Shown here: positions 1-36,619 of the stretch, in pieces | Layout: every line of letters begins with the position of its first letter | How positions within the stretch are numbered: position 1 is the first letter of the stretch | Assembly (NCBI GenBank): GCA_964505765.1 | Contig: CAZDJQ010000002.1 | Coordinates: 1 to 36,619, forward strand | DNA from: an uncultured Gammaproteobacteria bacterium | Lineage (GTDB): Bacteria; Patescibacteriota; Microgenomatia; UBA12405; JAHJSD01 | Reading direction: 5' to 3' | DNA length: 36,619 bases | Program-made: the position numbers and the translations under genes | The notes under the pieces: generated by a model | What the model was told of the DNA's origin: nothing | What the model saw: the letters and a program-made list of their open reading frames with translations, nothing else | Database searches by the model: none

Positions 1-9509: not shown

Positions 9510-10289
9510 TTAAGCCCATCGAGTTATTAAAATCAAAGCAACCGAAATTCCGATTCCTACCCAAATAAATTCACGAACTGTCTGCTTGAATAATTTGTCA
9601 TGCGCCTTTGCTTGAGCTAAACCGCCAAAAACATAAAACAAGCTGGCCAGGTATAAAGCAGTTTCGGCCGTATTTGCCGGCCAAAATGAGATTACAAGTC
9701 CAACTTCTGCCAATATAATAGAAAAAACTAGCGTAGATAGCCAGTATCTTTCTTGACCGGACGGAGACAAATTTATAAACCAAAAAAAGTGGAAAATCAG
9801 GGGCAAGCTTGTAATAAGGATAAATAGAGCGTTGAACCACGGCCCCATTCGAAACGAAAAAACCACATCATAGGCTAGAAAAGCAATAACCAGCGTGATT
9901 AAAAATCCAACCGTAACTGCCGCTCGGTAAAGCGGGACTGTTTTGTGGGTGGAAGTAACCAAAAAAACATTTTCCAATAAGAATAAGGAATACAATCCAA
10001 CAATAAACAACACCATTATCCCTATTTGCCAAAAGATATTATGACAAAACAAAAACCTAAAAACGCTGAGAACCGCAAAGAAATAAGCTGGAAAAAAACT
10101 GGCAATCAGCAAATCTTTTACTTGCTTGCTGGTCTGACGCGATATAAAAAAGAAAAAAACCGCCAACAGTAGTGAAAGCACGGCAATACTAAAATATCGC
10201 CAGTCATAAGGAACAAAACCAGCTAAGAAAAACAAAACGCTAAACCCGATGGTCCCGATAACAAACTGCAGTCGTTTATCCATTTTCAA
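9510..10289 (-). CDS. polytopic membrane protein, function unknown
   Basis: 259-aa ORF, highly hydrophobic with about 7-8 predicted TM segments. It lies directly downstream of yebC with a 1-nt gap. Confidence 0.7.
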   Translation of the reverse strand: MKMDKRLQFVIGTIGFSVLFFLAGFVPYDWRYFSIAVLSLLLAVFFFFISRQTSKQVKDLLIASFFPAYFFAVLSVFRFLFCHNIFWQIGIMVLFIVGLYSLFLLENVFLVTSTHKTVPLYRAAVTVGFLITLVIAFLAYDVVFSFRMGPWFNALFILITSLPLIFHFFWFINLSPSGQERYWLSTLVFSIILAEVGLVISFWPANTAETALYLASLFYVFGGLAQAKAHDKLFKQTVREFIWVGIGISVALILITRWA

Positions 10290-10290
10290 A

Positions 10291-11004
10291 CTAATTTTTC
10301 AAATTTGTAAAAACTCCTTTAACATCAATTCTCTCTTCTAATCTAGCTATTAACTTTTCCAAACTGCTTTTCGCCTCACTGCTGTCAACTTTCCGTTTAG
10401 TCTTTGGCTGCCAAAACAAACCGCTCTCTATTATATCCAACCCCTGATCGCTGATCTGTTTAATAATCTCATTCAAACTGTCCGCCAAAACTGTTAATAG
10501 CACCCTGTCTCCTTGTTGTTCAAAATTTAATATACCACTGATATCCAATATAGAAAGAATCTTCTCTTCACCAGGCTTATCAGCCACAATTTTCCCTAAC
10601 TTTTCAAATTGATAGCCAACGGCACCCGGCTCAGCTAATGAACCGTCAAAACGATCAATTAAACTTTTTATTTCTTGAACCGTGCGCTGTCGATTATCAG
10701 TATAAGTGCGAATTAAGATCGCTATTCCTCCCGGGCCATAGGCTTCAAGAAAAATCTCTTCTGCTTTTTCCAAGCTTTTAGAAGCATTTTCTATTGCCCG
10801 TTTAATATTCTCTTTAGGCATATTTTGATCTTTTGCCCGTTCAATTGCCTGGCGAAGCCTGACATTAACCATTGGGTCATCAGAACCGCCCTCTTGGACC
10901 GCGGTGGTGATTAATTTCGATAACTTCCCGAATACCTTGGCTTTCTTACTATCCTCAACCTTCTTTTGGCGTTTTATATTTTCCCATTTTGAGTGTCCAG
11001 ACAT
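10291..11004 (-). CDS. yebC: YebC/PmpR-family transcriptional regulator
   Basis: The 237-aa protein starts MSGHSKWENIKRQK, the canonical YebC N-terminus, and similarity is collinear throughout. Confidence 0.92.
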   Translation of the reverse strand: MSGHSKWENIKRQKKVEDSKKAKVFGKLSKLITTAVQEGGSDDPMVNVRLRQAIERAKDQNMPKENIKRAIENASKSLEKAEEIFLEAYGPGGIAILIRTYTDNRQRTVQEIKSLIDRFDGSLAEPGAVGYQFEKLGKIVADKPGEEKILSILDISGILNFEQQGDRVLLTVLADSLNEIIKQISDQGLDIIESGLFWQPKTKRKVDSSEAKSSLEKLIARLEERIDVKGVFTNLKN

Positions 11005-11006
11005 AA

Positions 11007-11909
11007 CTATATTTTAACACTTCTAATAAAAAATTGGATGTCAGCCAATCCATCCGGTTCTTCAAGTAAAAACTCACAATCAAAAATTTTTCTTAACCGG
11101 TGAACAGTAAAACTTGATTCATTTTCTTCCGCAGTAACAATCAAACAACCTGCTTCCAATTCTCTGTCCCGGTCGCCTATCTCCACTACTCTAATTCCCA
11201 TTTGCTGGATAATATTGGTCGTTTGGCCGGCCAAATCTTGTTTCTTTCCAATATTAAACACACTGACTGACAATTCTTCGCGTCGCACAATAGAATCAGT
11301 AAATGCTCCCCTGATTTCGGCCCAAAACAAATCTTCGTTTAAGTCATAAAAATCGCGGCCATCCGGGAACTTTTTCTTTTCAGACCAATCGGCTATGTTA
11401 TATTCCTGCCAAACTAAATCCCGTTGCTTTAGGAAAAGCCATAACCGCCAGTCCTCTACTCCCCACCAGGGCCGAAAATAGCCGGGAATCAACTGCGACC
11501 ATGTTTTTTCAGTTTTTATTAAATTAGTTCCAATCCTTTCGCTGTCTATCGGAATTCCAAGTGAATAGCTTAAACTCCGCCGAAACACTGCCCGGGATTT
11601 CTCCTGTTCGGATAATAAGGCCAGTTTTTCAGCTAAATACTGGCCGAACCAGGGTGTTTCTATCTGCGTTTCTCCCGGAACTTCAATTACCGTAGCTAAT
11701 TTTTTGGCCGGGATTAAAGAAAGAATTAAAATATCTTTTTCACTAGTTTCCAAAGCCAAACTGTAAGCGGATTTTCCATTCCAAAGCAATTGGGTTTTCG
11801 ACACCCAAAGAAACCATGTTTTTTTTCCTATCCACCCAAAGATAAATAACACCGCCAAAATAAAAACAAATTTTAGGTAATTTAATTTTTTAGTTTTTCT
11901 TTTTCTCAT
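11007..11909 (-). CDS. membrane-anchored hypothetical protein (weak LytR_C-like C-terminus)
   Basis: 300-aa ORF with an N-terminal TM helix. The C-terminal segment VSVFNIGKKQDLAGQ...IRVVEIGD resembles LytR_C. The functional call is weak. Confidence 0.6.
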   Translation of the reverse strand: MRKRKTKKLNYLKFVFILAVLFIFGWIGKKTWFLWVSKTQLLWNGKSAYSLALETSEKDILILSLIPAKKLATVIEVPGETQIETPWFGQYLAEKLALLSEQEKSRAVFRRSLSYSLGIPIDSERIGTNLIKTEKTWSQLIPGYFRPWWGVEDWRLWLFLKQRDLVWQEYNIADWSEKKKFPDGRDFYDLNEDLFWAEIRGAFTDSIVRREELSVSVFNIGKKQDLAGQTTNIIQQMGIRVVEIGDRDRELEAGCLIVTAEENESSFTVHRLRKIFDCEFLLEEPDGLADIQFFIRSVKI

Positions 11910-12615
11910 TTGCCTGATTTAAAATTAGATTAAGCGGATCTGGCAATTCAATCTTAAAATTCATTTTATCAGCTGACACTGGATGCCGAAACCCGATTTC
12001 TTTAGCAACCAAAAACATCACTTCTTCCTTTTTACCATATATCGGGTCGCCAAATACCGGATGACCCAGATATTTAAAATGCACTCGGATTTGATGAGTT
12101 CGGCCGGTTCGTAGTTTTACCCTAACTAAACTATAGATATCACCCTTATAACGATAATGGTCTTTAACTTGAAAAAGAGTATGAGCCGGTCTCCCGCCGG
12201 GAACAACATCAAATTGCGTCCCATCCTTAGCAGAACGACCAATTGGAGCTAGTATTTCTCCTTCCCCTTTTAATTCCCCGCTTATTAATGCCCAATATAT
12301 CTTTCTTACTTTTCTATTTTTAAACTGAGCCTGCAAATTTTTATATGCCGGATTCGTTTTCGCAACCAACAGTAACCCCCAAGTGTCTTTATCCAACCGG
12401 TGGACAATGCCTGAGCGTCGGCGTGCAGCAGTATTTTTTTCTAACTGCCGACTGTCATTCAACCAATTTTGAATTGTCGGTCCAGACCAAGAAGCAACGT
12501 TTAAAGTAACCCATCCTGCCGGCTTATTAATAATTAAAACAGATTTGTCCTGGAAAACAATTCGTGGTTTAAAATAATCTTTATTTATCTTTTTGCTTCT
12601 CGCGGCATTTAACAC
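11890..12615 (-). CDS. RluA-family pseudouridine synthase (no S4 domain)
   Basis: 241 aa with the HRLDKDTWGLLLVAK catalytic Asp motif and a GRTHQIRVH motif. Confidence 0.88.
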   Translation of the reverse strand: MLNAARSKKINKDYFKPRIVFQDKSVLIINKPAGWVTLNVASWSGPTIQNWLNDSRQLEKNTAARRRSGIVHRLDKDTWGLLLVAKTNPAYKNLQAQFKNRKVRKIYWALISGELKGEGEILAPIGRSAKDGTQFDVVPGGRPAHTLFQVKDHYRYKGDIYSLVRVKLRTGRTHQIRVHFKYLGHPVFGDPIYGKKEEVMFLVAKEIGFRHPVSADKMNFKIELPDPLNLILNQANEKKKN

Positions 12616-12976
12616 AGACAGTAGTTTCAGGGTGAACCATCAAGCGTTTAGTATTAATGAAATTATCACAATCTTCGCAAATGCCATATTTACCGATTTT
12701 AATCCGGGTCAATGCTTTTCTGATTTGAATAATTCTTTTAGTCAGCTGATGAGAAACTGCTCTTGCCCGAGCATGACCAAACTGTTCATCGACTTCAATG
12801 TCTAAAGCGGCATTATCATCAACTCGATCCTCATTGGCAAAAGGATCCTCCTCTTCTACAACTTCTTGTCTTTTTTGCAATTTATCCAGTTCTCCGGTTA
12901 AAAAATCCCGAACTGGTTCCAAAACGTCCTGTGGAATCTTAAACCCGGTATTATCTTGCTTGTTACCATTTGTCAT
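12581..12976 (-). CDS. DksA/TraR-family C4 zinc-finger protein
   Basis: 131 aa with a coiled-coil region followed by CEDCDNFI...CVKC. Confidence 0.8.
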   Translation of the reverse strand: MTNGNKQDNTGFKIPQDVLEPVRDFLTGELDKLQKRQEVVEEEDPFANEDRVDDNAALDIEVDEQFGHARARAVSHQLTKRIIQIRKALTRIKIGKYGICEDCDNFINTKRLMVHPETTVCVKCREKQKDK

Positions 12977-13000
12977 TGCTATCCTTTCTAAAAATAAAAA

Positions 13001-13576
13001 TTAAGTTTCAATTTTTTGGCCGGCTCTAAAAATAATCCCGGCAATGCTTAACCAAAAAACTACTACCCAGCTTGCTAATTCTATCAACCGGTTCTGCCAA
13101 AAATCAAGTGCAATCTGAATTATTCCTAACTGAACCAAACAAATCAAAAATAAGAAACCAATTTTCCCGCTAGGATACCAAGAAAATCTTCGATAATTTT
13201 GCCAATAAAAAAGAGATAACAACGTCAATGCAACTGCACCCATTTGATACCAATCCCCAAAAGAAACCATTAACCAGGTAATTAAGCCGGGAACAATCAA
13301 TGCCTCCATCACCGCCCAAAACCGCCAATTGCTGACCTGAAAAAAAAGATAAACTACTAAAATCAAGCTTAGAGTAATTACTAAAAAAGATAATTTAAAA
13401 CTGGTTAGTGAGACTAAATAGTTTAAAAGACCAGATAAAACAAGAAAAAGTAAACTCATTTTAACCACTTCCTGCTCCGGATAATCGGCTTTTAAACGCC
13501 GAAATGCTGCAAACAAAAAGTAAAAAACTGCAATTGGAATTAAAATAGTTTGAATTGTTGGTATGATTTCTGTCAC
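13001..13576 (-). CDS. membrane protein, function unknown
   Basis: 191-aa hydrophobic ORF with about 6 TM segments. Confidence 0.65.
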   Translation of the reverse strand: MTEIIPTIQTILIPIAVFYFLFAAFRRLKADYPEQEVVKMSLLFLVLSGLLNYLVSLTSFKLSFLVITLSLILVVYLFFQVSNWRFWAVMEALIVPGLITWLMVSFGDWYQMGAVALTLLSLFYWQNYRRFSWYPSGKIGFLFLICLVQLGIIQIALDFWQNRLIELASWVVVFWLSIAGIIFRAGQKIET

Positions 13577-13668
13577 AGAATTATCTTACCATAATCTTAA
13601 ATAAACCGCAGATCGTGCCCAGTGGATTGTGGATATTAAAGGGAAAATATTATATACTAATTGTTAAA

Positions 13669-13756
13669 GCCGCGGTGCTGGAATTGGCAGACAGGCTGGT
13701 CTCAAAAACCAGTGGTGTTTTACACCGTGACGGTTCAAATCCGTCCCGCGGCACCA
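13669..13756 (+). tRNA. tRNA-Leu (anticodon CAA), type II with long variable arm, encoded CCA
   Basis: Hand-folded cloverleaf: acceptor GCCGCGG/CCGCGGC, anticodon stem CTGGT/ACCAG with loop CTCAAAA, variable arm GGTGT-TTT-ACACC, T arm GACGG-TTCAAAT-CCGTC, discriminator A and CCA at 13754-13756. Confidence 0.92.
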
Positions 13757-13769
13757 GCAATAATTTTAA

Positions 13770-15092
13770 TTATTCTGAAACGCCAAAAAAGCTAATCTTC
13801 TGCGGATTAAAGTAAAATTCAAAACCACCCACCGGACCATTACGATGCTTGGCAATTTCACAATTAACCAACTCTCTGTTTTCTTCATCTTCCCGAAACA
13901 AAAAAGCAACTACATCGGCATCTTGTTCTATACTGCCGCTTTCTCTTAAGTCTGCTAGTTTCGGCCGAGACCCGCCGCGTTTTTCAACCGCTCGTGACAG
14001 CTGAGATAAAGATAAAACCGGCACTTTCATTTCTCTTGCTAAGTTTTTAAGACCTTGAGAAATATCAGATACCTCTTGCACTCGGCTGTCCCAACGCCGA
14101 GAAGGCCGCATCAACTGCAAATAATCAACAATTACTAATTTTAAATCCTGTTCAATCTGCAGCCGTCTTGCTTTAGTCCTCATCTCCATCATTGACATTG
14201 CCGGAGTATCATCAATAAAAAGTGGGGCTTCTGCTAATTCTCCCATTGCTTCTGACAAGCGTGACAAATCTCCGTCTTCCAAACGGCCAGTTTTCATTTT
14301 CCAGGAATCAATATTCGCCTGTCTAACCAACAACCGGTCGACTAATTCCTCTTTACTCATCTCCAGGGAGAAAAAACAAACCGGCAGATTATCTTCAACC
14401 GCCGCGTTCCGAGCAATATTTAAGGCTAAAGCTGTTTTCCCTACCCCGGGACGGGCAGCTAAAATAATTAAATTACTCGCCTGAAATCCAGCTAAATAAT
14501 CATCCAAATCTTTAAAACCACTGGAAACCCCCCGTAAACCGTCAGATTTTTTTTGTAATTCATCTAAACGATCGAAACTTTCAGCTAATGCTTCCCTTAA
14601 TGAGGTCGGCTTGTTTTGTAAATGCCCCTGGCTTAATTGAAAAACTTTACTTTCAGCAAGGTTCAAAATATCACTGACTTCTTCACCTTCATCAAATGCC
14701 GCTTGACTAATTTGATTTGCCGCCGAAATTAATCGCCTTTTCGTATATAAATCTTTAACTATCTGGGCGTAAGACAAAACATGAGCTGAAGTTGGAACAG
14801 AATTTGCCAACTCTGTTAAATAGGCCCGACCGCCGATTTTCTTCAACGCCTTTTTTTTCTTCAACCGCTCAGCCATGGTTATTAAATCAATCGGAACCCG
14901 CTCCTCAAATAATTCAAGCGCCGCTTCAAAAATCTCAGAATGGCCAGTTTCATAAAAATATTCTGGAAAAATAATATCGGCGATATCAACAATCGCATCT
15001 TTATCAATCAAGACCGCACCAAGCACAGAAACCTCGGCTTCTTTTGAATGGGGCGGGACTTTTAAACGCTGTGCAGAATTTCGCTGAGACAT
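13770..15092 (-). CDS. dnaB: replicative DNA helicase DnaB
   Basis: 440 aa with PPHSKEAEVSVLGAVL at the N-terminus, Walker A GARPGVGKT and collinear RecA-like motifs. Confidence 0.95.
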   Translation of the reverse strand: MSQRNSAQRLKVPPHSKEAEVSVLGAVLIDKDAIVDIADIIFPEYFYETGHSEIFEAALELFEERVPIDLITMAERLKKKKALKKIGGRAYLTELANSVPTSAHVLSYAQIVKDLYTKRRLISAANQISQAAFDEGEEVSDILNLAESKVFQLSQGHLQNKPTSLREALAESFDRLDELQKKSDGLRGVSSGFKDLDDYLAGFQASNLIILAARPGVGKTALALNIARNAAVEDNLPVCFFSLEMSKEELVDRLLVRQANIDSWKMKTGRLEDGDLSRLSEAMGELAEAPLFIDDTPAMSMMEMRTKARRLQIEQDLKLVIVDYLQLMRPSRRWDSRVQEVSDISQGLKNLAREMKVPVLSLSQLSRAVEKRGGSRPKLADLRESGSIEQDADVVAFLFREDEENRELVNCEIAKHRNGPVGGFEFYFNPQKISFFGVSE

Positions 15093-15093
15093 A

Positions 15094-15675
15094 TTATTCG
15101 GTTAGAATGTGTATTTCCGTAGCTTCTTCATTAACATCGCTACGTTTTAACTTTAGTTTTTCACTCGCTTCTAAATCTTCTCTGTCCATCGCATCCAAAA
15201 AACTTATCGGCCACTTTTCCCCCAATTCTTGGTAATCATCCCAATTAATACCCGGGACTACTATATATGGTGAAATTCGTTTTATTAATTCCGATGCTTC
15301 TTTTCCTCTTTTCTCATCTTTATTTAAGGTCAGAAAAATCACATCGACTTGACCTAATTTTTGTATTTTCTTCTTATCCGGCATCTGCCAATTATCCATT
15401 GCCCAAACAACCCGCCAACTATCAAAAACAAACAACCAATATTTATCGCCTAAATTTTCCATCTCCACTCCGCCAACTTCAAATTCTCCCGGCCCGGGGG
15501 TCCAAAATGACTGCTTTCTTTTCACCGGCTCCACGTTTTTCTTGTTAATTTCTTCATCACGATCAGGGACAATGATATCTGCTTTTGCCTTACTTTTGGG
15601 ATTCCCTATTAATATAAACGCTTCCCCTTCCCTCATCCGAAAACAGTTGCCGCCGAGATATTTTACAATCAACAT
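15094..15675 (-). CDS. hypothetical protein (metallo-beta-lactamase-fold-like N-terminus without the His motif)
   Basis: 193-aa ORF whose stop lies 1 nt upstream of the dnaB start. Only a weak by-eye resemblance supports the fold call. Confidence 0.6.
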   Translation of the reverse strand: MLIVKYLGGNCFRMREGEAFILIGNPKSKAKADIIVPDRDEEINKKNVEPVKRKQSFWTPGPGEFEVGGVEMENLGDKYWLFVFDSWRVVWAMDNWQMPDKKKIQKLGQVDVIFLTLNKDEKRGKEASELIKRISPYIVVPGINWDDYQELGEKWPISFLDAMDREDLEASEKLKLKRSDVNEEATEIHILTE

Positions 15676-15761
15676 TACCTTTTAATAATAACACCCGATC
15701 TTAATTAAGACAAGAAACTCATCATTGACAGGAGTGAAGTAAATTTTATATCATATGACTA

Positions 15762-16208
15762 ATGAAAAAGGAGCTTATTTTGGCAATCGTAATCGGGTTA
15801 GCAATTGGTTTTGGACTGGCGGCAGTTTTTTGGTCAAGAACACAATCTTCAATTAATCTTAGTTTGTTAAACCGCCAAGAAGGACAAACTCCAACTTCTC
15901 CATCCCCGGCCCCCGAAACTACAAACGACAAAACCCAGGAAATTGCGCTAAAAATCACTGAACCGGAAAATGAAATTGTTCACACCGAAGAAGAATTAAC
16001 TATTATTGGCGAAACCGGAATTAATGCTACTGTGGTTATAATCTGGGAAGAAGGAGAAGATATTTTAGTGGCCGACGAGAACGGAGAGTTTCAAAGTGAA
16101 ATAACTCTAGTCGGCGGGGAAAACAGAATTGACATTACCGCCTACGCCGATGACGGAACCGAAAATAGCCAAACATTAACAATTACCTATTCCACCGCTG
16201 AATTTTAA
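15762..16208 (+). CDS. exported or membrane-anchored protein with an Ig-like beta domain, function unknown
   Basis: 148 aa with an N-terminal TM or signal segment, a Pro/Thr linker and then a beta-rich domain. Confidence 0.65.
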   Translation: MKKELILAIVIGLAIGFGLAAVFWSRTQSSINLSLLNRQEGQTPTSPSPAPETTNDKTQEIALKITEPENEIVHTEEELTIIGETGINATVVIIWEEGEDILVADENGEFQSEITLVGGENRIDITAYADDGTENSQTLTITYSTAEF

Positions 16209-16216
16209 ACCCTTAA

Positions 16217-16918
16217 ATGAAAAAAATAATTATTTTGTCAACCATTATTCTATTTAGCAGCTTTGTTATAAAACTACAAATTAGGGCTCAAACTGAACCC
16301 AGCCCGACGCCTGATGAGAAAGTCCAGGGAATTAGGGACAAAGTCCAGGAGCAAGTTCAAGAACAGCTGGAAAACATAATCACCGACGATCAAAAAAGAA
16401 GTTGGAACGGAACTGTTAGTTCGCTTACTGAAACCGAATTTGAAATAGATTCCTCAAACCAAACCAGGACAATAACAATAAACGAGGATACAAAAATTAT
16501 CAACCAAGCCCGGGAAGCAGTGTCTTTTCAAGAATTAGAAGAAGACCAATATATTTTAGCAATGGGTTATGAAAGAGTCGACGAATCATTAAATGCCAAG
16601 CGAATCGTAATCACTGAACCTTATCAACCAAGAAAAAAAATATCTGTTCACGGCACTGTGGTCAATAAAGCCAGCAATGAAAAAATCATTTTAATTCAAA
16701 ACCAAGAACAAGAATACGAATTGATCTTAGACTCAAATACCGAAATTAATCAAAAAACAGATTCTGATACGGAAAAACTGGAATATGAAGACTTGCCGAC
16801 AGATCAAGAAGTTATTGCTGTGATTGAACCGGCGGACGGAGAAACCGCCAGCTATACTGCCATAGAAATTCTAGCTCTTACTTTAACTGAATCCCCTACT
16901 CCAACACCAACCGAATAA
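16217..16918 (+). CDS. exported hypothetical protein
   Basis: 233 aa with a signal peptide-like N-terminus, acidic repeats and a PTPTPT tail. Confidence 0.65.
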   Translation: MKKIIILSTIILFSSFVIKLQIRAQTEPSPTPDEKVQGIRDKVQEQVQEQLENIITDDQKRSWNGTVSSLTETEFEIDSSNQTRTITINEDTKIINQAREAVSFQELEEDQYILAMGYERVDESLNAKRIVITEPYQPRKKISVHGTVVNKASNEKIILIQNQEQEYELILDSNTEINQKTDSDTEKLEYEDLPTDQEVIAVIEPADGETASYTAIEILALTLTESPTPTPTE

Positions 16919-16942
16919 AAAACATTGTGCTAAAATAAACTT

Positions 16943-18181
16943 ATGACAAAAAAACTAAAACCGATCAAGGGGTTTAGAGATTTTTACCCTGAAGACTGGG
17001 CATTCCAAAACTGGCTAAAAAATACTTGGCTTAGGCTGGGAAAATCTTTTGGCTATCAAGAATACGAAGGCCCCTTATTGGAACCGATTGAACTTTATCT
17101 CTCTAAAACCAGCGAAGAGATTGTTCAAAAACAAACATTTAAGTTTTCAAAAAAGGGGAAAAAATATGTTTTACGGCCGGAATTAACTCCGACTCTCGCC
17201 CGGATGGTAGCGCAAAAACAATTTAAATTGAAGTTGCCGGCAAAATGGCAGTCTTACGGACAATTTTTCCGATATGAACAACCTCAGAAAGGCCGCGGCC
17301 GGTCCTTTTTCCAATGGAATATAGACTTATTAGGCTTAGAAAACAGCGAGGCCGATAGTGAAATCGTCGCTTTAGCCTGCTTATCACTTAAAAACCTGGG
17401 GCTTACGCCTGACGAGGTAGTAATCAAGCTAAATGACCGCCGCGAGTTGCAAAAGCAGAAAATTTCCAAAGATTTATTCCCCTACATTGACAAATTAACT
17501 AAAATGAATTTTAAAAAATGGCAGACCTGGCTGAAAGATGAAGGCGTCTCAACAAAAAAAATAAGGAAAATGGTCGAGTTTTTAAAGTCTGAAAATAATA
17601 ATTATTCCGATTATTTAAATAAAATTATAAAGAGCCTGGAAAAATACGGACTGGCCGATTATGTTAGGGTTGATAAAAGTCTGGTTCGCGGTTTGGATTA
17701 CTACACCGGAATTGTTTTTGAAGCTTGGAGTATAAATTCCTCATTAAACCGGGCTCTTTTTGGCGGCGGCCGATATGACAGCCTAACTCAGCAGGTGGGC
17801 GGGAAAAAACAAATTCCCGGCGTTGGATTTGCTGTCGGCGACCTGCCAATTTATGAACTACTCAAAGAAAAAGACAAACTCCCGGTTTTGGATTCCAACC
17901 CGACCCGGGTTTTAGTCACAGTCTTTTCTCCGGAAACGCAGGCCCAGGCTTTTAAAACTGCTCAGCAGCTGCGGCAAGCAGAAATCAATACGGAATTATA
18001 TCTTAAGCCTAATGACAACTTAGGAGACCAATTAGACTATGCTAATGATAAAAATATTCCCTACTCCATCATCCTCGGCCCGGAAGAAATTGAAAAAAAA
18101 GTCATCACTCTAAAAAACATGGAATCCGGAGAACAAGAAAAACTTTCTTTAAAACAAACAATAAAAAAACTATCTTCATAA
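16943..18181 (+). CDS. hisS: histidyl-tRNA synthetase
   Basis: 412 aa with KGFRDFYPED, LRPELTPTLARMV, GGGRYD and a C-terminal anticodon-binding domain. Confidence 0.93.
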   Translation: MTKKLKPIKGFRDFYPEDWAFQNWLKNTWLRLGKSFGYQEYEGPLLEPIELYLSKTSEEIVQKQTFKFSKKGKKYVLRPELTPTLARMVAQKQFKLKLPAKWQSYGQFFRYEQPQKGRGRSFFQWNIDLLGLENSEADSEIVALACLSLKNLGLTPDEVVIKLNDRRELQKQKISKDLFPYIDKLTKMNFKKWQTWLKDEGVSTKKIRKMVEFLKSENNNYSDYLNKIIKSLEKYGLADYVRVDKSLVRGLDYYTGIVFEAWSINSSLNRALFGGGRYDSLTQQVGGKKQIPGVGFAVGDLPIYELLKEKDKLPVLDSNPTRVLVTVFSPETQAQAFKTAQQLRQAEINTELYLKPNDNLGDQLDYANDKNIPYSIILGPEEIEKKVITLKNMESGEQEKLSLKQTIKKLSS

Positions 18182-18211
18182 ATTTATCTCCACGATCGTT
18201 GAGATAAATTT
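18180..18211. repeat. left copy of a 32-nt near-palindrome (hisS/prfA terminator) with ACGATCGT apex
   Basis: AAATTTATCTCCACGATCGTTGAGATAAATTT matches 18917-18948 at 30 of 32 positions and overlaps the hisS stop codon. Confidence 0.85.
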
Positions 18212-18246
18212 GACAAACTAATCTTCCTCAGTTAGAAATATAATAG

Positions 18247-18924
18247 ATGAAAAAAAGAGAATCAAAACTTTTAAAGACTCTCAGATTAGCTGACGATCTT
18301 ATGTTACTTTTTTATGATTATTTTGATCGAGACATTAGAAAACTACCAGACTTGGAAGATTTTCTTTATGCTGGCGTTGAATCCACCTCCTCTTACTTCA
18401 TTAAAAAGGGTATTCTCAATCCGGATTTAACATTTAGGGAAAGTCCCCAATCTGTTCTAAGGCTAATAAAAAAGCCATGGGATAAAAAATGGCGTTTTGT
18501 CGTTTTTGATATTCCTCAAGAAAATCGGACTATAAGAGATATAATCCGCCGTCGACTAAAAGAGTGGGGTTTTAAATTTTTCCAACGCTCCATTTGGTTT
18601 TCTCCCCTCCCTTTAACTAATAAAGTAAAACAACTAGATAAACATATTGATGACACGGATTATCTAACTATTATTGAAGGAACAATATTCCGTTGTAATC
18701 CGCAAAAACTTGTTGAAGAAAAATGGGAAATTAACAATTGGAAAACTAAAGCTCAAAATTGGTGTTCACAAATAAAAAACAAAAATAAGTTAACTAAAGA
18801 ATCACAAATTAAATTTTGGAATCTAATTGAATCCCATCCAAAAGTTCCTTTAGACCTTCTCCCACCTAATTGGCCACTTAAAAAAACATTTGAATTCTTT
18901 GCTAATAAAAAATTCAAAATTTAA
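18247..18924 (+). CDS. PaaX-like protein (Cas2-fold middle domain plus PaaX_C-like tail), paralog 2
   Basis: 225 aa. WDKKWRFVVFDIPQENRTIRDIIRRRLKEWGFKFFQRSIWFSP and HPKVPLDLLPPNWPLK align with the 6875-7540 protein. The flanking DNA of the two loci is not similar. Confidence 0.7.
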   Translation: MKKRESKLLKTLRLADDLMLLFYDYFDRDIRKLPDLEDFLYAGVESTSSYFIKKGILNPDLTFRESPQSVLRLIKKPWDKKWRFVVFDIPQENRTIRDIIRRRLKEWGFKFFQRSIWFSPLPLTNKVKQLDKHIDDTDYLTIIEGTIFRCNPQKLVEEKWEINNWKTKAQNWCSQIKNKNKLTKESQIKFWNLIESHPKVPLDLLPPNWPLKKTFEFFANKKFKI

Positions 18925-18948
18925 CTCCACGATCGTTGAGGTAAATTT
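18917..18948. repeat. right copy of the 32-nt near-palindrome
   Basis: AAATTTAACTCCACGATCGTTGAGGTAAATTT contains the paralog-2 stop codon (18922-18924) and ends on the first base of the prfA stop codon. Confidence 0.85.
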
Positions 18949-19628
18949 TACTTTATAAGGTGGAGATTGCCGTCTAGGACTTCTTCTAGTTGACGGGTCT
19001 TTTTATTCGTCCGATGATCAGTCACTCGATTTTGCTGAAAGTTATATGTCCTGATTTTATCCGACCGCCGCCCTCTTCCTGCTTTTTTCCTTATATTCCC
19101 CATATAGCCCTTCTTCTTAGCTTGTTTCCGCTCCCACATTTTACTAGCAAGCAGCTGCAAAGCAATCAGCCTGTTTTTCTGCTGACTTCTTTCTCTCTGA
19201 CACTCGACCGTTATTCCGGTTGATTTATGTTTAAGCCGGACTGCAGTCGATACTTTATTTACATTTTGACCGCCGGCACCGCCCGAGCGAAAAAACTCCC
19301 ACTCCAAATCCTCTTCTTTTATTTCTCCTTGGTTGACAATAACCTTAGGCATAACTACAACTACGGCAGTTGAAGTGTGAGTCCGACCGTGTTTTTCAGT
19401 TGCCGGCACCCGTTGAACTCGATGGGTTCCTGTTTCATTTCTCAACTCCAAAAAAGCATTTTTACCAACTACTTTAAGTTGTGATTCATCAATTTTACCT
19501 ACTTTCCAAGAGTTATTTTGGGCATAACGAAAATACATCCGGAATAGATCTTTAGCCCAAATTTTGGCCTCAGTTCCACCGGCACCAGGCTGAATCTCAA
19601 TAATAGCGATATTGGGGTTGATTTTCAT
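18948..19628 (-). CDS. prfA: peptide chain release factor 1, short form lacking the N-terminal domain 1
   Basis: 226 aa with RVPATE...GRTHTS (PxT-type codon recognition, hence RF1 rather than RF2), GGQ ([11 protein letters not shown]) and [17 protein letters not shown]. It starts 2 nt after the rpmE stop. Confidence 0.88.
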
Positions 19629-19630
19629 AA

Positions 19631-19888
19631 CTATTTTCCCTTAGAAGTTTTCTTTTTAGCTTTTTTATCCTGTCTCTTCTTGCTTTTAGCGATTTTTCTT
19701 TTCCGCTCAAACTTTTCAATTCTACCTTCGGTATCAATATATTTAGTCTGGCCGGTATAAAAAGGGTGGCAAGAGGCGCAAATCTCCACTTCCAATTTTT
19801 TCTTGGTTGAACCGGTAGTAAAACTGTTACCGCAAGAGCAAACTACTTTTGCTTCTTGGTAATACTTTGGATGTATTCCTTGTTTCAT
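19631..19888 (-). CDS. rpmE: ribosomal protein L31
   Basis: 85 aa with [14 protein letters not shown]...[10 protein letters not shown] and a Lys-rich C-terminal extension. Confidence 0.92.
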
Positions 19889-19896
19889 AGCTGTTT

Positions 19897-19905
19897 ATTA
19901 TAACA
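19897..19905 (-). promoter_or_regulatory. extended -10 element TGTTATAAT upstream of rpmE
   Basis: The reverse complement of 19897-19905 is TGTTATAAT, which lies 8 nt upstream of the rpmE ATG. Confidence 0.45.
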
Positions 19906-19929
19906 CAATTTCAAAATGAAATACAAAGA

Positions 19930-20445
19930 TCAGAAATCTCTATACCCTAAAGATTCTACAGGCCCCATACTACTCTGATACTTTCCATCATACAAAGTTA
20001 TTTCACCTATTGTCTCCCAAAAACTAACTTGCCCGATTAACATCCCTGGATATATTTTAACAGGCTGTACTGCATGCAACATTAAAGTCCACCTGTTTAT
20101 TGAGCCAATATCAATCAATCCTGCTGTTATATGTATAAAAAGCCCTAGTCTTCCAGTTGAAGATCTCCCCCTGATGATTGGAACATACTTTTTACTACCC
20201 ATAATTTCTTTTGTACAACCCAAATATAATGTATCAGGTTTTAATACAAAGCCTGATTTTGGGATTTTTATACTTTTAGTGGGGTTATGTTTTTTAGCAT
20301 CTAACATTTTATTCTTATAAACTTTAATTTCATTACCAAGTTGAAAATCATAAGAGTTTGTATCTAAGTTAGATTTATCAAAAGGATTAATAACTATATC
20401 CCCTTCACTAACTCTTTTCGCTATTTCGTTTCCTGTTAAAATCAT
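19930..20445 (-). CDS. dCTP deaminase/dUTPase-superfamily protein, paralog B (catalytic Glu position is Met)
   Basis: 171 aa with GRSSTGRLGL, LIDIG and a WTLML segment where Dcd has the (V/T)LE catalytic Glu. The C-terminal YDGKYQ lid motif is present. Confidence 0.8.
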   Translation of the reverse strand: MILTGNEIAKRVSEGDIVINPFDKSNLDTNSYDFQLGNEIKVYKNKMLDAKKHNPTKSIKIPKSGFVLKPDTLYLGCTKEIMGSKKYVPIIRGRSSTGRLGLFIHITAGLIDIGSINRWTLMLHAVQPVKIYPGMLIGQVSFWETIGEITLYDGKYQSSMGPVESLGYRDF

Positions 20446-20976
20446 TTAAGTATTAAACTCCTTATAAAAACTACTTGGATATGGTCGAGAAAATTGCTTA
20501 TAAAAACCATTATACAATTCTTTAGGATCCCCCTTATTTACCCAAAAACTAACTTGCCCAATTTTCATATGGGGATAAATTCTCAGAGGCTGGACTACTT
20601 TTAATTCTAAAGTCCAACAATGTAACGTCCCCACATGTCCTAAATCAGCTGTTATTTGTAAAAACAATCCCAACCTCCCAACCGAAGATCTCCCTAACAA
20701 AATAGTTGTATATTTATTACTACCGATTTGTTCAAAAGTTCTTGCCAAATAAAGATTTCCCGGCATTAATTTATAACCATCTTCGTCATCTATAATTACC
20801 TTCTCAAACTTGGCCCTTTTAGCAGAATCTAAAGACTGACCTTTCTTTAACTTTAATATTTCTGGAGCCAAACGATAGTTATAACTATTTGGATTAACTA
20901 ATTTTTTATTAAAAGGCTCTATTGTAATATTTCCCTTTTTGTTTTCCTGTTTTATTTGATTACCTGTTAAAATCAT
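20446..20976 (-). CDS. dCTP deaminase/dUTPase-superfamily protein, paralog A (Glu retained)
   Basis: 176 aa with GRSSVGRLGL and WTLEL (Glu present). The IDPG Asp position reads His (ADLGHVG) in my by-eye alignment. Confidence 0.8.
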   Translation of the reverse strand: MILTGNQIKQENKKGNITIEPFNKKLVNPNSYNYRLAPEILKLKKGQSLDSAKRAKFEKVIIDDEDGYKLMPGNLYLARTFEQIGSNKYTTILLGRSSVGRLGLFLQITADLGHVGTLHCWTLELKVVQPLRIYPHMKIGQVSFWVNKGDPKELYNGFYKQFSRPYPSSFYKEFNT

Positions 20977-20978
20977 TT

Positions 20979-21800
20979 TTAAAAAAGCTCTACAAATCTT
21001 TTACCATAAAAATCTTTTCGATAACGGTGAACAAGAACATTATAGTTTTGATAATCCCTTAGAATATTTGACATCTCTTTAATTTCGTATAAACGCTGAT
21101 ACAGAACTTCTCTAATTTCGTTGTCTTTAATTTCCATATTTGAGCAAACTCGATCAATTGTAGAGTTACAATAAAATTTTAATTCATTTTCTGTTTCCTT
21201 AAGTATTTTATTGCGATCCTCATATATCAACTCTAAGTTTGAATAAATTTTCATAACTTCTTTATACCCCTCTTGCGTTATCTCAAAATTAAAGATTTTT
21301 TTCGCCTGATTAATTAAATTATTTGGAATTTTATCAACAATATAAAATTCACAAGAAAGTATATAACCTGGAGATTCTAACCATTTTATACATCGGTCAA
21401 TCATTGCCTGAGGGTTTGAAAAAAAGCGCAAAGCCGCCCCAAATATTATATGTGTAAATTTATTTTTAGGTTCAAAAAGATAACCATCTTGTATTTTGTA
21501 TTCGATATTTAAGTTATTGAAATGCTCGGATTTAATTCTATTAGCTGCCTTTATAGAAGTACTTGAAACATCTATTCCCAATCCCTTACAACTTGTTAAA
21601 AACGCTAATTCTCTCAAACTAAACCCTGTCGTACATCCAACTTCTAGAATAATAGATTTTTTATCTACATTCCCGAACTTTGCCCATTTATTAACAGTAG
21701 AAAAAGCACCAGGAGGAACATTCCATTGATTTATAAAGCCAACAAAATCTGTATATGAAAGGCTTTCAATAAATTCAGGTGTCAAGTCCTTTTTATTCAT
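20979..21800 (-). CDS. class I SAM-dependent methyltransferase
   Basis: 273 aa with motif I ILEVGCTTG and post-I GIDVS, plus a helical C-terminal extension. Confidence 0.8.
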   Translation of the reverse strand: MNKKDLTPEFIESLSYTDFVGFINQWNVPPGAFSTVNKWAKFGNVDKKSIILEVGCTTGFSLRELAFLTSCKGLGIDVSSTSIKAANRIKSEHFNNLNIEYKIQDGYLFEPKNKFTHIIFGAALRFFSNPQAMIDRCIKWLESPGYILSCEFYIVDKIPNNLINQAKKIFNFEITQEGYKEVMKIYSNLELIYEDRNKILKETENELKFYCNSTIDRVCSNMEIKDNEIREVLYQRLYEIKEMSNILRDYQNYNVLVHRYRKDFYGKRFVELF

Positions 21801-23117
21801 TTAATTTTCTTCAAATAAATCTTTTAAGGAATCTTTATCACTGGAACTCAAATTCGGATGACCAAAATTTATAAAAGAGTTAATGACCCCCATGAAAATA
21901 TCAGGGTTACCAAAACCCTTTCTTTTAGCACTCTTTCTAATTATCTTTCTCTTTTTTTCCTCAGAATACACAGGATTCTTTAAAATTTGGGTAAAAGAAA
22001 GCATAAAGCTCTCCATTCTTCTATTTGCACTTTTCCCCTTCCTTTTTAATTTATCAAGACTAGCTTCTCTCTTAGGAGACACTGTTTCTCTTTCTAATTG
22101 ATCAGCTATCAAATCTCCTGTTTCTTCAACCAATCTACGGAGCGTATCTCCATCAACATTTAGTAACGAAGATAAAATAGTAACACCATTAGCATATTTT
22201 TCTAAGGATCTTTCCAAGCTCCTATATCCACAATTAAAATAAACACCTGTTTCTAACATGGCAGAAATAGCATTAATAGCATCAACAAACCTGAGTTGCG
22301 CTGGATTTAAAATATCTGAACTAAATTCTTCCACTTTGGAAACCTTCATATAAGCAGGAGAAACATAAATTGGATGTTCTAATCCCAAGATCCTTGATGT
22401 CAAAGTTTCCAACCCAAATCCCCACTCTACTGCTAATTCTTCATTTCCTTTTAAAATTAAAACCACATTTCCTATCTCTTGGAATCCATCTTCAGTAAGA
22501 ACATCAATCGTTACCCCTTCACCAAAAACATTATCTATGCCATATTCCCAGTTATAATAATCGATTAAGTCATCTGCTCTTCTAACTCCATTGGGAACTT
22601 GAAGTTCTTTTATTCTAGTTCGAAATTCTGAAGAAAAATGAACCTGTAATTCACCTGGTAGTAGCTTCAAGCTATCAGTTAAAAATATACTTGCTTCATC
22701 TAGAACTTCCTGTAATCGGCCCGGAGGAGTTAAAACCCCTCCCATCGTGAAATAACTTCCAAATTTAGGATGCATCAAAGTCTTATAAATATCAGAAGCA
22801 TTGTGAGTTCTCAAACAAGGCTGAACTGTTGCTATTCCTCTCTCTGGCAACTCCTTAGCTTTTAAATATTCCTTCCAGCCATTTATTGTAGCTCCAGTAA
22901 AACACACTGTTTCATCAATTTCCCCAGGAATTAAAGGAATTGAGTCTACAATTTCATATCCATTTAAATCATAGAAATTCGCAAATTTGGACTCCACTAA
23001 ATTTCTAATTTGTAGATCTTCATCTCCCACAATTTCTCTTGACTTGATTTCATCTCTTATATAAGGTAATTCACTTTGAGCTGTTTGTCCCCTGGTTACT
23101 TGTTTTCTTTCTATCAT
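21801..23117 (-). CDS. alanyl-tRNA-synthetase-like class IIc catalytic-core paralog (no editing or C-Ala domains)
   Basis: 438 aa. CFTGATINGWKEYL, QPCLRTHN, FTMGG, EIGNVVLI and WGFGLETL are collinear with the AlaRS motifs LFTNAGMNQFK, QRCVRAGGKHN, FEMLGNFSFG, EIWNIVFMQ and TGMGLERI. The C-terminal tail is basic. Confidence 0.7.
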   Translation of the reverse strand: MIERKQVTRGQTAQSELPYIRDEIKSREIVGDEDLQIRNLVESKFANFYDLNGYEIVDSIPLIPGEIDETVCFTGATINGWKEYLKAKELPERGIATVQPCLRTHNASDIYKTLMHPKFGSYFTMGGVLTPPGRLQEVLDEASIFLTDSLKLLPGELQVHFSSEFRTRIKELQVPNGVRRADDLIDYYNWEYGIDNVFGEGVTIDVLTEDGFQEIGNVVLILKGNEELAVEWGFGLETLTSRILGLEHPIYVSPAYMKVSKVEEFSSDILNPAQLRFVDAINAISAMLETGVYFNCGYRSLERSLEKYANGVTILSSLLNVDGDTLRRLVEETGDLIADQLERETVSPKREASLDKLKRKGKSANRRMESFMLSFTQILKNPVYSEEKKRKIIRKSAKRKGFGNPDIFMGVINSFINFGHPNLSSSDKDSLKDLFEEN

Positions 23118-24106
23118 TTTTCTACAAAGTTTAAACTTATTTCATCTGGCTTTTGAGCCGTTAAAGAACAAAACCCCCCGTTAGGAATAGTAAAAAGAGG
23201 ATCTGTGTGGCCAAAATTCAAATCATAAACAATTGGAATATCAACTGTTCGAGTAATTCTTTCAAGGATATTATCTAAAATCTCATAATTAACATTTGAT
23301 TCACTAGCAAATTTACCAATAAGTAAGGCATTAACTTTATTAAAAACACCCATTTGACCTAACTGTGTTAAAAACCTATCAATCCATTTAAGTTTAAAAT
23401 CTTCAGCTTCCTCAATAAATAAAATCTTATTATCTAATTCTGGGAAAAATTTAGTATTGGCTAAACTTAAAAATGTACAGAGGTTGGAAGCAACTATCCT
23501 CCCTTCTTCTTTCCCTGCATTATATACCCTTGAGCCGCGATTGTGCTGAATAATTCGATGATCGTCATCCTCTCGTAAAAAATATAGATCATCTGCGAAA
23601 ATATCAGAATCTGAAATTTCAATCTCTTTTGAATTATCAATACAAACTTTTTTAAAATATTCCCAAGTATATTTAAAAGGATCAGGTTTTGAAAAACTAA
23701 TCACACTTGGTCCCATATAGGTTACTAAACCAGTTTTATTAGTAATGGACTGCAATAAAGAACATACATCAGAAAAACCAATAAAAATTTTAGGATTGTT
23801 TTTTATCAAATTGTAGTCTAAACAATCGAGAATTTGATTTGTATTTAATCCTCCCCAAAAACTCATAATACAACTAATCTCTTCATCTTCTACAAATTCA
23901 TGTACTGCTTTAACTCTATCCTTAATTGTCCCCGCGGTATAATTATGAGTTTTTCTGCATTGTGGATGTTCTATTACCTCATATCCTTTTCTCTCTAGAT
24001 AACGATAACCTTTTCTTATTTGACTATCTTCCAAAATAGAGATTGGCGTTGACGGTGCAATCACACCTATCTTGTCACCCTTTTTCAATTTAGGAGGATA
24101 AAACAT
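23114..24106 (-). CDS. S66-family peptidase (LD-carboxypeptidase / MccF-like)
   Basis: GDKIGVIAPS, IGFSDV (nucleophile Ser), LFIEEAED and NFGHTDP (His). I moved the start to Met26 of the track ORF (ATG at 24106) because the longer ORF overlaps the htrA 3' end. Confidence 0.82.
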   Translation of the reverse strand: MFYPPKLKKGDKIGVIAPSTPISILEDSQIRKGYRYLERKGYEVIEHPQCRKTHNYTAGTIKDRVKAVHEFVEDEEISCIMSFWGGLNTNQILDCLDYNLIKNNPKIFIGFSDVCSLLQSITNKTGLVTYMGPSVISFSKPDPFKYTWEYFKKVCIDNSKEIEISDSDIFADDLYFLREDDDHRIIQHNRGSRVYNAGKEEGRIVASNLCTFLSLANTKFFPELDNKILFIEEAEDFKLKWIDRFLTQLGQMGVFNKVNALLIGKFASESNVNYEILDNILERITRTVDIPIVYDLNFGHTDPLFTIPNGGFCSLTAQKPDEISLNFVEK

Positions 24107-24115
24107 AGTGGAGCT

Positions 24116-24124
24116 ATTATAACA
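24116..24124 (-). promoter_or_regulatory. extended -10 element TGTTATAAT upstream of the five-gene operon
   Basis: The reverse complement of 24116-24124 is TGTTATAAT. It lies 9 nt upstream of the ATG at 24106 and 2 nt downstream of the htrA stop. Confidence 0.45.
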
Positions 24125-24126
24125 TA

Positions 24127-25257
24127 CTAATCTCTTTGGCCGAGTCTGACCGTCTCTTTTATGGTTTCGCCGTCTCGCCAATACTCAATCTCAATTGAGT
24201 CGCCAACTTTCTTTTGGTTGATAATTTCAGCAATACTCTTTCCGTCAACCACGATTCTTTCCCCGTCCAAATGGGTTAAAATATCCCCCTCTTGCAGTCC
24301 GGCCTGGTCAGCACTTGATCCCGAAACTACTCCCCGGATATAAGCTCCTTGCGGCAGTTCATTTAAAATCGCCGCATTTTCAGAAATCATCTGATACTCA
24401 ATCCCTAGAAATGCCCGTTCAAATTCGCCGGTCTCATAAAAAACCTCTAAACTTTGTTTAACCAGATTAATCGGTAAAGCAAAGCCGATATTCTCGGCTC
24501 CGCCGGCGACGGCAACGTTAACCCCCACCACCTGGCCGGCAGAATTAAGCAGCGGACCGCCGGAATTTCCGGGATTAATTGCGGCATCGGTTTGGATTAC
24601 GTTATCTAATTCTTCAATATAGCCCTGCAGTGGTGAAGCCGCCCTGACTCCCCGGCCCAGGCCGGAAATAACGCCGGTAGTGATCGTATGACGATATTGA
24701 CCCAGGGCAGTCCCAATCGCAATCGCTAACTGCCCTACCTGCAGTTGGTCAGAATCTCCCAATTCCAACGGTTCAAGATTAGTCTCCACCTTTAAAATTG
24801 CCAAATCATTAACCGGATCACGATAGATATCTTCAACTTCATAGACCTCTTCTTGTTCCGTTAAAATCCGATAGTCGGCGGCATTATCAGAAACTACGTG
24901 TTTATTGGTAACAATTAATCCCTGATCCACTACAAACCCACTGCCGATATTTTGTTCTATTGTTCTTTCTTCTGTTTTTATCCCAAAAAAACCAAACAAA
25001 GGAACTTGTTCGGTTTTGGAAACTGAAACGGTAACTACGGAAGGAGAAGTTTTTTCAGCAACTTCGATAATTACCGATTCTTCTCTCAATACTTTCTTTT
25101 CAATATAGCTTGTCCCCCCGGACTCAGACTGCCGGATCACTCGGTCTAAAAACGGCAGATAACCTAATCGGGCCAAAATTCCGCCGGCAATTAAGCCAAC
25201 CACTAAAGCCAATCCCACTCCTAAACCGGCTAAAAAATATTTTGTTTTCCGCATCAT
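24127..25257 (-). CDS. htrA: HtrA/DegP-family serine protease with one PDZ domain
   Basis: 376 aa with an N-terminal TM segment, the catalytic triad motifs TNKHV, DLAILK and GNSGGPL, and a C-terminal PDZ domain. Confidence 0.93.
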   Translation of the reverse strand: MMRKTKYFLAGLGVGLALVVGLIAGGILARLGYLPFLDRVIRQSESGGTSYIEKKVLREESVIIEVAEKTSPSVVTVSVSKTEQVPLFGFFGIKTEERTIEQNIGSGFVVDQGLIVTNKHVVSDNAADYRILTEQEEVYEVEDIYRDPVNDLAILKVETNLEPLELGDSDQLQVGQLAIAIGTALGQYRHTITTGVISGLGRGVRAASPLQGYIEELDNVIQTDAAINPGNSGGPLLNSAGQVVGVNVAVAGGAENIGFALPINLVKQSLEVFYETGEFERAFLGIEYQMISENAAILNELPQGAYIRGVVSGSSADQAGLQEGDILTHLDGERIVVDGKSIAEIINQKKVGDSIEIEYWRDGETIKETVRLGQRD

Positions 25258-26459
25258 AATAACTGGTTAATCCCTTGTTCTAAAATAATATCTTCTTCAT
25301 CTTCCGCCATTTCTAGTTCTTCCTGACTGATCTCAATATCTGGAGCAACCCCTTCTTCATCAATACAATCACCGTTAGGCAACAGCCACTTGGCAATGGT
25401 AATGTGTAAGCCGGCATTATCTCTCAACTGCTGAGGTTCTTGAACCGTTCCCTTGCCAAAACTTTGGCGGCCGACAATAACGGCTTGAGCATTAACCCTC
25501 AACGCCCCAGCCAGAATTTCTGCGGCTGAAGCAGAACCGCGGTTAATCAAAACAACTAAGGGCACATCCCGAAGGCGGCCTTGACGGTCTACTTTAAATT
25601 CAGTTATTTGATTCCTATAATCTTCTTGTTTAACTACCACCTCTCCTATTGATAAAAATTCTCCGCCGACATAAACCGCCCCCTGTAAATATCCGCCGGG
25701 ATTATTTCTCAAATCTAAAATTACTCCGCCAAAATCGCTGTCTTGATTGTCCAGAACAGAGTCAACCCACTTATCCCAATTTTCCGGGGTATTTTGACTA
25801 AAATGCAATAAGTGGATATAAGCAAATTGTTTTCCGTCCCTCTCAAGCCATTCTTGTTCCAATGTCGGGATTACTATCTCTCCCCGGGTTATCGTCACCT
25901 CAAATGTTTCCGTCTCTCCTTCCCGGGCTAAAACCAAAGTAACATCGGTCCCGACCGGGCCGCGAATATATTTGACCGCTTGGTCAAGGGCAATATCAGC
26001 TGTCTCTTCATCAAGTCCTTTTTCTTCATCAATTATTTTTAAAATTAAATCTCCAGCCTGAACCCCAGCTTGTTCTGCCGGAGTATCTTTTAACGGCGAC
26101 ATCACCGCCAACTGGCCTTCTTCATAACCGAGCTGAATTCCAACACCGCCAAAAGAGCCAGTTAAATTTTGTTGGCTGATTTTATTATCTTCAGCCGGCA
26201 AATACATGGTATAAGGATCTCCAAGTGAACGGACCATTCCGGAAATCGCCCCATTAACCATATCCTTTGCCTGCAGATCCGACTGATCTATATATTTGTT
26301 TTCTAACCGCGCCCAAACATCCCAAAACAAACTCATATCTGCTTTTGAGTCCGGAGCTCGATACTGCCGCCGGCCAAAATAAAAACCGCCATATCCGGCT
26401 AAAAGCATTAAGCAAAGAATAATTACAATTTGTCGGATTTTTTTTATTTTAATCTTCAT
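25254..26459 (-). CDS. ctp: carboxy-terminal processing peptidase, family S41
   Basis: 401 aa with a PDZ domain (GVQAGDLILKI), GSASAAEILAGAL (Ser) and FGKGTVQ (Lys). Confidence 0.92.
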   Translation of the reverse strand: MKIKIKKIRQIVIILCLMLLAGYGGFYFGRRQYRAPDSKADMSLFWDVWARLENKYIDQSDLQAKDMVNGAISGMVRSLGDPYTMYLPAEDNKISQQNLTGSFGGVGIQLGYEEGQLAVMSPLKDTPAEQAGVQAGDLILKIIDEEKGLDEETADIALDQAVKYIRGPVGTDVTLVLAREGETETFEVTITRGEIVIPTLEQEWLERDGKQFAYIHLLHFSQNTPENWDKWVDSVLDNQDSDFGGVILDLRNNPGGYLQGAVYVGGEFLSIGEVVVKQEDYRNQITEFKVDRQGRLRDVPLVVLINRGSASAAEILAGALRVNAQAVIVGRQSFGKGTVQEPQQLRDNAGLHITIAKWLLPNGDCIDEEGVAPDIEISQEELEMAEDEEDIILEQGINQLL

Positions 26460-26958
26460 CGTTTGGAATTAACAAACAATCTTTGCCGGCATGCAGCAAA
26501 CAATTCTTGTCCTGATAGGCGGTCAGCTGATCTTTATCTTCCAAATTAATAACTAAAATCGGGATTTCCAAATCTTCAACTTCTTCTTGATATTCACAAG
26601 TCACAAACCCGGCAACCCCAACTACTGCCCCCTTCTTCAAAACAAGATTACTCAATTCAGGAATAAAAATCAACTTTTTCGCCAAACTGCCATTTATATC
26701 AGTAAAAATCAAATCGTCATAAATTACCAATTTTCCCCAGACATTTTTCTTGCCGAATCCCTTTCCCGGCACTTTAAAAGTCCCAAATTTTAGTTTTATT
26801 TTGTTATCTTTAATCTCTGCTGCTTTAGCCGCAGTGGGAGAACGAAATTTTTCCTTTTCAGTTTCAGCCAAAACCTGCCCCTGGTCAACCTGATCGCCGG
26901 AATCAACCTTTATCTCAGCTTTTTTAGGTAAATGAAGAATCCATACTGCACGACTCAT
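26449..26958 (-). CDS. hypothetical protein (N-terminal lipoyl/barrel-sandwich-like segment)
   Basis: 169-aa ORF in an operon position upstream of ctp. IKVDSGDQVDQGQVLAE gives only a weak hybrid-barrel resemblance. Confidence 0.55.
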   Translation of the reverse strand: MSRAVWILHLPKKAEIKVDSGDQVDQGQVLAETEKEKFRSPTAAKAAEIKDNKIKLKFGTFKVPGKGFGKKNVWGKLVIYDDLIFTDINGSLAKKLIFIPELSNLVLKKGAVVGVAGFVTCEYQEEVEDLEIPILVINLEDKDQLTAYQDKNCLLHAGKDCLLIPNDED

Positions 26959-26962
26959 TAGT

Positions 26963-27196
26963 TTATTTTACCTTGGTAACAAAAGGAAGCAAGCCCAAGT
27001 GCCGAGCGTGTTTAATCGCTTCTGACAATTGACGTTGATGCCGGGCACAAACCCCAGTCTTGGAACGAGATAAAATTCGAGAACGACCGGATAAATAATT
27101 TTTCAACCGATCGTAATCCCGCCAATAAGGGTTCTCCCCTGATTTGCAAAAATAACAATCTCTTCTGGTTTCTGTTTGTTTTCTTTTTCTTGGCAT
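26963..27196 (-). CDS. rpsR: ribosomal protein S18
   Basis: 77 aa with CYFCKSG and the QRQLSEAIKHARHLGLLPF motif. Confidence 0.93.
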   Translation of the reverse strand: MPRKRKQTETRRDCYFCKSGENPYWRDYDRLKNYLSGRSRILSRSKTGVCARHQRQLSEAIKHARHLGLLPFVTKVK

Positions 27197-27203
27197 AATT
27201 TAA

Positions 27204-27692
27204 TTAAAAAGGAACTTCTTCATCTTCCTCAACCGGTTGTTGTTTTGTCTTGTCTTTATCTTTTGGTTTTTCTTCTGCTTCTTCCTCTTCCTCAGATCCG
27301 GACTGAGAACTTTCAAATTCTTCTTCTAAATCAGAATCTTTAGAAGCGGCACTATTTATTGACCGCAGTAATATCATATCATTAATGACAATCTCAGTAC
27401 TTTGTCTTCTAATCTCATCGGAATCTTCCCATTCACGATATTGAATCCTGCCGGAAACAAAAACCTTATCCCCCTTGGAAAGCAACTGGGCGCAAAGCTC
27501 CGCCAGCTGTGCCCAAGCAACTATCCGGTGAAATTGGGCGGCTTCTTTTTGTTCTCCATCACTGGTAGTCCAGCGCCTATTCGTTGCTAAACCAAAATTA
27601 CAAACAGCCGTCCCTCCGGGCGTATACCTCAATTCCGCATCCCTGGTTAAATTACCAATTAACATTGCCCGATTCAAACAACGAGTTGACAT
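27204..27692 (-). CDS. ssb: single-stranded DNA-binding protein
   Basis: 162 aa with an OB fold (LNRAMLIGNLTRDAELRYTPGG), an acidic tail and a terminal EEVPF. Confidence 0.93.
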   Translation of the reverse strand: MSTRCLNRAMLIGNLTRDAELRYTPGGTAVCNFGLATNRRWTTSDGEQKEAAQFHRIVAWAQLAELCAQLLSKGDKVFVSGRIQYREWEDSDEIRRQSTEIVINDMILLRSINSAASKDSDLEEEFESSQSGSEEEEEAEEKPKDKDKTKQQPVEEDEEVPF

Positions 27693-27995
27693 CTAATTAC
27701 CCCCCTTATTTTTTAATAATAAATAACGCAGAACATCATCTTGACGGTTTAAATAAGTGGTCAGCGGAGAAAAATCAAAACCTGTTCCTGAAAAAACCAG
27801 GTTCCAAACCCAAAAATCAGCAGTTTTGTTTTTCTTCATCGGATAAACCAATTTCTTCTCGCCCCATTTTTCTTTTTCGTCTACTTCGGCTTTGGTTTTT
27901 TTAATTTTATCTTCTAATTCTTTGAAAAAATCTTGACGGCGTTCTTTGGTCATATCAGGTGCAGTCAAGAAGATAAATTCATATTTTTCAGTCAT
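27693..27995 (-). CDS. rpsF: ribosomal protein S6
   Basis: 100 aa with YEFIFL...WGEKKLVYPMKK...VLRYLL, in the canonical rpsF-ssb-rpsR order. Confidence 0.88.
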   Translation of the reverse strand: MTEKYEFIFLTAPDMTKERRQDFFKELEDKIKKTKAEVDEKEKWGEKKLVYPMKKNKTADFWVWNLVFSGTGFDFSPLTTYLNRQDDVLRYLLLKNKGGN

Positions 27996-28006
27996 AAATT
28001 ATCCTT

Positions 28007-28036
28007 ATTATACCGACATTCTTATCTAGCCGTCAA
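28007..28036 (-). promoter_or_regulatory. candidate promoter of rpsF-ssb-rpsR (TTGACG-18 nt-TATAAT)
   Basis: The reverse complement of 28031-28036 is TTGACG and of 28007-28012 is TATAAT. The -10 lies 11 nt upstream of the ATG. Confidence 0.4.
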
Positions 28037-28055
28037 CCACCTCTTTAAACAGCTA

Positions 28056-29444
28056 TTATTTCACTGGGATGATTTTAAAACCAGTTGGAGTATCTTCAAC
28101 TACATAACCCAATTTTTCAATTTCCTGCCTGATTAAATCCGCTTTTTTCCATTTTTCTTCACCGCGTAATTTTTCCCGCTTAGCAGCTAACTTTTTAATT
28201 TTATCCGGCACCGCTGTAGGTGTTAACAAATCTAACCCCAAAACTTGGTCCGCTTCACTTGCCAGCCATTTTTTCTCTTCACCGGACAAACTTTTATCTT
28301 TGATCGACTGCCAAAAAAGCGCCAACGCTTCCGGCAGGTTAAAATCGTCGGCCAATTTGCTCATAAACCTGTTTTTATATTCCTCTGCTTTTTCTGTTTT
28401 TCTTGACTCTTCTATTTGAAAAGGAATTAAACTTTGCAAGTGCAGACGCGAATGCTGAGCGTTTTTCAAGGCCGGCCAAGTAAAGTTCAGCTGTTTTCGA
28501 TAGTGTCCGTTAAGATAGAAATAACGCAAATCCAGAGGATCAAAGCCCTTTGATTTAAGGTCGGCCAAAGTATAATCATTGCCTAAACTTTTACTCATTT
28601 TACCCCCTTCAACCAAAAGAAAAGCCCCGTGAATCCAATACTTGACAAAGGGAGACTGTCCAGTTGCCGCTTCGGATTGAGCAATTTCATTCGGGTGGTG
28701 AGTGCTTTTTAAATCCTCACCGCCAAGATGAATATCAAATTGTTCACCCAAATAAGCCATACTCATGGCCGAACACTCGATATGCCAACCCGGAAATCCT
28801 CGACCCCAAGGACTTTCCCATTCCATATCTCTTTTTCCCTCTTTTGGCGAAAATTTCCATAAAGCAAAATCGCGGGGATCTTTTTTTTCGGGATTTTTAT
28901 CCACTCTCGCCCCGGCTTTAATTTCATCTAAACTCGATACTTGTCCGTAAGTATGCCCGGCTTGTTCATATTGCTGAATATCAAAGTAAATTCCGTCACT
29001 GGTTTGATAAGCAAATCCGGCCTCTTCAATCTTTTTAATCAAACTAATTTGATTATCTATATGAGCAGTGGCCCGAGGTAAAATCTTTGGTTTTATTATG
29101 TTCAACTCTTTTAGCCCCCGACGAAAATCTTTAATGTGAATTTCAGCTATCTCCCAAGCTGTTTTTCTTTGTTTATCCGCCGCCTTTTGAAGTTTGTCTT
29201 CACCTTCATCCGCATCATCAGTCAAATGCCCGACATCAGTAATGTTCATTACCTGGGTTACTTGATATCCAAAAGCGGAAAGAGTTCGATAAACCAAATC
29301 ACTAAGCACATAAGTCCGCCAATTCCCAATCGTAACAGAAGAATATACGGTTGGGCCGCAAGTATACATCCCAACTTGAGGAGGATCAATCGGTTCAAAT
29401 ACTTCTTTTCGACGGGTAAGTGAATTGTATATTTTTACATTCAT
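28056..29444 (-). CDS. cysS: cysteinyl-tRNA synthetase
   Basis: 462 aa with CGPTVYSSVTIGN (HIGH region), a Zn-site Cys (HIECS), KMSKSLGN and a C-terminal DALR-like domain. Confidence 0.94.
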   Translation of the reverse strand: MNVKIYNSLTRRKEVFEPIDPPQVGMYTCGPTVYSSVTIGNWRTYVLSDLVYRTLSAFGYQVTQVMNITDVGHLTDDADEGEDKLQKAADKQRKTAWEIAEIHIKDFRRGLKELNIIKPKILPRATAHIDNQISLIKKIEEAGFAYQTSDGIYFDIQQYEQAGHTYGQVSSLDEIKAGARVDKNPEKKDPRDFALWKFSPKEGKRDMEWESPWGRGFPGWHIECSAMSMAYLGEQFDIHLGGEDLKSTHHPNEIAQSEAATGQSPFVKYWIHGAFLLVEGGKMSKSLGNDYTLADLKSKGFDPLDLRYFYLNGHYRKQLNFTWPALKNAQHSRLHLQSLIPFQIEESRKTEKAEEYKNRFMSKLADDFNLPEALALFWQSIKDKSLSGEEKKWLASEADQVLGLDLLTPTAVPDKIKKLAAKREKLRGEEKWKKADLIRQEIEKLGYVVEDTPTGFKIIPVK

Positions 29445-29479
29445 CGGTTCTACTATAACAAAGATATGTTGAATCTAGA

Positions 29480-30067
29480 CTAATTTTTCAGTTTACTCAA
29501 TTCGCCGGTGCCGCCTTTTTTCTTTCTTTTTTGAAAAGCCGAGCCGCGTTTAGGCTTGTCAGTGCTCGGTAAAATGTCATTAGCGTCAGCCCGGGCTTCT
29601 TGCTCCTCCTGCTCCCGTTGTTTTTTCAAGCTCTTGAGCATCTCTTCCTCTTCAGTCTCTTTTTCCTTAACCTTCTTTTCCTCTCTTACCTCCTGCATCT
29701 GTTTTTCCATATCTTGAGCTCCCGGCCGTCCTCCTAAGTCTAAAGAACCGGTTTTGGTTTGCGGTTGAGCCGCTGATTCCGGCTCGGACTCCGATTCCGG
29801 CTGTTTATCTTCCTCGACCGCCTTAATTGCTTGTTTAACCTGGTCTATTTTCTCTTGTTTTACTTCTTCCTTTTCCCATTTGAAATCTATTTTTTTAGAC
29901 TTCTGCTTATCGGTTTGCTTATTATTAGACGATTTCTTCCCGGTTAATTCGGAAACTGCTTCATCAACCGCCTGACCGGCCTGTTCTTCCACTTGCTTTG
30001 CGTTTTTACCCTCAAGTTTTACTGCCCCGTTTGAAATATTTTTGGTTATATTTTTTTTATTGCTCAT
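29480..30067 (-). CDS. Lys/Glu-rich low-complexity (probably disordered) protein, function unknown
   Basis: 195-aa ORF immediately downstream of ybaB. It has no recognisable domain and a strongly charged composition. Confidence 0.55.
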   Translation of the reverse strand: MSNKKNITKNISNGAVKLEGKNAKQVEEQAGQAVDEAVSELTGKKSSNNKQTDKQKSKKIDFKWEKEEVKQEKIDQVKQAIKAVEEDKQPESESEPESAAQPQTKTGSLDLGGRPGAQDMEKQMQEVREEKKVKEKETEEEEMLKSLKKQREQEEQEARADANDILPSTDKPKRGSAFQKRKKKGGTGELSKLKN

Positions 30068-30081
30068 ATTTTGATTACAAA

Positions 30082-30354
30082 TTATATTCCGAAATCACTT
30101 AACCCCCCCATTTCCTGCATTTTCTTAGCGGCAACTTTTTGGGACTTTTTAATCGCTTTATTAATCACCGTAACCAAATCCTTGTTTACTTCCCCGTTAA
30201 TCTTAATTGATTTTAGTTTCTGGTCTCCGCCAATAACTACTTTGATGTTTCCGTTTTCGGCAACAATCTCCTCGTCAGCCAAAGCTTTTTTCAGCTTGTT
30301 GGCTCGATCTCTCAATTTTTTTAATTTACCTAGTTTTTTGAATTTATCAATCAT
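30082..30354 (-). CDS. ybaB: YbaB/EbfC-family nucleoid-associated protein
   Basis: 90 aa in the canonical position after dnaX. The strong SD AAGGAGGTG lies 6 nt upstream (reverse complement of 30361-30369). Confidence 0.8.
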   Translation of the reverse strand: MIDKFKKLGKLKKLRDRANKLKKALADEEIVAENGNIKVVIGGDQKLKSIKINGEVNKDLVTVINKAIKKSQKVAAKKMQEMGGLSDFGI

Positions 30355-30369
30355 AAATTACACCTCCTT

Positions 30370-31800
30370 CTATCTTTTAAATATCTCTTCCGCCACTTTT
30401 GACATATCTTCTTTTTGCTTAGGTTCTACTTTGTTCTGATTCCTTTCAGCCAAGACACACCTTATTGTAACATCTGAACGACAAACTTTTTTTAAACCGC
30501 TTTCAACTATTCGACGATTACGGGTTTCTTCTAATTTATCTTTATGAAATGGATAAAATACTCTAAGCACCAATTGGTCATTTTCAATTTCCTGCGGTTC
30601 TGCTGCTCTTAAAAATGCCGCCACTGAATGATTCATCGGTTTCACCGCCGTTAATAATTTCTGCCACTTCTGTTTAATCATTTTAAGGGTTAAATCCTGC
30701 TGATTTTCTTTTGGTGTCTTTGATGGATTTTTGGATTTTTTAGTTTTCACTCTGCTCCCAAGAAACTCAATCACCGCCAACTGAAACGGCAGCTGCGGCA
30801 AAACTGCATTTTTCTGCTCCGCCATTGCCTGCGTCAATATCCGTGACAACCGGCTCAACTCCATTAAAGTGAATTCCGCTGCTAATTGCTTTTCCCCCGG
30901 TTTTGCTTGATTAACTTCAGCTTTAATTAAAATCAATTGCTGAACCAGATTCAACAGCCGTTGTAAATAATTATTCATCTCGGCGCCGTCGGCCTGTAAT
31001 TCTTCTCCGACCCGAAGCAGTTCTTTTTCATTGCCGGCGGCAATTAGTTGAAGCACTTTCTCCGGTTTTTGTTTCTGCCAATGAAGCAGTTCCTGCTGAG
31101 CCTGTTCCCAACTTATTTTTTTCCCTAAGCTCAAGAACAAACTTTCCAAGATTTTTTGAGCATCGCGAAACCCGCCGTCGGCTAAATCTATAATCGTTTC
31201 AATCACTTTTTTGTCGACTTCCAAGTCCTCGCCGTCAATAACTTTTTGCAGGCTCCGCTTCACCTCGTCTCTTTTCCCTCGCTGAAAATCTATTCTTAAC
31301 AACCGCGATAGGACCGTCGGAATAATTTTCTCCGGATTAGTTGTGCATAAAACAAAAACAACATGAGCCGGCGGTTCTTCCAAAGTTTTAAGAAGGGCAT
31401 TAAAAGCCGGATTGGTAAGCATATGAACTTCATCAATAATATAAACTTTATATTTGGAATTAACCGGAGCTAAGCCGATTTTTTCTTTCAGCTGTCGAAT
31501 ATCATCAATCCCGCGGTTTGAGGCGGCATCAATTTCAACCACGTCCAAACTTGTTCCCCTGGTAATTGCCTGACAAATTGAGCAGTCATTACACGGCTCA
31601 ACAGTTTTTAGGCCTTTTTGTCGACAATTAATTGATTTTGCTAAAATTCTTGCCGCTGAAGTCTTTCCAGACCCTTTTGGACCGGCAAATAAAAACGCTT
31701 GGGGGACCTGATCACCTTTAATAATTTTCCCTAGTTTTTCCCGGACTTCCTTTAAATCCAATTCTTCAATTGTTTGCGGTCGGTACTTTAAAAAATACAT
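30370..31800 (-). CDS. dnaX: DNA polymerase III subunit gamma/tau
   Basis: 476 aa with YRPQTIEEL, Walker A GPKGSGKTS, the Zn module CNDCSICQAI, IIDEVHML and SRLLRIDF. Confidence 0.95.
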   Translation of the reverse strand: MYFLKYRPQTIEELDLKEVREKLGKIIKGDQVPQAFLFAGPKGSGKTSAARILAKSINCRQKGLKTVEPCNDCSICQAITRGTSLDVVEIDAASNRGIDDIRQLKEKIGLAPVNSKYKVYIIDEVHMLTNPAFNALLKTLEEPPAHVVFVLCTTNPEKIIPTVLSRLLRIDFQRGKRDEVKRSLQKVIDGEDLEVDKKVIETIIDLADGGFRDAQKILESLFLSLGKKISWEQAQQELLHWQKQKPEKVLQLIAAGNEKELLRVGEELQADGAEMNNYLQRLLNLVQQLILIKAEVNQAKPGEKQLAAEFTLMELSRLSRILTQAMAEQKNAVLPQLPFQLAVIEFLGSRVKTKKSKNPSKTPKENQQDLTLKMIKQKWQKLLTAVKPMNHSVAAFLRAAEPQEIENDQLVLRVFYPFHKDKLEETRNRRIVESGLKKVCRSDVTIRCVLAERNQNKVEPKQKEDMSKVAEEIFKR

Positions 31801-31808
31801 AAATTTAA

Positions 31809-31864
31809 ATTGTTATATTGTTAAATTGTTAATTTTATGACCATTTAGCCATTTAACCATTCTA
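31809..31864. repeat. two blocks of 8-nt-period tandem triplets upstream of dnaX
   Basis: ATTGTTA occurs at 31809, 31817 and 31825. CCATTTA/CCATTCT occurs at 31841, 31849 and 31857. All were read directly. Confidence 0.75.
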
Positions 31865-31877
31865 GCAATTAAATAAT

Positions 31878-32231
31878 TTAGTCAACTAAATTATTAATCC
31901 CATGCTCCAGCCACTCTTCTAAAATTTCAATCACCAGCCGCTCGCGTTTCCGGGCTTCAGTTCGGGCTTCGGGGTAACAAATCATAACGTCGCCTAATTG
32001 CAATTTCCCGTCCGGCCCCTTTTCATGCATTGGGAAAGATAGCACTCCGGGAATATAATCTTTGTTCCGATACTGTTGGTTGAGTTTTTTTGCCTTTCGC
32101 TTACCGACAAAATTTAAACTCAATTCAATCGGCCCGGAAATATTTTTTTCTTTTAAAATTTGCTCGGTTATTTGACGGACCTTTTTTATGTCGATTGGAT
32201 ACCGTGGATCTTTTTTTATATCAATCCTCAT
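31878..32231 (-). CDS. YbeY-like protein, short, lacking the canonical HxxxHxxxxxH zinc motif
   Basis: 117 aa. GVLSFP and GDVMICYPEA resemble YbeY. The C-terminus reads LEHGINNLVD then stop, retaining only the first His. Confidence 0.6.
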   Translation of the reverse strand: MRIDIKKDPRYPIDIKKVRQITEQILKEKNISGPIELSLNFVGKRKAKKLNQQYRNKDYIPGVLSFPMHEKGPDGKLQLGDVMICYPEARTEARKRERLVIEILEEWLEHGINNLVD

Positions 32232-32668
32232 TGATCTAAAACCTGTTGAACAATTTTTGACACCTTTCCCCCCTGGGCTTTTCCCTGCAACTTGGCCATT
32301 ACTTTCCCCATTATTTCCCCAAAATTATTAGTTTCTTCTTTTTCAACTATACCCTCAACCACTTGCTTGATTTCTGCCTCATCCATCATCTCCGGCAGAT
32401 ATTGTTTTAAAAGCTTAATTTCTTCTTTTTCTTGCCGGGCTAAATCTTCTCGTTCAGCTTTCTCGAACGCTTCCAACGCTTCTTTTTTCTGTTTTAATTC
32501 CTTTTGGAGAACTTGAACCACATCATCCTGGCTAAATTCTTCTCCTGTCTCTATCTGCTTGGTCTGAATAAGAGAAACTAAGTATCTTAGAGAGTTGGCT
32601 TTTTCTTTTTCACCTTGTTTTAAAGCTTGTTTAGAATCTTGTTTAATTTGTTCTAATAATTTAATCAT
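32228..32668 (-). CDS. yqeY: GatB/YqeY-domain protein
   Basis: 146 aa. The N-terminal (I)K(Q)DSKQALKQGEK... and the overall pattern are typical of the YqeY family. Confidence 0.8.
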   Translation of the reverse strand: MIKLLEQIKQDSKQALKQGEKEKANSLRYLVSLIQTKQIETGEEFSQDDVVQVLQKELKQKKEALEAFEKAEREDLARQEKEEIKLLKQYLPEMMDEAEIKQVVEGIVEKEETNNFGEIMGKVMAKLQGKAQGGKVSKIVQQVLDQ

Positions 32669-32857
32669 TTATCTCCCGCCTTTCTTATCCAGTCTTTCTT
32701 TTCTTTTTCTCTTTTCTTTTCGCTCTTCGGCCCCACTTTTATAAACCATATTTTCTTTAATTTCATCAACAATATCCATGGTTGCCCGTCGAAATCGGGC
32801 TAATAAATCGGCATTTGTTTCCTTTTTGTCGTTTCTTTTTTTTACAACTATCGGCAT
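32669..32857 (-). CDS. rpsU: ribosomal protein S21
   Basis: 62 aa with MPIVVKKR...LLARFRR...RKEKRKRKER. The SD GGAGGTG lies 8 nt upstream. Confidence 0.8.
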   Translation of the reverse strand: MPIVVKKRNDKKETNADLLARFRRATMDIVDEIKENMVYKSGAEERKEKRKRKERLDKKGGR

Positions 32858-32960
32858 TCATAAAGCACCTCCCCTCAAAAATCTAAAATAACAAGGAGTC
32901 TATTGATTTAGTGTAACAAAGAATTTCTTGAAGAACAATAATTAGATTTCGGCTTAGTGG

Positions 32961-33560
32961 TTAATCATTCTCCTGCTGGCACAAAATCCAATCACGAGTA
33001 TTGACAAGTCCATTATCATCAAAATCGTAGCTGGCATCACTTGTCCCAAACTTGTCCATGAACTCAGACATAATACATTGACTAACCTTAACCTCGGTTT
33101 CAGTGGACGGCTCTGCACTCGAAGTCGCCGGTTCCTCTGGTTCCATCGGAGGCTCCGTCGGCAAAGCAGTTTCTCCCTCCTCTGCTTTGGTCTTGAATGA
33201 AAATGGAATCCCGTCATTATCGTAAATCTTATCTCCCACTCGGATCCGGAAATAATAAGTTGTCCCTGCTCTTAAAGGAGACAAATCTATTTTGTGACTG
33301 GTTGTCGATTGTTGTTCCGGCGCCCGAAGCAGTAAACTGGCCGGTGTAGTTCCGTATTCGACTGTGGATTGAGTTTCCTTTTCCGTAGTCCAGCTGATAA
33401 CTGCTTCTTTTGCTTCCGCTTGAACTTGAACGTTTTGAGGCTCCGCCCCACCGGCGGCACCGCTTAAATAAGTTCTAGCCGCTCTTAAACCAAAGACCGC
33501 TAAAACCCCGGTGAGCAGTAAAATAACAACAATGATTATTTTTTTTATGTTTCCCTTCAT
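32961..33560 (-). CDS. membrane-anchored protein with an FN3-like domain and a C-terminal dockerin-like half-site
   Basis: 199 aa with an N-terminal TM segment, the FN3-like signature ISWTTEKETQSTVEYG...TTYYFRIRV, and a C-terminal DFDDNGLVNTRDW. Confidence 0.7.
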   Translation of the reverse strand: MKGNIKKIIIVVILLLTGVLAVFGLRAARTYLSGAAGGAEPQNVQVQAEAKEAVISWTTEKETQSTVEYGTTPASLLLRAPEQQSTTSHKIDLSPLRAGTTYYFRIRVGDKIYDNDGIPFSFKTKAEEGETALPTEPPMEPEEPATSSAEPSTETEVKVSQCIMSEFMDKFGTSDASYDFDDNGLVNTRDWILCQQEND

Positions 33561-33561
33561 T

Positions 33562-34257
33562 TTAAAACGCCATCACTGTAGATAATAATAACATAATTAT
33601 TCCGCCTACTCCCAATATAATCAACGGAGTTTCTACTCCTGCTTCCGGCAGCTCGCTGGCAGTCGCCGTTGATTCCGTTGTGGTGGAAACTTCGTCCTCT
33701 TCCGTTGTTGATTCCGTTGTTGATTCTGTTGTTGTTGTAGAATCTTCCTCCTCGGATTGCCCGCCGATCGAGTATGAGCCACTGCCGTTGGAAGCACAAT
33801 CAATTAAATTGTTGCCGGACGGGTCCCAGATGCCGGAATCCAGTGAACTGTCGTCTTCACATAAAAAAGAAGCACTGGCTTCACCACTGCTCTGAGCTTC
33901 AAAAGTAATTGTCCCCAAATCTCCTTCACCGGACACCGGTTCCAAGTGGACTTCCGTCATTCCCCATAATGTCACCCTGCCTTCTGAATTATCAATTTCA
34001 TAACTGAACTCAGGGAAAAAATCTCCTTCCACAACTTGATTGACTTTCAATCTTGTCGCATCAAAACTGATTGCTGCGTCTGCGGCTGACGCTTCTTCTT
34101 CTCCGGTGTCTATTTTGACGACCACTTCAAAACTGTCTCCGACAACCTGATCTCCGCTTGACGGATCAAAATAAAATCTCGGGGTAGCGTAAACAGCTGA
34201 GGCCGATACCGCAAATAAGCCGAAAATTAAACCGGAAATTAAAAAAATCTTGCGCAT
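33562..34257 (-). CDS. cohesin-domain surface protein with a Thr/Glu/Ser linker and an LPEAG plus hydrophobic C-terminus
   Basis: 231 aa with a signal peptide and cohesin-like FEVVVKIDTGEEEASAADAAISFDATRLKV. The linker TTTTESTTESTTEE is encoded by 12-nt tandem repeats at 33704-33739. The C-terminus is LPEAG followed by a TM segment. Confidence 0.75.
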   Translation of the reverse strand: MRKIFLISGLIFGLFAVSASAVYATPRFYFDPSSGDQVVGDSFEVVVKIDTGEEEASAADAAISFDATRLKVNQVVEGDFFPEFSYEIDNSEGRVTLWGMTEVHLEPVSGEGDLGTITFEAQSSGEASASFLCEDDSSLDSGIWDPSGNNLIDCASNGSGSYSIGGQSEEEDSTTTTESTTESTTEEDEVSTTTESTATASELPEAGVETPLIILGVGGIIMLLLSTVMAF

Positions 34258-34259
34258 TT

Positions 34260-34847
34260 TTACCTAATTATCAAACTCAAATCTTTTGTTTGAAAAGAAT
34301 AGTCTATCCCCTGTCCAACTAAATTTGTTTCGGCGGTCTGATCCTTTTTTATCCGGAAGCTGGTTTCTCCTGCCTGTTTGGCTTGATAGGTTAAAGTTAA
34401 TAACGTGGCTTCTTGGCCTGCTTCAAAAGTAACCATATTATCTAATTGCACCAAGGTTACTAAAACTCGCTCATTTTCCGGTTCAATCCAGTTTCGACCG
34501 ACTTCTGAAAACCGTCCCGAGGGATTGGCTTCCAAGATTTCAATATAAGCCGGATCATATTCAATCAGAATATCGACTCCATCTAAAGCTAATTGCTCAT
34601 CCGGAGTCATAACCACCCTTAACTGATTTTCTTCATCCACTTCAACTGTATTTTCCCCTACTAAAGAAAGTTGAGTTTCCCGCTTGTCTTCGGGTTGTAA
34701 ACTGGTTGGCAGACTTCTATCCGCTGCCCCCCAGTTACCGCTTCTCTGTTCAGAAAGCTTTTGAACAATAATTACACTCTCAATAATTACTAACACTGCT
34801 AAAAGCGGAACCAGCCACTTAGCGCTTACTATCTTTTTAAAATCCAT
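34260..34847 (-). CDS. membrane-anchored cohesin-like domain protein
   Basis: 195 aa with an N-terminal TM segment and LDGVDILIEYDPAYIEILE...TLLTLTYQAKQAGETSF, resembling a cohesin beta-sandwich. Confidence 0.65.
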   Translation of the reverse strand: MDFKKIVSAKWLVPLLAVLVIIESVIIVQKLSEQRSGNWGAADRSLPTSLQPEDKRETQLSLVGENTVEVDEENQLRVVMTPDEQLALDGVDILIEYDPAYIEILEANPSGRFSEVGRNWIEPENERVLVTLVQLDNMVTFEAGQEATLLTLTYQAKQAGETSFRIKKDQTAETNLVGQGIDYSFQTKDLSLIIR

Positions 34848-34900
34848 ATTTGCTCCTTACTTAACTAACTATATAATTAAATCCGCCCTCTTTGCAAGGA

Positions 34901-36331
34901 CTAAATTTCATCTCCGTACCGAGTACTCAAAGTTTCTAAGAAAAAGACTATGTCTTGAGTGTTAACTATTCCGTTCCGGTTCAAGTCCTCCGAAACATTT
35001 CTCCCTCTTTTGCCTAAAGCGGCTTTTAAAAGGGTATAATCAGCGGCATTGACTTTCCCGTCGCGATTTATATCGCCGGGCTTGAGTCTCAAGCCGGTCC
35101 AATCAAAACCGTTTTCGCCCGAACTTAAAGTTAAACTCCCCTCATCCAACCGGCAGTAATCGGTCTGATTGTCCCAACAAAAACGCCGGGCCAAATGCAC
35201 CGGTCCTTTAATCAGGGCCGAATAATTATCACCGGGGGTAATTCCAATTAAAGTCAGCCCTCCGGTTCCAACCGCTTGGTCATCAAAGCTAACCACAATA
35301 TCCTGATAAACCTGTCGGTGACCTTGGCCGGCAACTGTTACATCCACCGTTTGATCCGGAATATCGCTAATAATAACCTGACGATTGCCGGCTTCATATT
35401 CCGTTCCTTCAAATTTAATTTGGAACGTCATTTCCGGCCAACCCACCCCTTCACAGTCAAACTCTTGTTTATTACACAAACGATAGTTATCACACGAGCC
35501 TTGTTCATTCGAATCCAAACCAGTATGATACTCATACCGCCAACAAGTATTGCTTTCATTTTCATTTAACCTTACCGACTCTAAAACTAATTTTTTCCCG
35601 GGGGTAATAACTTGAGCACAAACCTCATCAGCTTCAGGACAACCTAAACAACTGGTCGGCCAATCGACATTAGTGTTTTCCACCACGCCGATCTTATCTT
35701 TGCTAATACTTAAATCCTCAGCCATGTCATTTATAAAACAGTCAGGATAAACATCACCGCAGTCAACGACTTTAATCTGGGCAACAACCTGCTCGGGATT
35801 ATTAATTTCCAATCCCCGGTCGACATCAACGTCATCGCTGTAACGAACCCCGCCGACATCATAATCCTGCAACTTTAATTGAAACTCGCCCTGCTTTTGA
35901 CCGATAAAACTGATTTCAACTAAATCAAAAACATCAGTCGGAACCGTTTGTTTCATTGTTAAGGCACTTAATCTTATTTCTCCTTGTTCGGCTATTTCCG
36001 GAATCCAAATGCTGGCCCCGTAATCCTGGTGAAAAGATAATTGGTCAACACTGACCAGGTCATTATCAAACTGGAACCTTAATTCCGCCGCCTGGATCTC
36101 AGCCGTCTCCGGAGCATTTTCAGGACGGGGATCAACTTTAACCAAAATTTTCCCAACTTCGCCTTCACATATTTCTAAAGGCTGGGGATACAAACTAACA
36201 TCAATATTACTGTAAGCCGCTTTTCTTCTAAGCTCTGTCCTTTGCTGAAGCAGTACCCCGCCCGCCAATAAACCGGCGGCCGCCATCAAAATTGCGACTA
36301 AACTTAATGCTCGTTTTCTTTGTTTATTCAT
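34901..36331 (-). CDS. large surface protein: N-terminal cohesin-like domain, Cys-rich middle, C-terminal type-I-like dockerin
   Basis: 476 aa with an N-terminal TM segment. Two Ca-binding dockerin repeats are present: GDINRDGKVNAADYTLLKAAL and DLNRNGIVNTQDIVFFLETL. Confidence 0.78.
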   Translation of the reverse strand: MNKQRKRALSLVAILMAAAGLLAGGVLLQQRTELRRKAAYSNIDVSLYPQPLEICEGEVGKILVKVDPRPENAPETAEIQAAELRFQFDNDLVSVDQLSFHQDYGASIWIPEIAEQGEIRLSALTMKQTVPTDVFDLVEISFIGQKQGEFQLKLQDYDVGGVRYSDDVDVDRGLEINNPEQVVAQIKVVDCGDVYPDCFINDMAEDLSISKDKIGVVENTNVDWPTSCLGCPEADEVCAQVITPGKKLVLESVRLNENESNTCWRYEYHTGLDSNEQGSCDNYRLCNKQEFDCEGVGWPEMTFQIKFEGTEYEAGNRQVIISDIPDQTVDVTVAGQGHRQVYQDIVVSFDDQAVGTGGLTLIGITPGDNYSALIKGPVHLARRFCWDNQTDYCRLDEGSLTLSSGENGFDWTGLRLKPGDINRDGKVNAADYTLLKAALGKRGRNVSEDLNRNGIVNTQDIVFFLETLSTRYGDEI

Positions 36332-36349
36332 TTAAATACCTTTTATATT

Positions 36350-36619
36350 TTAATTTCGTAAATAATCAATATATTTTTCTTTCCATAATAAAAAGTCATC
36401 TATCCCTACATTACCATCACAATTGTAATCTGCATAGAGCTGACCAGCCGGAATTTGTTCTGCTCTGAAAAAGATTTTAATGTATTGTTCTTTCCAGCCG
36501 AGAAAATCTGTTAATGTCGCTCCGCTTGTCTGGCAATTGTAGCTGGTCGTTCCCCGATCAGCAAAACTGCCGTCCGGACACGGCTTACAGCCGGTTTCAA
36601 CTGGCGGCTGAGTCGGTTC
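36350..36619 (-). CDS. 3' end of a further dockerin-like-repeat protein (start lies beyond the window)
   Basis: Not in the ORF track because it has no Met inside the window. My translation of the minus strand is open for 89 codons: EPTQPPVETGCKPCPDG...YNCQTSGATLTDFLGWKEQY...DYNCDGNVGIDDFLLLWKEKYIDYLRN then stop (TAA is the reverse complement of 36350-36352). Confidence 0.6.
   Translation of the reverse strand, partial: EPTQPPVETGCKPCPDGSFADRGTTSYNCQTSGATLTDFLGWKEQYIKIFFRAEQIPAGQLYADYNCDGNVGIDDFLLWKEKYIDYLRN

What the first reader, a model, noticed from the sequence alone, without database searches (positions are those of the whole stretch)
18180..18948. A second, diverged PaaX-like gene shows the same architecture, and all four palindromes share an ACGATCGT apex
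Seen: the near-palindrome AAATTTATCTCCACGATCGTTGAGATAAATTT (18180-18211, overlapping the hisS stop) recurs at 18917-18948 at 30/32 identity. The second copy overlaps the stop codon of the PaaX-like gene and ends on the first base of the prfA stop codon. Again a solo plus-strand gene sits between convergent housekeeping genes, with a 737-bp period. The arms of this palindrome are unrelated to those at locus 1 (about 5 of 11 matches by my alignment). However, the centre is the same 8-nt palindrome ACGATCGT (6816-6823, 7546-7553, 18192-18199, 18929-18936). By eye I found the exact 8-mer nowhere else in the window, and 4 of the 7 CGATCG sites in the window are these. The two proteins are clear paralogs but their flanking DNA is unrelated. 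This implies two independent events by one gene family that targets, or is captured at, hairpin apexes with a CGATCG/GATC core.
Basis: partly seen in the sequence, partly recalled or inferred. Interest (0 to 1): 0.7.

Follow-up and report, generated by a model that had tools for sequence, protein, structure and literature searches.

The report
Palindrome-bracketed PaaX/Cas2-like repressor gene cassettes
Two small regulator-like genes in this window are each bracketed by two copies of their own long DNA palindrome, the same layout recurs in this gene family across many ultra-small (CPR) bacteria, and the gene-plus-palindromes unit is present or absent as a block between close relatives, so it behaves like a self-contained and possibly mobile module that I could not find described.

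Summary
ACGATCGT occurs exactly four times in the window (0.19 expected), at the centres of two pairs of direct repeats. These are 53 nt at 98% identity and 35 nt at 91%, and each pair brackets a solo 221-225-aa gene.

The proteins are small PaaX-like three-domain proteins: winged helix, Cas2-like domain, helical domain. They keep Cas2 motifs that E. coli PaaX has lost.

The layout is a property of the family, not of this genome.
- All 8 close homologues in 4 related genomes have it.
- 28 of 70 wider family members have it, mostly in CPR bacteria, against 0 of 665 control ORFs.
- Long palindromes are almost absent elsewhere in the fetched DNA.

The arms differ between cassettes and follow the protein type. 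Only the centre is conserved, as R-C-N4-G-Y, and ACGATCGT is the commonest form.

The upstream copy always overlaps the -35 box of a promoter that starts almost at the ATG. Close relatives have clean empty junctions, a different paralogue in the opposite orientation at the same junction, a VapBC pair, or a solo palindrome remnant.

Best reading: an autoregulated DNA-binding protein flanked by its own operator-like sites, carried as an accessory cassette that turns over. The palindromes come with the gene and are not pre-existing target hairpins. I found no target-site duplication and no known transposase, so how the cassette moves is unresolved.

The parts
6799..6851 (.). Locus 1, upstream copy of the 53-nt repeat. 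The palindrome proper is 6802-6837, centre ACGATCGT at 6816-6823. It contains the last 3 codons and stop of gyrA. Its last bases are part of the -35 box TTGACT (6833-6838).
6875..7540 (+). Cassette gene 1 (W1), 221 aa. It has a PaaX-like architecture with a central Cas2-like domain, and ends with S-V-K-stop copied from gyrA.
   Evidence: PaaX_M E 1.6e-23; CRISPR_Cas2 above cut-off; TIGR01573 32.5 bits against cut-off 24.5
7529..7581 (.). Locus 1, downstream copy of the 53-nt repeat (52 of 53 identical). The palindrome is 7532-7567. It contains the cassette gene's stop and the complement of the xerC stop (7576-7578).
18180..18214 (.). Locus 2, upstream copy of the repeat. The palindrome is 18180-18211, centre ACGATCGT at 18192-18199. 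It starts inside the hisS stop codon.
18210..18238 (+). Putative promoter of cassette gene 2. The -35 box TTGACA (18210-18215) overlaps the end of the palindrome, followed by a 17-nt spacer and the -10 box TAGAAA (18233-18238). The ATG lies 8 nt further, so the mRNA is leaderless or nearly so.
   Evidence: The same layout is seen in 9 of 10 close loci. It is a consensus match only, with no transcript data.
18247..18924 (+). Cassette gene 2 (W2), 225 aa, with PaaX-like architecture: a putative winged helix at 1-65, a Cas2-like domain at 76-148 and a helical C-terminal domain.
18917..18951 (.). Locus 2, downstream copy of the repeat. The palindrome is 18917-18948. It contains the cassette gene's stop (18922-18924) and the first base of the complement of the prfA stop. 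The -35 box is lost here (TTTTAC instead of TTTGAC).

Best explanation
Each locus is a self-contained accessory cassette. It consists of a palindrome, a promoter, a near-leaderless gene for a small PaaX-like protein, and the same palindrome again.

I propose four steps, all inferred except where marked.

1. **Binding.** The protein dimer binds its own 32-46-bp palindrome. The winged helices read the variable outer arms, and the conserved Cas2-like dimer sits over the conserved R-C-N4-G-Y dyad.
2. **Autorepression.** Binding at the upstream copy covers the -35 box and represses the gene.
3. **Insulation.** Binding at the downstream copy, helped by the hairpin potential of the palindrome, blocks transcription running into or out of the cassette. 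The unit can then sit in very tight junctions between essential genes without harming them.
4. **Turnover.** The cassette is gained and lost as a block on short evolutionary time scales. Its two palindromes are kept alike by gene conversion, or by co-evolution with the protein.

Shown here: the architecture, its specificity to the family, the promoter overlap, the conserved dyad, and the presence/absence and replacement between relatives. Inferred: that the protein binds the palindrome, the repression, the insulation, and the means of transfer.
For: **Protein**
- Pfam PaaX_M at E 1e-20 to 1e-23.
- A family profile hits E. coli PaaX (8A39) at E 1.8e-18 and Rv0674 (3KFW) at 4.5e-14 across the winged-helix, middle and C-terminal regions.
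- An AF2 model (pLDDT 84.6) has 8A39 and 3KFW as best folds, followed by Cas2 structures.
- PaaX is an autorepressor whose operator is TGATTC-N27-GAATCA. That is a 39-bp span, the same scale as these palindromes (PMC9493321).

**Architecture**
- All 10 close loci have the same palindrome before the promoter and at the stop codon.
- 28 of 70 wider family genes have it, against 0 of 665 control ORFs.
- 65 of 79 long palindromes in family loci lie within 200 nt of a family gene end, and only 3 occur in 523 kb of background.

**Promoter**
- In 9 of 10 close loci a -35 box TTGAC(A/T/C) starts in the last bases of the upstream palindrome, or within its 3' arm in L005. A 17-18-nt spacer and a -10 box follow, ending 5-8 nt before the start codon.
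- In the wider family an extended -10 follows the palindrome.

**Palindrome belongs to the protein type, not the site**
- W2-type palindromes align in register across three genomic sites.
- The putative recognition helix changes together with the arm class, STSSYF with AAATTTA and TTYYF with AAAGATA. This is anecdotal.

**Conserved dyad**
- Position -3 is C in 44 of 46 loci and position -4 is a purine in 42 of 46.

**Turnover**
- The gyrA/xerC junction is empty in three relatives. It holds a W1-type gene in the window and L008, and a W2-type gene in the opposite orientation in L006 and L009.
- CAYXSV and CAZBPF differ by only 10% over six concatenated proteins, yet they differ at two of three sites.
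- The hisS/prfA junction holds VapBC, nothing, or a solo palindrome remnant in other relatives.
- One cassette gene is frameshifted.
Against: - No binding, repression or termination was measured. Everything about the protein-DNA contact rests on analogy with PaaX and on position.
- A dimeric operator need not be palindromic through its whole length. Where the two copies differ, the changes are mirrored in both arms (L075, L049, L046, L010). That points to a constraint on the hairpin or cruciform itself, or to template-switch correction, rather than to simple half-site reading.
- The function of the downstream copy is a guess.
- The palindromes were not called as intrinsic terminators.
- No regulatory target other than the gene itself is visible in the window.
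- The means of gain is unknown. There is no target-site duplication, no near-identical copies within a genome (paralogues are 39-62% identical), and no relatives in viral contigs.
- The empty hisS/prfA sites are confounded by a replacement of hisS.
Confidence: 0.5

Rival explanations
1. The cassette is a true mobile element, and the palindromes are its recombination sites. The Cas2-like protein, or a host Xer-type tyrosine recombinase guided by it, cuts and rejoins at the conserved self-complementary centre. Recombination between the two copies would excise a circle carrying one palindrome and leave a solo palindrome. The reverse reaction would insert the cassette in either orientation.
For: - The family keeps the Cas2 beta-1 Asp (FDIP), the R..R motif and the QRSVW motif. 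E. coli PaaX and Rv0674 lack them.
- The only invariant DNA positions lie at the dyad.
- The same junction holds different paralogues in opposite orientations.
- A solo degenerate W1-type palindrome sits at the hisS/prfA junction of L166.
- The two copies within a locus are 82-100% identical, except about 24 of 36 in L008, while orthologous palindromes are about 60% identical. This fits repeated excision and reintegration, or gene conversion.
- In many insertion sequences the -35 box of the transposase promoter lies in the left end, which gives autoregulation (my own knowledge).
- In L056 the palindrome is dispersed beyond the gene.
Against: - No recognised transposase or recombinase domain is present.
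- No target-site duplication was found.
- No recent identical copies exist in any genome.
- The empty sites lack a palindrome to recombine with.
- Each palindrome is self-symmetric rather than a hybrid of two parents.
- At site 1 of L009 the inserted DNA extends about 35 and 50 nt beyond the palindromes.
- Cas2 nuclease activity is dispensable in CRISPR adaptation (my own knowledge).
Confidence: 0.2
2. This is an ordinary host transcription factor with two operators. It was inherited vertically as three old paralogues and then lost differentially. It is not mobile and not selfish.
For: - W2-type proteins at the three sites are 53-67% identical to one another, with slightly higher values within a site.
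- The site-3 cassette and its flanks diverge gradually between CAYXSV and CAZBPF, with no sharp break.
- In L056 the palindromes lie upstream of unrelated genes, as expected for a regulon.
Against: - Site 1 holds two different paralogues in opposite orientations in the two host clades, and is cleanly empty in a member of each clade.
- Sister genomes only 10% apart differ at two sites.
- A W1-type palindrome remnant lies at the site that otherwise hosts W2-type cassettes.
- In the window no promoter other than the cassette's own lies next to a palindrome.
Confidence: 0.15
3. This is a single-chain toxin-antitoxin or defence module. The Cas2/VapD-like domain is a latent nuclease, the winged helix provides antitoxin-like autoregulation through the palindrome, and the C-terminal domain senses a trigger.
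For: - Cas2/VapD motifs are retained.
- The fold matches Cas2 and VapD structures.
- The same junction carries a VapBC pair in CAYSLZ and CAZBPF.
- The cassette diverges faster than its flanks, about 66% against about 79% DNA identity.
- The promoter carries a palindromic operator, as in type II toxin-antitoxin operons (my own knowledge).
Against: - PADLOC matches only Cas2 models, and weakly.
- No partner gene is present.
- This reading does not explain the downstream palindrome or the conserved dyad.
Confidence: 0.1
4. The palindromes are pre-existing terminator hairpins of the host genes, and the gene inserts at or is captured by them, duplicating the target.
For: - The 53-nt repeat at locus 1 includes the ends of both host genes.
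- At locus 2 a short stretch flanking the insertion resembles the hisS/prfA overlap of the empty site (CTTCATAA against CTTTATAA, p = 0.04).
Against: - The empty junctions have no such palindrome.
- Palindromes follow the protein type across sites.
- The palindromes are absent from other gene ends.
- There is no U-tract and no terminator call.
- G.T and A.C mismatches show no strand bias.
- The extension of the locus-1 repeat past the palindrome is homologous to the promoter spacer of the orthologous L008 cassette. It is therefore cassette DNA, not host DNA.
Confidence: 0.04

Closest known systems
PaaX, the phenylacetyl-CoA-responsive repressor of E. coli and Pseudomonas (PDB 8A39; PaaX-like Rv0674, 3KFW)
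   Same: It has the same three-domain fold: winged helix, Cas2-like dimerisation domain and helical C-terminal domain. It represses its own promoter by occlusion. It recognises widely spaced inverted half-sites, TGATTC-N27-GAATCA.
   Different: - These proteins are 220-225 aa against 316 aa for PaaX.
- They score 36-39 bits against an equivalog cut-off of 264.55.
- No paa genes are nearby.
- They keep Cas2 motifs that PaaX has lost.
- Their site is palindromic through the centre, with a conserved dyad.
- A second copy of the site follows the gene.
- The unit is an accessory cassette.
Cas2 and VapD (CRISPR adaptation subunit; toxin-type nuclease)
   Same: The middle domain matches Cas2 models. 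W1 is above the TIGR01573 and Pfam cut-offs. It keeps the beta-1 Asp and the QRSVW motif. The repeats are of CRISPR-repeat length and bracket an insert.
   Different: There is no cas1 next to the gene and no repeat array, only two copies. What would be the spacer is the gene itself. The Cas2-like domain is fused to a winged helix and a PaaX-type C-terminal domain.
REP/REPIN-RAYT systems and IS200/IS605 insertion sequences
   Same: A single small gene of about 0.7 kb is flanked on both sides by cognate hairpin-forming palindromes. The palindrome type is specific to the gene copy. In one genome (L056) the palindrome is also dispersed in pairs.
   Different: - There is no HUH/Y1 transposase domain.
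- In most genomes sampled the palindromes occur only at the gene.
- The palindromes are perfect with zero spacer and lack the REP GTAG head.
- The upstream copy doubles as the operator and -35 box.
Type II toxin-antitoxin modules (for example VapBC) and other small accessory modules of intergenic hot spots
   Same: The same junction is occupied by VapBC in relatives. The size is small, a palindromic site sits at the promoter, and divergence and turnover are fast.
   Different: It is one gene, not two. There is no evidence of toxicity. A second palindrome follows the gene.
Integron gene cassettes (attC) and Xer-dependent dif/pdif modules
   Same: Single genes are bounded by imperfect palindromic recombination sites, and cassette content varies at one site. 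The arm-centre-arm geometry resembles a tyrosine-recombinase core site. A Xer-type recombinase gene lies next to site 1.
   Different: There is no IntI, no attI and no array. The conserved part is the apex, not the base of the hairpin. The arms differ between cassettes of one genome, which a single host recombinase would not read. The xerC neighbour is a conserved housekeeping gene, also present at empty sites.

Membership tests
PaaX (TIGR02277 equivalog) | Whole-protein score above the curated cut-off | tested here: not met
   35.8 and 39.2 bits against a cut-off of 264.55
PaaX-like superfamily | Central Cas2-like PaaX_M domain, with three-domain fold similarity to solved PaaX structures | tested here: met
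   - PF20803 at E 1e-20 and 1.6e-23
- profile against 8A39 at E 1.8e-18 and 3KFW at 4.5e-14
- Foldseek probability 1.0, TM 0.54-0.56
PaaX-like superfamily | Binds a palindromic operator at its own promoter and responds to an acyl-CoA ligand | not testable with these tools
   Only the position is shown: the palindrome overlaps the -35 box in 9 of 10 close loci. There are no paa genes next to either cassette. The neighbours are gyrA, xerC, hisS and prfA.
Cas2 (CRISPR adaptation) | Matches the Cas2 model above its cut-off | tested here: inconclusive
   W1 scores 32.5 bits against a cut-off of 24.5 (met). W2 scores 19.1 bits (not met).
Cas2 (CRISPR adaptation) | Lies beside cas1 and a CRISPR array | tested here: not met
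   The neighbours are gyrA, xerC, hisS and prfA. There are only two repeat copies, 730-737 bp apart, and no repeat array appears among the listed repeat families. The other window ORFs were not scanned for cas1.
Insertion sequence / DNA transposon | Recognised transposase domain (DDE, HUH, serine or tyrosine) | tested here: not met
   Pfam, NCBIfam and PADLOC give only PaaX_M and Cas2 hits.
Insertion sequence / DNA transposon | Target-site duplication flanking the ends | tested here: not met
   2 of 35 loci and 1 of 36 loci reach p <= 0.05. The longest flank matches equal those of mismatched pairs.
Insertion sequence / DNA transposon | Several near-identical copies in a genome | tested here: not met
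   Copies within one genome are 39-62% identical at protein level. Only partial genomes were available.
REP/REPIN-RAYT | Gene flanked by cognate hairpin repeats that are also dispersed through the genome | tested here: inconclusive
   Flanking is met. Dispersal is seen only in L056. No other copies occur in about 214 kb from close relatives. Whole genomes were not available.
REP/REPIN-RAYT | HUH/Y1 nuclease | tested here: not met
   No such domain is detected, and there is no His-hydrophobic-His motif among the conserved columns.
Integron cassette | attC sites, an adjacent intI and attI, and a cassette array | tested here: not met
   The genes are solo, with only one family gene per locus. The neighbouring recombinase is a conserved Xer homologue that is also present at empty sites.
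Intrinsic (rho-independent) terminator | G+C-rich stem followed by a U-tract | tested here: not met
   The scan does not call the palindromes as terminators. The stems are A+T-rich. Mismatch types show no strand bias. A weak terminator role is not excluded: the W1 copies are followed by TTTTT or TTTTC.
Type II toxin-antitoxin | Two-gene toxin plus antitoxin operon | tested here: not met
   It is a single gene with its own promoter.

The most novel reading that the evidence does not exclude
This is a previously unrecognised class of minimal mobile element. A winged-helix plus Cas2-like protein, with the Cas2 active-site Asp retained, recognises its own two flanking palindromes. It cuts or synapses them at the conserved R-C-N4-G-Y dyad. 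Rejoining at the self-complementary 4-nt centre would excise a circle with one palindrome, leave a solo palindrome behind, and allow reinsertion in either orientation. Such a system would also be a living intermediate between Cas2/VapD nucleases and PaaX-type repressors. It would parallel the way Cas1-Cas2 duplicates a palindromic repeat around inserted DNA.
Probability: 0.2. Interest if true: 0.9.

Novelty: new variant of a known kind. Interest (0 to 1): 0.7.

Why it matters
- **An overlooked rule in CPR genomes.** Transcription factors and mobile elements are thought to be scarce in CPR (Patescibacteria) genomes. Here a large family shows a strict and previously unremarked genomic rule: the gene sits between two copies of its own long palindrome with a conserved dyad. 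The profile finds 4782 clusters at 50% identity. Many of these are annotated Cas2 or PaaX.
- **If the conservative reading holds.** It would be a compact design for a self-insulated, autoregulated gene that can live between overlapping essential genes.
- **If the bolder reading holds.** It would be a new kind of mobile element built on a Cas2-like domain. That bears directly on how Cas2, VapD toxins and PaaX repressors are related.
- **Easy to test.** Each protein comes with its presumed cognate DNA site printed on both sides of its gene. Binding, cleavage and specificity-swap experiments are therefore straightforward.
- **Annotation.** Many of these genes are named CRISPR-associated Cas2 although no CRISPR system is nearby.

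Tried and rejected
1. **Target-site duplication.** I searched next to the palindromes and within 45 nt of them. There is no signal above shuffled or mismatched controls. The single CTTTACT match in L009 is what chance gives.
2. **A strand-specific RNA hairpin.** G.T mismatches number 13 and A.C mismatches 20, so there is no bias towards the sense strand.
3. **Known RNA families or tRNA integration sites.** The only Rfam hit is a tRNA at 13669-13753, far from both loci.
4. **Phage carriage.** No relative was found in the viral contig collection.
5. **A mini-CRISPR reading.** There are only two repeats, no cas1 next to the gene, and the supposed spacer is a conserved gene.
6. **Generic terminators.** Rejected.
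7. **Metagenome scan with prfA, to find empty sites.** It gave only relatives about 50% identical, which I used as background DNA. The empty sites came from exact-protein look-ups instead.
8. **First structure model from 11 sequences.** It was too poor to use, pLDDT 57. A 62-sequence alignment gave pLDDT 84.6.
9. **A sharp divergence break at the cassette borders of site 3.** None was found, only faster divergence.
10. **The empty hisS/prfA site as clean evidence.** It is weakened because those genomes carry a different hisS, only 39-40% identical. The gyrA/xerC site is not affected.
11. **Literature.** Searches combining PaaX, Cas2-like, palindrome and CPR terms found no description of this architecture.
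Full report
**1. The observation**

- ACGATCGT occurs four times in 36.6 kb, at 6816, 7546, 18192 and 18929. Expectation is 0.19, and no shuffle out of 100 reaches four.
- CGATCG occurs seven times. It is not enriched by itself.
- The four sites are the centres of two pairs of direct repeats. One pair is 53 nt at 98% identity, 730 bp apart (6799-6851 and 7529-7581). The other is 35 nt at 91% identity, 737 bp apart (18180-18214 and 18917-18951).
- Each repeat is a near-palindrome that folds on either strand as an 11-bp outer stem, one mismatch, a short inner stem and a GATC loop.
- Each pair brackets one plus-strand gene, 6875-7540 and 18247-18924. The first lies between gyrA and a Xer-type recombinase gene. 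The second lies between hisS and a short prfA.
- The downstream copy at locus 2 contains the gene's stop codon and ends on the first base of the prfA stop.
- At locus 1 the repeat runs from the last three codons of gyrA to the stop of xerC. The cassette gene therefore ends with gyrA's own S-V-K-stop.

**2. The proteins**

The two proteins are 39% identical.
- Both match the Pfam model PaaX_M, the central Cas2-like domain of PaaX, at E 1e-20 and 1.6e-23. Both match Cas2 models more weakly, and W1 is above the Cas2 cut-offs.
- They are far below the PaaX equivalog cut-off, so they are not PaaX orthologues.
- A profile of 62 family members hits E. coli PaaX (8A39) at E 1.8e-18 and Rv0674 (3KFW) at 4.5e-14 over nearly the whole length.
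- An AlphaFold model (pLDDT 84.6) has these two as its best structural matches, followed by a long list of Cas2 structures and VapD.
- The family keeps the sequence hallmarks of Cas2: W-R-x-V-x-F-D-I-P on strand 1, the R..R helix and Q-R-S-V-W. E. coli PaaX and Rv0674 have lost them.
- The superfamily is large, with 4782 clusters at 50% identity at E <= 1e-3. The close subfamily is small, with 14 clusters at E <= 1e-30.
- The nearest named relatives of the flanking housekeeping genes are CPR Microgenomates such as Shapirobacteria and Gottesmanbacteria.

**3. The architecture is a family trait**

A scan of one genome per species returned 80 loci. The eight closest come from four genomes, two per genome as in the window.

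All eight have a 32-36-nt palindrome about 30-40 nt before the start codon. The same palindrome recurs at or just after the stop codon, wherever the contig reaches that far; L005 ends before it.

In the wider set, which is mostly CPR lineages plus some Verrucomicrobiota, 28 of 70 testable genes have a downstream palindrome with an upstream copy at 65% identity or more. Nineteen of these are at 80% or more. None of 665 control ORFs of similar size in the same DNA has this arrangement.

Long zero-spacer palindromes are otherwise rare.
- 65 lie within 200 nt of a family gene end.
- 14 lie elsewhere in 810 kb of family loci.
- 3 lie in 523 kb of unrelated background loci.
- In about 214 kb from the close relatives, every palindrome with this type of centre flanks a cassette.

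**4. What is conserved in the DNA**

The arms differ from cassette to cassette. The centre does not: position -3 is C in 44 of 46 loci and position -4 is a purine in 42 of 46. This gives R-C-N-N|N-N-G-Y. ACGATCGT is simply the commonest version (12 of 46), ahead of GCATATGC, GCGATCGC and ACGGCCGT. The shared apex of the two window loci is therefore a family feature, not a property of this genome or of GATC.

Where the two copies of one locus differ, the differences are mirrored in both arms, so each copy stays a palindrome (L075, L049, L046, L010). The symmetry or hairpin potential itself is maintained, either by selection or by template-switch correction.

Mismatches show no bias towards G.T on the sense strand. 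Nothing therefore points to a strand-specific RNA structure.

**5. The promoter**

In 9 of 10 close loci a -35 box TTGAC(A/T/C) begins in the last bases of the upstream palindrome; in L005 it lies within the 3' arm. A 17-18-nt spacer follows, then a -10-like hexamer ending 5-8 nt before the start codon. The mRNA would be leaderless or nearly so. W1 has the same -35 box but a weaker -10.

In the wider family an extended -10 follows the palindrome within a few bases. The downstream copy usually stops being identical exactly where the -35 box would be. These are consensus matches, not transcript data, but the position is what is expected of an autorepressor's operator.

E. coli PaaX represses its own promoter by occlusion. 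Its site is TGATTC-N27-GAATCA, a 39-bp span (PMC9493321). That matches the 32-46-bp span found here.

**6. The palindrome belongs to the cassette, not to the site**

Synteny shows three sites in this clade.

| Site | Junction | Occupants found |
|---|---|---|
| 1 | gyrA/xerC | W1-type, co-directional with gyrA (window, L008). W2-type in the opposite orientation (L006, L009; 56-61% identical to W2 and 37-41% to W1). Empty, with 2-22 nt between the stop codons and no palindrome (L169, L170, L171). |
| 2 | hisS/prfA | W2-type cassette (window, L002, L003). VapB-like plus PIN pair (two genomes). Nothing, with hisS and prfA overlapping by 12 nt (L165). Solo degenerate palindrome whose right arm resembles the W1-type palindrome of L008 (L166). 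|
| 3 | inside a co-directional gene run | W2-type cassette, antisense to the run (L004, L005, L007). |

W2-type palindromes from all three sites align in register, with outer arms AAATTTA, AAAATAA or AAAGATA.

A tree from six housekeeping proteins puts the window with CAZHXO and Ga0374083. CAYXSV is the sister of CAZBPF at only 10% distance. Those two sisters nevertheless differ at site 1 (empty against filled) and at site 2 (cassette against VapBC). One cassette gene (L006) is frameshifted while its palindromes match at 32 of 32.

One caveat applies. The genomes with an empty site 2 carry a very different hisS, 39-40% identical, so that site is confounded by a gene replacement. Site 1 is not.

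**7. Concerted evolution and the long repeat at locus 1**

Orthologous palindromes are only about 60% identical between genomes. The two copies within a locus are 82-100% identical in nine of the ten close loci, and about 24 of 36 in L008. They are therefore homogenised, by gene conversion, by co-evolution with the protein, or by re-duplication.

At locus 1 the repeat extends 14 nt past the palindrome. This extension is homologous to the promoter spacer of the orthologous cassette in L008. It is cassette DNA that now supplies the xerC stop codon, not duplicated host DNA.

**8. Tests for known kinds of mobility**

- No target-site duplication was found, either next to the palindromes or within 45 nt of them.
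- No transposase, HUH, serine or tyrosine recombinase domain is present in the protein.
- There are no near-identical copies within a genome.
- No relatives were found in viral contigs.
- There are no arrays.
- At site 1 of L009 the DNA absent from the empty relative extends about 35 and 50 nt beyond the palindromes.
- At site 3 the cassette diverges faster than its flanks, about 66% against about 79% DNA identity, but without a sharp break.
- Family-wide, genomic contexts are mixed. In 25 loci both neighbours are co-directional, 15 lie between a convergent pair, and 11 have a divergent and a convergent neighbour.
- In one Jorgensenbacteria locus (L056) the cassette's palindrome also occurs as two tandem pairs upstream of unrelated genes. 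It could be a regulon operator or a dispersed REP-like repeat.

**9. Interpretation**

The reading that fits most of the evidence has three parts.
- An autoregulated PaaX-like DNA-binding protein has its cognate site on both sides of its gene.
- The upstream copy acts as an operator over the -35 box.
- The downstream copy is most plausibly a second binding site that insulates the unit from its neighbours.

The whole unit behaves as an accessory cassette that turns over at a few intergenic hot spots. I give this about 0.5.

The more novel alternative is that the palindromes are recombination sites cut or synapsed at the conserved dyad by the Cas2-like domain or by a host recombinase. I give it about 0.2. 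It is supported by the retained Cas2 motifs, the dyad-only conservation, the opposite orientations at one site and the solo remnant. It lacks any direct evidence.

Three further readings score lower:
- a purely vertical host regulator, about 0.15
- a fused toxin-antitoxin or defence module, about 0.1

**10. Novelty**

Six literature searches found no description of this arrangement. The protein fold and the idea of an autorepressor with a palindromic operator are known. The strict bracketing by two copies of a full-length palindrome with a conserved dyad is, as far as I could find, not described. The same goes for its spread through CPR genomes, the retained Cas2 motifs and the cassette-like turnover. 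I file it as a new variant of a known kind, with a real chance of being something more.

Noticed in passing
window 16943-18181 (hisS); L165 4670-5923; L166 4759-6009: The hisS gene next to prfA comes in two very different types among close relatives. It is 64-71% identical to the window's in five genomes but only 39-40% identical in Ga0374083 and CAZJMH. In those same two genomes prfA, xerC and gyrA are 73-88% identical. This looks like a xenologous replacement of an aminoacyl-tRNA synthetase gene in place.
   Followed up: partly
L162 4726-5362; L164 3515-4151: In two related genomes the hisS/prfA junction carries a VapB-like gene (86 aa) plus a PIN-domain gene (127 aa) instead of the cassette, with no palindromes. 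The junction is a hot spot for small accessory modules.
   Followed up: partly
window 13770-15092; L165 7822 onwards: DnaB is 440 aa in the window. In the close relative Ga0374083 it is 874 aa, with an intein and a LAGLIDADG endonuclease domain. This is an intein presence/absence difference.
   Followed up: no
window 18948-19628: The release factor is only 226 aa, with a partial PCRF domain plus the RF-1 domain. It has this length in the whole clade and in many CPR relatives. Some sources name it 'peptide chain release factor-like'.
   Followed up: no
window 1030-1059: A perfect 30-nt palindrome, TGTAGGGACAGGTCGCGACCTGTCCCTACA, lies just after ORF 31-1026. It is a single copy, with a different centre type from the cassette palindromes.
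   Followed up: no
L056 317-424, 3087-3196, 4947-4982: In a Jorgensenbacteria contig the cassette's palindrome (centre GCCATGGC) also occurs as two tandem pairs about 70 nt apart, upstream of unrelated genes. A further solo palindrome with a family-type centre (ACGGCCGT) lies between two other genes.
   Followed up: partly
L006 6001-6705: The cassette gene in CAYSLZ is frameshifted near codon 128. This is either a pseudogene or an assembly error. Its two palindromes are identical over 32 nt.
   Followed up: no
L002-L009 (record titles): The four closest genomes are titled 'uncultured Gammaproteobacteria'. Their gene content and nearest named homologues are CPR/Microgenomates, so the labels look wrong.
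   Followed up: no
P0018, P0026 and similar proteins (about 170-aa family members): Many shorter family members in CPR genomes are annotated 'CRISPR-associated endonuclease Cas2'. The ones examined sit between palindromes rather than in CRISPR loci, so this is probably systematic mis-annotation.
   Followed up: partly
L001 1-66: An independent assembly of the same organism (Logan SRR7048220) breaks inside the upstream palindrome of locus 2. This is as expected for a repeat longer than the assembler's word size. It is not evidence of excision.
   Followed up: no

Follow-up and report, generated by a model that had tools for sequence, protein, structure and literature searches.

Organization and composition of the five-gene block

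We analyzed a 36.6-kb stretch of DNA, referred to here as the window, in which five minus-strand ORFs between positions 24106 and 19930 follow each other almost without spacing. The original prediction had described these ORFs as a tightly coupled, low-GC unit, and an ORF check returned exactly the same coordinates. The AlaRS-like gene overlaps the S66 gene by 4 nt, the methyltransferase gene directly abuts the AlaRS-like gene, 2 nt separate it from the DCD-A gene, and DCD-B follows DCD-A without any gap. Profile searches also upheld the protein families assigned earlier, namely an S66 peptidase, an AlaRS-like protein, a SAM-dependent methyltransferase and two Dcd-like proteins. The ATG start of the S66 gene is backed by the N-termini of its orthologs; a longer ORF with a TTG start was rejected, as it would run into htrA.

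Table 1. Genes and boundary elements of the five-gene cassette.
Feature	Position	Strand	Details
S66 serine peptidase, MccF/AgnC5 type, 330 aa	23114..24106	-	Pfam Peptidase_S66 + S66C
Truncated AlaRS-like protein, 438 aa	21801..23117	-	tRNA-synt_2c at residues 41-127 only, 32 bits
MccD/AgnB1-type SAM-dependent enzyme, 273 aa	20979..21800	-	class I SAM methyltransferase
DCD-A, 176 aa, Dcd/dUTPase fold	20446..20976	-	Pfam DCD; aligned to M. tuberculosis Dcd:Dut
DCD-B, 171 aa, Dcd/dUTPase fold	19930..20445	-	Pfam DCD; exceeds TIGR02274 (dCTP_deam) cut-off
Upstream boundary repeat TGTTATAAT, extended -10-like	24116..24124	-	9 nt 5' of S66 ATG, sequence read
Downstream boundary repeat TGTTATAAT	19897..19905	-	8 nt 5' of rpmE ATG

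On its upstream side the block lies 20 nt from the htrA stop codon, on its downstream side 41 nt from the rpmE start. It is the 4.2-kb stretch of lowest GC in the window (0.319 versus 0.393 in the remainder). GC3 also deviates strongly, with values of 0.20–0.25 for the five genes in comparison to 0.359±0.043 across the 35 remaining genes of the window, which places all five within the six lowest. The 9-mer TGTTATAAT occurs only twice in the window, each time at a boundary of the cassette and on the same strand. The upstream copy likely acts as the cassette promoter with a leaderless-type start, and the downstream copy is likely the original rpmE promoter element. Low GC and GC3 together with the boundary repeat mark the block as a horizontally acquired, self-contained insert of foreign origin, the host of which is a tiny-genome bacterium, probably of the Patescibacteria.

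Similarity to microcin C and agrocin 84 proteins

An S66 protein could be related either to MccF or to the murein-recycling peptidase LdcA. Searches against solved structures place it with MccF (E 1e-58 for the B. anthracis MccF-like protein and 1e-46 for E. coli MccF, compared with 1e-10 to 1e-14 for LdcA). Sequence identity amounts to 34% with MccF (E 8e-53) and 31% with AgnC5 (E 7e-47). Its Ser/Glu/His triad is retained; the loop stacking on adenine is replaced. An assignment to LdcA was rejected, since the protein scored 115 bits against a model cut-off of 378 bits. MccF and MccE act as immunity proteins (PMC7916415), and we propose that the cassette protein is a putative self-immunity hydrolase cutting an aminoacyl-N(P) bond.

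The methyltransferase aligns end to end with E. coli MccD at 30% identity (E 3e-32; the mcc operon context of this MccD was verified) and also matches AgnB1 of the agrocin 84 pathway (E 7e-23). Common to MccD and the cassette enzyme are the motifs Y-x-D-F...Q-x-N-x-PPG. Only 47 of 72,556 plasmids matched the enzyme, at least 36 of them microcin C (mcc) or agrocin 84 (pAgK84) plasmids. The matching plasmids largely carry mcc, agn or look-alike clusters, and an aaRS-like gene was present in four of six contexts inspected; the B. pseudomycoides plasmid context contained neither an S66 nor an aaRS-like gene. MccD-type SAM chemistry transfers a 3-amino-3-carboxypropyl group to phosphate, and the N-terminal domain of MccE is a PLP decarboxylase turning this group into aminopropyl. 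By homology we propose that the cassette enzyme alkylates the phosphate or phosphoramidate of a nucleotide with either methyl or 3-amino-3-carboxypropyl; the methyl group predicted originally may be the latter.

The AlaRS-like protein

In the AlaRS-like protein an aminoacylation domain is combined with a helical domain of the tRNA-recognition-like type, and the C-terminal tail is basic; neither an editing nor a C-Ala domain is found within its 438 residues. Its AlphaFold2 model (pLDDT 79, pTM 0.80) retrieved AlaRS catalytic fragments over the full length as best Foldseek matches (E 1e-13 to 1e-10), and a profile of the family matches 1riq (E 5e-28). R103, W190 and N217 are retained. The position of the α-amino-binding Asp235 of E. 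coli is occupied by Glu in 39 and by Gln in three of 42 family members, never by Asp; the same set also lacks the motif-3 Arg. All close relatives reside within this cassette, and of seven more distant members sampled five are located in a variant cassette. That the gene could be the sole housekeeping alaS is implausible in view of the truncation, the missing Asp and motif-3 Arg and its confinement to the cassette; as alaS it was rejected with 31 bits against a cut-off of 457 bits.

A closer functional counterpart may be AcmF, which transfers alanine from Ala-tRNA in the biosynthesis of ascamycin (PMC12945691). The family-wide Asp-to-Glu/Gln change and the loss of the motif-3 Arg correspond to published features and chemistry of AcmF, for which a partner hydrolase undoing the reaction is likewise described, when compared by description rather than by alignment (PMC12945691). 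By this analogy the enzyme, originally predicted to be a ligase, may be an aminoacyl-tRNA-dependent transferase of the AcmF type acting on a nucleotide acceptor. Since it keeps the motif-2 Arg and Asn, which are both lost in AcmF (Asn-to-Gln in the latter case), either tRNA- or ATP-dependence could apply.

DCD-A and DCD-B are complementary

DCD-A adopts the same fold as Dcd:Dut of M. tuberculosis (2qxx) and M. jannaschii (1ogh); its AlphaFold2 model (pLDDT 87) matched 2qxx in Foldseek with a TM of 0.87 and an rmsd of 2.4 Å. Both proteins retain the phosphate-binding G-R-S-S-x-G-R-L-G and the I-G-Q of Dcd:Dut, and both match a phage dCTP deaminase family. Unlike Dcd:Dut, which carries the two catalytic residues in one chain, the cassette splits them between two proteins. 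DCD-A retains the catalytic Glu (TLEL), its motif-3 Asp is changed to His (TADLGHVG) and the C-terminal KYQ lid motif is missing. DCD-B shows the opposite loss: the motif-3 Asp (LIDIGS) and the C-terminal GKYQ lid motif are retained and the catalytic Glu is replaced by Met (TLML). This complementary pattern is present in 13 of 13 lineages, with His, Gln or Asn at the motif-3 position of DCD-A in all 27 homologs sampled and Met or Gln at the Glu position of DCD-B. Judging from these residues DCD-B cannot be a deaminase, and neither protein can be a complete Dcd or Dcd:Dut.

Recurrence and variants of the cassette

The five genes were found together as a unit in at least 11 lineages of Patescibacteria, with protein identities of 35–69%. 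Gene order is identical in every related locus of sufficient length and the flanking genes are unrelated, an arrangement far beyond chance. When pairwise identities are compared as matrices between the five genes, they correlate at r = 0.85–0.94; the genes co-diverge and are inherited as one unit. Most loci, including the one in the window, are surrounded by housekeeping genes. One cassette (L013) adjoins type I R-M, GmrSD and M78/DUF4411 genes, another (L032) has an AbiU2-HEPN gene and a resolvase in its vicinity. In further loci (L043–47) the MccD-like/DCD-A/DCD-B trio occurs without an S66 or AlaRS-like gene, so the trio may have a function of its own. At locus L019 the other cassette genes are lost and an intact orphan S66 gene is kept.

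Variant cassettes L010, L032 and L038 encode a PLP decarboxylase like the N-terminal domain of MccE, and a variant AlaRS-like protein is fused to a GNAT domain, the part that resembles the C-terminal domain of MccE. Plasmids of Peribacillus psychrosaccharolyticus (NZ_CP068052) and Exiguobacterium sp. Helios (NZ_CP053558) carry larger, uncharacterised clusters in which an AlaRS-related protein is encoded beside an MccD-like methyltransferase, as in the cassette, but with AsnA-like and ATP-grasp enzymes where the cassette has the DCD pair. Their AlaRS-related proteins form a distant subfamily, the Peribacillus member of which retains the Asp and the motif-3 Arg. The Peribacillus cluster additionally holds S66, a spare full AlaRS, an MFS pump and an ATP-grasp enzyme. 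By homology, the variant clusters supply the predicted remaining microcin C-type functions.

Comparison with known systems

With E. coli mccABCDEF the cassette shares the MccF-type hydrolase and the MccD-type SAM enzyme, and the product would fall into the same class, an N-acyl nucleotide mimicking an aminoacyl-adenylate. The MccA precursor, the ThiF-type MccB forming the N-P bond, the MccC pump and MccE are absent from the window; the AlaRS-like protein and the Dcd-fold pair stand in their place, and there is no obvious uptake peptide in the cassette. Microcin C hosts are Enterobacteria or Bacillus, whereas the cassette resides in Patescibacteria. Natural cytidine-based microcin C analogues exist, and pyrimidine-based inhibitors bind class II aaRS (PMC7916415).

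Agrocin 84 (agn, pAgK84) likewise combines a class II aaRS-like protein (AgnA) with an MccD-type (AgnB1) and an MccF-like S66 protein (AgnC5), and its pathway yields a phosphoramidate nucleotide inhibiting aaRS (PMC7916415). AgnA is however AsnA-like, the nucleotide contains adenine and Dcd-fold proteins are lacking. The agn cluster further includes numerous tailoring genes, an ABC transporter and, as AgnB2, a second LeuRS that is resistant. AcmF from Streptomyces sp. 80H647 resembles the cassette protein, without direct sequence comparison, as a truncated AlaRS-like enzyme with aminoacylation and tRNA-recognition domains. The nucleoside analogue that AcmF alanylates sits in the adenylate pocket and is a 5'-O-sulfamoyl purine nucleoside, unlike the pyrimidine proposed here. 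The reaction is undone by another enzyme, AcmE, which belongs to the alpha/beta-hydrolases rather than to S66. The spare AlaRS AcmD, which confers resistance, is comparable to that of the Peribacillus cluster. MccD-like or Dcd-like genes have not been reported for the ascamycin cluster. We found no description of such a compact five-gene pathway.

Proposed pathway and alternative explanations

We consider it moderately probable that the cassette encodes the synthesis of an aminoacyl-pyrimidine-nucleotide antimetabolite by a route independent of MccB, together with S66-based self-immunity, a chemistry suggested by homology, gene context and conservation. Purely conjecturally, DCD-A and DCD-B, probably as a heteromer, would bind a (d)CTP/(d)UTP-type nucleotide and supply or form a pyrimidine 5'-phosphoryl or phosphoramidate scaffold. 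In dUTPase-fold enzymes the alpha-phosphate is attacked and PPi leaves, and DCD-A could release ammonia by deamination. The AlaRS-like enzyme, holding the nucleotide in its adenylate pocket, would then add an Ala-, Gly- or Ser-like amino acid to the amine and thereby create an N-acyl bond; the donor may be aminoacyl-tRNA as for AcmF, less likely an ATP-activated amino acid. The MccD-like enzyme would place methyl or 3-amino-3-carboxypropyl on the phosphate, the latter being converted to aminopropyl in variants with the MccE-like decarboxylase. Finally, the S66 protein, encoded by the first gene of the operon and translationally coupled, would cleave the aminoacyl-N bond and provide immunity.

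The cassette contains no exporter, spare aaRS or uptake (Trojan-horse) moiety, which speaks against this reading and would also fit other functions. One is a non-toxic product: a nucleotide, aminoacylated or of the phosphoramidate type, that serves as donor in decoration of the cell envelope (compare the O-methyl phosphoramidate of capsules), or a modified nucleotide or tRNA, with S66 in processing or recycling. The Exiguobacterium cluster indeed joins its AlaRS-related and MccD-like proteins to a sugar nucleotidyltransferase, a CDP-glucose 4,6-dehydratase and a glycosyltransferase, the trio exists without S66, and the basic tail and tRNA-recognition-like domain of the AlaRS-like protein point the same way. 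We nevertheless regard this as unlikely: the cassette has no transferase to hand a product to a polymer, S66 is much nearer to MccF than to the cell-wall enzyme LdcA, and the orphan S66, the GNAT fusion and the spare AlaRS with its MFS pump are hallmarks of toxin and immunity. An anti-phage or abortive-infection system, making a toxic or pool-depleting nucleotide upon infection (by dCTP/dUTP turnover or as aaRS inhibitor) with S66 as antidote, would have no need of export. The defence-gene neighborhoods of L013 and L032, the match of both DCD proteins to phage deaminases and a weak PADLOC match of the methyltransferase to mad2 point in this direction. Yet that match concerns a generic methyltransferase domain and the other four proteins had none, relatives were not found in the viral contigs searched, most loci lie among housekeeping genes, neither DCD protein has the full catalytic set, and S66 and the methyltransferase have antibiotic-pathway proteins as their nearest characterised relatives, so that we hold it to be rather unlikely. 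The nucleotide-pool or DNA-modification defence module suggested originally as an alternative accordingly found little support.

Patescibacteria rely on scavenged nucleotides and amino acids, and a resistance or salvage island that synthesizes nothing but detoxifies or scavenges exogenous aminoacyl- or peptidyl-nucleotides, yielding amino acid and nucleotide for an auxotroph, would agree with the S66 gene retained alone at L019. Non-producers do gain resistance from stand-alone MccF-like genes (PMC7916415). Degradation however leaves the strict linkage and co-divergence with S66 unexplained, and aaRS-like transferases and MccD-type alkylating enzymes are biosynthetic in every characterised relative, which makes this explanation very unlikely. 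Chance-adjacent housekeeping genes, i.e. LdcA recycling murein, a Dcd/Dut pair providing dUMP, a degenerate alaS and a methyltransferase unrelated to them, might be suspected from the location between htrA and rpmE and from DCD-B exceeding the NCBIfam dCTP_deam cut-off. This is effectively refuted by the scores of S66 and the AlaRS-like protein far below the LdcA and alaS cut-offs, the grouping with MccF, the order conserved amid unrelated flanks, co-divergence, the foreign composition and the catalytic residues missing from both DCD proteins.

In summary, the original prediction of a methylated aminoacyl-(deoxy)pyrimidine antimetabolite with immunity is strengthened by the MccD/AgnB1 homolog, the resemblance of the AlaRS-like protein to AcmF and the MccE-like parts, spare AlaRS and MFS pump of the variants, and is refined as to the ligase, the methyl group and the Dcd-like proteins. 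The product of the antimetabolite pathway proposed here is most likely a non-hydrolysable aminoacyl-adenylate mimic of the microcin C, agrocin 84 and ascamycin kind, and its target would likely be an aminoacyl-tRNA synthetase, perhaps AlaRS.

A low-GC five-gene block between htrA and rpmE

The original prediction described five minus-strand ORFs between htrA and rpmE as a compositionally foreign block. Their coordinates proved exact, the family assignments of the five proteins were borne out by Pfam and NCBIfam, and the computed GC content of 0.319, as compared to 0.393 in the rest of the window, agrees with the proposed foreign composition. The cassette is the lowest-GC 4.2-kb stretch within the window, with GC3 ranging between 0.20-0.25 in its five genes versus 0.359±0.043 in the other 35 window genes. 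Upstream, 20 nt separate the block from the htrA stop codon; downstream, 41 nt separate it from the rpmE start. The remaining genes of the window encode core machinery such as gyrase, DnaB, DnaX, SSB, several aaRS, a release factor, L31, HtrA and Ctp.

The 9-mer TGTTATAAT occurs only twice in the 36.6-kb window, both times on the minus strand. Since the two copies sit ahead of the start codons of S66 and rpmE, they mark both boundaries of the cassette. This fits insertion of the cassette into the rpmE promoter region, which would have duplicated the rpmE -10 element TGTTATAATA. The short spacing between the 9-mer and both start codons suggests leaderless-type transcription starts in the host organism. 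A scan for promoter and terminator consensus sequences showed no enrichment. In the window and eight related loci, Rfam models matched only a tRNA, with no riboswitch or T-box that would name a ligand; the sole tRNA found by the tRNA scan is a tRNA-Leu 6 kb away.

Further features of the window were noted during mapping. The release factor, starting 2 nt past the rpmE stop codon, comprises 226 aa only; its Pfam PCRF match begins at profile position 101 and is followed by a full RF-1 domain with PAT and GGQ motifs, so that the protein looks like an RF1 without N-terminal domain 1. Two low-GC PaaX-like genes carry a Cas2-like middle domain. GC3 of the second is as low as that of the cassette, yet rpmE and the release factor gene, both of normal composition, lie between them. 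Beyond a tyrosine recombinase gene of the Phage_integrase family, ORFs are sparse for about 1 kb and the GC content is about 0.30; this region could be another mobile-element scar.

Coordinates of features in the window and in related loci (L numbers)
Feature	Sequence	Position	Strand	Remark
S66	window	23114-24106	-	first gene of block
AlaRS-like	window	21801-23117	-	overlaps S66 by 4 nt
SAM enzyme (MccD-like)	window	20979-21800	-	gap 0
DCD-A	window	20446-20976	-	gap 2 nt
DCD-B	window	19930-20445	-	gap 0
TGTTATAAT copy	window	24116-24124	-	8-9 nt before S66 ATG
TGTTATAAT copy	window	19897-19905	-	8-9 nt before rpmE ATG
Release factor	window	18948-19628	-	
PaaX-like	window	6875-7540	+	GC 0.306, GC3 0.29
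PaaX-like	window	18247-18924	+	GC 0.314, GC3 0.23
Tyrosine recombinase	window	7576-8544	-	
Recombinase and ORF-poor stretch	window	7576-9500		
HisRS	window	16943-18181		
ThrRS-like	L005	6621-7994		without N-terminal part
GlyRS	L037	11205-12629		
AspRS	L032	479-1858		
S66 and AlaRS-like stub	L019	6989-8162		
Second S66 paralog	L015	3823-4809	-	
Second S66 paralog	L021	3338-4324	-	
LysRS and AlaRS-like	L034	479-3015		short contig
Agrocin 84-like genes	L042	5831-14481		
MccD-like/DCD-A/DCD-B element	L043	7190-12490		

The five genes travel together

A word-indexed database of 5.8 billion clusters contains only five close relatives of the AlaRS-like protein. Exhaustive profile searching widened the family to 178 representatives with a cut-off of E<1e-30 and to 1,680 with E<1e-3. 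Related loci were located with a tighter alignment of the family (A3); a second named-protein search (alignment A2) added only P0040, and a single-protein scan of genome contigs gave no match. The predicted operon recurs elsewhere: every close relative on a long enough contig is found in the identical order S66/AlaRS-like/SAM enzyme/DCD/DCD. All named genomes of close relatives belong to Patescibacteria (Dojkabacteria/WS6, Saccharibacteria, unclassified). The loci have only the five genes in common and their flanks vary, with htrA and rpmE in the window, secA at L001, a ThrRS-like gene at L005 and R-M/GmrSD genes at L013. At all loci the GC content of the cassette is 0.30-0.355 and does not exceed that of the flanks. 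Pairwise-identity matrices of the five proteins correlate with r = 0.85-0.94 across 11 lineages, showing that the five genes travel together. Mean identity in these lineages ranges from 39% for the AlaRS-like protein, the fastest evolving, to 63% for DCD-B, the slowest.

We found no relatives in viral contigs and therefore dropped a phage origin of the cassette. Several cassettes have an aaRS gene beside or near them, encoding a ThrRS-like protein, GlyRS, AspRS or, in the window, HisRS. A role of these genes as resistant target copies was rejected for the Patescibacteria cassettes, as the types are inconsistent; the adjacency is probably coincidence in gene-poor genomes.

The S66 protein and the SAM enzyme are of the MccF and MccD type

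The S66 protein did not group with the murein LD-carboxypeptidase LdcA. It matched solved structures of the MccF type with E values of 1e-58 to 1e-45 (B. anthracis MccF-like 1e-58, E. coli MccF 1e-46) versus only 1e-10 to 1e-14 for LdcA structures, and scored 115 bits on the NCBIfam LdcA model, which has a cut-off of 378 bits. The protein is thus closer to MccF than to LdcA. Identity is 34% to MccF of a verified mcc operon (E 8e-53) and 31% to the 'MccF-like protein' AgnC5 of the agrocin 84 plasmid. The columns of the Ser/Glu/His triad are invariant in the alignment. A conserved ADDLYFLR motif replaces the loop of MccF with the adenine-stacking Trp (Trp186); the equivalent residue is Leu. This replacement would be compatible with a base other than adenine.

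In one Ca. Dojkabacteria isolate (STE_79, L019) the S66 gene is intact and 88% identical to that of L017, but the AlaRS-like gene is reduced to a 54-codon 5' stub and the other three cassette genes are deleted. Orphan survival of this sort is typical for immunity genes. Two loci, L015 and L021, encode a second, more distant S66 paralog on the strand opposite to the cassette and about 3 kb upstream of it.

The SAM enzyme aligns end to end with MccD (30% identity over 268 aa, E 3e-32), and both have characteristic N- and C-terminal motifs in common. A tblastn search of 72,556 plasmids returned only 47 matching records. The best ones, about 30 in number (95% query coverage, 30% identity, E 2e-24), are the MccD methyltransferase of mcc operons from E. 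coli, Salmonella and Yersinia, as confirmed by the context ThiF(MccB)-MFS(MccC)-MTase(MccD)-GNAT(MccE)-S66(MccF). Six further records are AgnB1 of pAgK84, located between agnA and the resistant-LeuRS gene agnB2. Four of the roughly eleven other matches were inspected in context: aaRS-like genes were present in three (Exiguobacterium, Peribacillus, Xenorhabdus), an S66 gene was also nearby in Peribacillus and Xenorhabdus, and in Bacillus pseudomycoides neither was found near the match. MccD reportedly moves the 3-amino-3-carboxypropyl group of SAM onto the phosphate of microcin C; the N-terminal domain of MccE, which depends on PLP, is reported to decarboxylate this group to aminopropyl (Kulikovsky et al. 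2014, J Am Chem Soc). The 3-aminopropyl decoration of microcin C and the immunity roles of MccE and MccF have been reviewed (PMC7916415).

The AlaRS-like protein resembles AcmF

The AlphaFold2 model of the 438-aa AlaRS-like protein (pLDDT 79, pTM 0.80) aligns full-length to 441-aa fragments of E. coli and A. aeolicus AlaRS with E values of 1e-13 to 1e-10, the next-best structural matches being GlyRS-alpha. The family profile aligns to residues 6-382 of A. aeolicus AlaRS (E 5e-28). The protein is thereby predicted to consist of the aminoacylation and tRNA-recognition domains only. We surveyed active-site residues in 42 representatives of the family. The position of the alpha-amino-binding Asp (Asp235 in E. 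coli AlaRS) is occupied by Glu in 39 and by Gln in three, and never by Asp; among the cassette orthologs this residue (E231) is invariant. The motif-2 Arg is kept in all 42, the amino-acid-pocket Trp in most and the Asn (N217) in 36 of them. None has Arg at the motif-3 position, and the GGKHND loop shows no conservation.

AcmF from ascamycin biosynthesis is likewise a truncated AlaRS-like protein with aminoacylation and tRNA-recognition domains only, carrying the changes D232E and N219Q; it transfers Ala from Ala-tRNA to the sulfamate NH2 of a nucleoside sitting in the adenylate pocket, while AcmE is a separate hydrolase reversing this reaction and AcmD a spare AlaRS conferring resistance (PMC12945691). 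By this published description AcmF bears a striking likeness to the cassette protein, with the truncation and the Asp-to-Glu change common to both; the cassette protein keeps the Asn replaced in AcmF as well as the motif-2 Arg.

Complementary residue losses in the DCD pair

Both DCD-A and DCD-B have the Dcd/dUTPase fold and match Pfam DCD; the DCD-A model (pLDDT 87) superimposes on M. tuberculosis Dcd:Dut (2qxx) with a TM of 0.87. The phosphate-binding motif G-R-S-S-x-G-R-L-G is conserved. When aligned to Dcd:Dut, DCD-A retains the catalytic Glu (TLEL), but its motif-3 Asp is exchanged for His or Gln (TADLGHVG) and the C-terminal KYQ lid motif is missing. DCD-B retains the motif-3 Asp (LIDIGS) and the lid motif, and the catalytic Glu is replaced by Met or Gln (TLML). 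Neither chain combines the catalytic Glu with the motif-3 Asp as Dcd:Dut does. According to PDB entry titles, this Glu (E138 in E. coli, E145 in M. jannaschii) has been the target of mechanistic mutants. The losses are complementary in 13/13 lineages. Both proteins are ruled out as a normal Dcd or Dcd:Dut, and the two would most naturally form a heteromer offering two types of pocket. DCD-A-type proteins are abundant, with 4,152 clusters (90% identity) at E≤1e-20, and all 27 of those sampled lack the motif-3 Asp (His 24, Gln 2, Asn 1).

Variant clusters contain further microcin C counterparts

More distant AlaRS-like members are located in rearranged versions of the cluster.

Gene content of clusters around AlaRS-like family members
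Locus	Genes
L010	S66 / PLP decarboxylase / SAM enzyme / DCD / DCD / AlaRS-like
L029	S66 / DUF1826 / AlaRS-like / SAM enzyme / DCD / DCD
L031	plain five-gene order
L032	S66 / AlaRS-like / decarboxylase / SAM enzyme / DCD / DCD
L037	methyltransferase / HAD hydrolase / AlaRS-like / S66
L038	GNAT-AlaRS-like fusion and AsnA-like enzyme, S66, ATP-grasp enzyme, MccD-like enzyme, PLP decarboxylase

The decarboxylases align to the N-terminal domain of MccE with E values of 3e-7 to 2e-15, and decarboxylase or GNAT counterparts of MccE were found only in L010, L032 and L038. Together, the variant gene sets show that MccD, MccE-N, MccE-C and MccF, which make up all four tailoring and immunity functions of microcin C, have counterparts clustering around the AlaRS-like protein. 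MccB was not called in any related locus.

Downstream of a distant AlaRS-related gene, the Peribacillus plasmid encodes a second complete AlaRS (the only clear spare AlaRS found), an MFS transporter and an ATP-grasp enzyme; MccD-like, AsnA and S66 genes are located upstream. This layout reads as that of an antibiotic cluster equipped with a predicted exporter, an immunity enzyme and a spare target. A sister arrangement, in which AsnA-like enzymes go with a spare LeuRS, is present in pAgK84 and the Xenorhabdus megaplasmid. The Xenorhabdus bovienii locus (L042) encodes AsnA-like, MccD/AgnB1-like and S66 proteins, a nucleoside phosphorylase, VOC, GloA, a spare leuS and an aaRS-related protein, and is apparently an uncharacterised agrocin 84-like cluster. 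In a further locus, L034, a 326-aa AlaRS-like family member directly follows a class I (archaeal-type) LysRS gene, a context different from the cassette.

Comparison with known systems and possible function

Two hallmark proteins of the cassette, the MccD-type SAM enzyme and the MccF-type S66, are shared with the microcin C and the agrocin 84 systems, and a third is shared with the ascamycin system. Since the cassette lacks MccA, MccB, MccC and MccE, it does not qualify as an mcc operon. No MccA precursor, a heptapeptide ending in Asn, was found in the window, where the gaps measure only 20 and 41 nt; three Asn-ending mini-ORFs all lie inside coding regions at chance level. A tblastn search for MccB, the ThiF-family adenylyl/cytidylyl transferase that makes the N-P bond of microcin C, against the whole window gave no match at E<=0.01, and the exporter MccC and MccE (PLP decarboxylase and GNAT) are absent from the window. 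Nor is the cassette an agn cluster. By analogy it would work like the mcc, agn and ascamycin systems. Four of the five proteins had no match in PADLOC, the SAM enzyme matching only the MTase part of mad2, and a PHROGs search was uninformative. A limited literature search found no description of this gene combination, which makes its newness provisional; the new element would be the combination of a split Dcd-fold pair and an AlaRS-like transferase, replacing MccA and MccB. Patescibacteria are an unusual host group for an aaRS-inhibitor-type aminoacyl-nucleotide pathway with MccF-type immunity. Cytidine-based microcin C analogues are documented, and pyrimidine-based inhibitors bind class II aaRS (PMC7916415).

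From the homologies, conserved residues, linkage and co-divergence established directly for the cassette we infer the steps of a pathway. The DCD pair would supply or form a pyrimidine nucleotide scaffold, and the AlaRS-like enzyme would join a small amino acid to a nucleotide amine inside the adenylate pocket. Aminoacyl-tRNA is favoured as the putative donor, following the AcmF-like route, because the alpha-amino-binding Asp is changed to Glu and the motif-3 Arg has been lost. The MccD-like enzyme would alkylate the phosphate. S66, first-encoded and translationally coupled, would reverse the acylation and confer immunity.

We give such an antimetabolite and immunity pathway a slightly better than even chance. 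Against it speaks that the five-gene form has neither an exporter nor a spare aaRS, and that some cassettes adjoin defence genes. A further caveat is the MccD-like/DCD-A/DCD-B trio, which also occurs without S66 or AlaRS-like gene (L043-L047). There it lies on a transposon- or recombinase-flanked element with a KamA-family 2,3-aminomutase, a 138-aa ORF, a second methyltransferase and an unknown 384-aa protein (no PDB match, only a faint ProRS signal), adjoining a LeuRS-type gene. A non-toxic metabolite or envelope building block as the product appears rather unlikely, and a version of the cassette acting in intracellular defence quite unlikely. That the genes serve resistance or salvage only is improbable, and that they are housekeeping genes adjacent by chance is hardly credible.

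Within the antimetabolite reading we consider a more specific proposal, which taken as a whole is doubtful though conceivable: the DCD pair may be a new dUTPase-fold-derived enzyme building an N-P bond or acceptor, combined with a tRNA-dependent AlaRS-like transferase to yield microcin C-type warheads independently of MccA and MccB. It would make a phosphoramidate linkage, or a nucleoside 5'-phosphoramidate acceptor, from a pyrimidine (deoxy)nucleoside triphosphate, either by capturing ammonia freed by deamination or by steering an amide nitrogen, not water, onto the alpha-phosphate. If so, this would be a ribosome-independent route and a widespread minimal aaRS-inhibitor pathway in Patescibacteria and other bacteria.

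Natural compounds that mimic aminoacyl-adenylates (microcin C, agrocin 84, albomycin, ascamycin) are rare and are valued as antibiotic leads and as tools for aminoacyl-tRNA synthetase study. The antimetabolite reading, if true, would add a third way to build them, using five small genes only, with an AlaRS paralog as aminoacyl transferase and a re-purposed dUTPase-fold pair standing in for MccB. Class II aaRS-like, MccD/AgnB1-type and MccF-type S66 proteins occur together in the six annotated plasmid and metagenome clusters examined; this recurring trio connects the logic of microcin C with those of agrocin 84 and ascamycin and provides a toolkit for genome mining, in addition to a large DCD-A-type family of >4,000 clusters at 90% identity. 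Patescibacteria are ultra-small, largely uncultured and host-dependent, and few biosynthetic clusters are known from them; the cassette represents a candidate chemical weapon in this group.

What the first reader, a model, noticed from the sequence alone, without database searches (positions are those of the whole stretch)
21801..23117. Stand-alone, motif-altered AlaRS catalytic-core paralog
The 438-aa ORF is collinear by eye with the class IIc AlaRS aminoacylation core: FANFYDLNGYEIVDSIPLIP...CFTGATINGWKEYL, QPCLRTHN, FTMGG, EIGNVVLI, WGFGLETL. It ends near residue 440 with a Lys/Arg-rich helical tail, so it has no editing domain and no C-Ala domain. Normally invariant positions are changed (NAGM to GATI; AGGKHNDL to THNASDI). 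This argues against a plain housekeeping enzyme and for an altered substrate or acceptor. Free-standing AlaRS catalytic cores are rare compared with AlaX editing-domain paralogs.
Basis: partly seen in the sequence, partly recalled or inferred. Interest (0 to 1): 0.6.

Follow-up and report, generated by a model that had tools for sequence, protein, structure and literature searches.

The report
AlaRS-like enzyme in aminoacyl-nucleotide cassette
The ORF is a real, shortened and re-tooled relative of alanyl-tRNA synthetase, and it belongs to a horizontally inserted five-gene cassette, apparently undescribed, that most likely makes and cleaves an amino-acid-linked pyrimidine nucleotide of the microcin C / agrocin 84 / ascamycin type.

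Summary
A 438-aa ORF on the minus strand (21801-23117) has the AlaRS aminoacylation and tRNA-recognition domains (VIA Z 26-27) and no editing or C-Ala domain. It is not a split or housekeeping AlaRS, because a normal alaS lies on another contig.

It is not stand-alone. It is gene 2 of a fixed cassette: MccF-like S66 peptidase, AlaRS-like, MccD-like SAM transferase, and two complementary dCTP-deaminase-like proteins.

The cassette is a clean 4.2-kb low-GC insertion between htrA and rpmE, flanked by a 10-bp direct repeat. It was not found in 60 close relatives.

The family has at least 178 clusters at 50% identity. It keeps the motif-2 Arg, the adenine-stacking Phe, and Asn. It never has the class II motif-3 Arg, and it carries the same Asp-to-Glu change as AcmF, the Ala-tRNA-dependent transferase of ascamycin.

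In 27 neighbourhoods, 25 hold an S66 peptidase, 20 an MccD-like gene and 18 the DCD pair. Variant neighbourhoods add MccE-like and agrocin-like parts.

Best reading (about 0.55): the enzyme forms an aminoacyl-nucleotide amide bond, probably from aminoacyl-tRNA. I found no paper describing the cassette. This scan has met the same cassette family before on other genomes.

The parts
23114..24106 (-). MccF-like S66 serine peptidase (330 aa). The true start is the ATG at 24106. The ORF finder's TTG at 24181 overlaps htrA.
   Evidence: Pfam Peptidase_S66 plus S66C. Best PDB hits are MccF-like BA_5613 (E=1e-58), Lmo1638, and B. anthracis and E. coli MccF (about 1e-46), against LdcA at 1e-10. The Ser118/Glu243/His311 triad of E. 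coli MccF is conserved in 12/12 cassette copies. The adenine-stacking Trp186 is Leu/Met in 9 of the 11 AlaRS-like-cassette copies and Trp in the other 2, as in the agrocin-cluster S66. The start was read from the sequence.
21801..23117 (-). AlaRS-derived enzyme with aminoacylation and tRNA-recognition domains only (438 aa, P0001). This is the finding itself.
   Evidence: Family residue census. Its ATG overlaps the S66 stop (ATGA), which indicates translational coupling.
20979..21800 (-). MccD-like class I SAM-dependent transferase (273 aa)
   Evidence: PDB 5fcd 'MccD' at E=7e-30, aligned over residues 4-259 of 273. The next methyltransferase scores E=9e-4. It is 30% identical over 95% of its length to the methyltransferase inside the ThiF-MFS-MTase-GNAT-S66 (mccBCDEF) operon of E. 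coli ATCC 25922 plasmid. More distant relatives sit in the agrocin-84-type cluster and in a Streptomyces aaRS-like/S66 cluster.
20446..20976 (-). DCD1, a dCTP-deaminase-fold protein. It keeps the deaminase Glu (E. coli E138) but lacks His121 (Gln) and the motif-III Asp128 (His/Gln/Asn).
   Evidence: Pfam DCD 111 bits. PDB dCTP deaminases. The residue pattern is identical in 15/15 cassettes.
19930..20445 (-). DCD2, a dCTP-deaminase-fold protein. It keeps His121 and Asp128, but the deaminase Glu138 is Met (Gln in some relatives).
   Evidence: Pfam DCD 136 bits. PDB. Residue pattern in 15/15 cassettes. A third, canonical dcd carrying H, D and E together lies elsewhere on the contig.
24115..24124 (-). 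Left copy of the 10-bp direct repeat TGTTATAATA, at the htrA-side border of the insertion
   Evidence: The 10-mer occurs only twice in the window (0.11 expected), once at each cassette border.
19896..19905 (-). Right copy of the 10-bp direct repeat TGTTATAATA, just upstream of rpmE
   Evidence: The same-genus relative has a single copy between htrA and rpmE.

Best explanation
P0001 is the aminoacyl-ligating enzyme of a mobile five-gene cassette. The cassette builds, decorates and can cleave an aminoacyl-nucleotide antimetabolite, that is, a stable mimic of an aminoacyl-adenylate like processed microcin C, the agrocin 84 warhead or ascamycin.

Proposed flow, with what is shown and what is inferred:
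1. The complementary DCD1/DCD2 pair converts a cytosine (deoxy)nucleotide into the nucleotide moiety. This is inferred. That the nucleotide carries a P-NH2 group is speculation.
2. The AlaRS-like enzyme binds that nucleotide in the old adenylate pocket and transfers an aminoacyl group onto its amino group. The donor is most likely aminoacyl-tRNA, as AcmF does for ascamycin. This is inferred from retained and lost residues and from the retained tRNA-recognition domain.
3. The MccD-like enzyme alkylates the product with a SAM-derived group (3-amino-3-carboxypropyl or methyl). This is inferred from homology.
4. The MccF-like peptidase cleaves the aminoacyl-nucleotide amide bond, giving self-protection or control. 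This is inferred from homology and an intact triad.

Shown directly: the fold, the residue pattern, the gene linkage, and the horizontal insertion.
For: FOLD: AlaRS-type with both domains.

RESIDUES: Across 150 family representatives (gene numbering, equal to literature numbering +1), the motif-2 Arg and Gln66 are kept in 150/150. The stacking Phe91 is kept in 149/150, Asn213 in 136/150 and Gly240 in 149/150. The motif-3 Arg243 is never Arg (Thr in 108/150). Asp236 is Glu in 138/150.

AcmF PARALLEL: AcmF is a 370-aa AlaRS-like protein with the same two domains. It has lost ATP and Ala-activation residues and has the same Asp-to-Glu change (Glu232, essential). It uses an Arg, a Phe and a Glu in the old pocket, and it transfers Ala from Ala-tRNA to the sulfamoyl NH2 of a nucleoside (PMC12945691; length from PMC4257720).

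LINKAGE: 27 neighbourhoods of family members were examined. An S66 peptidase is present in 25, an MccD-like gene in 20 and the DCD pair in 18. Gene order is fixed in the 13 closest.

VARIANTS: Some add a PLP decarboxylase (MccE N-domain type) or a GNAT fused to the AlaRS-like protein (MccE C-domain type). Others add full or core-only class IIb aaRS copies, a class IIa aaRS-like gene, or an ABC exporter.

MTase: It is a full-length MccD homologue. The plasmid contexts I inspected for this MTase family were one E. coli mcc operon, one agrocin-84-type plasmid cluster and one Streptomyces cluster with an aaRS-like gene and an S66 gene.

S66: It is closer to MccF than to LdcA, and its triad is intact.

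DCD PAIR: It is complementary in 15/15 cassettes and is additional to a canonical dcd.

ACCESSORY STATUS: GC is 0.29-0.35 against 0.38-0.44 in the surroundings. Four relatives have htrA directly followed by rpmE. A 10-bp direct repeat flanks the insertion. The gene was found in 0/60 nearest relatives and 6/400 genomes of the phylum.
Against: No biochemical data exist for any member.

I could not obtain the AcmF sequence, so direct homology beyond the shared AlaRS origin is untested.

Unlike AcmF (N219Q), the family keeps the Asn. In this subfamily an invariant Arg sits four residues after the lost motif-3 Arg (Arg in only 76/150 family-wide). That Arg could rescue ATP binding, so adenylate formation is not excluded.

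This window's cassette has no exporter, no precursor peptide, no MccB (no ThiF in the genome, which is 91.7% complete) and no decarboxylase. It is therefore unclear how a toxin would leave the cell or why a 0.83-Mb genome would keep it.

Nothing shows which amino acid, which nucleotide or which linkage is involved. The role of the DCD pair is the weakest link.
Confidence: 0.55

Rival explanations
1. P0001 is still an adenylate-forming enzyme. It activates an amino acid with ATP or another NTP, perhaps a pyrimidine nucleotide supplied by the DCD pair. It then passes the amino acid to a non-tRNA acceptor, or the aminoacyl-NMP is itself the pathway intermediate. No aminoacyl-tRNA is involved.
For: The motif-2 Arg, the stacking Phe, the Glu/Asp of the EIGN strand, Asn213 and the two motif-3 glycines are retained. 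This subfamily has an invariant Arg242 one helical turn after the lost motif-3 Arg. Agrocin-type clusters are thought to use aaRS-core enzymes such as AgnA for the nucleotide linkage (PMC8323819).
Against: The motif-3 Arg is invariant in class II synthetases (established knowledge). It is absent in 150/150 family members, and the downstream Arg is present in only 76/150. The Asp-to-Glu change matches the non-activating AcmF. The whole helical tRNA-recognition domain is kept, which an enzyme acting only on small molecules would not need.
Confidence: 0.2
2. The cassette is a resistance or detoxification island against foreign aminoacyl-nucleotide antibiotics, not a producer. The S66 enzyme cleaves the drug. 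The AlaRS-like protein acts as a decoy that binds the drug, or as a drug-insensitive spare synthetase.
For: Stand-alone MccF homologues confer McC resistance (PMC8323819). Spare aaRS copies are known immunity devices (AgnB2). This cassette has no exporter. The AlaRS-like protein evolves faster (31-42% identity) than its neighbours (46-69%) across the same loci, as a protein in an arms race might.
Against: MccD is a biosynthetic enzyme, not an immunity enzyme, and it is kept in 20/27 neighbourhoods. The fixed, complementary DCD pair has no role in resistance. A protein lacking the motif-3 Arg, the editing domain and C-Ala is unlikely to replace AlaRS. The genome keeps its normal alaS.
Confidence: 0.12
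3. The cassette modifies a nucleic acid rather than making a free metabolite. The AlaRS-like protein docks on tRNA and aminoacylates a modified base, as GluQ-RS does. The MccD-like enzyme adds an acp or methyl group, the DCD proteins act on cytosine, and S66 is the eraser.
For: The tRNA-recognition domain is retained, and the C-terminal part is net basic in 64% of the family. The MTase has weak tRNA-methyltransferase hits (TrmB 30 bits; a PHROG 'tRNA methyltransferase'). Transfer of acp to RNA bases is known chemistry (established knowledge).
Against: The MTase matches MccD full-length at 1e-30, against 1e-7 for TrmB over only its N-terminal part. S66 enzymes are known only on small peptides and nucleotides. 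dCTP-deaminase-fold enzymes are known to act on free nucleotides. The companions in variant cassettes (spare aaRS, GNAT, PLP decarboxylase, ABC exporter) fit an antibiotic cluster, not an RNA-modification pathway.
Confidence: 0.08
4. It is one half of a split housekeeping AlaRS, or a decaying pseudogene copy.
For: It is short and diverged. The Pfam score is barely above threshold.
Against: A separate alaS with catalytic and editing parts is present. The ORF is intact and conserved with a fixed partner set in many lineages. It is absent from 60 relatives that live without it. Active-site positions are invariant across 150 representatives.
Confidence: 0.01

Closest known systems
AcmF, the AlaRS-like alanyl-tRNA-dependent transferase of ascamycin biosynthesis (Streptomyces sp. 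80H647 / JCM9888; PMC12945691, PMC4257720)
   Same: Both are truncated to the aminoacylation and tRNA-recognition domains (370 aa against 320-440 aa here). Both have lost ATP-activation residues. Both carry Glu in place of the alpha-amino-binding Asp. Both keep the Arg/Phe/Glu of the adenylate pocket. Both are paired with a hydrolase that reverses the bond (AcmE there, S66 here). The product class is an aminoacyl-nucleoside mimic of an aminoacyl-adenylate.
   Different: Sequence relationship to AcmF was not tested because no sequence was available. Asn212 is kept here but is Gln in AcmF. The partner hydrolase is an unrelated fold (S66 against alpha/beta hydrolase). There are no sulfamate-forming genes here. 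The partners are MccD-like and DCD-like proteins, so the acceptor is probably a pyrimidine nucleotide, not a sulfamoyl adenosine.
Microcin C operon mccABCDEF of E. coli
   Same: There are homologues of MccD (30% identity, full length) and of MccF (intact Ser-Glu-His triad). Sister cassettes also carry MccE-like PLP decarboxylase and GNAT modules.
   Different: There is no MccA peptide, no MccB ThiF-type adenylyltransferase (none in the genome) and no MccC pump. An AlaRS-like enzyme and a DCD pair take their place. Trp186 of MccF, which stacks on adenine, is Leu here.
Agrocin 84 (agn) cluster of pAgK84-type plasmids, and the agrocin-like actinobacterial clusters of PMC8323819
   Same: Both combine an aaRS-derived enzyme, an adjacent MccD-family SAM enzyme and an S66 peptidase. 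Sister cassettes of this family carry the same AsnA-like class IIb core and a class IIa aaRS-like gene.
   Different: The agn clusters use AsnA-like and ProRS-like enzymes, not an AlaRS-like one. They have no DCD pair, and they carry a resistant LeuRS and an exporter. The window's MTase is more distant from AgnB1 (22% identity) than from MccD (30%).
AlaRS catalytic fragment (E. coli AlaRS441, A. aeolicus AlaRS453; PDB 3hxu, 1riq)
   Same: Same two-domain fold (Z 26-27). Motifs are collinear. The motif-2 Arg, the stacking Phe and Asn212 are retained.
   Different: Identity is 15-18%. The motif-3 Arg is lost, Asp235 is Glu, and Trp211 (literature numbering) is Gly. NAGM is replaced by G(S/A)(T/H/S)I. 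It scores far below the alaS equivalog cut-off (31 against 457 bits).
dCTP deaminase and bifunctional dCTP deaminase-dUTPase (E. coli Dcd, M. tuberculosis and M. jannaschii DCD-DUT)
   Same: DCD1 and DCD2 have the same fold and keep Arg110, Ser111, Arg115, Ala124 and Tyr171.
   Different: The canonical enzyme combines His121, Asp128 and Glu138 in one chain. Here they are split: Glu138 occurs only in DCD1, and His121 and Asp128 only in DCD2. This holds in 15/15 cassettes.

Membership tests
Alanyl-tRNA synthetase (class IIc; Pfam tRNA-synt_2c, TIGR00344 alaS) | Score above the curated family thresholds | tested here: inconclusive
   Pfam scores 32.3 against 30.3 bits, over 87 residues only. The TIGR00344 equivalog scores 31 against 457 bits, so it is not met.
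Alanyl-tRNA synthetase (class IIc; Pfam tRNA-synt_2c, TIGR00344 alaS) | Aminoacylation domain plus helical tRNA-recognition domain fold | tested here: met
   VIA Z 26-27 with 367-378 residues aligned, spanning model residues 20-438. Other class II enzymes reach Z about 15 over the core only. Foldseek E=1e-12.
Alanyl-tRNA synthetase (class IIc; Pfam tRNA-synt_2c, TIGR00344 alaS) | Class II motif-3 arginine (GxGxER), needed for ATP binding | tested here: not met
   The sequence is EWGFGLET, with Thr in place of Arg. None of the 150 family representatives has Arg there. This genome's own AlaRS and E. coli AlaRS both have Arg.
Alanyl-tRNA synthetase (class IIc; Pfam tRNA-synt_2c, TIGR00344 alaS) | Asp235 (E. 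coli) holding the alpha-amino group of alanine | tested here: not met
   It is Glu in P0001 and in 138/150 of the family.
Alanyl-tRNA synthetase (class IIc; Pfam tRNA-synt_2c, TIGR00344 alaS) | Editing domain and C-Ala domain | tested here: not met
   The protein ends at residue 438 inside the helical domain. The genome's real alaS has the editing part.
Alanyl-tRNA synthetase (class IIc; Pfam tRNA-synt_2c, TIGR00344 alaS) | Asn/Asp pair reading the G3:U70 base pair of tRNA(Ala) | tested here: inconclusive
   The columns aligned to E. coli N303/D400 are not conserved in the family. However, the MAFFT alignment of the helical domain is gappy and unreliable.
AcmF-type AlaRS-like aminoacyl-tRNA-dependent transferase | Truncation to the aminoacylation and tRNA-recognition domains | tested here: met
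   AcmF is described in PMC12945691.
AcmF-type AlaRS-like aminoacyl-tRNA-dependent transferase | Asp-to-Glu change at the alpha-amino binder (Glu232, essential in AcmF) | tested here: met
   Glu231 in P0001. Glu in 138/150 of the family.
AcmF-type AlaRS-like aminoacyl-tRNA-dependent transferase | Asn-to-Gln change (N219Q) and general loss of ATP and Ala-activation residues | tested here: inconclusive
   Asn is kept (136/150), so that point is not met. The motif-3 Arg, Trp212 and NAGM are lost, so that point is met.
AcmF-type AlaRS-like aminoacyl-tRNA-dependent transferase | Sequence clustering with AcmF itself, and aminoacyl-tRNA-dependent activity | not testable with these tools
   No AcmF sequence could be fetched. 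The activity needs a bench assay.
Microcin C-type (mcc) peptide-nucleotide system | MccA precursor peptide and MccB ThiF-type nucleotidyltransferase | tested here: not met
   No ThiF-family match in the genome, which is 91.7% complete. Gaps between cassette genes are 0-41 nt, leaving no room for a peptide gene.
Microcin C-type (mcc) peptide-nucleotide system | MccD homologue (SAM-dependent 3-amino-3-carboxypropyl transferase) | tested here: met
   PDB 5fcd at E=7e-30, full length. It matches the mccD position of the E. coli ATCC 25922 plasmid operon. The group transferred was not tested.
Microcin C-type (mcc) peptide-nucleotide system | MccF homologue with the Ser-Glu-His triad | tested here: met
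   The adenine-stacking Trp186 is not conserved (Leu).
dCTP deaminase / DCD-DUT | His121, Asp128 and Glu138 (E. coli numbering) together in one chain | tested here: not met
   DCD1 has Q, H and E at these positions. DCD2 has H, D and M. The genome's third dcd and E. coli Dcd have H, D and E.

The most novel reading that the evidence does not exclude
The cassette would be a peptide-free, tRNA-dependent route to an N-acyl-phosphoramidate pyrimidine nucleotide. The DCD1/DCD2 heteromer would deaminate dCTP and use the released ammonia, instead of water, to attack the alpha-phosphate, giving a deoxyuridine 5'-phosphoramidate. The AlaRS-like enzyme would then acylate that P-NH2 from aminoacyl-tRNA, and the MccD-like enzyme would alkylate the phosphate. 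That would be a new way to make a P-N bond and a new class of aaRS-targeting antimetabolite, made by ultra-small symbiotic bacteria.
Probability: 0.1. Interest if true: 0.9.

Novelty: new variant of a known kind. Interest (0 to 1): 0.72.

Why it matters
Only three natural routes to aminoacyl-adenylate mimics are understood at all: microcin C, agrocin 84 and ascamycin.

This cassette joins parts of all three (MccD, MccF, an AcmF-like AlaRS derivative) to a unique split dCTP-deaminase pair. It has no ThiF enzyme and no peptide, so it should encode new enzymology and probably a new nucleotide antimetabolite.

It would extend the newly found class of aaRS-derived aminoacyl-tRNA-dependent transferases from one Streptomyces example to a family of at least 178 sequence clusters. 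Named members seen here come from Patescibacteria lineages and one Bacteroidales MAG. Feature-based Atlas leads also point to Actinomycetota, Pseudomonadota and Bacillota.

It also shows that genome-reduced Patescibacteria pick up and keep such cassettes, which bears on how they compete with or control their hosts.

Tried and rejected
- SPLIT OR HOUSEKEEPING AlaRS: rejected. A separate alaS is present, and 0/60 relatives have the paralog.
- ANTI-PHAGE DEFENCE: PADLOC gave no hit for four of the five proteins, and only a generic methyltransferase hit for the fifth. PHROGs added nothing specific.
- LdcA-TYPE MUREIN RECYCLING FOR S66: less likely, because LdcA structures score 1e-10 against 1e-58 for MccF-like proteins.
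- PLASMID OR PHAGE CARRIAGE OF P0001: tblastn found no match at 1e-8 in 72,556 plasmids or 50,697 phages.
- TAXONOMIC RANGE: a second word-indexed search with an 80-sequence profile returned only 6 proteins, because the candidate list was swamped. It gave no names.
- GENOME-CONTIG SCAN: it used narrow peptide patterns and returned only 7 loci, all Patescibacteria lineages.
- AcmF SEQUENCE: it could not be fetched. The Streptomyces plasmid 'amino acid--tRNA ligase-related protein' next to an MccD-like gene is an AsnA-like class IIb core, not an AlaRS-like protein (hhalign probability 0.2%; Pfam).
- Complex prediction: not used. A DCD1/DCD2 pass would follow from likeness to solved homotrimers, and I make no other binding claim.
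- PROMOTER AND TERMINATOR SCAN OF THE CASSETTE: no more sites than in shuffled sequence.
- LITERATURE: no paper in the library holds both 'MccF' and 'dCTP deaminase'. None holds 'dCTP deaminase' with 'nucleoside antibiotic' and 'gene cluster'. 'AlaRS-like' returns only the AcmF review.
Full report
**1. Observation**

The window has a 438-aa ORF at 21801-23117, on the minus strand. The plus strand is closed.

Sequence-level similarity to AlaRS is real but weak:
- Pfam tRNA-synt_2c scores 32.3 bits (cut-off 30.3), over residues 41-127 only.
- The alaS equivalog model scores 31 bits against a cut-off of 457.
- The best PDB sequence hit is the A. aeolicus AlaRS fragment, at E=2e-3.

The fold settles the question. 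I built an AF2 model on six family sequences (pLDDT 79.5, pTM 0.80). It aligns to the catalytic fragments of human, E. coli and A. aeolicus AlaRS at Z 26-27. Between 367 and 378 residues align, spanning model residues 20-438. That covers both the aminoacylation domain and the helical tRNA-recognition domain. Other class II synthetases reach only Z about 15, on the core alone. There is no editing or C-Ala domain.

**2. Not a split or spare housekeeping enzyme**

The genome is 0.83 Mb in 52 contigs and 91.7% complete. Contig C1 carries a normal alaS with catalytic and editing parts (602 bits). None of 60 genomes from the same genus, family and order has a relative of P0001 at E<=1e-10. Only 6 of 400 genomes sampled across the phylum do.

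**3. The gene is part of a cassette**

The five minus-strand genes between htrA and rpmE abut or overlap:
- An S66 peptidase (23114-24106; the true ATG was read).
- P0001.
- A class I SAM enzyme (20979-21800).
- Two dCTP-deaminase-fold proteins (20446-20976 and 19930-20445).

The same genes in the same order occur in every close relative I could place on a contig. These are L004, L008, L014, L015, L016 and L019-L021. In L022-L025 the S66 gene lies on the other strand.

Across these loci the AlaRS-like protein is the fastest-evolving member, at 31-42% identity. The S66 enzyme is 46-64% identical where it is co-linear with the other genes. The SAM enzyme is 49-69% identical and the second DCD 61-69%.

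**4. Horizontal insertion**

The cassette has 0.29-0.35 GC, against 0.38-0.44 around it. In four relatives (one same genus, three same family) the order is SSB-orf169-CtpA-HtrA-rpmE-short RF, with htrA directly followed by rpmE.

In the same-genus relative, the spacer between htrA and rpmE holds one copy of TGTTATAATA. In the window that 10-mer occurs exactly twice, once at each border of the 4.2-kb insertion (24115-24124 and 19896-19905). By chance 0.11 copies are expected.

The rest of the window is housekeeping: HisRS, DnaB, YebC, S6, SSB, CysRS, DnaX and YbeY.

**5. What the partners are**

*The SAM enzyme.* It is a full-length homologue of MccD (PDB 5fcd, E=7e-30, residues 4-259). The next methyltransferase in the PDB scores 9e-4. 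Against 72,556 plasmids it finds 41 records. I opened three of them:
- The E. coli record lies in the ThiF-MFS-MTase-GNAT-S66 operon, that is mccBCDEF.
- The Agrobacterium record lies in a pAgK84-type agrocin 84 cluster. There the match is the methyltransferase between an AsnA-like aaRS core and the resistant LeuRS, and an S66 peptidase lies downstream.
- The Streptomyces record lies in a cluster with an aaRS-like core, a class IIa aaRS-like gene and an S66 peptidase.

MccD and the MccE N-terminal domain install the aminopropyl decoration on microcin C in a SAM-dependent step that releases methylthioadenosine. MccF cleaves the aminoacyl-nucleotide amide bond (PMC8323819).

*The S66 protein.* It is much closer to MccF-type proteins (1e-58 to 1e-46) than to LdcA (1e-10). 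It keeps the Ser118/Glu243/His311 triad of E. coli MccF. Trp186, which stacks on adenine in MccF, is Leu or Met in 9 of the 11 AlaRS-like-cassette copies examined. This would fit a different base, but that is inference.

*The two DCD proteins.* They are an ancient, orthologously conserved pair, and they are additional to a canonical dcd elsewhere on the contig. In 15 of 15 cassettes the first has Gln121, His/Gln/Asn128 and Glu138. The second has His121, Asp128 and Met/Gln138. E. coli Dcd and this genome's own dcd unite His, Asp and Glu in one chain.

From established knowledge of the dUTPase superfamily, Glu138 is the deaminase catalytic residue. Asp128 is the motif-III Asp of dUTPases. I did not test these roles here. 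The pair therefore looks like two half-competent subunits, either of one hetero-oligomer or of two successive, non-canonical steps.

**6. The wider family**

An exhaustive profile search found 178 clusters (50% identity) at E<1e-30. All of the best 150 are shorter than a full-length AlaRS (115-520 aa, mostly 300-440). Only 1680 hits reach E<=1e-3, so the family is well separated from genuine AlaRS. Where named, NCBI calls them 'alanine--tRNA ligase-related protein', from Bacteroidales and Saccharimonadales MAGs. Located members come from Patescibacteria, Dojkabacteria and Saccharibacteria. ESM Atlas neighbours suggest Actinomycetota, Pseudomonadota and Bacillota as well, but that is a lead only.

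I examined 27 neighbourhoods in all. An S66 peptidase is present in 25. The two exceptions are a 3-kb contig and a locus with transposase genes beside the cassette. An MccD-like gene is present in 20 and the DCD pair in 18.

Variant cassettes add:
- a PLP decarboxylase (as in the MccE N-domain);
- a GNAT fused to the AlaRS-like protein (as in the MccE C-domain);
- one to three extra class IIb synthetases, or AsnA-like cores (as AgnA);
- a class IIa aaRS-like gene;
- an HD hydrolase;
- an ABC exporter.

The constant core is the AlaRS-like enzyme plus the MccF-like peptidase, a maker and a breaker.

**7. Active site**

I aligned 150 family representatives with E. coli AlaRS and with this genome's own AlaRS. 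Gene numbering here equals literature numbering +1.

| Position | In the family |
|---|---|
| Gln66 | kept 150/150 |
| Motif-2 Arg70 | kept 150/150 |
| Phe91 | kept 149/150 |
| Asn213 | kept 136/150 |
| Gly240 | kept 149/150 |
| Motif-3 Arg243 | never Arg (Thr 108/150) |
| Asp236 | Glu 138/150 |
| Trp212 | Gly 145/150 |
| NAGM | G(S/A)(T/H/S)I |

The pattern keeps what touches the aminoacyl-adenylate and loses what holds the ATP triphosphate. This is what has been described for AcmF. AcmF is a 370-aa AlaRS-like protein with the same two domains. It has lost activation residues and has an essential Glu232 in place of the Asp. It takes Ala from Ala-tRNA and puts it on the sulfamoyl NH2 of dealanylascamycin bound in the old adenylate pocket (PMC12945691; PMC4257720).

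There are caveats. AcmF's Asn-to-Gln change is not shared. In this subfamily an invariant Arg lies four residues after the lost one. I could not obtain the AcmF sequence.

**8. Mechanism proposed**

*Shown:* fold, residue pattern, linkage and insertion.

*Inferred:* the DCD pair supplies a modified pyrimidine nucleotide. The AlaRS-like enzyme acylates an amino group on it, probably from aminoacyl-tRNA. The MccD-like enzyme alkylates it. The S66 enzyme hydrolyses the acyl-amide bond for self-protection or control.

*Speculative:* the acceptor is a nucleoside 5'-phosphoramidate, made when ammonia from deamination replaces water in the dUTPase-type step.

*Weak points:* this cassette has no exporter, peptide, MccB or decarboxylase. 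The amino acid, base and linkage are unknown.

**9. Novelty**

No paper in the library combines MccF with dCTP deaminase, or describes AlaRS-like proteins other than AcmF. The 2021 review of Trojan-horse aaRS inhibitors mentions neither AlaRS nor deaminases.

This scan has already met the same cassette family on other genomes and reached similar readings. I treated those notes as leads and re-derived the points above on this window. I rate it a new variant of a known kind, an aminoacyl-nucleotide antimetabolite system with an undescribed enzyme set.

Noticed in passing
window 18948-19628 (-): A 226-aa release-factor-1-like ORF lacks the first ~105 residues (domain 1). It matches prfA model positions 106-333 only. 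It sits right after rpmE and is conserved in the same place, at 67-87% identity, in four relatives. A second, full-length RF-like frame lies on contig C13.
   Followed up: partly
L063:16266-17324 (A. tumefaciens pAt3, pAgK84-type plasmid): The agrocin 84-type cluster encodes an S66 peptidase with the MccF triad and the adenine-stacking Trp186. The 2021 review lists only the pump and the resistant LeuRS as immunity genes, so this could be a third self-protection gene.
   Followed up: no
G000 contig C1:43296-45026 (L001/L002): The genome's genuine alaS is a 629-aa frame that matches the alaS model only up to position 690 of 847, so it seems to lack the C-Ala domain. Its motif-2 loop reads TGDIEEVG instead of AGGKHNDL. 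A separate 595-aa frame on C27 matches only the AlaRS editing region (42 bits).
   Followed up: no
L055:6090-13037 and L056:4773-10310 (two Patescibacteria genomes): A second cassette type has the order methyltransferase, AlaRS-like, S66, then an AsnA-like class IIb core. In L055 an HD hydrolase and a 'Bact_hydrolase' lie upstream and an ABC-transporter ATPase downstream. There is no DCD pair. It looks like a hybrid of the present cassette and the agrocin-type cluster.
   Followed up: partly
L016:3407-4237: In a Saccharimonadales cassette, a DUF1826 protein is inserted between the S66 gene and the AlaRS-like gene.
   Followed up: no
window 33562-36331 (-): Adjacent ORFs with a cohesin domain (231 aa) and a type I dockerin domain (476 aa) occur in a 0.83-Mb genome.
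   Followed up: no
window 21903-21919: A perfect 6-bp-stem hairpin (AGGGTT-loop-AACCCT) followed by a T-rich run lies inside the 3' part of the AlaRS-like ORF. It scores as terminator-like on both strands, probably by chance.
   Followed up: no
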